64,000 nt of DNA from Pseudomonadota bacterium (GTDB lineage Bacteria; Pseudomonadota; Gammaproteobacteria; Burkholderiales; DATLHW01). The notes under the pieces were generated by a model. That model did not search any database, was not told the origin of the DNA, and worked only from the letters and a program-made list of their open reading frames with translations. Where the stretch lies: assembly GCA_040388195.1 (NCBI GenBank), contig JAZKCF010000106.1, positions 444 to 64,443 of the forward strand. Reading direction: 5' to 3'. Position numbers and translations under genes: made by a program. This document shows, piece after piece, positions 1 through 64,000 of the stretch (the stretch's first letter is position 1; each line of letters opens with the position of its first letter).

Positions 1-28
1 TTTTCCGCATTGGAATAGCTTTCATTTC

Positions 29-808
29 ATGAATACCTATACCCGCTGCCCTAAATGCAATCACACGCCGCTTCCCCAAGACCAAGCGTTGCCGACAGCC
101 TGCCCTACTTGCGGATTGGTTTTAGCCAAATATGCGCAAAAACAACTGGAAGCTAGAGAACGCGCAGCGCAAATTGTCAACGGCGAGAATCCGGAAGAAA
201 CACTAGACGAAGCTAATTGGAAAACCTGGCTTAGAGAGCATGTGTTTTATGTGCCGGAGCAAATCGAGCCGGCGCATTTGTGGCTGCGCGTCGGATTCCT
301 GGTGTTCTTCGCTATTTGGGGCGTGCGGTTAATCGCGATGGACTTTCGGGATGGGGAAATAGGTTCGTCGTTTCTACATAGCCCACTACTTGTTTTTCAC
401 GAAGCCGGGCACGTAATTTTTCGTCTCTTCGGCGAATTCATGATGATCTTCGGCGGCACGCTCGGGCAACTCGTGATGCCGGCAATTTTAATGGGAGCCC
501 TTCTCATACAAAACCGAGATCCCGTCGGCGCCTCCATTGGCCTCTGGCTGCTCGGCGTCAGTTTTTTGGACGTTGCGCCTTATGCGTATGACGCGCTGGA
601 CCCGCAGTTAATGCTGCTGTCTGGCACTACAGGAGAAGAAGGCGGTCATGATTGGATTTATCTGTTGAAAACCTTAGGACTGCTAAATAAGGCGCATGGA
701 TTAGGTTGGCTTATCCATAAACTGGGCGCAATCATTATGGTAACGGCGATAACTTGGGGAAGCGTTATTCTTTGGAAGCAATATTGCATTCTCAAAAAAG
801 CAAATTGA
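29..808 (+). CDS. Zinc-ribbon plus membrane HExxH (M50B-like) putative metallopeptidase
   Basis: N-terminal CPKC...CPTC; several TM helices; FHEAGH motif and later GGHDW. Confidence 0.6.
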   Translation: MNTYTRCPKCNHTPLPQDQALPTACPTCGLVLAKYAQKQLEARERAAQIVNGENPEETLDEANWKTWLREHVFYVPEQIEPAHLWLRVGFLVFFAIWGVRLIAMDFRDGEIGSSFLHSPLLVFHEAGHVIFRLFGEFMMIFGGTLGQLVMPAILMGALLIQNRDPVGASIGLWLLGVSFLDVAPYAYDALDPQLMLLSGTTGEEGGHDWIYLLKTLGLLNKAHGLGWLIHKLGAIIMVTAITWGSVILWKQYCILKKAN

Positions 809-816
809 CTCAAGAG

Positions 817-921
817 TAGGACTTACGCAAAAACGCCCCAACGGCGTTGCTTCTCCTTGCCGTACAGTTCCGTACTGTCTGCGTCGTCGCGTCTTGCTGG
901 GACGGTTTTGCGTAAGTCCTA
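817..921. mobile_element. MITE-like palindromic element, copy 1
   Basis: TAGGACTTACGCAAAA...TTTTGCGTAAGTCCTA terminal IRs; flanking direct repeat AAGAG (812-816/922-926); near-identical copies at 10380, 50337, 55110. Confidence 0.85.
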
Positions 922-940
922 AAGAGCATTCTCACGCCCC

Positions 941-3900
941 TCATGCCGCAGGGCGCGCCATATTACCGCTCTCACGCTCAGCGATAGGTACATCGATGGA
1001 TTCAATAATCGCTTTCAAAATATCCAACTCCACCGGCTTTACCAAGTGATAATCGAAACCCGCTTCCATTGACCGGCAGTGATCTTCAGGTTGTCCATAA
1101 CCGGTGAGGGCCAAGATAACGGCGTGCTTAGTCTCCGCCATTTTGCGCATCTCACCGACAACGCCGAAGCCGTCCATGCCAGGCAATCCGATATCCAATA
1201 GTACGATGCTTGGAGAAAATTCTGCGGCAATTTCCAATGCTGCATAACCTGTACTCGCTGAGCGGACCTCATGGCCCTGAATTTCCAAAAGCGCGGTCAT
1301 GCTTTCTCTGGAATCATCGTTATCATCAACCACAAGAATGCGGGCGTGTTTGGAATTTATTTGCACGCGTTCACGCGGCTTTGCCACAACACGGACAATT
1401 TCTGGCGACACCGCCGGCAAACGCACAATAAATTCGCTCCCCTTTTCTGAACCCGCGCTATGCGCCTCGACAGATCCGCCATGTAACTCAATCAGGTTTT
1501 TCACTAGCGACAATCCAATACCCAAGCCACCTTGTGAACGATCCAATGAACGGTCAGCTTGAGTGAACAAATCAAATATGCTGGGCAATATATCCGCAGG
1601 AACACCAATACCGTTGTCCTTCACCGATACAATCACTTCGCTGCCTTCCACCTTTGCGGTAACAGCAATCCTGCCGTTTTCTTCCGTATACTTCGCCGCG
1701 TTATTCAGCAGATTGCCAAAAATTTGCGCTAAGCGAATCGCATCACCGTTGACAATGACGGGTGGAGTCGGGAGATGTATATCCAAATGATGGCCGCGTC
1801 CATCGATTAGCTGTCTACAAGTTTCTATAGCAGCAAGAATGGTTTCGTTGAGATTGACTCTTTCCTTGCGAAGCGTGACTTTTCCCTGCGTAATGCGTGA
1901 GACATCCAGAAGATCATCCACTAGACGAGTCAAATGGCGAACTTGGCGTTCGATCATATCGCAGGCTTTCTGCAATTCCGGCACTGCGGGTGCACGTAAA
2001 GCAAAAACTTGCACGGCATTTTGGATAGGCGCTAACGGATTGCGTAATTCATGTGCGAGCATTGCCAAAAATTCATCTTTCCGCTGGCTTGCTTCTCTCA
2101 GCATTTCCCGAATGCGTTTTTGCTCGGTGATATCGCGAGCGATTTTTGAAGCGCCGGTAATCGCACCCGATGCATCTTTAATGGGTGAAACCGTCAGAGA
2201 AATATCCACCAACTGTTGATCTTTGCGTACCCGCACTGTTTCAAAATCAATGATCCGTTCTCCGCGCCGGAATTTGCCGATAATTTCCAGTTCCTCTGCA
2301 TGACGGTCAGGCGGCATTAACAAGGAAATATGCCGCCCCACCGCTTCTTCAGCGGTATATCCGAAAATGCGTTCCGCTCCTGCATTCCAGCTCGTGATAA
2401 TTCCGTCCAACGTGTTACCCATGATCGCATCGTCCGAGCATTCGACAATCGCGGCTAATTGACGAACTGACGCTTCCCCTTGCTTATGCAGCGTGATGTC
2501 AACACAAGACCCAACGTAGCCGGCAAATCGGCCAATAGGCGTGAAGCGTGGAACGCCTTGAACGATAATCCAGCGGTACTGGTCATCTTGTCGTTTAAAT
2601 CGACATTCCATTTCAAACTCCTTACGAGCATCGAAAGCCGTGTTATAGATTTCCATACAACGCTGGCAATCGTCCGCGTGTATATTCTCCGCCCATCCAT
2701 TGCCTAACTCTTGCTGCAGAGTGCGACCGCTAAAATGGCGCCAACCCTGGTTAACGTAACTGCAGGATTTATCAATGTCCGCCATCCAGATCATCACTGG
2801 CGCATAATCGGCCAACATTCGAAAACGCTCTTCGCTCTCGCGCAAATTCGCTCTGCTTTCTTCACGAACGCGCGTTAACTCTAAATGCGAAGCAATCCGA
2901 GCGACCAACTCTCTCGCAGAAAAAGGCTTGATCAAATAATCATCGGCTCCCGCCTGTAATCCCTCTAAGCGCGCATTTTCATCGGCACGCGCAGAAAGCA
3001 TGATGATGGGTACTTCACGCAACTTTGCATCAGAGCGAAGCGCCCTCAACAAGCCGAAGCCATCGCGCTTTGGCATCATGACATCAGTCAGTACTAAATC
3101 CGGCCGATGCTTCCGCGCATTCCGTAACGCCGCTTCGCCATCGGAGACGGCATCTACATTCCAGTAGCGGGCCAGTAGACGAATGAGGTAATCCCGCATA
3201 TCAGCGTTGTCATCCACCAATAGCACATGCGCGCGCGCCTCGGGCTTTGCGTACCACGCCGGCATATAAAAATCACCGATATCGGGAACAAGATTTTCCG
3301 CCGGTTGCAGCGATTTTTCTTTATCCGCGGGCAACCAGCGTAATGCCTCTTCCATGTACGGCCGAGTGGCGAGGCCGGTTGATACCAACGTACGTCCCAC
3401 GCCGATTTGATCGCTAGGCAAATGCGCGCAACCGCAAGGTATTGCCACGGTGAACACTGTGCCGCTTCCCTGCACGCTCACCACTCGAATGCTGCCGCCG
3501 TGCAAGCCAATCAATTCCTGTACTAACGCCAGCCCAATTCCCGATCCTTCATAAGTACGCGCAGCCGTTTCCCGCACACGGTAGAAACGCTTAAACAAAT
3601 TGGGCAATTCCGATTGCGGTATGCCAACACCGGTATCCCGCACGGCAAGTTCCACATTGCTGCCGTGGTAGCTCAGAGCAATCTCAATCTCACCATCGAA
3701 AGTAAATTTGAAAGCATTGGATAGCAGATTAAGCACAATCTTTTCCCACATGTCCCGGTCGACGTACATGGCAACCGGCAAAGTCGGACAGTCGACAACA
3801 AAGGAAAGCCCGCCACGTTCAATCGCTGACCGGAACACGCTCGCCAACTCCACCGTCAATGCGCTCAAGTCCGTCGGCTCGTAAACTGCTTGCATGCGGC

Positions 3901-5206
3901 CCGCTTCAATTCGTGAGAAATCGAGCAGGGTATTGACCAACTTCAATAGCCTTACGCCATTGCGTCGTAGAATTTCGATCCGCTCTCTTTGCACGGGTGG
4001 AAGAGGATGTTGAGTGTCGCCAATAGCATCCTCAGCGGGACCAAGCATTAGTGTCAGCGGTGTACGAAACTCATGACTTACGTCGCTGAAAAAAGCAGTT
4101 TTTGCGCGGTCTAATTCAGCCAGCGCTTCTGCCCGTTTTCTCTCCTTCTCATAGGCGTGCGTATTGGCGATTGCCATGCCGATATGTCCGGCGACCAAAT
4201 CGAAAAACGAACGATATTCGGTATCGTCCACTCGTCGAGGGCTAAGGCCGACAATTAGAAAACCAGCAGGCCGCTCTTGACCAGAAGCCGCGATCGGTAG
4301 CACAAGCGCTGAATCGGAAGACTCAGCCCACGGCCCACCAGGAAGGGGCCCGAACTTCGCGGAAAGGTTTTGCAAAAGTTCGCCACGTCCCGTTCGATAA
4401 ATACGGGCAAGTGGCCAAGGAGAATTAAAATATGATTCCGTCAGGCCCAATCGTTTGGGCGCGGCGACGCCATCAATGTTTATTGCATTACTGGCAATAA
4501 GTTCTGCGTTATTGCCTTCGTCATCAACAATGTAAAGCAGTGAAAACGGCACGTCGGCAGAGTCTTGCGCCAAGGTCTTAATCGCGGCACTGCAAGCGCT
4601 CCAGGTCCACTTCGCTTCGGCAGCGCGGGCGCTCAATTCGCGCAGCGTACGAAGGCGCCGTTCGCGAATCACCCGCTCCGTGGTTTCTGTACACGCGCAA
4701 AAAATACCGCCGATGGTTCCATCATCCAACAGAATAGGGCTATAGGAAAACGTGAAGTAAACTTCCTCGCGAGGAATGTTACGATCCATCATCAGCAATA
4801 AATCTTCCGACCAGGTCGCTTTTCCAGTTTTAAGAACGCCTTCCAACATGGGGCCAATCACATCCCATACTTCAGCCCAGCATTCTCGCGCTGGGCGCCC
4901 TAGCCAACCGGGATGCTTAGTCCGTCCCAATACTGGGCGATAAGCATCGTTGTACAACATGGAAAGATTTTTGCCCCACCACAACACCATGGGAAAGCAG
5001 GAGTTCAGGCAAATGCTCACAGCGGTCCGTAGCGCCTGAGGCCATTTGCTGACTGGCCCAAGATCCGTGTCGGACCAATTATGCGCACGCATCAACACGC
5101 CCATCTCACCGCCGCCTGCCAAGCATTGGTTGATCGTCGATGTACTTTCCATCAGTGAGGTAGTCATACCGGGAAACTCCAAGGTAGAAACCTGCTCTCC
5201 GTGCAA
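941..5206 (-). CDS. Multi-sensor hybrid histidine kinase (PAS/GAF-HisKA-HATPase-REC-PAS-PAS-HisKA-HATPase-REC)
   Basis: Two H-boxes (SHEFRTPL, AHELRNPL), two G-boxes (GSGIGL, GLGIGL), two receivers (LTDVMMP, LLDIGLP); start may be ATG 5167. Confidence 0.9.
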   Translation of the reverse strand: MHGEQVSTLEFPGMTTSLMESTSTINQCLAGGGEMGVLMRAHNWSDTDLGPVSKWPQALRTAVSICLNSCFPMVLWWGKNLSMLYNDAYRPVLGRTKHPGWLGRPARECWAEVWDVIGPMLEGVLKTGKATWSEDLLLMMDRNIPREEVYFTFSYSPILLDDGTIGGIFCACTETTERVIRERRLRTLRELSARAAEAKWTWSACSAAIKTLAQDSADVPFSLLYIVDDEGNNAELIASNAINIDGVAAPKRLGLTESYFNSPWPLARIYRTGRGELLQNLSAKFGPLPGGPWAESSDSALVLPIAASGQERPAGFLIVGLSPRRVDDTEYRSFFDLVAGHIGMAIANTHAYEKERKRAEALAELDRAKTAFFSDVSHEFRTPLTLMLGPAEDAIGDTQHPLPPVQRERIEILRRNGVRLLKLVNTLLDFSRIEAGRMQAVYEPTDLSALTVELASVFRSAIERGGLSFVVDCPTLPVAMYVDRDMWEKIVLNLLSNAFKFTFDGEIEIALSYHGSNVELAVRDTGVGIPQSELPNLFKRFYRVRETAARTYEGSGIGLALVQELIGLHGGSIRVVSVQGSGTVFTVAIPCGCAHLPSDQIGVGRTLVSTGLATRPYMEEALRWLPADKEKSLQPAENLVPDIGDFYMPAWYAKPEARAHVLLVDDNADMRDYLIRLLARYWNVDAVSDGEAALRNARKHRPDLVLTDVMMPKRDGFGLLRALRSDAKLREVPIIMLSARADENARLEGLQAGADDYLIKPFSARELVARIASHLELTRVREESRANLRESEERFRMLADYAPVMIWMADIDKSCSYVNQGWRHFSGRTLQQELGNGWAENIHADDCQRCMEIYNTAFDARKEFEMECRFKRQDDQYRWIIVQGVPRFTPIGRFAGYVGSCVDITLHKQGEASVRQLAAIVECSDDAIMGNTLDGIITSWNAGAERIFGYTAEEAVGRHISLLMPPDRHAEELEIIGKFRRGERIIDFETVRVRKDQQLVDISLTVSPIKDASGAITGASKIARDITEQKRIREMLREASQRKDEFLAMLAHELRNPLAPIQNAVQVFALRAPAVPELQKACDMIERQVRHLTRLVDDLLDVSRITQGKVTLRKERVNLNETILAAIETCRQLIDGRGHHLDIHLPTPPVIVNGDAIRLAQIFGNLLNNAAKYTEENGRIAVTAKVEGSEVIVSVKDNGIGVPADILPSIFDLFTQADRSLDRSQGGLGIGLSLVKNLIELHGGSVEAHSAGSEKGSEFIVRLPAVSPEIVRVVAKPRERVQINSKHARILVVDDNDDSRESMTALLEIQGHEVRSASTGYAALEIAAEFSPSIVLLDIGLPGMDGFGVVGEMRKMAETKHAVILALTGYGQPEDHCRSMEAGFDYHLVKPVELDILKAIIESIDVPIAERESGNMARPAA

Positions 5207-5411
5207 CAGGCCCTTGCGGTAGGATATGGCGCGCGTAATCGAGTCACACGCTTTACGTATCTCTTGCCTAACTCATTTTTATGAAGCTTCTACAAGAGGG
5301 GCTATATTTTGCAGAAGTAAAAAACATCTATTCCGCCAATACACAATAATGTATAGACCATTTTGTCAGTCTGCGAGCGGGAAAATAGATGACGGCGTGA
5401 ATACAATTTGC

Positions 5412-6587
5412 TTATATTGCGGGACCCTCATTGATTACCAATTCACCCATCCACACCTGGCCTTGCAAGCGTGCCACATCGCTTAATGAACCTGACGCCG
5501 CGTATTGTTCGCGCAACCAGGTACTATCATTGCGTCCAGCGGCGGCGATGCTGAGTAAGCGCGTGAGCGGCACTTCGGTTTGCAGTTCCGCTGCGTAAGG
5601 TTGCAGTCGATTGATGGTGGCGATAATGTCGTCTTTCAGCGATATCGGCTGACGTTTTTCCGGATCGATAATTTTGCCCTCGAATCCAAATCGGCAAGCA
5701 AGGAAGCGGTTGTAGCTATAGACCTGATATGTCGCCCTTGATGGCTCGTGCGGCCGTTCGGCCAATAAATATTTGGCAAGGGTTTGCGCGTATGCGGCTA
5801 AGTACGCGGCGGTTTCCACAGTGAGCGGCGTATCGGGAACACGGATTTCCATGGTGCCGTATTCCGGCTTGGGCCGTATATCCCAATAAAAATCCTTCAT
5901 GCTTTTCACGATACCTAAGTCATACATTTCGTTGTAGTAACGATTGAAATCCTGCCAATCGGTTACTAACGGCATGGTGCCGGAAAGAGGAAATGCGCTC
6001 ACCGCATTAAGACGAGAAGACTCGAATGCCGAATCAACGCCTTGCAGGAAAGGAGACGACGACGACAACGCGATAAAGTGCGGCACATAGCGTGAAAACG
6101 CGTGTGTGAGGTAAATGGCCGCGTCGCCACTCTCGCACCCAATATGGATATGTTGGCCAAAAATAGTAAATTGCTTAGCGAGGTACCCGTACAAACTAGA
6201 AAGATATTCGAAACGCTCTTTGGAATGTATGCGCTGCTCACTCCATTTTTGAAACGGATGTGAACCGCCGCCAGCCAAGACAACGTTTAACTTGCGCGCG
6301 TATCCCGACATTACTTCACGAACGGCAGTAAGTTCCGCCAATAACGTCGCATAAGAATCATGCACAATCGCGGTCGAGACCTCGATCATGCTGTCGGTCA
6401 TTTCAGGTTTGATGTCGCCCGGGTGAGGCGTTTTTTCGGCAAGCTTTAGCAGATCGCTTGCGCCTCGACACAAATTGTAATCCCGCGTATTGAGGATCTG
6501 AAGTTCGAGCTCTACACCCATTGAAAGAGCCCGGGACTGCACGAATTCCAAATTTTGCAAAAACTGCTCCTTTTTACCTAGATTCAA
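5412..6587 (-). CDS. ybdK: YbdK-family carboxylate-amine ligase (glutamate--cysteine ligase GCS2)
   Basis: GVELELQ, FGQHIHIG, ALSSSSPF, WDIRPKPEYGTMEIRVPD motifs. Confidence 0.85.
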   Translation of the reverse strand: MNLGKKEQFLQNLEFVQSRALSMGVELELQILNTRDYNLCRGASDLLKLAEKTPHPGDIKPEMTDSMIEVSTAIVHDSYATLLAELTAVREVMSGYARKLNVVLAGGGSHPFQKWSEQRIHSKERFEYLSSLYGYLAKQFTIFGQHIHIGCESGDAAIYLTHAFSRYVPHFIALSSSSPFLQGVDSAFESSRLNAVSAFPLSGTMPLVTDWQDFNRYYNEMYDLGIVKSMKDFYWDIRPKPEYGTMEIRVPDTPLTVETAAYLAAYAQTLAKYLLAERPHEPSRATYQVYSYNRFLACRFGFEGKIIDPEKRQPISLKDDIIATINRLQPYAAELQTEVPLTRLLSIAAAGRNDSTWLREQYAASGSLSDVARLQGQVWMGELVINEGPAI

Positions 6588-6628
6588 TGACTGATACTAC
6601 GCAGTTTTATGGCGAAGAAAAAAGTGCG

Positions 6629-6707
6629 GTCCACGAAAGGCACAAAAAAACAGGCATAATAAAGTTACGTTGTGAAACCTTTCGTGTCTTTCGTGTCTTT
6701 CGTGGAC
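6629..6707. repeat. Inverted repeat built from tandem 9-mers (TCTTTCGTG x3 / CACGAAAGG)
   Basis: GTCCACGAAAG...CTTTCGTGTCTTTCGTGTCTTTCGTGGAC read directly. Confidence 0.7.
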
Positions 6708-6725
6708 AAAAGCATTTCACGTAAA

Positions 6726-7937
6726 TTATGAAACACTCGGATTAATTTCCCCCGCTCGCTTCAATCCCCACTGCGCAACAACGGGTCCGCCCAGTTCTAG
6801 CACAACCAGCGCAAGCATAAGCGCCGCCGCTATGTTGTCCCCCATCTCTGGATAATTTTTTGTGACGCCGAGAATCGAAATCAGCACTACGCCGGAAAGC
6901 GGCTGCATAACGAGATTCAAATTCCACGATCCTGAAAACCCTAACGTACCTGTCCGTGAAAATAGAGAAAGTCCAATCAGTTTTCCAGCAAAACGGGCAA
7001 TTAGCAGTACCACTCCCATCCAAGCCACGCTAAGACCATCATCAAAGTGCAAGCGCGCACCGGATACCACAAAAAGAATCACCATAAACAACTCACCGCC
7101 GCGACCAAATTCCACAGGTATTAGCGACCGCTGCTTATCCAAATTTCGGGTCAGAATGCCGAAAGTCAAGAGGGTCAGCAGCACAGAAAAATTCAATGCA
7201 TTCGCGGCGCCCACAGCAATGACTACGAGGCTAACAACCAAGATGAAGTGATGCCCTTCTCGTTTACCAAGCAGCGCTGCCAGTTTGATGCCGACTACGC
7301 TAAGCACTAAACCTATCAGCGCCGAGCCTAGCAATAAATAAATCGGATGTAGTACGACGACCATTGTGTCAGCGCGATGCTGAAAATGAATCACCGGCAG
7401 AAGCATGGCGATGACAAAAAAAGCGATCACATTATTTAATGCCGTGAACGACAACGCACGTTCGGTCACCTGCCCTTCAGCGGAGAGTTCCTTGGTCAGT
7501 TGCGTCACTACCGTAGGAGAAGTAGAAATTGCCATTGCGGCAAGTAATGCGGCAAATAAATGCCAAACTCCCAACGCATAGAGCGCGAAATAAACAAAAC
7601 CAAATGCCAACGCACTTTCGGTAACGCCAGTGGCTAGCAGCCAACGATCGCGCGTTAGCCATTTGAAATCGAGTCGATTACCAAGTTCATAAAGAATCAG
7701 CCCCAGGCCAATATCGACAAAAACTTTAGCATCGGCGAGCATGGCTTCGGAAAGCCAATTAAGTCCTGCGGGACCCAATAACATGCCGATGGCGACAAAG
7801 CCTGTCATGCGAGGAATACGCAATATTGCATTAAAAAAATGCCCACTCAGCAGTCCGGCGAGCAGCAGGATGCCAAATAAAAGCAAATTGTTAAGTGCAA
7901 GGTTTTCTATGGGGAGAAGTGTTGTTCCGGCGAGCAT
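6726..7937 (-). CDS. Cation:proton antiporter (CPA2/Kef-like membrane domain, no KTN domain)
   Basis: ~12 TM helices; GLGLILYELG, AISTSPTVV, ALNN, LFVVSGA. Confidence 0.8.
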   Translation of the reverse strand: MLAGTTLLPIENLALNNLLLFGILLLAGLLSGHFFNAILRIPRMTGFVAIGMLLGPAGLNWLSEAMLADAKVFVDIGLGLILYELGNRLDFKWLTRDRWLLATGVTESALAFGFVYFALYALGVWHLFAALLAAMAISTSPTVVTQLTKELSAEGQVTERALSFTALNNVIAFFVIAMLLPVIHFQHRADTMVVVLHPIYLLLGSALIGLVLSVVGIKLAALLGKREGHHFILVVSLVVIAVGAANALNFSVLLTLLTFGILTRNLDKQRSLIPVEFGRGGELFMVILFVVSGARLHFDDGLSVAWMGVVLLIARFAGKLIGLSLFSRTGTLGFSGSWNLNLVMQPLSGVVLISILGVTKNYPEMGDNIAAALMLALVVLELGGPVVAQWGLKRAGEINPSVS

Positions 7938-8065
7938 GCATTCCTTTCAGTCGATCTTCCAAACAAAGGAAGCTCCAAATAAGTGTAGTGAGCGAGCCGA
8001 CTTTAAGCCGAGCAGTAACTGTGTACGAATAGGTGTAGCTGGGATTTCGGGGAGCATGCTCCTCG

Positions 8066-8109
8066 CTTGCGGAACGATTTGCACATGCAAGCGCAAACCG
8101 TTCCACAAG
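8066..8109 (-). promoter_or_regulatory. 19-bp stem-loop in putative antiporter leader
   Basis: Fully paired on the minus strand with three G-U pairs; the plus strand would carry three A-C mismatches. Confidence 0.5.
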
Positions 8110-8360
8110 GGCATTGAGTACCGGGTGTTTAAAGCCGGCTCGCGCAGTAGCTTATTTAAAAACTTCCAAAATTTAGATTTGTTTGGAAGACAATATTCGG
8201 GCGCAAGTATGGCAGGCTACGAAAGATTTGGCGAGGTGAGAGGAGAACAGAAAAAATGAAGCGGCGAACCACTCGTTAGAGCAGCTGCCGCTATCGGAAC
8301 TCAACCGCCGCAAGGACAAAGCCGACGGTAGCTGCTGCCATTAAAGCAGCGAGCTGAATA

Positions 8361-8582
8361 TTAGTTTAGGTAAAGCCGCGTACGCCGTGACATTGGTGTG
8401 TCAGACATTACGCCTAAAACGCGGCGGGCAGTACCTGGCGGCAACACAACAGGCTTAGAACACATTACTTGTGCTAGCGCGGTATCGTCAAAATGCCGTT
8501 TGCTACTTGGCCGGTCTTCAACAGTCGATTTGTCGTCCAGAGCTTGTTCTTCTTCCACAGCGAAAAGTTCTTTGTCGTCCAT
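8361..8582 (-). CDS. Small acidic hypothetical protein (73 aa)
   Basis: ATG at 8582 preceded by GAGGGG RBS; the longer track ORF runs through a terminator. Confidence 0.55.
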   Translation of the reverse strand: MDDKELFAVEEEQALDDKSTVEDRPSSKRHFDDTALAQVMCSKPVVLPPGTARRVLGVMSDTPMSRRTRLYLN

Positions 8583-8637
8583 GATTAGGTTCCCCTCTGA
8601 AACATCTCTGCCCTTATGATTAGGGCCAACGACCGCC

Positions 8638-8665
8638 AAAAAATTGGGGCACTTTCGTGCCCCAA
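8638..8665 (-). terminator. Rho-independent terminator
   Basis: 9-bp stem, GAAA tetraloop, six T. Confidence 0.8.
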
Positions 8666-8726
8666 CCAATCGGAGGAGACAGAAGATTTCAGATAAGGCA
8701 CTTAAGCACTACATCTGACACCTTCA
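8638..8726 (-). ncRNA. Candidate sigma54-dependent sRNA with anti-SD (UCUCCUCC) seed
   Basis: -24/-12 promoter directly upstream; 5' hairpin; single-stranded TCTTCTGTCTCCTCC; terminator TTGGGGCAC-GAAA-GTGCCCCAA-T6. Confidence 0.65.
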
Positions 8727-8736
8727 GTTCTATAGA

Positions 8737-8752
8737 AGCAATTCTAATGCCA
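8737..8752 (-). promoter_or_regulatory. Sigma54 -24/-12 promoter
   Basis: TGGCATTAGAATTGCT with exact GG-N10-GC spacing; AT-rich tract upstream. Confidence 0.75.
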
Positions 8753-8926
8753 GTTTTTCTTTTTCAATATAAACAATGGATTATGTGAAACAGTTAATGT
8801 TGTACTTACAATTTTCGTCATATTTAACGCGACAAAGTGACGCAAATTTGAAACATACTTCATAGCAGTCTAAAAAAGTGACAAAAGACGCCACTTGGCG
8901 CCGCGGTTAATGCATTCGATCGACGC

Positions 8927-10303
8927 TTATAGACATGCAGCCATACGCGCCCTAACTTCATCACGACCAAGCAATTCCAGCACCGCATCGATGGAAGGTG
9001 TCTGGGTGCTCCCAGCTACCATCACTCTTAATGGCATCGCCACTTTCGGCATTTTCAAGTTATGTGTGGCAATGATTTCCTTGATGGACGCGCTGATAGC
9101 GTCGCGAGTCCAATCAATCTGCGCAAAGCTATCGTGCAAGGCGCTCAAGGCCGGCATTACCTCGGGCGTGAGATGCTGCGCTTTGAGTTCTTCCGGAGGA
9201 GCAACGCGCTGGTAGAAATAAACAGCTGCTTTAGCTAGCTCCACCAGTGTATGCCCCCGATCCTTCAATAAACTGATGACGTCAGCGAGTTTAGGTATTT
9301 CTGAAATGGACAAGCCTAAATTATGTAGAAATGGCATGGTCAATGCAGCCAGCCGTTCGTTGTCCGCAGTCTTAATATATTGCTGATTCAGCCAACGTAG
9401 CTTTTCGGTATTGAACTGTGCGGCCGAAGGCGTGATGTGATCGAGATCGAACCATTCGCAAAACTGTTGCATTGAGAAAATCTCTTCATCTCCGTGCGAC
9501 CAACCCAGACGGCCCAAATAATTCACTACAGCCTCTTGCAGGTAACCCTCTTCCGGGTATTGCATGACACTGACCGCTCCATGGCGCTTCGAAAGCTTCT
9601 GCCCATCATCGCCAAGAATCATCGAGAGATGCGCGTACTGCGGCATCGGCGCGCCAAGTGCCGCCAGGATATTGATTTGCCTCGGCGTATTGTTAACGTG
9701 ATCATCCCCCCGAATTACATGGGTGATGTTCATGTCCCAATCATCCACTACGACGCAAAAATTGTAGGTTGGCACGCCATCGGCACGGGCAATAATAAGA
9801 TCGTCCATTTCCTTATTTGCGATCGAAATGCGTCCCTTGACTAGATCGTCCCAGACGACTTCACCATCGAGAGGATTCTTGAATCGAACCACTGGCTTGA
9901 CACCAGCAGGCGGCGTCTCTTTCGAATCCCGCCAACGACCGTCATAGCGCGGCTTATCACCGCGTTGGCGTTGCGCCTCACGCAACGCATCCAGCTCTTC
10001 CGGCGTGCAATAGCAGTGGTAGGCTTTTCCTTCCGCGAGCAATTGCTGAATCACTTCCTTGTATCGATCCATGCGCCGTGTTTGGTAATACGGGCCTTCG
10101 TCGTAATCCAGATTCAGCCAATGCATGCCGTCCATAATCGCCTGCACCGCTTCCGGTGTCGAACGTTCCAGATCGGTATCTTCAATGCGCAAGATGAATT
10201 TGCCATGATGCTTGCGAGCGTAAGCCCAGGAAAACAGCGCAGTGCGAGCGCCGCCAATATGCAAAAACCCCGTCGGAGAGGGAGCAAAACGAGTGCGGAC
10301 CAT
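8927..10303 (-). CDS. gltX: Glutamate--tRNA ligase
   Basis: [21 protein letters not shown] Zn motif. Confidence 0.97.
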
Positions 10304-10379
10304 GATTTATCGTATTGAAAGGGAGAGGCGCATTTTACGTGATTCCTGGCATATGGCGCGCCCCCATAGACTAAGAGGT

Positions 10380-10487
10380 TAGGACTTACGCAAAATCGCC
10401 CCAGCGGCGTTGCTCCTCCTTGTCGTACCAATTTTTTGTACTGCCTGCGTCGTCGCGCCTTGCTGGGACGGTTTTGCGTAAGTCCTA
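10380..10487. mobile_element. MITE-like palindromic element, copy 2
   Basis: Same TIRs; flanking direct repeat AGAGGT (10374-10379/10488-10493). Confidence 0.85.
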
Positions 10488-10532
10488 AGAGGTATGAATC
10501 GCCTCCGTATCAGTGGGAAAAATATAGTCTCC

Positions 10533-11297
10533 TCAGCGCCTAATGAGCGGGGGCTGTACCTCTACCGGCGGACGAGAAGATTCTTCTGGCGTTGTTGGAG
10601 AGGGTACTTGATAGGGAGCCGCACGCGGTACATCCCGGCGCACCGTAGCCGGCGGTTTAGGTACCTGTGGTTTGAGCGGCGCGGCGGGTCTCTCTTGCTG
10701 TCTTCCGGCTTGTAAACTTCTATATAAATTCAACGTACTTTTACTGATAACAACTGGCACGTATGCAAGTGCAAGCGCGCCAATTGTAACGACTAAGGCA
10801 TAACAAAACGCTTTCCATGCCGGCACTTTCATTAGCACCGATATCCCTACATGGAATAAGTAAACGGCGTAGAAACTACCAAATATGGAAACGAGTTCCA
10901 GAAATGGCACGGCATACAATATGCTCGCGAGCCAAGCAGGCGTATAGGCGTAAGCCGTTATCTGCAGAGCTTGCATCTCGTTCTTTTCATCACCAAGTAT
11001 TACGGTCAACCCGGTGACAATAAGCGCAAGAATGTACACGCTGAGCAACATAAAAACATAAGAAACAATCGCCGTGTAAACACCAACCGCTACCGGCACT
11101 TTTGACATGACATCAAATGACGACGCCATGAAAGACGCTGCAGGCCCAATTGCAGCTAATGGAATAACGTGCCAACTATAAAGTTCTTTTGTCGAGATCG
11201 ATTCTTGAGAGATTGTCGTCCATTCGGATATCGGGTCAAGAATGACATTTTGAATTCTCACAACCGCATTCATCAGTCGATTCCCCGGATCGGCCAT
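10533..11297 (-). CDS. Yip1-domain membrane protein with Pro-rich tail
   Basis: ILDPISEWTTI, IPLAAIGP, AYAYTPAWLA; 5 TM helices. Confidence 0.75.
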   Translation of the reverse strand: MADPGNRLMNAVVRIQNVILDPISEWTTISQESISTKELYSWHVIPLAAIGPAASFMASSFDVMSKVPVAVGVYTAIVSYVFMLLSVYILALIVTGLTVILGDEKNEMQALQITAYAYTPAWLASILYAVPFLELVSIFGSFYAVYLFHVGISVLMKVPAWKAFCYALVVTIGALALAYVPVVISKSTLNLYRSLQAGRQQERPAAPLKPQVPKPPATVRRDVPRAAPYQVPSPTTPEESSRPPVEVQPPLIRR

Positions 11298-11440
11298 ATT
11301 TATGATTGCCTTATTGTATTTTTACGGTTTGAAAATCTGGCGCGCATGCCAGTATGCAAAGTACTCTAAAACACGTTGCTCACGATTGACCTCGCAACCC
11401 GCCGCATGGTTAAATTCGCGCCTCGGAGTTTCCCTTTTCC

Positions 11441-11515
11441 GGGCAGTTAGCTCAGCGGTAGAGCATCGCCTTCACACGGCGGGGGCCAGTGGTTCGATCC
11501 CACTACTGCCCACCA
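11441..11515 (+). tRNA. tRNA-Val (CAC)
   Basis: GGGCAGT/ACTGCCC acceptor stem, D-arm AGCTCAGCGGTAGAGC, anticodon loop TTCACAC, GGTTCGATCC, encoded CCA. Confidence 0.97.
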
Positions 11516-11564
11516 AAAAACACCTTCTAGTAATGCAGCTTAAGCAATTGCGCTTTTGCATGCG

Positions 11565-13607
11565 CTAGACCTTGTTATAAACAAGAGCACGCACCTTCCC
11601 TAGCTTCACTGGCGAGAAGGAAAAACCCTTCTCCCACGCTAGATATTTTTCTAAAGGTAGTGGTCTGGTAATAACGTAACCTTGTATTTCATCGCAATTA
11701 AGGCTCGATAAAAGTTCCAATTGCTCGGTCGTCTCGACGCCTTCTGCAACCACTTTCAACCCTAGGGAATGCGCCAAGGCGATGATGGTAATCACGATGT
11801 TCCGATTACTATCGCTGTTGGTGATGTTGGCAATGAAAGCTCGATCTATTTTCAGCACATTGACGGGCAAATCGCCTAAATGGCTTAGCGACGAATAGCC
11901 GGTGCCGAAATCATCTATCGCGACACCAATGCCCATTTCCCGAATGATCTTCAACTTGGGAACATTGGTCTCGGCATTCCTCATCATCAAGCTCTCGGTA
12001 ATTTCCAGGTCCAAGAAAGTCGCTTCATCCTCGCGCTTTTCTAAAGCTCTTTTAACTACCTCGACGAAATCCTTTTGATCTAGCTGAATTTGCGAAACGT
12101 TAACCGCCACACGTGGCGCCGGCAACCCCGCCGCTTGCCATTTGGTCTGATCAGCTAATGCCTGTTGGATTACCCACTTACCTACTTCGCGAATAAGCCC
12201 GGTTCTTTCCAGAATAGGAATGAATACCACTGGAGGAATAATTCCTTTTTCGGGATTGTTCCAGCGCAGCAATGCCTCGACACTGGAAATACTTCCGGTA
12301 GCAAGATCTACTTTGGGTTGGTAATGGAGGGTAAATTCGTTTCTTTCCAGCGCTCGCCGGAGTAAAACCTCTAACGACAATTGTTCAGCGATGCGGGCAT
12401 TCATTTCTGCCGTGTAAAGCTGAAAATGATTACGCCCTTTTTCTTTAGCGCGATGCATTGCCGCATTGGCATTCTTTAGCAGTGCTTCCGGATCTTGACC
12501 ATCATAAGGAAAAAAACTAACGCCCATGCTACAAGTTACGCTAATTTCCCGCTCGCCCAATACAACCGGCTCTGACACGGCATCCAGCATTCTTTGTAAA
12601 GCACCTCCGATGGGCGGATGCACACCTACCCCTTCGTTGGCTGATAGCAAATGATTGGCTACGGATTCGGGATTATTTTGATCCGATAAAGCTAATACAA
12701 ATTCGTCACCGCTAAGGCGTGCGATGGTATCGCTTTTACGTAAACAGGACTTCAAACGCTCAGCAATGGTCGTTAATAACTTGTCGCCTGATTGGTGCCC
12801 GAGGCTATCGTTGATAAATTTGAATTGATCCAGATCGATAAAAACCACTGCAACGCTGTAGTTCGATCGTCGTGCCAGCGCGAGTGCGTGGCTGAGGCGA
12901 TCCATCAGCAAATTACGATTAGGCAATCCGGTGAGGACATCGTAACTTGCTTGACGCTTTAATTCTTCTCGCGCCTCTTGTAGCGCCTGCTCAGATTTAA
13001 GCCGCTCGGCGATTTCCGTTGTCAATTGTGCGTTTATCTGCACGATGTCAGCGGTACGTTGCGCCACTCGTGCGTCGATATCGCCCCGGACTTGACGCAA
13101 GGCAAGCTCGGCGTTTTGACGCAAACTCATTTCCGCTTGCAACTGGTCTTTGTGTTGCGCGAGTTCAGTCTGTATTGCGCACAGGGCAAGATGAATATTG
13201 ATACGGGCTAGCAGTTCCGCGATTTGAAATGGTTTGGTGATGTAGTCAGCCCCACCCGCGTCAAAGCCCGTCAATTTATCCGCGGCATCTTCCAGGGCAG
13301 TCATGAAGATAACCGGAATATGTTTAGTAACTTCAGCCGCTTTCAGGCGACGGCAGGTTTCGAACCCGTCGACTTCAGGCATCATCACATCAAGCAAAAT
13401 GAGATCGGGCTCAAGGAATTTAGCTCGCTTCAATCCTTCCTTGCCATCGCGAGCCACTGCCACACGAAATCCGTGATCTTCCAGATGCTCGACTACCACC
13501 GCAAGATTGGTCGGCATATCGTCCACGATCAAGATCGTGTAAGGCTGGGAATCGGACGCCGAGTATTCGCTCATTAGGGCCTGCCTCCTGTCCAGATAAT
13601 CCTCCAT
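11565..13607 (-). CDS. REC-GGDEF-EAL c-di-GMP response regulator
   Basis: LLDVMMP receiver; DVLTGLPN, SGDEF; EALLRW, DDFGTGYSS, VVAEGVET. Confidence 0.92.
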   Translation of the reverse strand: MEDYLDRRQALMSEYSASDSQPYTILIVDDMPTNLAVVVEHLEDHGFRVAVARDGKEGLKRAKFLEPDLILLDVMMPEVDGFETCRRLKAAEVTKHIPVIFMTALEDAADKLTGFDAGGADYITKPFQIAELLARINIHLALCAIQTELAQHKDQLQAEMSLRQNAELALRQVRGDIDARVAQRTADIVQINAQLTTEIAERLKSEQALQEAREELKRQASYDVLTGLPNRNLLMDRLSHALALARRSNYSVAVVFIDLDQFKFINDSLGHQSGDKLLTTIAERLKSCLRKSDTIARLSGDEFVLALSDQNNPESVANHLLSANEGVGVHPPIGGALQRMLDAVSEPVVLGEREISVTCSMGVSFFPYDGQDPEALLKNANAAMHRAKEKGRNHFQLYTAEMNARIAEQLSLEVLLRRALERNEFTLHYQPKVDLATGSISSVEALLRWNNPEKGIIPPVVFIPILERTGLIREVGKWVIQQALADQTKWQAAGLPAPRVAVNVSQIQLDQKDFVEVVKRALEKREDEATFLDLEITESLMMRNAETNVPKLKIIREMGIGVAIDDFGTGYSSLSHLGDLPVNVLKIDRAFIANITNSDSNRNIVITIIALAHSLGLKVVAEGVETTEQLELLSSLNCDEIQGYVITRPLPLEKYLAWEKGFSFSPVKLGKVRALVYNKV

Positions 13608-13774
13608 CGAATAAGGAGCCTACCATGAACTGTTTCACATGCGCGCTTTAAGATAAATTGCAAACCGTTCTAGCAACAGCAGAATTGCGCTCCGGATGCT
13701 AGCCTCGACCGCAAAAATCGTCAACGCGCACGCTCATGAACAAAGGCGATAACAACGCAAACTCGATAGAAGAC

Positions 13775-13790
13775 TGGCATGGAAATTGCA
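13775..13790 (+). promoter_or_regulatory. Sigma54 -24/-12 promoter
   Basis: TGGCATGGAAATTGCA, ~40 nt upstream of the AAAGGA-preceded ATG 13829. Confidence 0.75.
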
Positions 13791-13828
13791 ATAACTCGGG
13801 GACCTATTGCAACCAAAGGAATAAATCT

Positions 13829-14215
13829 ATGAATTCAGAAAACAGAAATGATGGGAATTTTAACGAAGAGTTGTCTGATCATCGTCCGATCCCCCTTCGT
13901 TCTCAAGGCGCCTTAAGAAATCACGAAAACGACGAAGCGCAGAATACCGTTGCTTCAAGAAAAATGGAAAAACCTGCGGGTAACACAAAAAAAACCATGG
14001 AGGGCGACCCCGCTGAGCGTCAGCAAGATCTTCTACAAAGAGAACTACGCTATTGGCAGCATAAACTAACAGAAGAGGAGTTGCTGCGAGTCGCCGGAAG
14101 ACGAGATCAGCTTTTAGCTGTGTTGCATGAGAAGTATGGGTATTCCCCGGAAAAAGTAAAAGCAGAAATCGAACAAGGGTTGCTTAACGACGACCTTGGA
14201 AATAACGACCGTTAG
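13829..14215 (+). CDS. CsbD/YjbJ-like stress protein with disordered N-terminus
   Basis: C-terminal WQHKLTEEELLRVAGRRDQLLAVLHEKYGYSPEKVKAEI resembles YjbJ/CsbD; start moved to the RBS-supported ATG. Confidence 0.6.
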   Translation: MNSENRNDGNFNEELSDHRPIPLRSQGALRNHENDEAQNTVASRKMEKPAGNTKKTMEGDPAERQQDLLQRELRYWQHKLTEEELLRVAGRRDQLLAVLHEKYGYSPEKVKAEIEQGLLNDDLGNNDR

Positions 14216-14218
14216 TTA

Positions 14219-15686
14219 GTTGCCCCTGAAAAACCTCATTTCTCCGCCATCAAGGGAGGATAGAGAAGTGGCTGATTGAGAAACGGTGTAATCAAGATGC
14301 ACAACATTTGGGCCCACAAAAGCGCCAGTTGGCGCAGGATCTTGCGCAAATTATGCGCGGCGCCACACAACAGCGCGTTCAGCGCATCGCCCAACTCCCC
14401 GTTAAGGAAATTACGGCCGAGACGCCCATCGGTTTTTAGATGGCCGATAATCGGCTCAATCGCATTGCGCCGCTTAAGTTTTTTCTTGATGGCCAATGTC
14501 ACCCCGCGTTTGGCGCCCGCAATCCAGACGGTCACAGGCGGCAGCTTGCCGTGACCGCGATAACCGCGATCGACAAAAGCTTCCGCAGGTAACACCCCCG
14601 TTGTCCGCGCCATCTGCGCTAGACAATCGTGCAGTGTATGACCGTCGTAAGGATTGCCGGGCAACGCCTTAATGCCGAGGATGAAATTATCTTTGCTGGT
14701 GCTGACTATGCCCACCTTGACGCCGAATTCGTAGTGCTTGTGCGCTTTGCCCTTCGCAATACACTCCACCTCCGGCGCATGCACGCTGTACACCTTGCCG
14801 GTATCGGCGCGCTGTTGCTGATGAATGCGCCGGGCAATGGTCAGTAACTTCTGGGCACGCACGCGCCATTGTGCGGGCAGTTTTCTTTCCACATCCCGCA
14901 GCACGCGGCCTAGCAAGGTCCGTAAGTGTTTTTGCTCACGTCGTGCCCGTTTCATCTGTCGCGCATGCGCGTAGCGCGCTTGCCGAAATAACACGACTTT
15001 GCCTACCCGCTCGTAACTTTGCCGCAATCGAATGCCAGCCTTCTGGGCCAAGCGAACCAAGGCACGCCGTGCCTTGTGGTACAGCCTGGCGTCGGTCGGA
15101 AAGGCGATGGCTTTCTCTTGCACCGTGGTGTCAACATTCACCGCTTGCAATGAGGCCGGTGCTACCGTTTTCGTGGCCAGTCCGGTGACAATGCTTTGCG
15201 ACAGCATTAACTCACAACCCACTTCCCCAATGCGTTGCCGGAAGCGCGTCATTTGCGAAGGATCAATCGGCAATCGATGCTGAAAATAATCCTCACCGCA
15301 GAAATACTGCCAATATGGATTCTCTACCCACCGCGCCACCACGCTTTCATCCGATTCATTGAACAGATGCTTCAGGTAATGCAGTCCCACCATCAACCGA
15401 ATCGGAATCGCCGGTCTACCTTCATCACTGTACAGCGGACCGAAATGCACTTCGAACGACGACCAATCAATCTTAGTGGCCAACCGATACAACTCATGGC
15501 GCTGGTCAAGTAGTTGATCCAGACGCAACCGGAAAAAATCTTCTTGGATAACCGCAGCAGGTTTTTTAGGCTTCATGTTTCGCCAGAAATCGAAGGGTAA
15601 TACGCTCAATTCTGGCAAATTCAACACCATAAAAACAGCCCTCAAACCAATAATGATGCGGCTTCGAGAGGTTTTTCAGGGACGAC
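14219..15686 (-). mobile_element. IS5-family insertion sequence, 1468 bp
   Basis: IRs GTTGCCCCTGAAAAACCTC / GTCGTCCCTGAAAAACCTC; TAGTTA duplicated at 14213-14218 and 15687-15692. Confidence 0.92.
14236..15576 (-). CDS. IS5-family DDE transposase
   Basis: ENPYWQYFCG, VDTTVQEK, FVDRGYRG, RRNAIEPIIGHLK; likely start MKPKK at 15576. Confidence 0.92.
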   Translation of the reverse strand: MKPKKPAAVIQEDFFRLRLDQLLDQRHELYRLATKIDWSSFEVHFGPLYSDEGRPAIPIRLMVGLHYLKHLFNESDESVVARWVENPYWQYFCGEDYFQHRLPIDPSQMTRFRQRIGEVGCELMLSQSIVTGLATKTVAPASLQAVNVDTTVQEKAIAFPTDARLYHKARRALVRLAQKAGIRLRQSYERVGKVVLFRQARYAHARQMKRARREQKHLRTLLGRVLRDVERKLPAQWRVRAQKLLTIARRIHQQQRADTGKVYSVHAPEVECIAKGKAHKHYEFGVKVGIVSTSKDNFILGIKALPGNPYDGHTLHDCLAQMARTTGVLPAEAFVDRGYRGHGKLPPVTVWIAGAKRGVTLAIKKKLKRRNAIEPIIGHLKTDGRLGRNFLNGELGDALNALLCGAAHNLRKILRQLALLWAQMLCILITPFLNQPLLYPPLMAEK

Positions 15687-15837
15687 TAGTTAATGCGCAT
15701 TTTGAACTACCCTTGTTCGCAGCAATTACGGTAAGCGTTACCTAATGACAGTGCAATTATTGCAATCCGCGTCATGAGCCGTTTCTGCTGCTAATTTAGC
15801 GCGACTGCATTACGACTTAAAGTGCATTGGCGTCTTC

Positions 15838-16272
15838 CTAGCACCCACTTAATCGCCGAGCAGAAATCTGGTTTGTAAATTCCGTTTTCTGGCCTTCGAC
15901 CATTCCAGTCGCCGTCATAGTGCCGTTCATCGTCGTGGCAGTAAATGTCAGTTCACCGCGAGTTTTTAACGCATAAGTCCCCGCACACTGCATAGTAAAA
16001 CGGAACGTATTACCGACATAATTCTTGTCAGTAAACGTACAGCTTGACGCACCTGGATTGGCAAGACTGCCCATCATCTTGCTGGGATCGCGCGCATCTT
16101 CGGCGGTGACGCATTGTTTTACCTGAAACGGGGCCGGCGTGAAACCAGGCGAAGCCGCGACCCGCGTTTCCATTGAAATTTCCCATAGCCCCGGGGATAA
16201 ATCCGCAGCCATCGAGGGCACCGAAATCATTGCAGTCAAGCCCATTAGTCCGACGACAACATTTGCACGCAT
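15838..16272 (-). CDS. DUF3617-like secreted protein
   Basis: Signal peptide, PGLWEIS, QCVT, terminal ARRLSGC; RBS GGGGG before ATG 16272. Confidence 0.75.
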   Translation of the reverse strand: MRANVVVGLMGLTAMISVPSMAADLSPGLWEISMETRVAASPGFTPAPFQVKQCVTAEDARDPSKMMGSLANPGASSCTFTDKNYVGNTFRFTMQCAGTYALKTRGELTFTATTMNGTMTATGMVEGQKTEFTNQISARRLSGC

Positions 16273-16324
16273 ACAGTTTCCCCCTGAATAAAATGGCTGC
16301 GCCCTGCGGCGTAATGAACAAAAT

Positions 16325-16894
16325 TTAAGGCGCGGCATCTTTCACATGGATGGCGCTAGCTAGCATCGCGAGGGCATCTGAATTAGCACCATCTTCGCTA
16401 TCATTCGAAAGAACAGTAAACACAGCCATCAACTCGCCAATCGGGAGTAACCCTTGAGTGGAATACTTAAATTCGCCTTTTTTGGGGGCACGGTCAGTGG
16501 CTGAAAAATAATATCCGGTTCCCTCAATGCCCTTGATTTCCTTAATTGGAATCGATTCTTCTACTGATCGAGATTTTACGTTCTCCGCCGCATACTCAAC
16601 TTCTTCTTTTAGATTTTCTATCTTGGGCATAGCGACTTCTTTGCTCATGTGCCACATAGGCGTTAGCAAGACTTTAAACGCTGTACCGGCTTGGGGAGTA
16701 AAGATAATAGTTGGCGGAAAATTATTGGGCGGTTGGCGCACCTTCTCTTGCCAAGATGTCGGAATACTTAATTCAATTCGACCATGATCGGGAAGAGGAT
16801 AACTACGGGTAGAGTTAAGGTCTTCGGCAAATGCTAAGGCCGAAACGAAAAAACACAACGTAGCCATTAAATACTTTTTCAAATCGTGAATCAT
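16325..16894 (-). CDS. Hypothetical exported protein
   Basis: Signal peptide ending AFA; RBS AGGAG. Confidence 0.65.
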   Translation of the reverse strand: MIHDLKKYLMATLCFFVSALAFAEDLNSTRSYPLPDHGRIELSIPTSWQEKVRQPPNNFPPTIIFTPQAGTAFKVLLTPMWHMSKEVAMPKIENLKEEVEYAAENVKSRSVEESIPIKEIKGIEGTGYYFSATDRAPKKGEFKYSTQGLLPIGELMAVFTVLSNDSEDGANSDALAMLASAIHVKDAAP

Positions 16895-16932
16895 TTCTGC
16901 AATCTCCTGTGGCGTTTAAGCCATTTTAACCG

Positions 16933-17391
16933 TTACAGCTCACGCTCCATAATTGTGATTGACGTACCGTGATGCTGCATCTCTAGTAACTTAACCCAAC
17001 CCAATCTTCCGAAAAAAACCTGTTGAGCTTCAGTATACAAGTAGATTTTTCGATATCCACTACGCTTCGCATACTCAGCTATTGCTTGAGCAAGATGCAC
17101 GCCATGCCCATGCTTACGGAGCGACGGAAGGACGTATACGTCAGCAAGCCAAGGCGATAAATGCGGGCAAGAATCGAGATCGTTTTCGATAAGGCTGGCG
17201 GTTCCGCCAAGAACCGCTCCTTCGAAAGATAGAACAGTTGTCGGACAACCAGTGGTATTCCGCCGTTCACCTAACCATTTCTTTTTGATCTCTAGAGTTA
17301 CAGCAGGCTCGAGATAACCAAATTCGTTGAAGAGCCAACCGGCAATTGTGGGTATGACGTCAGGACATTCTGCAAGAAGCTGGATTTTCAT
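16933..17391 (-). CDS. GNAT-family N-acetyltransferase
   Basis: PWLADVYVLPSLRKHGHG acetyl-CoA motif; YLYT; FFGRLGW. Confidence 0.85.
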   Translation of the reverse strand: MKIQLLAECPDVIPTIAGWLFNEFGYLEPAVTLEIKKKWLGERRNTTGCPTTVLSFEGAVLGGTASLIENDLDSCPHLSPWLADVYVLPSLRKHGHGVHLAQAIAEYAKRSGYRKIYLYTEAQQVFFGRLGWVKLLEMQHHGTSITIMEREL

Positions 17392-17868
17392 CGCTTCCTC
17401 GCCAAGATATTTATCGTGAGCTCTTCATATCCGACATTCATGGCTAACTTCAGCGTATACATTTAGTGACCTCTACTTTTTTGTGATTCTTGGGTTTTTC
17501 CATATTGTTTCCAGCGTCATGAATTTCATATGGCGCGCTTGCGGATCAATTGACAAACTTCTCACAAGTACGCCCAGCAAAAAATGCAGGGTGCTTTGCA
17601 ATGGTCGCTTAAATTGAAAAGCTCGCTCCAGACTTTGCCGCCCAGAAGCTTAATGAATATCGACAGCAGCGCCACACAACACAAGCGATGATTTCCGCTA
17701 GATAGCGAAAATCGCGATAAAGTTTGGCTGTTTTATCCGGAAACTTTACGTTCGCACACTATTGCTCAGTAAGCTAACGGCGTCCTTCGTAGTCACAATC
17801 ATAAGTTGTAGAAAGCACGATTTAATCTAATAGCTTCCCACTTTGTCCATACTACATTGTCAGATTTA

Positions 17869-28287: not shown

Positions 28288-30606
28288 TTAAAAGAAGGTA
28301 CCCAATTGGAATTGGAACCGCTCCGCCTTATCGCCCTCTTTTCTGTTCAATGGTTGTGCAATGCTAAATTTCAGTGGGCCTACTGGTGAATACCAACTTA
28401 CCGCAAAACCAGCCGAATAACGTAGATCACTGAAACTGAGTTTTTCATCTTTGCCGAAAACTTGTCCACCATCAACGAAGGCGGATAAACGCACCGATTT
28501 GTCTTGTTTTACTCCTGGCATGGGGACTAACGCTTCAGCATTGAAAACGACACTCTTATTACCACCTAATGCGTCGCCATTGATATCCTTCGGACCTAAC
28601 GAAGATGTTAGATAGCCTCGGACAGAATCCACGCCACCGGCGTAGTAGTTTTTAAAGAACGGTAATGGCTTTCCTGCGTACCCGTTTGCGTAGCCCAGTC
28701 TTCCGTTTAATGACAATGTCAGCCAAGTCGTGGCTGGCCAGAGGTATTGCTGGCGGTATGTTAGCCGATAATACTCAAGGTCACCGGGAGGGAGTGCCAG
28801 TTCACCCGCAACTTCTTGCAATCGCCCCTTGGTTGGATAGAACACGCTGTCTCGGGAATCACGCGCCCAACTGACGTTAGTGCGCAAGGTATTAGTGGAA
28901 GTACCAAACGTTTGCGTGAAATCGAGATATTGTTGCGCACGAGCGATGGTACTTGGATCGGCTGTCGCGCTTGTGAGCTGAGACACGTCTAAAAAGAGGC
29001 TTGTATGCTCAAGTGCCAATCCTACATTTAGGAAATCCAGTTCGTTCAGCGGCAAGCCTAAACGCGTGCCGAATCCTGATGTACTCGTTTTATAGGCGAC
29101 GACACCGGAAAGATTTGTCGTATCGGAATCTCGGCGATAGACGTCATAACCGAAACTGACGCCATCAGGCGTGAAATAAGGATTGGTAAACGATAACGAA
29201 TAAACCTTATTAATTTTCCCGCTATTGACTTGAACCGAGAGCTGATTACCACTACCGAAAATATTCGATTGCGAGACCCCGCCGCTAAGCACTAACTTGT
29301 CCGCACTTGAAAAACCGGCGCCAACAGTAATGCTACCTGTCTGCCGTTCGGTCACGTTGACGTTTACGTCAACTTGGTCTGCGGTACCCGCCACTGGCGG
29401 TGTTTCCACATTAACTTCGGAGAAGAAGCTGGTGCGGTCCAACCGCTCTTTTGACCGAGTGATTTTTTCACCCGAGTACCAGCCGCCTTCCATTTGACGC
29501 ATTTCACGTCGAATCACTTCATCTTGCGTTTTCGCATTGCCGCTAATGTTGATACGCCGAACATACACACGTCGGCCCGGATCGATAAAGAAAGTGAATG
29601 CTGCGGTATGCTGCTCTTTGTTCAGATCAGGCACAGGATTAATGTTGGCAAACGAATAGCCATCATTAGATAACCGATCTGAAATCTTCTTGCTTGATTG
29701 AGTAAGGCGATCACGAGAAAACGTATCACCTGGCTTCAACGTGATGAGCTTGCGCAATTCTTCTTCCGGCAATAGTAAATCGCCAGCCAGTTTTACATCG
29801 GTGACCTTGTAAACTGGGCCTTCTGAAATATTGACCGTGATGTAAATGTCTTGTTTATCTGGTGTGATCTGCACTTGCGTGGAATCGATATTAAATTCCA
29901 AGTAGCCATGATTGAGGTAGAACGAACGAAGCACTTCCAAATCAGCAGACAGTTTCTGCTTGGAGTATTGATCATTCTTGCTAAACCAACTGAACAATCC
30001 CGGCGTAGTCAGTTGAAAGAGATCGAGAAGAGCTTTTTCTTTAAAAGCATGCGCGCCAATAATATTGAGATTGCGAATCTTGGCAACTTCACCTTCGACA
30101 ATTTTAAAAGACAGCGAAACACGATTTCTTTCTAGCGGCGTTACCGTTGTCGTCACTTCTGCGGAGTAATAACCACGGCTTACGTATTGGCGCTTGATTT
30201 CCTTTTCAGCGCGGTCAAGTAAAGACTTGTCGTAAATTTTCGCTTCTGCAAGACCGGTCTGTTTCAACCCTTCTTTCAAGTTCTCCACGCTAAATTCTTT
30301 AGCGCCTTCGATCTCAATTTGCGCAATTGCTGGCCGCTCTTGGACGATGACGACCAGAACCTTATCGTCGCTCTCAAGACGGACATCGGAAAAAAAGCCG
30401 GTGGCATATAGCGCTTTAATCGCCGCCGCTGCCTTGTCATCGGTCATGGTGTCGTTAACTTTGACAGGCAGGTAGGAAAAGACCGTGCCGGCCTCGGTGC
30501 GCTGAATACCTTCGACGCGAATATCTTTTACAACAAAGGGCTGGGCTGCCCAGGCAGAAGACGCATAAAGACCTGCCAGGGCCAGCGCGAGAACGCGTAG
30601 TCGCAT
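28288..30606 (-). CDS. bamA: Outer membrane protein assembly factor BamA
   Basis: POTRA repeats, VRGY motif, SPVGPL, C-terminal F. Confidence 0.97.
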   Translation of the reverse strand: MRLRVLALALAGLYASSAWAAQPFVVKDIRVEGIQRTEAGTVFSYLPVKVNDTMTDDKAAAAIKALYATGFFSDVRLESDDKVLVVIVQERPAIAQIEIEGAKEFSVENLKEGLKQTGLAEAKIYDKSLLDRAEKEIKRQYVSRGYYSAEVTTTVTPLERNRVSLSFKIVEGEVAKIRNLNIIGAHAFKEKALLDLFQLTTPGLFSWFSKNDQYSKQKLSADLEVLRSFYLNHGYLEFNIDSTQVQITPDKQDIYITVNISEGPVYKVTDVKLAGDLLLPEEELRKLITLKPGDTFSRDRLTQSSKKISDRLSNDGYSFANINPVPDLNKEQHTAAFTFFIDPGRRVYVRRINISGNAKTQDEVIRREMRQMEGGWYSGEKITRSKERLDRTSFFSEVNVETPPVAGTADQVDVNVNVTERQTGSITVGAGFSSADKLVLSGGVSQSNIFGSGNQLSVQVNSGKINKVYSLSFTNPYFTPDGVSFGYDVYRRDSDTTNLSGVVAYKTSTSGFGTRLGLPLNELDFLNVGLALEHTSLFLDVSQLTSATADPSTIARAQQYLDFTQTFGTSTNTLRTNVSWARDSRDSVFYPTKGRLQEVAGELALPPGDLEYYRLTYRQQYLWPATTWLTLSLNGRLGYANGYAGKPLPFFKNYYAGGVDSVRGYLTSSLGPKDINGDALGGNKSVVFNAEALVPMPGVKQDKSVRLSAFVDGGQVFGKDEKLSFSDLRYSAGFAVSWYSPVGPLKFSIAQPLNRKEGDKAERFQFQLGTFF

Positions 30607-30615
30607 AGAAAATTT

Positions 30616-31980
30616 TCAGCCGGTTAGTAGACGGTTAATGTCATTATAAAAAGCGAAGGCCATAAGGCCGAACAGGAGGACAAACCCGATGCTGCTCCCA
30701 ATCTCCATCGCATGTTGGGAAACCGGGCTACCCTTAATTATCTCGGCCATATAATACATTAAATGGCCGCCATCTAATAAGGGTATAGGGAGTAAATTCA
30801 GTACGCCAATACTAAGGCTGATAAGTGCCAAATACGTTAAATAAGATTGCCAACCAAGTTGTGCGGATTGGCCTGCGTAGTCTGCCATGGTAATAGGGCC
30901 CGACAAGTTTTTCCATGACACCCCACCCGCTATCATTTTGCCCAGCATCTTCAGGCTCAACATCGACGTCTCCCATACTTTGTCGACTGCTTTTAGGAGC
31001 GCTTCATGGAGGGGATATTTGACTGTCGTTTTTAAATATTCATATTGCGTTTCGTCAATAAATGGGTAAGTACCAATTCTGCCGACAGAACGCTGATTTT
31101 CCGTCGCTGCCGCTGGCCTTAACGTAACCTCTTTAATTTCCTCTCCCCGCTTTACCAAGAGGCTGAGCCGCTTTTCTGGGCTAGCTCGAACGATGTCAAC
31201 GAAAGCCTCCCAAGTCGCAACAGGCTTGTCATCAACAGAGATAATTAAATCGCGAGACTTAAGTCCTGCCGCTTCTGCAACACTACCTTCCAATATACGG
31301 CCTACTTGCGGTTTTAACGAAACACGATACGGAGAAAGTCCTACGCCATCGATAAAATTCGACTCGATTTCCGCGCCATCCGGAGTAGATAAATTAAGGG
31401 AGCGCAACGCAATCGCGCCCGTCGGCGTCTCTACTTCCAGTGTCACTTGCTGATCTTTCATGCCTTGATGAAGCAACATCCAACGCAAATCTTGCCAGGA
31501 AGCCACTTCTTTATTATTCAATCTACGGACTAAATCGCCCTTCTGTAAACCCGCGCTAGCAGCAGGACTTCCAACCGGGGGAGAAGCGATATAGGGCTTT
31601 ACGCCTGGCACCCCAGCGACGAATAATGCCCAGTAGAGACAAATAGCGAGAAGAAAATTGGCGAGCGGGCCAGCAACAACAATCGCAAAGCGTTTGCCAA
31701 CAGATTGACGATTGAACGCCCGATGCACTTCGCTTGCGTCAACATCACCCTCACGCTCATCCAGCATTTTCACATAACCACCGACGGGAAAAGCTGCTAC
31801 CGCCCATTCGGTTTGATCCTTACCCATCCGACGGCTATAAATCGGTTTACCTAAACCTAGCGAAAAACGCAGCACCTTCACGTTGCATAAGCGAGCAACC
31901 AAATAATGGCCAAACTCGTGAAAGGTCACAAGTAAGCCAAGCGCAAACATAAACGATACTAAAGTAGTTAGGAGATTCAT
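30616..31980 (-). CDS. rseP: RIP metalloprotease RseP
   Basis: HEFGH, two PDZ domains, NLLPIPLLDGG. Confidence 0.96.
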   Translation of the reverse strand: MNLLTTLVSFMFALGLLVTFHEFGHYLVARLCNVKVLRFSLGLGKPIYSRRMGKDQTEWAVAAFPVGGYVKMLDEREGDVDASEVHRAFNRQSVGKRFAIVVAGPLANFLLAICLYWALFVAGVPGVKPYIASPPVGSPAASAGLQKGDLVRRLNNKEVASWQDLRWMLLHQGMKDQQVTLEVETPTGAIALRSLNLSTPDGAEIESNFIDGVGLSPYRVSLKPQVGRILEGSVAEAAGLKSRDLIISVDDKPVATWEAFVDIVRASPEKRLSLLVKRGEEIKEVTLRPAAATENQRSVGRIGTYPFIDETQYEYLKTTVKYPLHEALLKAVDKVWETSMLSLKMLGKMIAGGVSWKNLSGPITMADYAGQSAQLGWQSYLTYLALISLSIGVLNLLPIPLLDGGHLMYYMAEIIKGSPVSQHAMEIGSSIGFVLLFGLMAFAFYNDINRLLTG

Positions 31981-32003
31981 TTTTAATGTCGACTTTGCCT
32001 GCT

Positions 32004-32169
32004 TAAGAGCGTGAAATTAATAACTTCCTGATTTGGACAAATTTGGCGAAATGCGATGTACAGCTCTCCCCGAACGAAGTTTGGCGATTCCAAATAAATG
32101 ACGGACAACGAAACAGCGCGCCCGCCAGGTACGGGGCAAATCGGGAGGTTATTATTTTCACGTTTCTTA
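32004..32169. repeat. Degenerate palindromic element in the dxr-rseP spacer
   Basis: ~26-bp imperfect terminal IR (CGTGAAATTAATAACTTCCTGATTTG); internal similarity to 34287-34442. Confidence 0.6.
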
Positions 32170-32172
32170 TAT

Positions 32173-33369
32173 TCAAATCCACGCCAATTGTTTAGCCGCT
32201 ATTTCTTGCGCAACTACGCGCGTTTGAAGATCCGCAGCAAATACATCTTCGAGGCTTGAGACAACTTCTATGCCAACACGTTCCAACGTCTCGGCAATAA
32301 GAGCGGCAATACCGGTAAAGCGAATCTTTTTATCCAGGAAAGCAGCCACAGCAATTTCATTGGCGGCATTGAGAATTGTTGAAGCAGTGCCGCCTGTTCG
32401 CATTGCCTGATAGGCTAAGTTAACACAAGGAAAACGCTGCCAATCTAGCGGTTCGAATTCCAGCCGGGCAATTTGCACTAGGTCAAGCGGCGCCACGCCA
32501 GCTTCAATACGCTCAGGGAATCCGAGACCATAGGCAATGGGAGTACGCATATCAGGATTGCCCAGTTGAGCAATGACCGATCCATCCGAAAAAGCCACCA
32601 TCGAATGCACGATGCTTTGTGGATGCACGACGATGTCGATGGTGTCTGCCGGCGCATTGAATAGCCAGTGCGCTTCAATCACTTCCAAGCCTTTATTCAT
32701 CATCGTGGCGGAGTCGACGGAAATCTTCCGGCCCATGACCCAATTAGGATGCGCGCAAGCTTGATCCGCGGTTACGTCGGCTAGCTGATCCAGAGGCATA
32801 TTGCGGAAAGGTCCGCCTGAAGCAGTCAGTAGAATGCGTGTTACACCGGCCTGTATAAGGCCGTCCCGATAAGTACGAGGTAAGGCCTGAAAAATCGCAT
32901 TATGTTCACTATCAATCGGCAACAATCGCGCACCGCTCTGCTTTACCGCTTGCATGAAAAGCGCGCCCGACATAACCAGCGATTCTTTGTTGGCCAGCAA
33001 TACCGTCTTGCCTTCACGAACCGCAGCCAACGTCGGTTTAAGCCCGGCGGCACCGACAATCGCAGCCATCACGCATTCGGCTTCCGGCAAAGCTGCAATT
33101 TTCTCGAGCGCTCGCTCTCCTGCAAGCACTTCCGTGGCAAGTCCAACGGCACGAATCTTCCGCATCAGCTCTGTGGCTTTTTCCTCTGATGGCAGCACGG
33201 CGTAGAGCGGCTTAAACTGTACGCATTGCTCAAACAGTCGCTCAATCTGGGTATTGGCAGACAGCGCCACGACGCGAAAACGGTCAGGGTGACGAGCAAT
33301 CACATCTAACGTATTAATACCAATGGATCCAGTAGAGCCGAGAACGGTAATGCCGCGTAATTCGGTCAT
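32173..33369 (-). CDS. dxr: 1-deoxy-D-xylulose-5-phosphate reductoisomerase
   Basis: [28 protein letters not shown]. Confidence 0.97.
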
Positions 33370-34229
33370 GAAGTCGCTAATCTCGTGGCAATAAGAAAAA
33401 TGATGGGCGCAACCGGTAAGGTAGAAGTCAATGCATCGAGTCGATCCAATACGCCTCCGTGGCCCGGCAGAAGATTACTGGAGTCCTTCAAACCTGCACC
33501 CCGTTTCATCCATGATTCGAATAGATCACCGGTAATACTCAAAGCAACTAATAGCAGACTAGCAATCACTACGACTGGCCAAGACGCAATCATTGCCTCC
33601 ATGGAACGGTCGCCTGAATGCGTGACGAATCGAACGCAGATGGCAACGTAAATAAGAACGCCGATAACAGCACCGGCAACGCCCTCCCAAGTCTTACCCG
33701 GACTAATGCCGGGCGCCAGCTTATGTTTGCCAAAAGCACGGCCCGTGAAATAAGCAGCAATATCGGCGACCCAAACCAATGCCATGAGTCCTAGTAACAT
33801 CCAAGGACCGTGGCTACGATGCTGAATCACGGCAAACCAGGTAGGAAAAATCACCAACCAGCCCGTTGCCGCTAATGCCCATCCGTTCTTCGGCCGCCAA
33901 CCAAATTTGAGCCATAGCGGCACAATAACCATCCAGAACAAGCTTGCGGCAATAGTAACTATTGAATATGCGCGCTGACTAGACTGCGCGGTAGGATCGG
34001 ACCACTCACCGGAAAATAAATACAACAAGACCAACCCAGCAAGAAAAGTCACGCCAAGAAAAATCTTTGCGGTTATTCCGTTAAGCGGTGCGATACGCGT
34101 CCACTCCCAAAAAGCGGTGAGCGTGATAACAAAGGTAAATAGAGTCCAGCCAAAAGGTGGCAAGGTGAACATAGCACCTAAGAAGACGGCGGCAAGGATC
34201 ACTGCGGTAATGATACGAGCGCGCAGCAT
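33366..34229 (-). CDS. cdsA: Phosphatidate cytidylyltransferase
   Basis: [31 protein letters not shown]. Confidence 0.95.
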
Positions 34230-34286
34230 AGCTATACGTCCAACATTTGTCGCCTGAGCGAAGACAAATTCGGAGACTTCTTAAGA

Positions 34287-34442
34287 ATTGAGGGCAAAAT
34301 GACTTCCCGATTTAGACGTGTTTGACGGGATGCGGTGCAAAATGCGCGGAGCGCGCTTTGACCATTCGAAATAAGTAAACGGTAATGCGGCAACTCACTC
34401 ATCGGAGGTGAGAGAAATCGTGAAAGTATTTAGCCCCTTAAT
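34287..34442. repeat. Degenerate palindromic element in the uppS-cdsA spacer
   Basis: Imperfect terminal IR ATTGAGGGC...CCGATTT / AAATCG...GCCCCTTAAT; aligns with 32004-32169. Confidence 0.5.
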
Positions 34443-34474
34443 GTGCGTGATAAAGCGCTCTACTCGCCTCACTC

Positions 34475-35254
34475 TTACCCAATTTTCTCCGTGGTTCGGG
34501 AGTCCCCCTTCAGCTGCTCGCTGGTACGACCGAAACGACGCTCACGCTGACGGTAGGAAGTGATTGCTAGGTCCAACGACTCGGCGTTGAAATCCGGCCA
34601 TAGCGTATCGGTAAAATACAACTCTGTATAAGCAAGCTGCCAAAGGAGAAAATTACTGATGCGCTTTTCGCCGCCGGTGCGAATGAAAAGATCTGGTTCC
34701 GGCGCATAATGCAGCGACAGATGCTGGGCTAAATCCTGCTCTGAAAAACTAGCCAGTGATGCCCCCTCATTACTTGCGGCCATTTTACGCATCGCTTGCA
34801 TGATATCCCAACGTCCGCCGTAATTAGCCGCAACAGTCAATGTCAGCTTTGTGTTGGACTCAGTCAATGCCTCGCCCTTCCTGATTAAATCGACTATCTT
34901 GGAATCGAACTGAGATAAATCACCAATTACCTTAAAGCGGACTTTGTTCTCATGCAGCTTGATAACTTCTTGCTCAAGCGCACGCAAGAAAAGCTGCATC
35001 AGAACGGACACTTCATCTTTCGGCCGACGCCAGTTTTCGCTTGAAAAAGCGAATAAGGTGAGATATTCAACGCCGCGTTCGACGCATGCCTTGACGGCAT
35101 CCCGTACCGCATCGCGCCCTTTGCGATGACCAGCCACGCGCGGCAAATGCCGCGCTCGCGCCCATCGGCCATTGCCATCCATGATGATGGCAATATGACG
35201 CGGAACCGTCGAGTTTTCGGGAATGGCTTGCGTGGAGCTAACGAAAATAGCCAC
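34475..35254 (-). CDS. uppS: Undecaprenyl diphosphate synthase
   Basis: [29 protein letters not shown]. Confidence 0.96.
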
Positions 35255-35274
35255 GAACTCAGATATCCATTAGC

Positions 35275-35835
35275 TTAAACTGCAAGCAGGTCGGCTTCTT
35301 TAGCCAGCAACATCTTGTCGACCTCGGCAATATAGCGATCTGTGAGCTTCTGTATATCGTCCTGCGCACGGCGCTCCTCATCTTCGGAAATTGTCTTGGC
35401 TTTTAACTCATCCTTCAGATGGGTATTCGCGTCGCGACGAATGTTACGCACCGCAACTCTTGCGCCCTCACCCTCCGTACGCACAACTTTGGTGAGATCG
35501 CGGCGGCGCTCTTCGGTCAATGCTGGCATCGGTACCCGAATCATGTCGCCTTGACTGGCCGGATTGAGTCCAAGATCAGCTTCACGAATCGCTTTTTCGA
35601 CCGCGCCAAGCATTTTCTTTTCCCACGGCTGCACGCCGATGGTACGAGCATCTAGCAGGTTAATATTGGCGGTCTGATTGATAGGCATCGGTGTGCCATA
35701 GTAATCCACCATGACGTGATCTAGCAGGCCGGCATGCGCCCGTCCGGTTCGCACCTTACCGAGATCCACCTTGAGCGTCTCAAGCGTCTTCTGCATTTTC
35801 TGCTCAGCGCTTTTCTTGATTTCGGCAATCGCCAT
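35275..35835 (-). CDS. frr: Ribosome recycling factor
   Basis: [19 protein letters not shown]. Confidence 0.97.
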
Positions 35836-36047
35836 TATGCATCTCTCCTAGCTTTTTACGCTGTCCACACTGGACAGGAACAAACGTTAACTTGTAATAC
35901 AATTACTAAAAATCACGAAAATCATCAAAGTAATTTGCTTTAACCACCAAAATTATTTACGCCGTACTTATTGTATAGGCTAGTTCTTCAAGCGAATTTG
36001 CAAAAAAGAAGTGCAGTTTACACCAAACCAAGCACCGTCCATGAGGG

Positions 36048-36770
36048 TCACACCCGCACCAAAGTGCCTTCGTCTTCGCCCATCACCACGCGCTTCAATG
36101 CGCCAGCTTTAAAGATGCTGAATACACAAATAGGTAATTTCTGATCTCGACACAGCGTAAGCGCGGTCGCATCCATTACTTTGAGATCCTTAATTATTGC
36201 CTCGTCAAATGTCAGGCTTTGATAACGAATTGCCTCAGGATTTTTATGAGGGTCGGCAGTATATACGCCATCGACTTTAGTCGCCTTGAGAACAATATCC
36301 ACATTCATTTCCATACCACGCAATGCTGCGGCGGTATCTGTGGTAAAAAACGGATTCCCGGTACCTGCAGCAAAGATGACAATTTTGTTCTCTTCCAAAT
36401 ACCGAATGGCTTTACCACGAATATAAGGCTCTGCCACTTGCTCAATCGTTAAGGCAGACTGCACGCGACTTACTAGATTCTGGTGCCGCATCGCATCCTG
36501 CAATGCCAACGCGTTCATTACCGTCGCCAACATGCCCATATAGTCGGCGGTTGCGCGGTCCATACCGGAAGCAGCCGGCGCGACACCACGGAAAATATTG
36601 CCCCCGCCAATAACAACACCAATTTGCACACCTAAACCGGAAATCTCGCCAACCTCCGAGACAATCCGCTCAATGGTGGCACGATTGATGCCGTAGGAAT
36701 CATCACCCATCAATGCTTCGCCGGAAAGCTTCAACATAATGCGGTTATAAGCTGGTTTTTTTTCCATCAT
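36048..36770 (-). CDS. pyrH: UMP kinase
   Basis: [23 protein letters not shown]. Confidence 0.97.
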
Positions 36771-37102
36771 TCAAAACCTTTCGCTGCAAAGGAAAAGCAC
36801 ATTAGAGCGCGTTTCATGGCTATAAGTACATAAGCCCAAAAGCAGGATGCTCATTAAGCACTGCGGCATAATCAAAGGGCTTTATTTTGGCAAAAGCAAC
36901 TACGTAGCCAGCGCATCTATGATTTTTAAAGCAAACCGTTGCGGGTTTTCAAAAATACTGTAATACAGACATGGAGCATCTCTCTTTAACCAAAAGCACA
37001 GAGAAACGATTATTTTCTCTGTGCTCGCCGCATTACCTATGGGGAAAAGTTTAGAGATGACTCCACGCTTAACGTTCCAAGCCTTGCAACGTTAAAGGAT
37101 GA

Positions 37103-37984
37103 TCACGCCTGCTTAGTCATTGCTGCAACTTCGGCAGCAAAATCGTTCTGCTTCTTCTCAATTCCTTCGCCGACGATATACAACACGAAGCGAGGAATGG
37201 ATGCATTTTTGGACTTAAGCAATGCTTCGATCGTTAACTTGTCGTCCTTAACGAAGTTCTGGCCAAGCAGCGTTACTTCCTTGAGAAACTTTTGAACGCT
37301 GCCCTCAACCATTTTTTCGACGATATTAGCTGGCTTGCCAGATTCGGCAGCCTTGGCAGTGGCGATATCACGCTCTTTCTTAATCAAATCGGCGGGGACT
37401 TCCTCTTTGGAAAGAGAAACCGGTTTGCTTGCCGCGATATGCATGGCTAAATCTTTGCCCAACGTTTCATCGCCGCCGACCACGTCTACCATGACGCTGA
37501 TCTTCGAACCGCCGTGAATATAGCCTGCCAGCTTGCCTTGGGCTTCAAGGCGGACAAAACGGCGTAGCGATACATTTTCGCCAATTTTACCAACCAGCTC
37601 CGCCCGGAATGCTTCAACGGTCGTATCGCCCAGCTTGAGCGCAGACAGCTCTGCGATGTCGGCAGGATTTTTTAGAGCAACCAGTTCAGCGACGCTTTTT
37701 GCGAAAGCGAGAAAACCATCATTCTTCGCAACAAAGTCGGTCTCGCAGTTGACCTCAATCATTGTCCCCAGCTTACCATCGGCAGACAGATATGTTCCAA
37801 CAACACCCTCAGCCGCGACGCGCCCTGCAGCCTTACTTGCTTTGTTACCTAATTTTACGCGGAGGATTTCTTCGGCCTTACCCAAGTCGCCACTAGCTTC
37901 AGTAAGCGCCTTCTTGCACTCCATCATGGGAGCATCGGTTTTTTCGCGTAGTTCTTTAACCATGCTTGCGGTGATTTCCGACAT
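37103..37984 (-). CDS. tsf: Elongation factor Ts
   Basis: [18 protein letters not shown]; start MSEIT with GGA RBS. Confidence 0.97.
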
Positions 37985-38148
37985 TTCCAACTCCTTGCAA
38001 ATAACTGATTGACTACCGGCGAGCATTTAGTTCACTCGCTTTTATTCCCATTCCACATCAGACGTGCGCTTTAAGCTGACAGACATCAGGACATTTTTGC
38101 GCTATCCGCGTCGACATTATGATTTTAGGAACAGAAAACCGCACATGT

Positions 38149-38174
38149 AAAAAAAGGGGCGGGACGCCCCTTTT
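38149..38174 (-). terminator. Intrinsic terminator/attenuator between rpsB and tsf
   Basis: AAAAGGGGCG-TCC-CGCCCC-T7 on the minus strand. Confidence 0.75.
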
Positions 38175-38189
38175 AAAAGATTTTGTAGA

Positions 38190-38933
38190 TTAGACAGCTT
38201 TTGCTTCAGCGCCTTCTTCCACAAACTCTTCAGGATTGATGATCTCCTGGGTTCCTTGTGCCTTGCCTTCCAGAACCGCATCCGCCACGCCACGCGCATA
38301 TAAGAGAATTGCACGATTCGAATCGTCATTACCAGGAATGATGTAATCGATGCCATCGATGGAGTTATTGGTATCGACCACACCAATGACCGGAATACCA
38401 AGCTTCTTAGCTTCGACTACCGTACCTTTTTGGTAACCGACATCAATAATAAATATCGCGTCGGGAACACCCGTCATGTTCTTGATACCGCCAAGGCTAC
38501 GCTCCAGTTTGGTGAACTCGCGCTGATGATGCAGCCCTTCTTTCTTGGACAGCTTTTCTAGGGAACCATCTTGCAACATGGCTTCCATGTCCTTCAGACG
38601 CTTGATCGAAGCTTTTACCGTTTTGAAATTGGTAAGCATGCCACCTAACCAACGGTGATCCACAAACGGCATTCCGCAACGAGCGGCTTCTTCAGCGATA
38701 ATTTCACGGGCCTGGCGCTTGGTGCCAACAAAAAGGATGGTGCCTTTGTTAGACGAAAGCCGGCGGATGTACTTCATCGCATCCTCAAACATCGGAAGCG
38801 ATTTTTCTAAATTGATAATGTGGATTTTGTTGCGATGGCCGAAAATATAAGGGGCCATCTTAGGATTCCAATAACGAGTCTGATGGCCGAAATGAACACC
38901 AGCTTCCAACATTTGACGCATAGTTACTGACAT
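38190..38933 (-). CDS. rpsB: 30S ribosomal protein S2
   Basis: [22 protein letters not shown]. Confidence 0.98.
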
Positions 38934-38949
38934 GCAGAAACTCCTAATT

Positions 38950-39026
38950 TAGGGTTAAGCCTCCATCCGCCCAAAACCACCTCCTAAAAAATCGGGAGGC
39001 ACCCTGTATATGCGGCAGATGTGCGA
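38950..39026 (-). ncRNA. rpsB 5' leader (S2 autoregulatory / t44-like RNA)
   Basis: GGGTGCC...GGAGGCTTAACCC signature upstream of rpsB. Confidence 0.75.
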
Positions 39027-39079
39027 ATTAGCGCGCTAGCGCCGAAATTTAGCCCGATATGTGAACGAGCTAGCCAAAA

Positions 39080-39109
39080 ATTGTAACAGGATTCACACTC
39101 TCGTTTCAA
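39080..39109 (-). promoter_or_regulatory. Putative sigma70 promoter for rpsB
   Basis: TTGAAA-N18-TACAAT with TG extended -10. Confidence 0.5.
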
Positions 39110-39262
39110 CCAGGAAAACGTTATCGAGCTTAGCGGACGTGCGCGTAGGCATATAGAAAAGCCACCCGGCCAGCAAAATCTGAAAACCTCACAACACCTT
39201 CACTAACAATTACTTTCATGAAATATAAGCCGCCAATTGCTGTTTTTTAGGAGGAGACACCG

Positions 39263-40888
39263 ATGCTTGGGCAAATGATGCAAATGCCATTACTGATTTC
39301 TTCACTGATCGTTCATGCGGACAAATATCACGGCGATATCGAAGTGGTATCAGGCTTATCAGACGGCAGCATCCACCGGTACACCTACACAGATGCCCAT
39401 AAGCGGGCCCGGCAATTGGCAAACGCATTCGATAAGCTTAGCGTCAAAATTGGCGATCGAATTGGCACGCTAGCCTGGAATGGTTACCGGCACTTGGAAC
39501 TTTACTTTGGAATATCCGGCATAGGCGTGGTTACACATACCATCAACCCTCGCCTCTTCCCAGAGCAAATCAATTACATCATCAACCACGCTGAAGACGA
39601 TTACGTTTTCTTCGACCTAAGCTTCGCTTCTTTAATAGAAAATCTCGCGCCTCACTGCAAGCAGGTAAAAGGGTGGATTGCGCTTACCGACCGCATCCAC
39701 ATGCCGGAGATGAAAACCGCGAATGTGTTGTGTTACGAAGATTTGCTCAATGCCGAATCAGACGATTTCGAATGGCCGTCGTTTGATGAAAATACCGCAT
39801 CATCTCTGTGTTACACCTCGGGGACGACCGGCAACCCTAAAGGTGTTTTATACAGCCATCGCTCAACGGTGTTGCATGCTTATGCAATCGCGCTTCCCGA
39901 TTGCTTGAGCCTGTCGGCACGCGATACTGTATTGCCAGTGGTACCGATGTTTCACGTCAATGGCTGGGGCCTGCCGTATGGCTGCGCTGCGGTGGGAGCC
40001 AAAATAGTATTACCTGGACCTTGCTTAGATGGAGCAAGTCTATTCGAACTGTTCGAAAAGGAAAAAGTCACGATGACAGCCGGCGTGCCCACCATTTGGC
40101 TCGGACTGCTCACGTACCTACAACAAAACAAACTGAAACTCAGTACGCTGAAACGCATGGTGGTCGGCGGCGCCGCCTGTGCGCCAACGCTGATGCGTTC
40201 ACTTGAAGAAGAGCAAGGCGTAGAAGTTCTGCATGCCTGGGGGATGACAGAAACCAGCCCTCTAGGTACCACCTGCATACTGAAGGCAAAGCACGCAACG
40301 CAAAGCAAGGAACAGCAGTACGCGGTAAAAACTAAGCAGGGACGCGCGGTTTATGGCGTTGAGATGAAAATTACAGACAATGATGGGCGCGAATTGCCTT
40401 GCAATGGTGAAGCCGCCGGAAATTTATTGGTAAGAGGTCCGTGGATTGCGCGCGAATATTTCAAGGGGGACGGCAGCCCACTCACGGCAGACGGCTGGTT
40501 TCCGACGGGCGATGTCGCCAGCATTGACGCCGATGGCTACATGCAGATCACCGATCGCTCGAAAGATGTCATCAAATCGGGAGGCGAATGGATTAGTTCG
40601 ATCACATTGGAAAATACCGCCATCGCTCACCCGGCAATCGCCGAGGCAGCAGTCATCGGCATCCATCACCCCAAATGGGACGAACGTCCTTTACTTTTAG
40701 CAGTCAAAAAATCGAACGTTGATGTAAGCAAAGAGGAAATACTGCATTTCTTCGAGGGCAAGGTCGCAAAATGGTGGATACCGGATGATGTCGTATTCGT
40801 CGATCAATTACCTCATACCGCCACCGGCAAGCTGCTGAAGACCAAGCTGCGAGAGGACTTCAGCGCTTATAAATTGCCTACGACTTAA
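39263..40888 (+). CDS. Medium/long-chain acyl-CoA ligase (DmdB/AlkK-like)
   Basis: [26 protein letters not shown]. Confidence 0.88.
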
Positions 40889-41423
40889 TAAAATTCTCGC
40901 GATAATATTTCAGCTCGTCGATTGACTCATGCACGTCGGCGAGCGCTTCATGTTTTCCGTGTTTCGTGATTCCACTCGCCACTTCCGGTTTCCAACGTTT
41001 GGCTAACTCCTTGAGGGTACTAACGTCGAGATTGCGATAGTGAAAATATTCTTCGAGCTTCGGCATCCAACGCGCGAGAAAGCGGCGGTCCTGGCAAATC
41101 GAATTACCGCACATTGGCGACACACCCTCTGGGACGTGCTGCTTCAAGAACTCGATCATTTGCGTTTCCACTTCCGCTTCATCGGCAGTAGATGCCTTCA
41201 CTTTATCAATCAGGCCCGATTTAGCATGAGTCGACTTGTTCCACGAATCCATCCCATCTAGCACAGCGACATCTTGGCGGACCACCAATACGGGCGCCTC
41301 TGCAATTGTGTTAAGCTCGCTATCAGTAACGACGATTGCGATTTCAAGAACGCGATCTTGCTCTGGCTTGAGGCCACTCATCTCCATGTCGATCCAGATG
41401 AGGTTGTTTTTGTCTTGTGCCAT
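40878..41423 (-). CDS. orn: Oligoribonuclease
   Basis: [30 protein letters not shown]. Confidence 0.96.
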
Positions 41424-41498
41424 AATTTAACTTCCTAACTTTCGAGAGCGGCATTGTGGCATATCGCTGCTGTTGTCGTCATTGCCGTCATAGAGTTT

Positions 41499-42749
41499 AT
41501 GCCCCTTTTTAGTATTGTTTTTCTCGCCGCCCTGACTTTCACTACCGTGTTCCGCGCCTGGCTCGCCTGGCGGCAAATACGCTTTGTCTCGGCGTCGATT
41601 AATGAAGTGCCTCCATCCTTCATCGAAAAAATCACGCCCGAAGCGCATCGGCGCGCTGGAGATTACACTATTGCGAAGACCCGCCTAGCACTTTTGGAAC
41701 TTGCCGTAGATGCTTTACTCACCTTGGCTTTCACTTTAGGTGGCGGTCTCGAGTGGATTGATCAAATGATTCGCGGCATGGGTTTCGGTTGGGCAGGCGA
41801 AGGAATCGGACTGATCATCGCGGTAACGATTATTTCCAGCCTGGTAGGAATGCCATTTTCGCTTTATCGTACCTTTGTGATCGAAGTGCGGTTTGGATTT
41901 AATCGGATGACGGTTGGGCTTTTCATCGCAGATCTTGTCAAACAAACACTGCTAGGTGCAGCAATTGGCTTGCCGGTACTTTTCGTCATGTTATGGATGA
42001 TGCGCGCGCTAGGGGCCAACTGGTGGATTTATGCTTGGCTGTTCTACGTCGCATTTAGCGTCGTCATGATGATCGTTTTCCCTACGTGGATCGCGCCTCT
42101 ATTCAATAAGTTTTCTCCGCTTACCAATGAGGCACTGAAAAGCCGGATCGAGAATCTGCTTTCTCGTTGCGGCTTCAAATCACAAGGGTTATTCGTGATG
42201 GACGGCTCGAAGCGTTCCAGTCATGGCAACGCCTACTTCACCGGCTTCGGCAAATCAAAGCGTATCGTGTTCTTCGATACACTGATCGAGCGTTTACAGC
42301 CCACAGAAATCGAAGCCGTATTGGCCCACGAACTAGGGCACTTCAAGCGCCATCATGTCGTGAAACGCATTGCACTGACTTTTGTAATTTCGTTTATCTT
42401 CCTCGCGTTACTCGGATGGCTCATCAATGAACTGTGGTTCTTCAACGGCTTGGGCGTAGCAACACCGAGTAACGGTATGGCGCTAATTTTATTCTTCACC
42501 GCCCTGCCCACATTCACCTTTTTCCTGCAGCCGATTAGCAGTCTGTATTCGCGGAAGCACGAATTTGAAGCCGATGAATACGCCGCCTCGCAAACGCGCA
42601 GCACGGATTTGATTAACGCATTGGTAAAGCTTTATCAGGATAATGCCTCTACGCTAACGCCCGATCCGCTTTATTCTGCCATTTATGATTCTCATCCACC
42701 CGCAGCTATTCGGATTGCTCATCTGCGACAACTATCAGGTGCTGTATGA
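41499..42749 (+). CDS. Ste24-like M48 zinc endopeptidase
   Basis: DGSKRSSHGNAYFTG, HELGH, EFEAD, SHPP. Confidence 0.92.
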   Translation: MPLFSIVFLAALTFTTVFRAWLAWRQIRFVSASINEVPPSFIEKITPEAHRRAGDYTIAKTRLALLELAVDALLTLAFTLGGGLEWIDQMIRGMGFGWAGEGIGLIIAVTIISSLVGMPFSLYRTFVIEVRFGFNRMTVGLFIADLVKQTLLGAAIGLPVLFVMLWMMRALGANWWIYAWLFYVAFSVVMMIVFPTWIAPLFNKFSPLTNEALKSRIENLLSRCGFKSQGLFVMDGSKRSSHGNAYFTGFGKSKRIVFFDTLIERLQPTEIEAVLAHELGHFKRHHVVKRIALTFVISFIFLALLGWLINELWFFNGLGVATPSNGMALILFFTALPTFTFFLQPISSLYSRKHEFEADEYAASQTRSTDLINALVKLYQDNASTLTPDPLYSAIYDSHPPAAIRIAHLRQLSGAV

Positions 42750-43090
42750 AAGAAACAACTGTATGCGATCTCACCAATAAACGCTGCAAGCCTTGTGAAG
42801 GCGGCGTTCCTTCGCTGACCTCGCAGGAAGCCGAGGCATTATTGAAGAATGTGTCTGGCTGGCAGTTGCAAGGTAATGAAATCAAGCGGACTTATCAGTT
42901 CAAAAATTATTACGAGACCATGGCGTTCGTGAATGCGTCCGCCTGGATTTCTCATCGCGAAGATCATCATCCAGATCTGCTCGTCGGTTATAACAAATGC
43001 GAAGTAAGGTATACGACACATGCAATTAATGGCTTATCCGAAAACGACTTCATTTGCGCAGCAAAGCTTGACGCTTTGTTTGATCTTTGA
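42746..43090 (+). CDS. phhB: Pterin-4a-carbinolamine dehydratase
   Basis: CKPCEGG, EDHHPD, THAINGLSENDFICAAK. Confidence 0.9.
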   Translation: MKETTVCDLTNKRCKPCEGGVPSLTSQEAEALLKNVSGWQLQGNEIKRTYQFKNYYETMAFVNASAWISHREDHHPDLLVGYNKCEVRYTTHAINGLSENDFICAAKLDALFDL

Positions 43091-44017
43091 ATGCAACGAA
43101 AAATAGCCGCCAAATCCCCTCCCGCCCTTTCCGGAGAAATAATCGCCGCCTTTGGGCGCCGATTTAACGTCGAGCTAGCGGATAACGAAGTACTGGAATG
43201 CGTAACCCGGGGCAGAAAAAGCGAGCTCGCATGCGGGGACCGTGTATCGATACAACGAACCAGCGCTAACCAAGGCGTTATCGAAGAAGCCGAGCCGCGC
43301 ACTTCCCTGCTCTACCGCTCCGACGCCTTTCGTCAAAAATTAATCGCCGCGAATGTCGACCAAGTAGTCTTTGTCCTTGCCACGAAACCGAGTTTTAGCG
43401 AAGAGCTGCTCTCGCGTTGCTTGATAGCTTGCGAAGGCGCCCGTGTAAACGCGATAGTCGTTCTGAATAAGGCTGATCTGGTCGAGGAAATGGCTAAGAC
43501 GCAGCGCGAATTAAGCTGGCTTTCCGCTTTGGGATACCCGCTACTGCCGTTATCCGCAAAGCAAAGCGTTGATCCGTTAAAGCCCTATCTCGATGGGAAA
43601 CTCAGTGTGCTGGTCGGCCAGTCGGGCATGGGTAAATCAACCATCATCAATACACTGGTCCCCGATGCTTCGGTCCGCGTCGATGAATTCTCCATTGCGT
43701 TGGATGCTGGCAAACATACCACGACAAATGCGCGCATTTATCGCATGAATGCCACAAGCCGTGTCATAGATTCGCCGGGATTCCAGGAGTTTGGTCTATT
43801 CCATCTTGCCGACAACGAACTCGCTAACGCACTACCGGAGTTCCGGCCGTACCTTGGTAATTGCCGCTTTCAAAATTGCCGACATCTCATTGAACCCGGC
43901 TGTGCAATTCTAGCGGCAGGAAAAGATAAAATTCGGCCAAGCAGGCTTTCGCTTTATCAACGACTAGCGACATCACATGGAGAATGGCGGGCAACGCAGA
44001 AGGCACAAGGCCGTTAA
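43091..44017 (+). CDS. rsgA: Ribosome small subunit-dependent GTPase A
   Basis: NKAD, GQSGMGKS, GKHTTT, DSPG, CRFQNCRH..EPGC. Confidence 0.95.
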   Translation: MQRKIAAKSPPALSGEIIAAFGRRFNVELADNEVLECVTRGRKSELACGDRVSIQRTSANQGVIEEAEPRTSLLYRSDAFRQKLIAANVDQVVFVLATKPSFSEELLSRCLIACEGARVNAIVVLNKADLVEEMAKTQRELSWLSALGYPLLPLSAKQSVDPLKPYLDGKLSVLVGQSGMGKSTIINTLVPDASVRVDEFSIALDAGKHTTTNARIYRMNATSRVIDSPGFQEFGLFHLADNELANALPEFRPYLGNCRFQNCRHLIEPGCAILAAGKDKIRPSRLSLYQRLATSHGEWRATQKAQGR

Positions 44018-44160
44018 AACATATTTCTAACGCATGTAGAGGTTATGAAGAAATCGTAGCAAGCGGCTCGAGGTCGAATCAAGAAGCGCAACTGTACACA
44101 AAGTACAGTGAGCATCGCAGATTCGAGATCGGGCCGCGCAGTAGATTTATTCGTAACTTC

Positions 44161-45084
44161 TTAAGCGATTATTTGGATAATGCCTAGCAACAACAAAACC
44201 ACCGACCACAAAACGACGGCACGCCAAATCAATCCTTCCGCGCTTTGCATATAGTCCAAATCGGCTTCCTCCCCCAATCCTAAAGGCGGGCGATAAAGCG
44301 GCTCGGTCGACATGGTAAGCGGATCTCCCAAGCGCACTCCTAAGGCCCCGGCCGATGCCGCAAGCACAACACCTTCGAGCGTATTGCCCCAAGACTGCGC
44401 TTGGCTACGCCAGCAATACAGTGCATCCTCAAAGTCACCGACAATCGCAAAACTTACCGCAGTAAGCCGCTGAGGCAACCAATCAATAATTTCGAATGCC
44501 TTAACAGCAAACCAGCTAAATGGATATTCATCAGCCTCGGTACGCGGCCGCCAACGCTCAACCATGACCAGTGCTGCCCGGTAGACAAGTGCACCACCAG
44601 GACCGGGAATCAATAAAAACCAGAACAACACCCCGAATAAACCACGGTAGCAATTTAATATCGCGTATTCAATCGCGGCCTTGGCAATTTGGGTTTTATC
44701 AAGCTGCAGAGCGGGGCGGTTAAGCCACTTACCAAGCCTGTCGCGCGCCTCGTCAATATTGTTTTGCCGTAACGCATGCTGAATCAGCGAGAACTCCGTT
44801 AACACGGACCTGAAGCGAATCGCCAAATAAAGGACCACGGCCGCAAACAATAAACCAAGCGGTCCTGCCGCCTTATGCAATAGATAGTAAGCCAGTGTTA
44901 CGGGCAAGAATACAATCAGCACCACGGCAAACCAAGCGAACACGCCATAGCGCCTTTGCCCAGCATTCGTGCGATGCTCAATCCAGTCGGCGAGACCGTG
45001 CAGCCACAAGGTGAGTGGGTCGGGATCTGCGAAAGGACGAAACTTCTGCAGTAAAAGTGCAGCGATAAGACAGATAAGACTCAT
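44161..45084 (-). CDS. CobD/CbiB/AmpE-family membrane protein
   Basis: TM helices; FGVLFWF, DWLPQRLTA, GALGVRLG. Confidence 0.75.
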   Translation of the reverse strand: MSLICLIAALLLQKFRPFADPDPLTLWLHGLADWIEHRTNAGQRRYGVFAWFAVVLIVFLPVTLAYYLLHKAAGPLGLLFAAVVLYLAIRFRSVLTEFSLIQHALRQNNIDEARDRLGKWLNRPALQLDKTQIAKAAIEYAILNCYRGLFGVLFWFLLIPGPGGALVYRAALVMVERWRPRTEADEYPFSWFAVKAFEIIDWLPQRLTAVSFAIVGDFEDALYCWRSQAQSWGNTLEGVVLAASAGALGVRLGDPLTMSTEPLYRPPLGLGEEADLDYMQSAEGLIWRAVVLWSVVLLLLGIIQIIA

Positions 45085-45371
45085 GGATCTACGATGTCAA
45101 TGTATCGACAGAAGATAACATATGGATAGCACCTACACACAGCGGCTGGGTAAAAAATCCAAATGCAATATGTTTATAAAAAGCGTTGCGGATATGAAAA
45201 CAAACATGACTCTCATGAATGCGTCTATATTTTTATCTTACGGTGTCAACAAGTTAGTTGTATTTCTACGCGCATTCGACTTTCAGAGACTCGTTAGATT
45301 ATTTACAATCCATAACATTCCGATTCTTGAGCTGAGTACGCGCCTAATCTAAAAAACAATGTCGAATGATC

Positions 45372-45475
45372 AGTACTTGTGCAAAAGTTTTCCAGCAAGA
45401 CGCGTCGACGCAGACAGTACCCAATTAGTACGGGAAGGAGACGCAACGCTGCTGGAAGACTTTTGCACAAGTACT
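45372..45475. mobile_element. Variant MITE-like element with compensatory TIR changes, upstream of fadD
   Basis: AGTACTTGTGCAAAAG...CTTTTGCACAAGTACT; same internal core as copies 1-4. Confidence 0.75.
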
Positions 45476-45509
45476 TCACAAGCAACAGTCGACAAACGAG
45501 AGGAATACC

Positions 45510-47189
45510 GTGGAGAAAATTTGGCTGAAGAATTATCCTGCTGGCGTGCCGGCAGAAATCGATGTCGATGCCTACCGTTCAGTCGCTCACTTATTCGACG
45601 AAAGCGTTAAAAAATATCACACCCAGCCAGCCTATATGTGCATGGGCGCGGCAATCACTTTTCAAGAACTTGATCAGATGTCGCGCAATGTCGCTGCGTG
45701 GCTGCAGGCCGCCGGATTGGCAAAAGGCACGCGAGTCGCGATCATGATGCCCAATATTCTGCAGTATCCGATAGCGCTTTTCGCCATCTTGCGAGCCGGC
45801 TTTGTTGTCGTGAACATAAATCCGCTTTATACACCGCGTGAACTCGAACATCAGCTCACAGACTCCGGCGCCGAAGCGATCTTTATTTTGGAAAATTTCG
45901 CTACCACCTTACAGCAAGTTATCAATAAAACTGCCGTTAAGCATGTGGTAGTGACTAGCTTAGGCGAACTACTTGGTCCTAAGGGGATCGCAGTCAACTT
46001 CGTCGTACGCCACATAAAAAAAATGGTACCGACGTGGCATATCCCAAATGCAGTCAATTTCAAAACCGTTCTCGATGCAGGCAAAAACCTGCAAATGAAG
46101 CCAATCGATATCAGCCCGGATGATATCGCTTTTTTGCAATACACCGGCGGCACTACCGGCATCGCCAAGGGTGCTATGCTACTTCACCGGAATATTATTG
46201 CGAATCTGCAACAAGTCTCTGCTTGGCTTTCTCTTTCCCATGACGAGAAATCTCCGCATTTAATGGTCGCACCATTACCGCTTTATCACATCTATTCGCT
46301 CACTTGCTGCTGCTTATTCATGTTGAAAGATGGTGGTTGTAATTTACTCATCCCCAATCCACGCGACATTCCGGCATTCATTAAAGAATTGCGCAAATAT
46401 AAATTTACCGGCATGAGCGCGCTGAATACTCTTTTCAACGCGCTATTGAATCATCCGGATTTTGCCAAAATAGATTTCTCCACGCTTAGGCTTGTAGCAG
46501 CGGGTGGAATGGCAATGCAAGCGGCCGTCGCCGAACGTTGGCAAAAAGCCACTGGCGTACCGATCATCGAAGGTTATGGGCTTACCGAAACCTCGCCAGT
46601 CGCGACAAGTAATCTGCTTAACATCACCAAATACACCAATAGCATCGGCCTTCCCCTGCCCTCTACAGTCATCACTATCCGCGACGACAACGGCAACATT
46701 CTTCCAACCGGGCAAATCGGCGAAATTTGCATTGCCGGCCCCCAGGTGATGAAAGGCTACTGGAAACGGCCGGAAGAAACGGCGACGGTCATGACATCGG
46801 ATGGCGCGTTCAAAAGCGGTGACATCGGCGTCATGGACGAAGGTGGATTCATTAAAATTGTCGATCGCAAGAAAGACATGATTCTCGTCTCCGGCTTCAA
46901 TGTCTATCCCAACGAAATCGAAGAAATAGTAGCAAGCTGTCCCGGGGTATTGGAATGCGCAGTAATCGGCGTATCAGACGAGAAATCCGGCGAAGCGCCT
47001 AAACTCTATGTAGTCAAAAAAGATCCCAACCTTACCGAAGAAGAAATACTAAACCATTGCCGCAAGAGCCTAACGGGCTACAAGCTACCTAAATATATTG
47101 AATTTCGAACCGAGTTGCCGAAAACCAACGTCGGAAAAATTCTTCGTCGGGCGCTACGTGAGGAAAAACCGAGACTACATCCCTCTTAA
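45510..47189 (+). CDS. fadD: Long-chain-fatty-acid--CoA ligase
   Basis: LQYTGGTTG..KG, EGYGLTETSP, SGFNVYPNE, PKTNVGK. Confidence 0.92.
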   Translation: MEKIWLKNYPAGVPAEIDVDAYRSVAHLFDESVKKYHTQPAYMCMGAAITFQELDQMSRNVAAWLQAAGLAKGTRVAIMMPNILQYPIALFAILRAGFVVVNINPLYTPRELEHQLTDSGAEAIFILENFATTLQQVINKTAVKHVVVTSLGELLGPKGIAVNFVVRHIKKMVPTWHIPNAVNFKTVLDAGKNLQMKPIDISPDDIAFLQYTGGTTGIAKGAMLLHRNIIANLQQVSAWLSLSHDEKSPHLMVAPLPLYHIYSLTCCCLFMLKDGGCNLLIPNPRDIPAFIKELRKYKFTGMSALNTLFNALLNHPDFAKIDFSTLRLVAAGGMAMQAAVAERWQKATGVPIIEGYGLTETSPVATSNLLNITKYTNSIGLPLPSTVITIRDDNGNILPTGQIGEICIAGPQVMKGYWKRPEETATVMTSDGAFKSGDIGVMDEGGFIKIVDRKKDMILVSGFNVYPNEIEEIVASCPGVLECAVIGVSDEKSGEAPKLYVVKKDPNLTEEEILNHCRKSLTGYKLPKYIEFRTELPKTNVGKILRRALREEKPRLHPS

Positions 47190-47214
47190 AGAATACCCAC
47201 ACGCCAATTATCTT

Positions 47215-47439
47215 TTACTGTGTAGCCCAATAAATGGCGATTAATATGATCATGATTACGATGATGGCCGCGATTCCCGCAAGTTTTCTAACTTGAGGGG
47301 AATGAAGTCCCATGGGTTTATCGTAAACACCAACCGTTTTATTCGTCGTTTTATCACTCTTATTGGATTGTGATTTATCGGCAACATCTTTATCGTCGGC
47401 TTGCCCAGAATGGGGCGGCGCCGTATATACCTTAACCAT
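47215..47439 (-). CDS. Small tail-anchored membrane protein (74 aa)
   Basis: GAGGGA RBS; VGVYDKP then a C-terminal TM helix. Confidence 0.6.
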   Translation of the reverse strand: MVKVYTAPPHSGQADDKDVADKSQSNKSDKTTNKTVGVYDKPMGLHSPQVRKLAGIAAIIVIMIILIAIYWATQ

Positions 47440-47529
47440 AAAAATTCCCTCAAATAATATAGCTTGCAAGGTGGAGCAGAAAGCCCACACCTTGCATGCC
47501 GTAACAAACATACTGCGCCGGGCGAAAGC

Positions 47530-48624
47530 TTAAGCGCGTCGCTCTATTCCCGCATAAGCGGATCCTGAGTTTCTACGCCGTTCAGGCCCACCATACGAGC
47601 CTCCTGTGGAAAATCGCTGAGAACTCGTCCTAGCGGCCCTTTCTGCATTTGCAGAACTACCGCTTATGCGCTCTACATCGACATCGGTTTCTCGCACGGT
47701 GTCGCGGACAGTTTCTTCCCGCTCGGTGGTTTGCTTACCGATGACGACTTCCTCAGTCACGCGAGCCCGCTTGCCGACCACGGGTTCCTCCGAGGTTTCA
47801 CGCACCTCTATGGTTTGTTCCCTGAAAGCCTGGTCATCAGCCGCACTCAACGGTTGATTAACGGGGCGCCGCTCGATACTTGCGTGCTCTTCACGGAGGC
47901 GAACTGTTTCCTCAACCGGCCTCTCGGTCACGTGGCTGTAGATCCTGACACCACCACGCTGAACTGCGCGCTTGCCTACTTGTAATTCTTCCTTCACTAC
48001 CGGTAAAACTTGCTCGTCTTCGTGCTGCCGGGCACTTGCGGATCGCTGTGATCTCTCGAAATCCGCATCGTTATTCGCGCCAGATTGGACCCATCCGCTG
48101 GCTCTCCAATCTTCAGCCCGTTCATCTATATCCAAGGCCCCATGCATACGCATAATTTCAGCTGCTCTATCGGCCATATCGTCGTCATCAGCGGTGACAG
48201 TAATTAGCGTACCGCCGCGCCGTACGCCTTCAGCGTAGTATTGAGCCTCATTCTCTGGAACACCGACATTCGTAAGAGCGCCGATACCGCCGCCAGCAAC
48301 TGCTCCTACACCGGCGCCTGCCAATGCCGATGCGATCGGACCTGCTGCGATAATCGGGCCGATACCAGGAATAGGTATTGCCGCAATGCCCACAAGAAGA
48401 CCCGCAGCCCCGCCTAAAATGGCGCCGGCTCCAGCCCCCTTCATTGCGCCTGAAGCTACATCTTCTTCAGCTGCTTCACTTCCCGTTTGGCGAGTGGAAT
48501 CAACTTCCTGCTGGCTCGCCATCAAACCGATATCACTACGATCGAAACCGCTATCTACCAAGTCACGCACAACGCTTTGCGCTTCTTCACGCGTATCCAT
48601 AAGTCCAACTACTGTTTTTGCCAT
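47530..48624 (-). CDS. General stress protein (17M-like N-terminus + YsnF/AvaK DUF2382)
   Basis: IPGIGPIIAAGP Gly-rich hairpin, YAEGVRRGG, EELQVGKR...VRLREEH, VRDTVR. Confidence 0.85.
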   Translation of the reverse strand: MAKTVVGLMDTREEAQSVVRDLVDSGFDRSDIGLMASQQEVDSTRQTGSEAAEEDVASGAMKGAGAGAILGGAAGLLVGIAAIPIPGIGPIIAAGPIASALAGAGVGAVAGGGIGALTNVGVPENEAQYYAEGVRRGGTLITVTADDDDMADRAAEIMRMHGALDIDERAEDWRASGWVQSGANNDADFERSQRSASARQHEDEQVLPVVKEELQVGKRAVQRGGVRIYSHVTERPVEETVRLREEHASIERRPVNQPLSAADDQAFREQTIEVRETSEEPVVGKRARVTEEVVIGKQTTEREETVRDTVRETDVDVERISGSSANAERAARTSSQRFSTGGSYGGPERRRNSGSAYAGIERRA

Positions 48625-48706
48625 GATTACTCTCCTATTTGAAAATATTCAGGAATTCAAGCGACTCGTGGTTAGCAAAACCAAGCGCTCTCATTTTGAC
48701 GCTGCA

Positions 48707-49126
48707 TCAACTACCGTTTTTAAAATCCTTTTCTCGCTCCACAAACACCTCCTCATTACGTAAAGTGACACGCTGTGAGCTCTGTGTTTCCACCGTGCTC
48801 TTGCTAATGCGCAATTCCTCTTTTAGGACCAATTGTTTTTGCACCACAAGAACTTCCTCCAGTACTGGGATAACTAAAACGTCCCCCTCGTAATGAGCAG
48901 TAACGGGCTGTTCAATCACTCGATTGATAGTTACGCGCTCAACTTTTACTGCTGTATGCAAAAGTGGTTGCTCGATTAATTCCTCATGTTCACGAACCAC
49001 TTTCTTGACCCGAACAATGCCCGTCTCAACAACGTTTTTACTGACTTCCAGTTCCTCGCGGGCCACCGGAATAGTTACAGATGGATTGTCGGTTTTCGAA
49101 CTAGCTTTGTGATGTTGCATTTGCAT
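48707..49126 (-). CDS. YsnF/AvaK (DUF2382) protein
   Basis: IPVAREELEVSK, IPVLEEVLVVQKQLVLKEE, LRNEEV. Confidence 0.85.
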   Translation of the reverse strand: MQMQHHKASSKTDNPSVTIPVAREELEVSKNVVETGIVRVKKVVREHEELIEQPLLHTAVKVERVTINRVIEQPVTAHYEGDVLVIPVLEEVLVVQKQLVLKEELRISKSTVETQSSQRVTLRNEEVFVEREKDFKNGS

Positions 49127-49184
49127 TCCTAGATATAAATTGCCGAGCGCAGTTCTATTAACACCCGGCAGCGATTATTAAAGG

Positions 49185-49200
49185 AGCAAATTGGATGCCA
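49185..49200 (-). promoter_or_regulatory. Sigma54 -24/-12 promoter
   Basis: TGGCATCCAATTTGCT, ~60 nt upstream of the YsnF operon. Confidence 0.7.
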
Positions 49201-49225
49201 CTTTTACCAAGGTGCGCGAAAATAA

Positions 49226-50230
49226 CTAGCGTGCGAAACGCACATCGCCCGAGTGACTAGGCTGTTGGGTAGCGGCAGAAGAGCACTGAATGGAACCGAC
49301 CTGGCTTGCTCCAGCCGCGTCGATTGCCGCATTCACGTCTTGCGGTATGAAGTGATGAATCATATGGCCAATACCCGGCGCTAAACGAAGATCACTGTGG
49401 GGGATTTCGTTATGCAGTTGCACGGAATGTCGTTTGACCTTCACCACGCGGTCATTGGTTCCCGCCATGATGACTACCGGCATTTTCAGGTCTCGATAAT
49501 GGCGGCGAAGATCCATCGCTGCCGGAATCATCGATCCGCTCTCCGCTGCACTGGCGCGAAGTTGCGAAGGCCGTAACGCCATCCAAACTGGAAATTGCTT
49601 AAAGCGTGGCGGCATCGGCGCGGGACCGAACATGATTCTCATCAAACCAGGCCACATCAGTCGACCTAAGAATGGTGCAATCGTGTATCGAATGATATCG
49701 CCAAGCACTGGAATAGCCGGCAGCGACATGAGTAAAACATCAAGACGGAAAGTGGGGAAATAGTAACCGGAGAGCAACACCAAGCTGCGCACATAAGCCG
49801 GATATTGAACCGCTAGCGCTAGCGCCACCAGCGTTCCCCAGGAATGGCCAACGATGATGGGTTTTTCAATGCCTAAACGTTGAAGCGCATCAAAAATAAG
49901 GGTGGCTTGGGCACGATGGTTCCAGCTGCGGCCTCGAGGGCGGGTGCTGTAGCCGTAACCTGGCCGATCAAAAACAATAACACGGTAGCGAGCAGATGTT
50001 AGATCGAGAAGGCCACTGGTAGCAAAATCCTGGATCATGGTGCCATTGCCATGCAAGAGCACGACAGGCTGCGCTTGCTCTGGCCCCTGATCAACATAGT
50101 GCAACCGGGCACCATCTACATCAATGAAACGTCCGACAGGCGGATTGGCGTGTTCCGCGCGTCGCGCGAGATAACGCACCGCTACCGCGGCGACAACAGC
50201 AACGACTCCAATAGGAATAAATATGCCCAT
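49226..50230 (-). CDS. Alpha/beta hydrolase
   Basis: LLHGN, DRPGYGYS, GHSWG nucleophile elbow, GHMIHH. Confidence 0.9.
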   Translation of the reverse strand: MGIFIPIGVVAVVAAVAVRYLARRAEHANPPVGRFIDVDGARLHYVDQGPEQAQPVVLLHGNGTMIQDFATSGLLDLTSARYRVIVFDRPGYGYSTRPRGRSWNHRAQATLIFDALQRLGIEKPIIVGHSWGTLVALALAVQYPAYVRSLVLLSGYYFPTFRLDVLLMSLPAIPVLGDIIRYTIAPFLGRLMWPGLMRIMFGPAPMPPRFKQFPVWMALRPSQLRASAAESGSMIPAAMDLRRHYRDLKMPVVIMAGTNDRVVKVKRHSVQLHNEIPHSDLRLAPGIGHMIHHFIPQDVNAAIDAAGASQVGSIQCSSAATQQPSHSGDVRFAR

Positions 50231-50336
50231 GGCCGGTTCTCCAGAATAAAAGTTAACTTCTGTTCGAACCGGTTGCCGCTGGCGAAGTTCAATATACCTT
50301 GAAGAACATTTTCGGCCAGGCTACAAAATACTACAT

Positions 50337-50440
50337 TAGGACTTACGCAAAACCACCCAGCGGCGTTGCTCCTCCTTGTCGTACTAATTTGTACTGCCTG
50401 CGTCGTCGCGCCTTGCTGGGAAGATTTTGCGTAAGTCCTA
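50337..50440. mobile_element. MITE-like palindromic element, copy 3
   Basis: Same TIRs; flanks TACAT/AACAT. Confidence 0.85.
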
Positions 50441-50472
50441 AACATTAAAACGGAGACGTAAGACAACGTAGA

Positions 50473-50757
50473 TTAATTATCTCTCGGTGCTTTTCGCCGC
50501 TCCGGCGTATCTAGCGCAACCTGTGCATCTACCGCTTCAAGCGCGTCACGTAGCGAGTCTTCTGGCAGCACGTTAACGAATGTCGCAAGCATGTCGGCTG
50601 CATCAAAAACAGGTTTAGGTAACAGGCGAATATCGGCATTAGCAATAAAAACCGCTGCTGCTCCTGCGACTCGGAGTAAATTAACTCGCTCCTGAACCAG
50701 CATTTCAACTTCAGCGCGCAGCATGGCGACTTCCTGTTCTTTCTGTACGAGCGGCAT
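50473..50757 (-). CDS. Small helical hypothetical protein
   Basis: AAGGGGG RBS before ATG 50757; LRAEVEML..ER..LLRVAGAAA. Confidence 0.65.
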   Translation of the reverse strand: MPLVQKEQEVAMLRAEVEMLVQERVNLLRVAGAAAVFIANADIRLLPKPVFDAADMLATFVNVLPEDSLRDALEAVDAQVALDTPERRKAPRDN

Positions 50758-50859
50758 GGAAAGCCCCCTTAATGTTAAGAGTTTAGATTTTAACCCAAGC
50801 AAGCATTGCAAACGCAAGCGATCACGTGTTAATTGACATGTATTTCCAAACTCTGCTGA

Positions 50860-53109
50860 TCACTTATTAACGCAATCGATAAAGTAACGAGTGCGTCCGT
50901 CGTTTTGCTCTTCAATCAAACCATGAATATCCGTTTCAAATCCAGGGAAGGTCTTGTTGAATTCACCGACGAATCGAAGATACTCCACGATCTTCCGGTT
51001 AAATCGCTCTCCTGGCACAAGCAATGGAATACCGGGCGGATAAGGCGTCAACAAGATACTGGTGACTCGCCCTTCCAGTTTATCGATTTCTACCCGTTCA
51101 ATTTCCCGATGCGCCATTTTGGCAAACGCATCGGACGGCTTCATCGCCGGTTTCATATCCGATAAATACATCTCTGTGGTTAAGCGAGCAATATTAGCGG
51201 TCCGGTACATTCCATGGATTTGCTGACAAAGATCGTACAAACCAACGCGTTCGTACATCGGCTGCTGTTGGCAGAACTCAGGCAAGGCGCGCCACATCGG
51301 CTGATTTTTATCATAATCATCCTTGAATTGCTGCAGCGCTGTGACTAGCGTATTCCACCGTCCTTTTGTGATGCCAATAGTAAACAGGATGAAAAACGAA
51401 TATAGCCCCGTCTTCTCAACAATAATGCCGTGCTCCGCTAAATAGCGGGTGAGAATAGAGGCGGGAATACCGGTTTTAGCGAACTGGCCCGATACATCAA
51501 GCCCCGGCGTAATCACCGTCGCCTTAATTGGATCAAGCATGTTGAAGCCCGGCGCTAAATCACCGAAACCATGCCAGCGCTGTCCCGCTTTCAATATCCA
51601 ATCTTCGCGCGTTCCTATGCCCTCCTCCACCAATGTTTCCGGCCCCCACACTTTAAACCACCAGTCTTTGCCGAACTCTTCTTCGACCTTACGCATGGCT
51701 CGGCGAAAATCTAGTGCTTCAAGAATGGATTCTTCAACTAGTGCCGTGCCGCCTGGCGGTTCCATCATCGCCGCCGCCACATCACACGAAGCGATAATTG
51801 CGTACTGCGGCGATGTTGAGGTGTGCATCAAATAAGCTTCGTTGAATATATGGCGATCAAGCTTTCGCTTTTGCGATTCCTGCACCAAAATTTGCGATGC
51901 TTGTGAAATACCGGCGAGCAACTTATGAGTCGAATGTGTCGCAAAAATCATCGCGTCTTTCGACAGCGGCCGATCTTTCCCTATCGCATGCATATCCCGG
52001 TAAAAATCGTGAAACGCCGCATGTGGCAACCAAGCCTCATCAAAATGCAAAGTCTCGACCGAATCTCCCAATATTTCTTTTAGCGTCTCGACGTTGTACA
52101 AGACGCCATCGTAAGTGCTTTGAGTAATTGTCAGTATCCGCGGTTTGCGTTTGGAATCCTGAACAAAGGGGTTAGCTTCGATTTTCTTTTGAATGTTTTC
52201 GGGCCGAAATTCTTCAAGAGGAATAGGACCGATAATGCCCAAATGATTACGCGTGGGAGTGAGAAAAACCGGTACCGCGCCGGTCATGATAATCGCATGC
52301 AGAATCGATTTATGACAGTTGCGATCGACCACAACGACATCGCCTGGCGCGACATTCGCATGCCACACGATTTTGTTAGACGTCGACGTGCCGTTGGTGA
52401 CAAAAAAACAATGATCGGCATTGAATATCCGCGCCGCATTCCGCTCGCTTGCAGCAACCGGACCGGTGTGATCAAGCAACTGGCCGAGCTCTTCTACTGC
52501 GTTGCAAACATCCGCCCGCAGCATGTTCTCGCCAAAGAACTGATGGAACATCTGTCCCACAGGACTTTTCAAAAACGCCACGCCACCGGAATGCCCGGGG
52601 CAATGCCATGAATAAGAACCGTCCTGAGCATAATGCGTCAGCGCTCGAAAAAAAGGCGGCGGCAAACTATCTAGATAGGATTTGGCTTCACGAATGATAT
52701 GGCGCGCGACGAACTCGGGCGTGTCTTCGAACATATGAATAAACCCGTGCATTTCGCGCAGGATATCGTTCGGGATATGACGCGAAGTACGCGTTTCGCC
52801 ATATAAGTAGATGGGGATTTCCGCGTTTCTGAAACGGAGCTCTTGCACGAAAGCGCGCAGATTAGCCAGCGCAAGCCGTGTTTCCTCCGGCGAGCCCGCA
52901 CCGAATTCGTCATCATCGATGGATAAGAGAAATGCGGAGGCGCGGCTCTGCTGTTGTGCGAACGATGAAAGATCGCCGTAGCTTGTCACTCCCAGCACTT
53001 CCATTCCTTCATCTTCGATTGCCTTGGCTAAGGCTCGAATGCCGAGGCCACTGGTGTTCTCGGAACGAAAATCTTCGTCAATGATGACGATAGGAAAGCG
53101 AAATTTCAT
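50860..53109 (-). CDS. Arginine/lysine/ornithine decarboxylase (wing domain, PLP)
   Basis: WHCPGHSGG, DRNCHKS, HFDEAW, HSTHKLL, PYPPGIP. Confidence 0.93.
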   Translation of the reverse strand: MKFRFPIVIIDEDFRSENTSGLGIRALAKAIEDEGMEVLGVTSYGDLSSFAQQQSRASAFLLSIDDDEFGAGSPEETRLALANLRAFVQELRFRNAEIPIYLYGETRTSRHIPNDILREMHGFIHMFEDTPEFVARHIIREAKSYLDSLPPPFFRALTHYAQDGSYSWHCPGHSGGVAFLKSPVGQMFHQFFGENMLRADVCNAVEELGQLLDHTGPVAASERNAARIFNADHCFFVTNGTSTSNKIVWHANVAPGDVVVVDRNCHKSILHAIIMTGAVPVFLTPTRNHLGIIGPIPLEEFRPENIQKKIEANPFVQDSKRKPRILTITQSTYDGVLYNVETLKEILGDSVETLHFDEAWLPHAAFHDFYRDMHAIGKDRPLSKDAMIFATHSTHKLLAGISQASQILVQESQKRKLDRHIFNEAYLMHTSTSPQYAIIASCDVAAAMMEPPGGTALVEESILEALDFRRAMRKVEEEFGKDWWFKVWGPETLVEEGIGTREDWILKAGQRWHGFGDLAPGFNMLDPIKATVITPGLDVSGQFAKTGIPASILTRYLAEHGIIVEKTGLYSFFILFTIGITKGRWNTLVTALQQFKDDYDKNQPMWRALPEFCQQQPMYERVGLYDLCQQIHGMYRTANIARLTTEMYLSDMKPAMKPSDAFAKMAHREIERVEIDKLEGRVTSILLTPYPPGIPLLVPGERFNRKIVEYLRFVGEFNKTFPGFETDIHGLIEEQNDGRTRYFIDCVNK

Positions 53110-53299
53110 TTACAGGAGCCTTGTAAAAATGGTTAACAAAAAAATCTACCCCGAGAAATATGCCGTTACTGCCAAAGCAGAATGGCTTATTAGTTTTTTT
53201 GCTAGTTATTAATACAACTCTCATATAAATGAGATAAAAAATGCTCCTTAGGAATCTCTGAATAAGTGCAGCTCGCGCAGTAACTTATTCGAAAATTCT

Positions 53300-53866
53300 T
53301 TATATTTTTGGTAGCGTGACCCCGTGTTGACCTTGGTATTTTCCACCGCGATCTTTGTACGACGTTTCGCAAACTTCGTCGCTTTCGAAAAAGATTACTT
53401 GGGCGACGCCCTCGTTCGCGTAGATCCGAGCCGGTAACGGGGTCGTATTAGAAAACTCCAACGTCACATAGCCTTCCCATTCAGGCTCAAAAGGCGTGAC
53501 ATTCACGATAATTCCGCAACGTGCGTATGTCGATTTACCCAAGCATATAGTAAGAACGTTACGAGGAATGCGAAAGTATTCGATGGTCCGCGCCAGAGCA
53601 AACGAATTGGGAGGAATAATGCAGGTTTCACCCTTGAAATCGACAAACGATTTCTCATCGAAATGCTTCGGATCGACAATCGTCGAATTGATGTTAGTGA
53701 ACACCTTGAATTCCTCGGAGCAGCGAATATCGTAACCATAGCTGGACGTGCCATACGATACGATCTTTTGTCCGTTCGCCTCACGGATTTGACCGGGCTC
53801 GAAAGGCTCGATCATCCGGTGTTCTTCCGCCATGCGGCGAATCCATTTATCAGATTTTATTGACAT
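53300..53866 (-). CDS. dcd: dCTP deaminase
   Basis: [33 protein letters not shown]. Confidence 0.96.
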
Positions 53867-53957
53867 GTCATCCCTGTGGCGAAAATTTAAGCCTTAAACG
53901 TAACTTGCAAATGGCTACAGCACCGCTTCTTAAACAACGGCGCAAGCGAGCATTTTT

Positions 53958-55046
53958 CTACGTATTTTGAATCACAATCTTCGGAAATAGCGCGCTTCTA
54001 TCCTGTGCTTTGTCGGCAATCTTGATAGCAACCTTGCGCGCAATTTCTTTATAAATTTCGGTAATTCGCCCATTAGGATCAGCTACCACCGTCGGCTTGC
54101 CGGAATCGGTCTGCTCGCGAATATTGATATCCAGCGGCAACGCCCCCAGAAAATCCACGCTATAGTCCTTGCACATCCGCTCTCCGCCACCGGCGCCAAA
54201 AATGTGCTCTTCATGGCCGCATTTAGAGCAGACATGCGTACTCATGTTTTCGACGATGCCAATGATGGGCACGCCTACCTTCTCGAACATTTTGAGACCT
54301 TTGCGCGCGTCGAGCAGCGCGATGTCCTGCGGTGTCGTGACAATAACTGCGCCTGTCACCGGCACCTTTTGCGCCAATGTCAGTTGAATATCGCCTGTAC
54401 CCGGCGGTAGATCCACCACTAGATAATCCACGTCTCGCCACTGCGTTTCGTTAAGCAATTGCTCCAAGGCCTGGGTAACCATTGGTCCCCGCCATACCAT
54501 CGGCGTTTCGATATCGATTAGAAATCCCACCGACATTGCTTGAATACCATGGCCTTCCATCGGCTGCATGGTCTTGCCGTCGCGTGATTCTGGACGACCG
54601 CTAATACCGAGCATCGCGGGCTGCGATGGACCATAAATATCCGCGTCGAGCACACCAACGGTCGCGCCCTCGGCAGCTAATGCCAGTGCCAAGTTCACCG
54701 CTGTTGTCGATTTGCCAACGCCGCCTTTGCCGGAAGCCACGGCGATAATGTTTTTCACATTCGGAATCAGCTTCACGCCCCGCTGCACGCTATGCGATAC
54801 GATCTTCGAATACACATTAACGCTGACATTGTTAACACCCGCTATCGATTTCACCTTCGCCATCACTTGCCGGCGAATATTCTCGATCTGACTTTTAGCG
54901 GGGTAACCCAGCACGATATCCAACGCGACGTCCATGCCCTCGATACGCACATTGCGGAGCGCTTTAGCCGTCACGTAATCCTTACCGGTATTCGGGTCCG
55001 AAATTTCCTTCAGAGCCGTTTGTACATCCACTTCAGAGATCGCCAT
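53958..55046 (-). CDS. apbC: Fe-S cluster carrier ATPase ApbC/Mrp
   Basis: GKGGVGKST, DADIYGPS, PPGTGD, ENMS..CSKC. Confidence 0.94.
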   Translation of the reverse strand: MAISEVDVQTALKEISDPNTGKDYVTAKALRNVRIEGMDVALDIVLGYPAKSQIENIRRQVMAKVKSIAGVNNVSVNVYSKIVSHSVQRGVKLIPNVKNIIAVASGKGGVGKSTTAVNLALALAAEGATVGVLDADIYGPSQPAMLGISGRPESRDGKTMQPMEGHGIQAMSVGFLIDIETPMVWRGPMVTQALEQLLNETQWRDVDYLVVDLPPGTGDIQLTLAQKVPVTGAVIVTTPQDIALLDARKGLKMFEKVGVPIIGIVENMSTHVCSKCGHEEHIFGAGGGERMCKDYSVDFLGALPLDINIREQTDSGKPTVVADPNGRITEIYKEIARKVAIKIADKAQDRSALFPKIVIQNT

Positions 55047-55109
55047 ATACTTTCCAGTTACTCAACTCGGGCTTAGTTCGTCACAAGACTGCAAGCTAAT
55101 CGTTAATTT

Positions 55110-55214
55110 TAGGACTTATGCAAAACCGTCCCAGCAAAGCGCGACGACGCAGACAGTACGGATTTGTACGGCAAGGAAGGGCAACGCCGTTGGGACGGTT
55201 TTGCGTAAGTTCTA
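55110..55214. mobile_element. MITE-like palindromic element, copy 4 (opposite orientation)
   Basis: TAGGACTTATGCAAAA...TTTTGCGTAAGTTCTA; TAATTTTA at both junctions. Confidence 0.85.
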
Positions 55215-55367
55215 ATTTTAAACAATTACGCCCCCTCAAGATATCTCTTTGATACAATTTCACCGCGCGTTTCCAAAGGTATTAGCGATTGGAATCCCAA
55301 AACACTCCTCGATCCAAATCACTAACCAGTGCGTATAAACATCCGCCCCCTCCATGACAATCTTAAG

Positions 55368-57485
55368 ATGACCCGCAAAATCCTCGTTACCAGTGCACTC
55401 CCTTACGCAAACGGCGCTATCCATCTCGGCCATTTGGTTGAATATATTCAAACTGATATTTGGGTCCGCTTTCAGCGAATGCAAGGACATGAAGTGCATT
55501 ACGTCGGCGCCGACGATACGCATGGAACGCCAGTCATGCTGCGTGCAGAGAAAGAAGGTATCGCCCCGCGCGACCTTATCGCACGCGTAAAAACAGAACA
55601 CGAACGCGATTTTTTCGGTGGCGAACAAATAAAAGCGAAAGGTGAATTCGGTGGGTTCTACATCGGTTTCGATCATTACTACACGACCGATTCAACGGAA
55701 AATCGCGAGTACTGCGAACAAATTTACGGCACACTGGAAAAAAACGACCTGATCGCCAAGCGGTCGGTTGAGCAATTTTACGATCCGATCAAAGAAATGT
55801 TTTTGCCCGATCGCTTCATTAAAGGCGAATGTCCAAAGTGCGGCGCAAAAGACCAATACGGCGACTCCTGCGAAGTATGCGGCGCAACTTATGCACCGAC
55901 GGATCTTAAAAATCCCTACTCAGTCGTCTCCGGTGCAAAACCGGTTCGGAAATCGTCTGAGCACTACTTCTTTAAACTTTCCGATAAGCGCTGCCGCGAT
56001 TTTCTCCGCCGCTGGACACGGGAAGAAGGCCGGCTCCAATCCGAAGCGTCTAATAAGATGCAAGAGTGGCTGGGCGAAGTAGGCGAGGAAAAACTTTCTG
56101 ACTGGGACATTTCCAGAGATGCGCCTTACTTTGGTTTTCCGATTCCGGGTACGGATAACAAAAAGTTTTTTTATGTATGGTTAGACGCACCGGTTGGCTA
56201 CTTCGCCAGCTTCAAGAATTACTGCGAGCAACAGAAAATCAAAGGTATCGAAATCAACATCGATGCTTTCCTAAATCCCGGAAAAGCAGCCAAGGCGAAG
56301 ACCGAATTTGTACATTTCATCGGCAAAGACATTCTTTACTTTCACGCCCTCTTTTGGCCAGCGATGCTTGAGCATTCCGGCTACCGCACGCCGACCAGCA
56401 TCTACGCGCATGGTTTCTTGACGGTCAATGGCGAGAAAATGTCTAAATCCCGCGGCACCTTTATCACTGCGGAAAGCTATCTCACATTAGGTTTGAATCC
56501 GGAATGGTTACGTTATTACTATGCAGCCAAGCTAAATGGCACGATGGAAGACATTGACCTCAATTTGGATGATTTCGTTGCGCGAGTGAACAGCGATTTG
56601 GTCGGGAAGTACGTCAACATTGCCAGCCGTTGTGCTGGATTTCTTACCAAAAAATTCAACGGACAAATTGCCGGAGGCGAAGTATTGCCGGTTCTCACCA
56701 AGCTTCAAGGTCACGCCAAACAATTGGCTGCGCTTTACGAAGGTCGCGCATATGGCCAGGCGTTGCGAGAAGTAATGGCGCTAGCCGACGAAGTGAACCA
56801 ATTTGTTGATCAGTCGAAACCCTGGGAACTAGCAAAAGACTCTACGCAAGATCAAGCGTTGCATTGGATTTGTTCACAAGCATTGAACCTATTTCGATTA
56901 CTCACGCTCTATCTCAAACCAGTTCTACCAAAACTGGCACAACAAGTGGAATCGTTTCTCAACATACCGCCACTTACTTGGAAAGACGCCAGTACATTGC
57001 TGCCTGAAGGACATGTAATTGGTGTGTATAAACACTTAATCACTCGTGTCGAACCAAAGCAAATCGAGGCGCTTATAGCCGCTAACACAGATAACCTTTC
57101 AGCATCTTCACCGACCGTGATTCCCGAGGAAAAACCAAAAGTTGATATTGCCCCGATTGCCGAAACCATTAATATCGATGACTTCAGCAAAATAGACTTT
57201 CGCATTGCCCGCATCGTAGCTGCGGAAAATGTCGCAGAAGCCGACAAGCTTTTGAAGTTAACCCTCGACATCGGGATTGAACAGCGGACGGTATTTGCTG
57301 GCATCAAGTCAGCCTACACCCCGGAACAACTCGTAGGTCGGCTTACCATAATGGTTGCGAACTTGGCGCCGCGAAAAATGCGCTTTGGTGAGTCGCAAGG
57401 AATGGTGTTGGCTGCTAGTGATAGCGGTGGGCTGTATATCCTTAGTCCTGACGATGGCGCAAAACCAGGGATGCGCGTTAAATAG
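55368..57485 (+). CDS. metG: Methionine--tRNA ligase with C-terminal tRNA-binding domain
   Basis: ALPYANG..HLGH, CPKC..CEVC, KMSKS, NLAPRKM..SQGM. Confidence 0.97.
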
Positions 57486-57490
57486 CAAAT

Positions 57491-57522
57491 GAGGCCGCAT
57501 TAACATATGCGGCCTCTTTCTT
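57491..57522 (+). terminator. Terminator after metG
   Basis: GAGGCCGCAT-TAACAT-ATGCGGCCTC-TTTCTT. Confidence 0.7.
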
Positions 57523-58019
57523 AATACGAAGTCGAAAGAAATTGGCTGAGCGGTTCACTATAAGCACGTGATAAGGTGCGGCGTTCCGGCCGCCGCCAAC
57601 GCTCAGCTTCCCTCTTCGCGTTAACCACATGCGGGTTAAGCAATATCACACGAATATCGTGCCCCTGAGATAACAATTCATGAAAAGGCACACCCGGCTG
57701 CGCAAAAGACTCGGCACCGGAAACAGTCCAAAGAAATACTTCATTCTTTGCCACCTCTGTCTCCACTGCCTTTCAAATTAAAACCACTTTCACTGACGTC
57801 CAAAATACCGGCATATTTAACGGCGGCGAATTTGCGACGATTACGGCAAGCCAAACGCGCGCCTAGTAGCAACGCCGCGAGGGTTAGTGCCAACAATATT
57901 TGAGTTAATAGCGGTGAAAGCGACAACGCGGATAAATGCGCATCGGAAGAGCGATCAAACGAAGTAACTACATACGGGAGCAAGAACGCAACAGCGACGG
58001 CAACAAAAACAACGGTCAA
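57521..58019 (-). pseudogene. Probable frameshifted membrane-protein pseudogene
   Basis: Two overlapping frames (TM-rich N-part; ...IRVILLNP C-part); in-frame TAG just upstream of the TTG; no clear RBS. Confidence 0.45.
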
Positions 58020-58150
58020 CTAAGGCAGGCAGTGGCGAGAGGACCAGGAGAGCAATTCGATTTTTAATTTTCACAATCACCTGGTCAGCTCGCTCATAAC
58101 TGATGCTTTGTTACGAGCCCTCGCGCCGAGGAATACGACGCCAGAGCTCT

Positions 58151-58210
58151 GAATAAAAAACGCCCGCACTAGGAGAAAAACCGCGGGCGAACGAGGGGTT
58201 CGTCAATTCT
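58151..58210 (-). ncRNA. Sibling sRNA-like module A (CCCCUCGUU + terminator with CUCCU loop)
   Basis: CCCCTCGTTCGCCCGC-GGTTTTTCTCCTAGT-GCGGGCG-TTTTTT. Confidence 0.5.
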
Positions 58211-58224
58211 TACAGTCCTGCCAG

Positions 58225-58254
58225 GAACCTTGGCAAGCAAGCTTGCCAAGGTTC
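58225..58254. repeat. Perfect 14-bp inverted repeat between the sibling modules
   Basis: GAACCTTGGCAAGC-AA-GCTTGCCAAGGTTC. Confidence 0.8.
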
Positions 58255-58255
58255 G

Positions 58256-58316
58256 GAATAAAAAACGCCCGTACTAAGGAGGGTTGCTGACGGGCGAACG
58301 AGGGGCCTTGAGTTCT
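58256..58316 (-). ncRNA. Sibling sRNA-like module B (CCCCUCGUU + terminator with CCUCCUUA loop)
   Basis: CCCCTCGTTCGCCCGT-CAGCAACCCTCCTTAGT-ACGGGCG-TTTTTT. Confidence 0.55.
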
Positions 58317-58385
58317 CATAAGAGCAGAATAAATCTTTAAAAATCGACGTTAAAATGTCGACGTAACTAGTTCGTTTAAACGCGC

Positions 58386-59021
58386 TTATCCGCGCGCTAC
58401 CAATGCACCGTTTTCGATACGTACGCGGTCACCGATTCCAACACCTGGATCACCTGTCTGAGTGATAGTGCGATACGCACCATCTTCCATCCGTACTCGA
58501 ACAACGTATTGCTTATTCTTCTTCACATTCTTTTCAATTTCATTACCTGCAAAGCCGCCGCCTACGGCGCCAGCCACAGTTGCCAAATCGTTACCACGGC
58601 CATTACCCATTTGATGACCTAATATGCCACCAACAACAGCACCGCCGACAACACCTAGACCAGAACCTTGCCCTTTCACTTCACGCACCTGCACTGACTC
58701 AACCACACCGCAACTCGCACACGTCATTGCAATGTGCTGCGGTGCCTGATTCGTCCGTGGCGCTGTGGAATGCTCTCGCGAAACAACATGCGAAGTTTTT
58801 GGCTTCTGTACTACCGCTTGCTTCACCGGCTCTACTTCTTTTATATCTTTGTCAGCTTGAAGCGTTTGCGCGGTTTGTGCATCGACCGTCACTTCACTTT
58901 TTTGCGATGACGCATTAGGCATATGACCAGTCATTGTGGCAATGCCAACAACACTGAACAGAATTACCGAGATGGAAGCAATCACCATCACCGGATACAA
59001 CATTCCATTCCTTTTATCCAT
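58386..59021 (-). CDS. Glycine-zipper 2TM envelope protein (SlyB/Pcp-like)
   Basis: N-terminal TM, CASCGVV, GAVVGGILGHQMG.G.G...ATVAGAVGGGFAGN, VRMEDG; RBS AAGGGG before ATG 59021. Confidence 0.85.
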   Translation of the reverse strand: MDKRNGMLYPVMVIASISVILFSVVGIATMTGHMPNASSQKSEVTVDAQTAQTLQADKDIKEVEPVKQAVVQKPKTSHVVSREHSTAPRTNQAPQHIAMTCASCGVVESVQVREVKGQGSGLGVVGGAVVGGILGHQMGNGRGNDLATVAGAVGGGFAGNEIEKNVKKNKQYVVRVRMEDGAYRTITQTGDPGVGIGDRVRIENGALVARG

Positions 59022-59112
59022 AACTCTTCCCCTTACTTTACTAATCTCTCCGGACTTATCCGAAACGATCACTTACCGTCCCAAACAGTATTAAGCGCCG
59101 CCTAAATACGTT

Positions 59113-59128
59113 AGCAATGGTCGTGCCA
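59113..59128 (-). promoter_or_regulatory. Sigma54 -24/-12 promoter
   Basis: TGGCACGACCATTGCT, consensus match. Confidence 0.88.
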
Positions 59129-59146
59129 GTTTTATTTATTATTTAT

Positions 59147-59159
59147 AATCAAGCAGTTA
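59147..59159 (+). promoter_or_regulatory. IHF site
   Basis: AATCAAGCAGTTA = WATCAANNNNTTR; a second near-match at 59240-59252 on the minus strand. Confidence 0.65.
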
Positions 59160-59201
59160 TAAAAAAATAGACTATTTACGAGAAAAAACGATCGATAAAT
59201 T

Positions 59202-59219
59202 TGTCTCTAATTACCGACA
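59202..59219. promoter_or_regulatory. GlrR-type upstream activator site 1
   Basis: TGTC-TCTAATTACC-GACA (TGTC-N10-GACA). Confidence 0.75.
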
Positions 59220-59268
59220 ATTCGCTGATTACAAGGAATTAACAAGTTGATCACACAAGGGTTTTTTA

Positions 59269-59286
59269 TGTCGCCGAAGGGCGACT
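59269..59286. promoter_or_regulatory. GlrR-type upstream activator site 2
   Basis: TGTC-GCCGAAGGGC-GACT. Confidence 0.65.
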
Positions 59287-59360
59287 AATTTAGAGAGGAC
59301 GCAGACTGGCAGGATGAGCGACGCTTTAAAACCGCTAATCCTGCCTTAATAAAACAAATT

Positions 59361-59517
59361 ATACGAATCCCAATTAAAAACGGAACAATGAAATTGATGG
59401 ATTTTTTTGTCTGGCAAGGCGAGAGAAGGCGTCATAGTGAACTATGGCAACGACGAGCAACGCAGTCAGACAAAAAAAGACCCGATTTCATGTTTCGTTT
59501 TTAATTGGGATTCGTAT
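59361..59517. mobile_element. 157-bp palindromic element with different TIRs but the same core
   Basis: 22-bp perfect TIR ATACGAATCCCAATTAAAAACG; core GCAAGGCG...CATAG-TGAA-CTATG...CAACGCAG. Confidence 0.75.
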
Positions 59518-59522
59518 TAATT

Positions 59523-60866
59523 CTAGGCTTGGGATTTAAACCGTGCCGGTTCTAATTGATGGCGCTGCAAGAGCTTATAAAATTCAGTGCGGTTACGCTT
59601 AGCAAGCTTGGCCGCTTGAGTAACGTTGCCCTCGGTTATTTTCAGGAGTTGTGAAAGATAGTCTCGCTCGAACCGGCGGCGCGCTTCATCAAACGAATCA
59701 AAATCTCGTTGTTCGCGTTGAATAGCGTTTTGCACCAAGGTTGCAGGAATTACCGGCGTTGTGGTTAACGCAACGGTCTGTTCAACCACGTTATATAGCT
59801 GCCGAACGTTTCCAGGCCACGGAGCAGCCACAAGTAATTCCAATGCTTCCGGCGCAAAGGCGTTTACTGGCTTTGCGTATTTGTCACCGACTCGCTTAAG
59901 GAAATAGGAAGCGAGTAACGGTATATCTTCGCGCCGCTCGGCGAGTGAAGGAAGTTTCAGGGAAACCACATTCAACCGGTAAAACAAATCGCCTCGGAAA
60001 GTTCCATTATCCTTGGCAGTCTCCAGATCCCGGTGAGTAGCAGAAATAATACGAACATCCACCGACACCGATTGCGTCGCGCCAACAGGCCGCACATGAC
60101 GGTCTTCTAACACCCGCAGGAGCTTCACCTGCAATGAGAGAGGCATATCGCCAATCTCATCCAGCAACAAGGTTCCTTTATCCGCCGCTTGAAATAAGCC
60201 TTTGTAATCCTTCACCGCGCCGGTAAACGATCCTTTGATATGGCCGAATAGCTCAGATTCCAGCAACTGCTCTGGAATCGCGCCGCAATTCACTGCTATA
60301 AAAGGGTTATCTCTTCGCTTGCTGGCCTTATGAATCGCGCGCGCCAGCAATTCCTTGCCGCTACCGCTTTCACCCGATAGAAACACACTCGCATCCCCAG
60401 CCGCTACCAATTTCGCTTGATTCAGTACGTCTTCTATTAAACGGCTACGGGTAATAATTTCCGAGCGCCATTCGCCGCTTTCTCCCAAGTCAATCGTAGC
60501 CCCGGATAAGCGCAAAGCCGCGTCCACTTGCTCTAGCAACGTTGCGCTTTCATAAGGCTTAGTGAGATAACCAAATACGCCACGCATCGTTGCGGAAACC
60601 GCCTCCGGGATCGTGCCGTGCGCGGTGAGAATGATCACCGGCAATGCGGGATGATCCTTACGCAAGGTATCGAACAACGCGATGCCATCCATACCAGGCA
60701 TCCGTAAATCGGAAATTACCAATTGCGGCATTTCAGCGGCAATGGCGGCCAGCGCGCGCTCACCATTCTCCGTCGTAATGACTTCGTATCCTGCGGATTT
60801 AAGCCGAATGGCAAGAAGACGCAAAAGATCTGGGTCATCATCTACTAATAAAATTTTTGCTTGCAT
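59523..60866 (-). CDS. glrR: Sigma54-dependent response regulator, GlrR/QseF-like
   Basis: REC, GESGSGKE, GSFTGA, LLDEIGD, WPGNVRQL, AAKLAKRNRTEFYKLLQRH HTH. Confidence 0.88.
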   Translation of the reverse strand: MQAKILLVDDDPDLLRLLAIRLKSAGYEVITTENGERALAAIAAEMPQLVISDLRMPGMDGIALFDTLRKDHPALPVIILTAHGTIPEAVSATMRGVFGYLTKPYESATLLEQVDAALRLSGATIDLGESGEWRSEIITRSRLIEDVLNQAKLVAAGDASVFLSGESGSGKELLARAIHKASKRRDNPFIAVNCGAIPEQLLESELFGHIKGSFTGAVKDYKGLFQAADKGTLLLDEIGDMPLSLQVKLLRVLEDRHVRPVGATQSVSVDVRIISATHRDLETAKDNGTFRGDLFYRLNVVSLKLPSLAERREDIPLLASYFLKRVGDKYAKPVNAFAPEALELLVAAPWPGNVRQLYNVVEQTVALTTTPVIPATLVQNAIQREQRDFDSFDEARRRFERDYLSQLLKITEGNVTQAAKLAKRNRTEFYKLLQRHQLEPARFKSQA

Positions 60867-60902
60867 ACGTTTTGCGATTTCTAACTTCACTTTTAGAGTT
60901 GC

Positions 60903-61460
60903 TTATTTAGGTGCAGATTGTTTGCCCCGGCCACGCTCGGACAAACTTTTTTCAATAGATTTGAGTGCTTCAAGTTTCTGCTGCAACTCTGCAGACTGTC
61001 TTTGCTCTTCTTTTAGTTTAGTATTCGATGCCTGCGCTGCCTCATCTAAGCGCTTGTTGTCCGCCACAAAGCCAATTAGCAACCAGACAAAATTACGCAC
61101 GCTAGGCGAGGAGGCTTCCTTGCTAAGCGGCTCTAGCATCGCTAATGCTTTGCTGTCATCCCGCAAGGGAAGACCCGGTAATGCATAAAACATGGCTAGT
61201 TCCGCACGGGTTAAATCTGTCTTTGATTTAGCTACGGCTTGTCTTAAGGATTCGTGCTCGCGAGTCAGCTCGCTTGCACTTAAACGGCGTAAATAGTTGG
61301 CATACTCCAATAGAATGTCCGAATCGGACGCAACATTTGAGGAATCACGCGCCGTTGATTGATGCTTAGGTAATTGCACGGGAGTTTCAACAACTCTATT
61401 AGCAACACAGCCCGCCATACCTAGCAGTACGGCAATAAACAGAGGAAAAAACGATTTCAT
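60903..61460 (-). CDS. QseG/YfhG-like lipoprotein with C-terminal coiled coil
   Basis: Lipobox MAGC; LQQKLEALKSIEKSL tail; lies between kinase and regulator. Confidence 0.75.
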   Translation of the reverse strand: MKSFFPLFIAVLLGMAGCVANRVVETPVQLPKHQSTARDSSNVASDSDILLEYANYLRRLSASELTREHESLRQAVAKSKTDLTRAELAMFYALPGLPLRDDSKALAMLEPLSKEASSPSVRNFVWLLIGFVADNKRLDEAAQASNTKLKEEQRQSAELQQKLEALKSIEKSLSERGRGKQSAPK

Positions 61461-61533
61461 TGCAGGCTAGCCTTATCTTCAGAATCTGATACGGAATAAG
61501 CGCCCGATTCTGACGTTACGTTTTCTGGAAAAT

Positions 61534-64000: not shown

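Follow-up and report, generated by a model that had tools for sequence, protein, structure and literature searches.

A predicted sigma-54-dependent small RNA with an anti-Shine-Dalgarno stretch, linked to an orphan small-protein gene in an uncultured lineage of Burkholderiales

Introduction

To our knowledge, small RNAs (sRNAs) that depend on sigma-54 are few, and nearly all of those described (Qrr, GlmY, CrcZ and NrsZ) come from Gammaproteobacteria. The Qrr sRNAs of Vibrio, which are ~100 nt long and Hfq-dependent, are controlled by sigma-54 together with LuxO and repress at ribosome binding sites (RBSs). GlmY of Enterobacteria is controlled by sigma-54, GlrR/QseF and IHF, and acts by protein sequestration. 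Other sRNAs, namely AbcR and NfeR1 of Alphaproteobacteria and the Firmicute RoxS/RsaE, use unpaired C/U- or C-rich motifs to occlude the purine-rich RBSs of many mRNAs. Short terminated RNAs are also found upstream of co-oriented genes as attenuator- or leader-derived sRNAs, for example rnTrpL and the riboswitch-derived SreA.

RNAs already described from Burkholderiales include the Betaproteobacteria toxic sRNA family, RF02278, with bdhR1 (ncS27) and S17S. According to two reports, this family is widespread and contains a 27-nt region that is 100% conserved across Betaproteobacteria (PMC11722255; PMC5688073). The first of them describes S17S as a product of the processing of a sigma-A transcript and as a translational repressor whose targets include a sigma-54 activator (PMC11722255). 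The titles listed by full-text literature searches included none on a sigma-54-dependent sRNA of Burkholderiales, which does not prove that such an sRNA has never been published.

The locus analyzed here lies in a window of 64,000 nucleotides (the whole stretch of DNA under study), taken from contig C106 of the metagenome-assembled genome of an uncultured soil or water Burkholderiales bacterium. The assembly (G000) comprises 4.9 Mb in 164 contigs and is 92.6% complete. An earlier note, made from the sequence of the window, had proposed a free-standing sigma-54-driven sRNA with an anti-Shine-Dalgarno (anti-SD) seed, had hinted at kinship with the Betaproteobacteria toxic sRNA family and had named a local target. 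Comparison with related sequences supported the first of these proposals, as a free-standing transcription unit of ~89 nt and of sigma-54 type; the kinship and the local target were not supported.

Results

The unit is located on the minus strand, where inspection of the sequence found every element that the earlier note had listed, at the position it had given, from the TGGCAT-N5-TTGCT promoter and the 5' hairpin to the GAAA-capped terminator. In minus-strand order, TGGCATTAGAATTGCT (8752-8737) is followed by 10 bases, the hairpin GAAGGTGTCAGATGTAGTGCTTAAGTGCCTTATCTGAAATCTTC, the stretch TGTCTCCTCCGATT, the second hairpin GGTTGGGGCAC-GAAA-GTGCCCCAATT and a T tract that reaches 8638. The predicted sRNA of ~89 nt thus extends over 8638..8726 of the minus strand, its start being placed from the −12 C at 8738 and its end at the U6 tract. 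A copy search of the assembly showed that the locus is present once in its own genome. Two short open reading frames overlap the sRNA, one at 8585-8701 on the minus strand (38 aa) and one at 8657-8788 on the plus strand (43 aa), and they are not conserved. In a congeneric genome (G001), a 1-nt indel after the U-tract disrupts the 38-aa frame, indicating that neither overlapping frame is credible, as the earlier note had held. Upstream of the unit is gltX (8927-10303; TIGR00464, 596 bits). A terminator scan located a terminator-like hairpin on the minus strand 3' of gltX (8887..8902; GGCGCCAAGTGGCGTC followed by a T-run), which would insulate the sRNA unit from gltX transcription.

Homologues of the unit were sought in genomes and metagenomes. 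BLAST against 41 related genomes detected it only in the congener G001, with 79% identity. With the G000 and G001 sequences combined in a covariance model (R1), a search of 151 genomes of the order gave matches in seven at E <= 0.1, and only those in G000 and G001 were accepted as real. Flanking DNA revealed that the match in G034 covers a coding gene's 3' end with its terminator and that the one in G037 has no proper −12 element, while the cmsearch alignments of the matches in G135, G008 and G009 (22-26 bits) drew their score chiefly from the terminator. A pattern combining promoter and seed, applied to genome contigs, returned nine loci, one of them real: L053, the only one to match the model, which comes from a Burkholderiales MAG and shows no difference from G001 in the part aligned. 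When metagenome contigs were scanned for the 17-mer, 41 loci were obtained, among which L085, L064 and L082 were true homologues; L085 is identical to G001 over the aligned stretch and was not counted as a separate version. Two further loci were rejected: L066, a weak model match (23.2 bits) without a promoter, and L097, whose 'promoter' has two mismatches and which has no terminator. Four distinct versions were therefore available, namely the reference G000, the congener G001 (the same as L053) and the metagenome contigs L064 and L082. A second covariance model, built from these four sequences (R2), was searched against 151 genomes of the class; outside G000 it gave a single weak match, in G510 (29.1 bits), which has no sigma-54 motif upstream and was rejected.

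The segments of the unit differ sharply in their conservation (identities to G000 are given in the order G001, L064, L082). In the control region, the first block of an upstream dyad is identical in all three comparisons (16/16, 16/16, 16/16), its spacer is not (8/17, 15/17, 7/17), and its second block is nearly so (11/13, 13/13, 11/13). The segment from the dyad to the promoter is variable (26/55, 50/55, 33/65), the promoter, counted with the T that follows it, is nearly invariant (17/17, 17/17, 16/17), and the short segment between promoter and predicted start is again variable (3/10, 6/10, 3/10). Within the RNA, identities are 27/44, 38/44 and 28/44 for the 5' hairpin, 14/14, 14/14 and 14/14 for the seed, and 30/30, 29/30 and 29/30 for the terminator; from there to the ATG of the downstream gene they are 24/60, 52/55 and 27/62. 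Across the versions, identity is thus 93-100% in the dyad, in the promoter, in the 14-nt seed and in the terminator, whereas the sequence between these blocks, in the two distant versions G001 and L082, and the synonymous sites next door are ~50% diverged. Of the 73 codons in the downstream gene, 38 carry different third positions in G000 and G001, so about half of the neutral sites have changed; strong constraint acts on the invariant blocks.

The promoter TGGCATTAGAATTGCT (8737..8752, minus strand) has its −24 GG and −12 GC at canonical spacing. Sites of the form TGGCAY-N5-TTGCW are enriched in the window, with four seen against 0.15 expected, a number reached by none of 100 shuffles. Across the genome, 66 consensus sigma-54 sites were counted against ~9.4 expected from base composition. 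Taking the C at 8738 as −12, transcription is predicted to start at about 8726. All four sequences have 10 nt, of varying bases, between TTGCTT and the GAAG at the stem base, so that the predicted start coincides with the foot of the stem.

The two conserved upstream blocks, TTTCAAATTTGCGTCA (left half; 8838..8853, minus strand) and TGACGAAAATTGT (right half; 8808..8820, minus strand), contain the dyad TTTGCGTCA-N17-TGACGAAAA, which is centered at about −103 from the predicted start and is a candidate activator binding site. A genome-wide search of the assembly that allowed up to two mismatches found no second site of this kind, and none was found at the other sigma-54 promoters of the genome. 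A motif scan placed an IHF-like site, centered at about −50, at 8770..8782 of the minus strand (WATCAANNNNTTR on the opposite strand, with one mismatch). The match is exact in G001 and one base off in both G000 and L064, and L082 has no site within one mismatch, so that the site is found in three of the four versions. Dyad, IHF-like site and −24/−12 promoter together make up the classic sigma-54 layout. No sigma-70-like promoter was detected by a promoter scan on the minus strand between 8000 and 9400.

The genome encodes rpoN (a 492-aa open frame; PF04552, 222.9 bits) and eight full-length enhancer-binding proteins (PF00158): NtrC, a PEP-CTERM-box regulator, a receiver-less protein, three AtoC-like paralogues, a GlrR-like protein encoded in the window and one more. 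A perfect TGTC-N10-GACA box accompanies the GlrR-like gene at a neighboring, different sigma-54 promoter. Because this box is absent from the dyad of the sRNA, GlrR is unlikely to be its activator. In L082 the gene upstream of the unit encodes a hybrid histidine kinase; its homologue in G000 is on contig C139, which carries none of the eight activator genes. The promoter, the dyad, rpoN and the activators are consistent with the sigma-54 control proposed in the earlier note, and from them we infer that transcription of the sRNA would depend on RpoN.

The 91-nt RNA was predicted to fold with a free energy of −37.3 kcal/mol (z = −5.69), and the RNA of G001 gave z = −6.13; in both cases none of 200 shuffles was as stable. 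The 5' hairpin (8682..8725, minus strand), which includes TCAGAT/ATCTGA, keeps its pairing between versions: in the alignment of the four sequences, 88% of the cells are paired, compared with 35-54% when the partners are slid. Covariation is thin. Of 28 pairs, one shows changes in both partners and six in one partner, and the covariation scores were reached by 86-127 of 500 shuffles and so do not rise above them.

Between the hairpin and the terminator lies the 14-nt seed of anti-SD type, UGUCUCCUCCGAUU (8668..8681, minus strand), which is unpaired in the predicted folds; CUGUCUCCUCC occupies 8682-8672 of the minus strand in this region. The earlier note had given the unpaired stretch as UCUUCUGUCUCCUCC, which is too long. 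Its UCUUC pairs with the 5' GAAG(G/A) in the predicted folds of all four homologues, and the free stretch is therefore UGUCUCCUCCGAUU (8681-8668). The intrinsic terminator, GGUUGGGGCAC-GAAA-GUGCCCCAAUU followed by the U tract (8638..8667, minus strand), has a GC-rich stem of 9-11 bp, a GNRA loop and U6; its core is GGGGCAC-GAAA-GTGCCCC, and it ends at 8638. A simple terminator scan did not include this hairpin among those it listed, which may be attributed to the stem extending into the AAUU of the tail. When 260 nt past each of the 66 sigma-54 sites were scanned for terminators, two matches were obtained, the sRNA and a doubtful one on contig C157, and only the former was convincing.

Hfq is represented in the genome by five PF17209 matches over the cut-off, an unusual number of paralogues. 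Trans-acting Hfq sRNAs usually carry an invariant, unpaired C/U-rich stretch beside their terminator. The possession of its own promoter, a structured 5' end, an invariant C/U-rich stretch and a U-tail terminator, together with the presence of Hfq, points to a base-pairing sRNA. We consider it probable, if by no means assured, that the unit produces an activator- and RpoN-dependent RNA of ~89 nt that pairs with mRNAs in the Hfq-type manner and occludes purine-rich RBSs.

Directly downstream of the sRNA lies an orphan 73-aa gene, here called ORF73 (8361..8582, minus strand). In all four loci ORF73 follows the sRNA on the same strand after a gap of 55-70 nt (55 nt in G000), encodes a product of 73-76 aa and is itself followed by a gene of the Na+/H+ exchanger family (6726..7937, minus strand; PF00999, 84.9 bits), referred to as the antiporter. 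The gene on the other side of the unit is gltX in three of the loci, the exception being L082. The codon-position differences between G000 and L064 (3/0/20) indicate that ORF73 is truly coding and evolves under purifying selection. It has no Pfam or NCBIfam match, a search of the Atlas gave nothing useful, and a homologue search among 5.8 billion proteins yielded two clusters. Over 401 genomes of the order, five matches were obtained at E <= 0.01, and those in the two genomes of the genus were the only convincing ones; the matches in G129, G222 and G369 scored 19-20 bits. The C-terminus of the product is invariant and basic (RRV-GVMSDTPMSRRTRLY). Orthologues of the antiporter, with ~45% identity, occur in 141 of the 401 genomes (a tally that includes G378 and G204), and none of 27 upstream regions inspected elsewhere contained a sigma-54 promoter. 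Given this result and the restriction of ORF73 to one lineage, the sRNA and ORF73 together look like a lineage-specific insertion. As the promoter scan of 8000-9400 was negative for sigma-70, ORF73 may most simply be transcribed by read-through of the sRNA terminator.

The constant linkage to ORF73 bears on a different reading, in which the RNA acts chiefly in cis as a 5' leader or attenuator of ORF73 and the short RNA is a by-product. The ORF73 mRNA would then be the real product of the promoter, and the terminator would be a regulated checkpoint at which the seed and the hairpin bind a factor (a protein, possibly that encoded by ORF73, or a ligand) that chooses between termination and read-through. 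Such a role is consistent with the position of the unit 5' of ORF73 and on its strand in four of four loci, even though the gene further upstream differs, and with the lack of a sigma-70-like promoter in the scanned interval, including the gap between the sRNA and ORF73. It also fits the finding that ORF73 is a coding gene under selection and as lineage-restricted as the RNA. Moreover, the terminator is conserved in sequence and not just in structure, which exceeds the needs of termination alone, and in the MFE folds of the three divergent sequence types another small hairpin, of differing sequence, forms in the gap that separates the terminator from the ATG. However, the read-through transcripts keep the terminator and have no common antiterminator pairing, an observation of little weight since it comes from four MFE folds only, and the partner of the seed in these folds differs from sequence to sequence. 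The strength of the terminator and the C/U-rich stretch beside it, arranged as in trans-acting sRNAs, also speak against a leader. The two roles are not exclusive. We regard a predominantly cis-acting leader as unlikely, although it is the likeliest of the alternatives.

A bolder proposal combines both outputs. The unit would be an operon in which an activator site of its own, serving a single target, and a strong yet leaky terminator give rise to an anti-SD sRNA and an ORF73 mRNA. The ORF73 protein would cooperate with the RNA, for instance by binding it as a dedicated partner or by exerting feedback through the invariant seed and terminator, and the de novo origin of the whole would lie in a single Burkholderiales genus with five Hfq paralogues. 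Taken with all of its parts, this proposal is speculative and we would not expect it to hold.

If the sRNA acts in trans, as we favor, its targets should be complementary to the seed. The earlier note had named the RBS of an acyl-CoA ligase gene at 39263, here assigned to an AMP-binding ligase; the site AGGAGGAGACA (39249..39259, plus strand) lies 3 nt before its ATG. The complementarity itself is real: GGAGGAGACA at 39250-39259 gives a 10-nt pairing with the seed at this RBS, and in a genome-wide duplex ranking, for which two start-site definitions were used, the site comes about 11th among 35,131 candidate starts. However, shuffled seeds perform equally well. Duplexes of <= −18 kcal/mol at candidate starts numbered 159 for the real seed and 104-441 for five shuffled seeds, and exact ten-base complements of the seed occur 56 times in the genome. 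An ortholog of the ligase was not found in G001, which has an identical seed (the best match has 30% identity, and that genome is 86% complete). In G001 the seed-complement pattern gave 107 matches compared with 64 for a reversed control, mostly inside genes, and a reciprocal comparison of the seed-complementary sites of G001 with the candidates of G000 found none conserved. No seed pairing stood out in the leaders of the eight activators, in the leader or RBS of the antiporter or at the RBS of ORF73. The ligase is thus a weak candidate target only.

That no target stands out could also mean that the RNA titrates its partners, as a decoy that sequesters Hfq or the ribosome/S1, or as a sponge for another RNA. 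Conservation in sequence of the entire 44-nt 3' half and the five Hfq paralogues would agree with this. The RNA is, however, short and encoded by a single copy, and it has no repeated protein-binding motifs, neither GGA loops of the Csr/Rsm type nor A-rich repeats of the CrcZ type. We therefore consider a decoy or sponge improbable.

Comparison with Rfam covariance models gave no match for the locus to any family, including Qrr, GlmY, GlmZ, CrcZ and NrsZ. At the gathering score, the only match in the window was a tRNA and the three homologous loci had none. At E <= 10 the best match at the locus was an unrelated leader with 13.6 bits against a cut-off of 37.5, and nothing was credible. The kinship with RF02278 suggested in the earlier note failed this comparison, as the model of that family matched the locus neither at the gathering score nor at E <= 10, and did not match the three homologous loci at the gathering score. 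The RNA could nevertheless be thought of as a diverged member of RF02278, since it comes from the same order, shares a C/U-rich motif of the anti-SD type, and would belong to a family reported as widespread (PMC11722255, PMC5688073). Yet the RF02278 matches in this genome do not include the locus; the best of them is elsewhere, at the 3' end of a gene (C159:4400-4476), and scores 31.6 bits against a cut-off of 50, and S17S is reported to derive from a processed sigma-A transcript and not from a sigma-54 promoter (PMC11722255). In spite of the anti-SD likeness, the failure of the covariance model at the locus argues against membership, which we consider very unlikely, and the sRNA is best regarded as a new family without an Rfam match.

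As a side observation, the RNA at C159:4400-4476, a CUCCUCCUCC RNA, resembles the processed S17S of Bordetella as it is described in the two reports (PMC11722255, PMC5688073).

Finally, a chance juxtaposition of motifs without function is hardly credible in view of the block-wise invariance against neutral sites that are ~50% diverged, the enrichment of promoters and the z-scores of the folds.

Discussion

The data suggest the following working model for the sRNA. An enhancer-binding protein would bind the conserved dyad at about −103, and IHF would bend the DNA at about −50, probably aiding activation. RNA polymerase with sigma-54, once activated at TGGCAT-N5-TTGCT, would start transcription near 8726 and halt at the GAAA-capped terminator. 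The resulting RNA of ~89 nt would consist of the 5' hairpin, the unpaired 14-nt UGUCUCCUCCGAUU and the terminator with its U tail. Most likely, the C/U-rich stretch would pair, aided by Hfq, with the purine-rich RBSs (..AAUCGGAGGAGACA..) of at least one mRNA, and this pairing would block the initiation of translation. Some read-through of the terminator into ORF73 is likely, which would make the unit an operon of an sRNA and a small protein.

If this model is correct, the locus would provide a clean example from Burkholderiales of a sigma-54-dependent sRNA with a control region that is complete and readable, from the dyad through the IHF-like site to the −24/−12 elements. It would also illustrate how an sRNA of an uncultured lineage can be recognized from sequence alone, through the selective conservation of its parts. 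The constant linkage of the sRNA to ORF73 hints at an operon that would be more interesting than the sRNA by itself. The practical value is limited, as the organism is uncultured and the family is confined to one genus-level lineage.

Among the known systems, the RF02278 family, with bdhR1 (ncS27) and S17S, resembles the sRNA in having C/U-rich anti-SD-like motifs and a terminator and in occurring in Burkholderiales. According to the two reports, its C/U motifs are carried by hairpin loops or by a 5' end produced by processing (PMC5688073, PMC11722255), whereas here the motif is the stretch that joins the hairpin to the terminator. The promoters are also of different types, and the family is broad, while the sRNA has a sigma-54 promoter and a narrow distribution. 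The sRNA thus reads as one that would work like the anti-SD sRNAs, yet outside RF02278.

Leader-derived RNAs such as rnTrpL and SreA share with the sRNA the arrangement of a short terminated RNA directly 5' of a co-oriented gene and under the same promoter. Unlike these, the sRNA presented no conserved antiterminator alternative in the folds, and it has no known ligand or peptide leader. With AbcR, NfeR1 and RoxS/RsaE, the sRNA would share the mode of action proposed here, although these RNAs are not known to be homologous to it, come from different phyla and are not known to have sigma-54 promoters.

In its control, the sRNA resembles Qrr, GlmY, CrcZ and NrsZ. The likeness to Qrr extends to the length of about 100 nt, the sigma-54 promoter, the candidate upstream activator site, the intrinsic terminator, a conserved single-stranded pairing region and the proposed repression at RBSs; in contrast to Qrr, the sRNA has no Rfam match, is present in a single copy, has no adjacent activator gene, carries a generic anti-SD seed and has so far been seen in one uncultured genus of Burkholderiales only. 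GlmY is similar to it in the predicted dependence on sigma-54, the candidate upstream activator site and the architecture of the IHF type, and differs in that the sRNA has an anti-SD seed, no Rfam match and a dyad without TGTC-N10-GACA. On this comparison, the sRNA would add a further instance to a type of regulator already known, found so far in one uncultured genus-level lineage.

Sigma-54 promoters and a GlrK/GlrR-like module

In the window lie three minus-strand genes (59523-60890, 60903-61460 and 61534-63003) that form a GlrK/GlrR-like module. Within 59523-63003 it comprises a histidine kinase with HAMP, HisKA and HATPase_c domains, an ORF of 185 aa and an activator resembling GlrR; the activator's score with NF011695 is 630.9 bits, short of the cut-off of 763. 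On the same strand, downstream of the module, we found a sigma-54 promoter, TGGCACGACCATTGCT (59113-59128), preceded by a perfect TGTC-N10-GACA box at about 59203-59220. This promoter is predicted to drive the minus-strand gene 58386-59021, which encodes a glycine-zipper 2TM domain protein (Rick_17kDa_Anti). An Rfam search of the window found no GlmY-like RNA with the module.

Two further consensus sigma-54 promoters were located in the window. The first (49185-49200, minus strand) stands ahead of two DUF2382 genes (48707-49126 and 47530-48624), one of which also carries a YflT domain, and the second (13775-13790, plus strand) stands ahead of a 128-aa ORF, to which the family search assigned no family. 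Elsewhere in the source genome, a perfect palindrome, CGTCATGTAAAGCTACTTTACATGACG (C52:17598-17632, plus strand), looks similar to the two halves of the sRNA dyad, and a weak sigma-54-like motif follows ~100 nt downstream of it; the same contig encodes an AtoC-like activator and bears several sigma-54 promoters as well.

Hfq genes of the source genome

Five Hfq-domain genes above the Pfam cut-off were detected in this single genome, whose contamination is 0.32%: C13:32817-33002 (-), C16:11774-11959 (+), C8:108333-108524 (-), C95:27175-27357 (+) and C120:18598-18789 (+). The C120 copy has a consensus sigma-54 promoter ~230 nt upstream.

Seed complements and possible 3'-derived sRNAs

The longest RBS-positioned seed complement seen in the congener genome G001 was GGAGGAGACAG, located 5 nt ahead of an ATG. 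The same sequence occurs at two contig ends (C209:6157-6171 and C290:10760-10774), and is probably a repeated element.

The 17-base seed CTGTCTCCTCCGATTGG itself recurs, identical, on a metagenome contig (L081:1440-1560, minus strand), where it comes directly ahead of an intrinsic terminator unlike that of the sRNA. The site falls in the 3' region of a gene; the gene's translation, as read by eye, ends ...ASLAYLF. This locus may be an unrelated 3'-derived sRNA sharing the seed, or the match may be due to chance, since 38 of the 41 metagenome loci matching the 17-mer lack homology to the sRNA unit.

In the source genome, the Rfam Betaproteobacteria toxic sRNA family RF02278 gave a match below threshold (31.6 bits versus 50) at C159:4400-4476 (-). 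There, a stretch with CUCCUCCUCC and a terminator immediately follows a gene's stop codon. This locus is a candidate 3'-derived sRNA resembling S17S/bdhR1.

Follow-up and report, generated by a model that had tools for sequence, protein, structure and literature searches.

Behind a glycine-zipper gene in a 64,000-nt stretch of DNA from a Pseudomonadota bacterium (GCA_040388195.1 JAZKCF010000106.1:444-64443; in the following called the window) lie two hairpins that share the C-rich tract in front of the stem and the T-run behind it. The question is whether these hairpins do no more than end a transcript or whether they are the working parts of small regulatory RNAs (sRNAs). A sequence-only reading had proposed the latter, namely that the two are sibling sRNAs forming the RNA output of the GlrKR-QseG system, analogous but not homologous to the enterobacterial GlmY. 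Our own view, which we hold with a confidence somewhat above even, is that the two modules, A and B, are the seed-plus-terminator cores of trans-acting, sigma-54-dependent base-pairing sRNAs, some of which would be 3′UTR-derived and one stand-alone.

The two modules and the gene in front of them

The minus strand carries the whole feature, which is composed of two modules and a palindrome between them. Module A (58305..58256, minus strand) consists of the tract CCCCTCGTT (58305..58297), a 7-bp stem CGCCCGT/ACGGGCG (58296..58290 with 58272..58266) enclosing the 17-nt loop CAGCAACCCTCCTTAGT, a T6 run (58265..58260) and ATTC, which runs to 58256. Module B (58198..58151, minus strand) has the same tract CCCCTCGTT (58198..58190), the stem CGCCCGC/GCGGGCG with the 15-nt loop GGTTTTTCTCCTAGT, and again T6 and ATTC; the tail 3′ of the stem, TTTTTTATTC, is common to both. 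The pair at the top of the stem is T-A in module A and C-G in module B, and CTCCT is found in both loops, which on the minus strand confirms the two copies, the compensatory swap and the shared loop motif of the sequence-only reading. The string CCTCCTTA, which we take to be the 3′ end of 16S rRNA (the anti-SD sequence), had been seen in one loop; it is present in module A (the 58305 copy), the 17-nt loop of which contains CCCTCCTTA. A 13-nt probe for the 16S 3′ end gave no exact match in the genome, in which the 16S 3′ end is unassembled.

Two exact occurrences of the 15-mer CCCCTCGTTCGCCCG are found in the window, as against 0.13 expected with up to two mismatches (100 shuffles). A Logan contig, assembled from what is probably the source sample, covers the full stretch with 0 differences, which indicates that the tandem is not peculiar to one assembler; being the same data put through another assembler, this contig is not independent of the window sequence. 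Between the modules the perfect 14-bp hairpin described earlier was found as an inverted repeat (58225..58254; arms 58225-58238 and 58241-58254, 14 nt, 100% complementary). In its fold (−21.2 kcal/mol) 13 pairs enclose a loop of 4 nt; it lacks a U-run, and the genome has no second copy of it. The string TTGGCAAGCTTGCTTGCC inside this palindrome was considered as a sigma-54 promoter for module B and rejected, its spacing of GG-N11-GC being one base too long.

In layout both modules correspond to intrinsic terminators: stems of 7 bp with 6 or 7 G-C pairs, followed by T6, lie 3′ of a gene on the same strand, and the glycine-zipper gene meets its first terminator in module A, ~80 nt past the stop codon. 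A simple terminator scanner overlooked them because their loops exceed its 8-nt limit. The hairpin of module A, with a free energy of −10.6 kcal/mol, is weaker than that of module B, with −14.8 kcal/mol. No conserved reading frame runs through the hairpins; short ORFs do cross them, in frames that differ among the copies, since the frame is not kept between loops of 15 and 17 nt.

Modules A and B form the 3′ region of a gene for a glycine-zipper 2TM protein (58386..59021, minus strand; 211 aa from the ATG at 59021; Pfam PF05433, E = 7.9e-11), orthologs of which adjoin glrR in many families. Upstream of the ATG by ~90 nt there is a perfect sigma-54 promoter (TGGCAC-N5-TTGCW), TGGCACGACCATTGCT (59113..59128, minus strand), which is the only 0-mismatch sigma-54 match in the window. 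The genome as a whole contains 22 perfect sigma-54-like strings and 231 with at most one mismatch; the chance of meeting one in a given 300-nt upstream stretch, obtained by arithmetic from the genome size, is ~1.4e-4 for a perfect and ~5e-3 for a one-mismatch string. Another ~90 and ~160 nt upstream of the promoter follow TGTCGGTAATTAGAGACA (59219..59202, minus strand) and AGTCGCCCTTCGGCGACA (59286..59269, minus strand), both of which fit the GlrR consensus site, given as TGTCN10GACA in the accessible part of the source (PMC3045617).

Farther upstream, all on the minus strand, are genes for a sigma-54 enhancer-binding response regulator (59523..60890), a 185-aa protein (60903..61460) and a sensor histidine kinase with HAMP, HisKA and HATPase_c domains (61534..63003). 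The regulator, recognized as such by Pfam, has GlrR (NF011695) as its best NCBIfam match, with 630.9 bits under a cut-off of 763; NtrC comes next with 403 bits. As to the QseG of the proposed system, the 185-aa ORF is a candidate by its lipobox (LGMAGC) only; it occupies the position of QseG in the enterobacterial operon and matches no family. Because a perfect promoter and two TGTC-N10-GACA-type sites are found beside a GlrR-like regulator gene, the glycine-zipper gene is very probably under GlrR/sigma-54 control, as had been claimed. A promoter of its own was not found for module B, the expression of which is therefore assumed to hang on read-through or processing.

Further copies and selection on loop and tract

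Exactly three copies of the module are present in the genome (4.92 Mb, 164 contigs, 92.6% complete, 48.9% G+C), a result on which a pattern, a loose regular expression and a covariance model agree. With covariance model R2, module A scores 64 bits at 58254-58322 and module B 73.4 bits at 58149-58216. The third exact copy, C (G000:C71:41975..41925; loop TTTTTTTTCCTCCTTGT), is the yield of the genome search that had been proposed at the outset. A, B and C share the 15 nt of their 5′ part and CGGGCGTTTTTTATTC without a difference; their loops differ, CTCCT being kept in all three. Among the 190 terminator-like hairpins of the genome the loop has ≤8 nt in 133 and ≥12 nt in 57, and only six of the 190 combine a long loop with CTCC or CCTC; A, B and C make up three of these six. 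All three copies are followed on the 3′ side by a stronger second hairpin (−20 to −25 kcal/mol) without U-run or common sequence, that of module B (58116..58148, minus strand) having −20 kcal/mol, and GATTTATT stands ~30 nt before modules A and C alike.

Copy C sits behind a PRC-barrel gene, which has a sigma-54-like promoter, TGGCATGCCACTTGCT, ~130 nt before its ATG. No TGTC-N10-GACA site (≤1 mismatch) was found within 450 nt upstream of this gene, and the link of the module is therefore to sigma-54 and not strictly to GlrKR.

The only other genome of the family, that of a sister species of the same genus (86% complete), contains one copy, CCCTCTTCGCCCGTTTTCAATCTCCTTGTGCGGGCGCTTTTTATTC, with 47 bits in model R1 and 61 bits in R2. 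Counted from the model match, the start of a perfect sigma-54 promoter, TGGCACGTCCATTGCT, lies 92 nt upstream. Since one of the flanking genes is divergent and the other (rsmB) convergent, this promoter would serve only a ~130-nt transcript ending in the module. Judged from this arrangement the copy is a stand-alone small gene, predicted to be sigma-54-driven, and the module would consequently work as, or within, a small RNA and not only in cis. The syntenic region (the rsmB locus) of the first genome has no module. In the sister species the contig that carries the locus downstream of glrR stops 33 nt past the second enhancer site, and the best match to the glycine-zipper protein is a 42% paralog.

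The stand-alone copy also bears on the question of which strand is functional. On the plus strand the loops read AGGAG or AAGGAGG and, with the GGA motifs that these contain, could serve as decoys that bind CsrA/RsmA. This we consider very improbable: a U-run 3′ of the stem is found only on the minus strand, the CU strand is also the one that carries the genes upstream of the modules and, in the sister species, the sigma-54 promoter, and in 57400-59400, where no sigma-70-like promoter was found, the search gave a promoter-like site on neither strand.

A BLASTN search with the 201-nt region against 40 relatives gave nothing outside the genome itself, and covariance models were therefore needed. 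Model R1, applied to 151 genomes, found mostly terminators of anti-hemB (RF02837; 9 of 14 loci over cut-off), which were rejected as members of the module family and which place the order among the Burkholderia-type betaproteobacteria. The terminator of anti-hemB (Burkholderia RNA 7/ncS04), which R1 weakly picks up in many relatives, is indeed alike in having a GC stem of 7–8 bp, a U/C-rich loop of ~17 nt and the tail UUUUUUAU. Module B reaches 13 bits (58153-58239) with the anti-hemB model, the cut-off of which is 49.5, and since a bona fide anti-hemB gene is present elsewhere in the same genome (C22:49357-49445, 68.4 bits), the modules are to be considered a separate family.

R1 also recovered syntenic homologs in family f51. 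The order there is kinase, 188-aa ORF, regulator, GTC-N10-GAC sites and sigma-54 promoter, followed by a CsbD-like ORF, the glycine-zipper gene, a gap of 75–100 nt and then the module, which is made up of GAACCCCCAAGTTGGCCCGC, a loop with CTCCTCC, GCGGGC and T7-9. According to model R2, five of the nine f51 genomes contain one copy each, and a sixth f51-type copy is found on a metagenome contig (L076). The glycine-zipper gene precedes the copy at all six of these loci and the sigma-54 promoter is present at five, the metagenome locus being too short to reach it. Confident R2 matches among the 151 genomes from 61 families were obtained only in f1 and f51. A pattern scan of the genome collection yielded eight loci, seven of which look like chance, and in a scan of metagenomes with five matching loci only L076 is a real homolog. 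L020, from a MAG labelled Gammaproteobacteria and preceded by a TATAAT box, may be a distant homolog; the models include it, and our conclusions do not lean on it.

In the alignment of 11 copies 77 of 77 stem cells pair; when the register is slid, pairing is seen in only 32–56% of the cells. Covariation is seen as well: two of the seven stem pairs covary, that at the base being C-G, G-C or G-U and that at the top C-G, U-A, A-U or U-G, with a covariation score of 0.286 as compared with 0.086 in shuffles, none of 500 of which scored as high. CTCCT is found in the loop of 10 of the 11 copies and CCCC in the 5′ tract of nine. Between two f51 genera the identity is 0.87 in the module, 0.22 in the remaining 3′UTR and 0.39 at third codon positions, where the last figure covers the last 150 nt of the glycine-zipper gene. 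One row of the comparison has a mis-called ORF, by which the coding figure within the genus and, in part, that between the genera are affected. The 3′-terminal segment of the UTR is thus conserved well above the rest, as it is in 3′UTR-derived sRNAs, and the comparison indicates that loop and 5′ tract are under purifying selection. As a control 28 glycine-zipper loci were inspected. The module occurs only at three f51 loci (G153, G154 and G052), and sigma-54 promoters (≤1 mismatch) only at two of these, G153 and G154. Among the remaining 25 loci many adjoin copper-ATPase-like genes, and the terminators evident there have small loops.

The GlrR-linked gene set in other families

Orthologs of GlrR (57–74% identity) were found in 75 of the 151 sampled genomes, and 25 GlrR loci were examined, a locus from one unpublished genome being left out. 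At 21 of the 25 a sigma-54-like promoter (≤1 mismatch) lies downstream of glrR, which is the arrangement seen in the window; 22 have at least one GTC-N10-GAC site, and in at least 17 the glycine-zipper gene, as recognized from C-termini read by eye, comes next after glrR. A small lipoprotein gene is often found 3′ of the glycine-zipper gene. What emerges from the analysis is a conserved set of GlrR-linked promoter and genes in one betaproteobacterial order: a glycine-zipper protein, in many cases a small lipoprotein and at times a CsbD-like protein, with a conserved RNA element at the end of the transcript.

In family f28 the 3′ flank reads CGCCCG[AG]TT[TC]CCTCCCTTATCGGGCG, followed by T7-8. 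This pattern is present in 33 of 37 genomes (32 of 36 if the one unpublished genome in the count is omitted), 32 of them with one copy and one with two, and of the 34 matches in these 33 genomes 31 have an unaltered CCTCCC. Twelve loci were examined, and in 11 of them the glycine-zipper gene precedes the element by 58–120 nt. Elements in f28 do not have the 5′ CCCC tract. At the one f30 locus seen, the stem is different, the CU loop is TATCCTCCCCGAG and the tail is the same TTTTTTATTC. At one f2 locus a CU-rich tract was observed directly 5′ of a small-loop terminator. In f31, f41, f17 and f55 the same GlrR-linked gene is present and no such element was found behind it, the next gene abutting.

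It should be noted that the pattern CGCCCG-N8-20-CGGGCGTTTT occurs in 210 of 401 genomes, mostly in ordinary terminators. Because CGCCCG...CGGGCG with a T-run is so frequent in the order, the stem core is not diagnostic and the homology of the f28 elements is unproven; from their sequences, the f28 and f30 hairpins with CU-rich loops may be either homologous or analogous to the f1/f51 modules.

We put forward tentatively, and with a confidence that stays short of even, that GlrKR (QseEF-type) in several betaproteobacterial (Burkholderiales-type) families has an unrecognised RNA arm. This would be formed by portable sigma-54 riboregulators with an anti-SD seed in an enlarged terminator loop, which would close the glycine-zipper mRNA in f1, f51, f28 and f30 and occur in 3′UTR, tandem, PRC-barrel mRNA and free-standing states. 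If this is true, they show a path from a 3′UTR sRNA to an independent gene. In the literature that our searches turned up on GlrKR/QseEF outputs outside the Enterobacteriaceae only GlmY is named (and rpoE in E. coli), and a search of main texts for sRNAs or glycine-zipper genes linked to GlrR/QseF or RpoN in betaproteobacteria gave nothing of the kind.

Proposed mode of action and likeness to known RNAs

The element has a characteristic design: an enlarged terminator loop shows CUCCU or CCUCC, the complement of the SD sequence, and 5′ of the stem there is a single-stranded C-rich tract, which is conserved in f1 and f51. If the modules belong to trans-acting sRNAs, as we favour, the GlrR-activated sigma-54 promoter would drive transcription through the glycine-zipper gene to a stop at module A, and, because the hairpin of A is the weaker one, partial read-through would lead on to module B. 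By cutting in the AU-rich 3′UTR an endonuclease would then set free RNAs of ~60–90 nt, each with the C-rich tract, the CU loop and a U-tail to which Hfq could bind. The released RNAs would pair with G-rich ribosome-binding sites, and translation would be repressed. Of all this the sequence comparisons show directly the copies, their conservation and covariation and the link to sigma-54 promoters; termination, processing, Hfq binding, trans action and targets are inferred. In that event an envelope-type two-component system would have a post-transcriptional arm, and a sigma-54-dependent, 3′UTR-borne, anti-SD family would be new to Rfam 15, with one module existing in three natural states: in a 3′UTR, as tandem duplicate and as stand-alone gene.

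Targets were sought with our own crude gene caller, which gave 3999 start regions, and RNAduplex. A 7-mer of the complement of CCCCTCGTT is present in 34 of the 3999 start regions as compared with 25.9 (sd 12.1) for 19 permuted controls, three of which reached 34, and there is thus no seed enrichment. The best predicted duplexes are simply those with the strongest G-rich SD sites, and neither a specific target nor a functional theme emerged from the 3999 start regions. Two exact 9-nt complements were found, one before a hybrid sensor kinase and one before an ORF without family. In three metatranscriptome runs 5–6% of the words were found, in contigs of relatives (88–99% identical) that cover only parts of the coding region and none of the modules.

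The target scan without signal and the restriction of the metatranscriptome contigs to the coding region both favour the view that the modules are only terminators or 3′-end stability elements of sigma-54 transcripts, and that there is no trans-acting RNA. Loop and tract would then serve termination efficiency, RNA polymerase pausing or protection against exonucleases. Position, GC stem and U-run are indeed those of intrinsic terminators, the stem core recurs in many terminators of the order, and an intercistronic attenuator would be placed much as the element is in f51 and f28, with genes of the same orientation on either side. However, terminators do not need loops of 10–17 nt, as the many loops of ≤8 nt in the same genome indicate; the CCTCCC of f28 and the f51 module are conserved to a degree not shared by the neighbouring UTR in f51; and the perfect promoter in the sister species, driving only ~130 nt, would be senseless for a mere terminator. 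We therefore regard this view as possible but on the whole doubtful. Because loop and tract are conserved across genera and families, and because a stand-alone sigma-54-driven copy is predicted in the sister species, the comparisons support the earlier contention that the modules are more than plain terminators. Even if they were only terminators, the near-invariant loop would still call for an explanation.

An anti-SD loop could also act in cis. In icaR, for example, the 3′UTR pairs with the ribosome-binding site on the same mRNA. The CU loop or the C tract would in such a case pair with the ribosome-binding site of the same mRNA or of the next cistron and tune translation or decay. Complementary stretches are available, with AGGAGTGGGGAG before the ATG of the copy C gene and AAGGGGAAGAG at the glycine-zipper gene, and the copy C loop ranks 252 of 3999 with the start region of its own gene. 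Yet against the glycine-zipper start region module A ranks only 717 (tract) and 1308 (loop) of 3999, and the copy C tract ranks 2564 of 3999 with its own gene. This unremarkable own-gene pairing weakens the case for an action in cis, to which it has to be added that the copy in the sister species has no upstream ORF and that the downstream genes in f51 and f28 lack a strong SD near the module. We judge it unlikely.

The lack of seed-specific target enrichment would be understandable, too, if the element were a protein-binding or sponge element, whose U/C-rich loop and U-tail titrate Hfq, or a different protein with affinity for pyrimidine-rich RNA. The loops are rich in U and C, and the genome has five Hfq-domain genes, the products of which are paralogs. 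What makes this quite unlikely is that the invariant part, CUCCU or CCUCC, is an exact complement of the SD sequence and not a generic U-rich tract.

Of base-pairing sRNAs several kinds are known with which the modules can be compared. No Rfam 15 family was found at gathering scores in the window, nor anything convincing at E up to 10 in 58080-58400; the alignments indicate that the modules are a real conserved RNA element, absent from Rfam 15 and of a known kind. The models of GlmY and GlmZ, which we take to be RF00128 and RF00083, gave no match in the window, in 58080-58400 or in L029 1150-1420 (E up to 10), in keeping with the earlier statement that GlmY is not a homolog. Like the modules, GlmY is found beside an operon of the glrK-(lipoprotein)-glrR type and has a sigma-54 promoter with TGTC-N10-GACA enhancer sites, as given in the accessible part of PMC3045617; promoter and sites of this type are present here by sequence, next to a regulator that scores under the GlrR cut-off. 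According to what is available of its descriptions, GlmY has a gene of its own in front of glrK, and its RNA acts as a RapZ decoy; the element here, in contrast, carries an anti-SD motif and closes a protein-coding mRNA, the gene of which lies downstream of glrR. The anti-SD loops suggest a mode of action other than that on RapZ/glmS. The GlmY analogy is therefore good for promoter and neighbourhood only; in mode, CpxQ, GlnZ and the CU-rich sRNAs of Neisseria (NmsR) and Burkholderia appear to be closer analogues than the protein-decoy GlmY.

CpxQ is a 3′UTR-derived sRNA from cpxP. GlnZ, the 3′UTR-derived sRNA of glnA, is NtrC/sigma-54-driven according to the abstracts of PMC9731577 and of a 2022 bioRxiv preprint. 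Both resemble the modules in that the core is the last 50–90 nt of a stress- or two-component-system-induced mRNA and is conserved above the rest of the UTR, and GlnZ also in being driven by a sigma-54 enhancer-binding protein. The modules, in contrast, belong to another sequence family, with the seed in an enlarged terminator loop, with tandem copies and with a stand-alone sigma-54 gene in the sister species, and their processing is presumptive.

Tandem sibling CU-rich sRNAs are NmsR and NgncR_162/163 of Neisseria (PMC5362039, PMC9973317), to which the Burkholderia "double-hairpin" RNAs (RF02278; PMC5688073) can be added. In the available excerpts of these papers they are, like the modules, present in several homologous copies per genome, sometimes in tandem, with unpaired CU-rich stretches complementary to ribosome-binding sites, and they come from the same broad lineage. 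The same excerpts describe them as stand-alone genes and do not mention sigma-54, whereas the modules have a single hairpin, a sigma-54 link and a 3′UTR position. An Rfam match of the modules to RF02278 (double-hairpin/toxic small RNAs) was not obtained. The best weak Rfam match is CyaR (RF00112), with 18.4 bits as compared with a cut-off of 47, E = 0.69 and half of the model matched. CyaR is alike in having a C-rich anti-SD seed directly 5′ of a GCCCGC...GCGGGC terminator, and the match is treated as a resemblance of design, not as membership.

The gene set linked to glrR

A conserved gene set tied to GlrR, the sigma-54 enhancer-binding regulator, emerges from the loci 3′ of glrR across the order (25 genomes, L116–L143; further coordinates L061 5132–5350 and 6157–6405). 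The glycine-zipper protein generally comes first, and next to it there is often a small lipoprotein, recognisable by AF[KR]DGY.DGC...GW.DG.D.C. In family f51 a CsbD-like ORF stands first, and in f42 that place is taken by a gene that, judged from its C-terminus, may at a guess end like a BON-domain protein. No published description of a GlrR-linked glycine-zipper/lipoprotein regulon was found in the literature searched.

Paralogs of the glycine-zipper gene also lie directly 5′ of copper-ATPase-like genes, recognised by a DLPI.GMTCAAC motif (L083, L085, L086, L088, L089, L093, L094, L096–L098, L103 and L108, among 28 glycine-zipper loci compared). Between the two genes there are palindromes of the type ATATACCCC-N3-4-GGGGTATAT, which look like MerR/CueR-type operators.

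Sequences flanking the modules

Between the glycine-zipper stop codon and module A, the window contains a direct repeat, ACGTCGA-N7-ACGTCGA (58336–58363; repeat family D3). GTCGAC is present at about 42010–42025 of G000:C71, upstream of copy C, the third module copy of the genome, and directly past the stop codon in the f51 genome G052. GATTTATT is found approximately 30 nt ahead of both module A and copy C and could be a processing site. On the other side, 3′ of module B and on the same (minus) strand, there are two small ORFs of 92 aa (57741–58019) and 81 aa (57521–57766), neither with a Pfam match; the former looks like a membrane protein.

In the sister species G001, the stand-alone module copy is followed 3′ by the hairpin CCCCTCTCCCGC-N4-GCGGGAGAGGGG (L029 1384–1409). 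This hairpin is a member of a palindromic repeat family with dozens of copies in G000 (e.g., C13:5498–5527, C129:8448–8473 and C109:25084–25109), often paired at a spacing of about 100–170 nt, and the family looks like a REP-type element of the genus.

A possible distant homolog of the module was found in a MAG labelled Gammaproteobacteria bacterium (L020 1493–1562, minus strand). It consists, in order, of CTCGTTCGCCCGA, a CTCCTTCCCCC-bearing loop, TCGGGCG and TTTTTTATTG, and it sits within a 450-nt gap between convergent genes. A TATAAT box lies about 75 nt 5′ of the element, which has no sigma-54 promoter.

Hfq paralogs and regulator genes

G000 encodes five Hfq-domain ORFs, each above the Pfam cut-off (C13:32817–33002, C16:11774–11959, C8:108333–108524, C95:27175–27357 and C120:18598–18789), which is an unusually large set for a single genome. 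When the G001 genome was queried with GlrR, 117 places matched, for the most part receiver domains; this lineage has a very large complement of two-component and sigma-54 activator genes.
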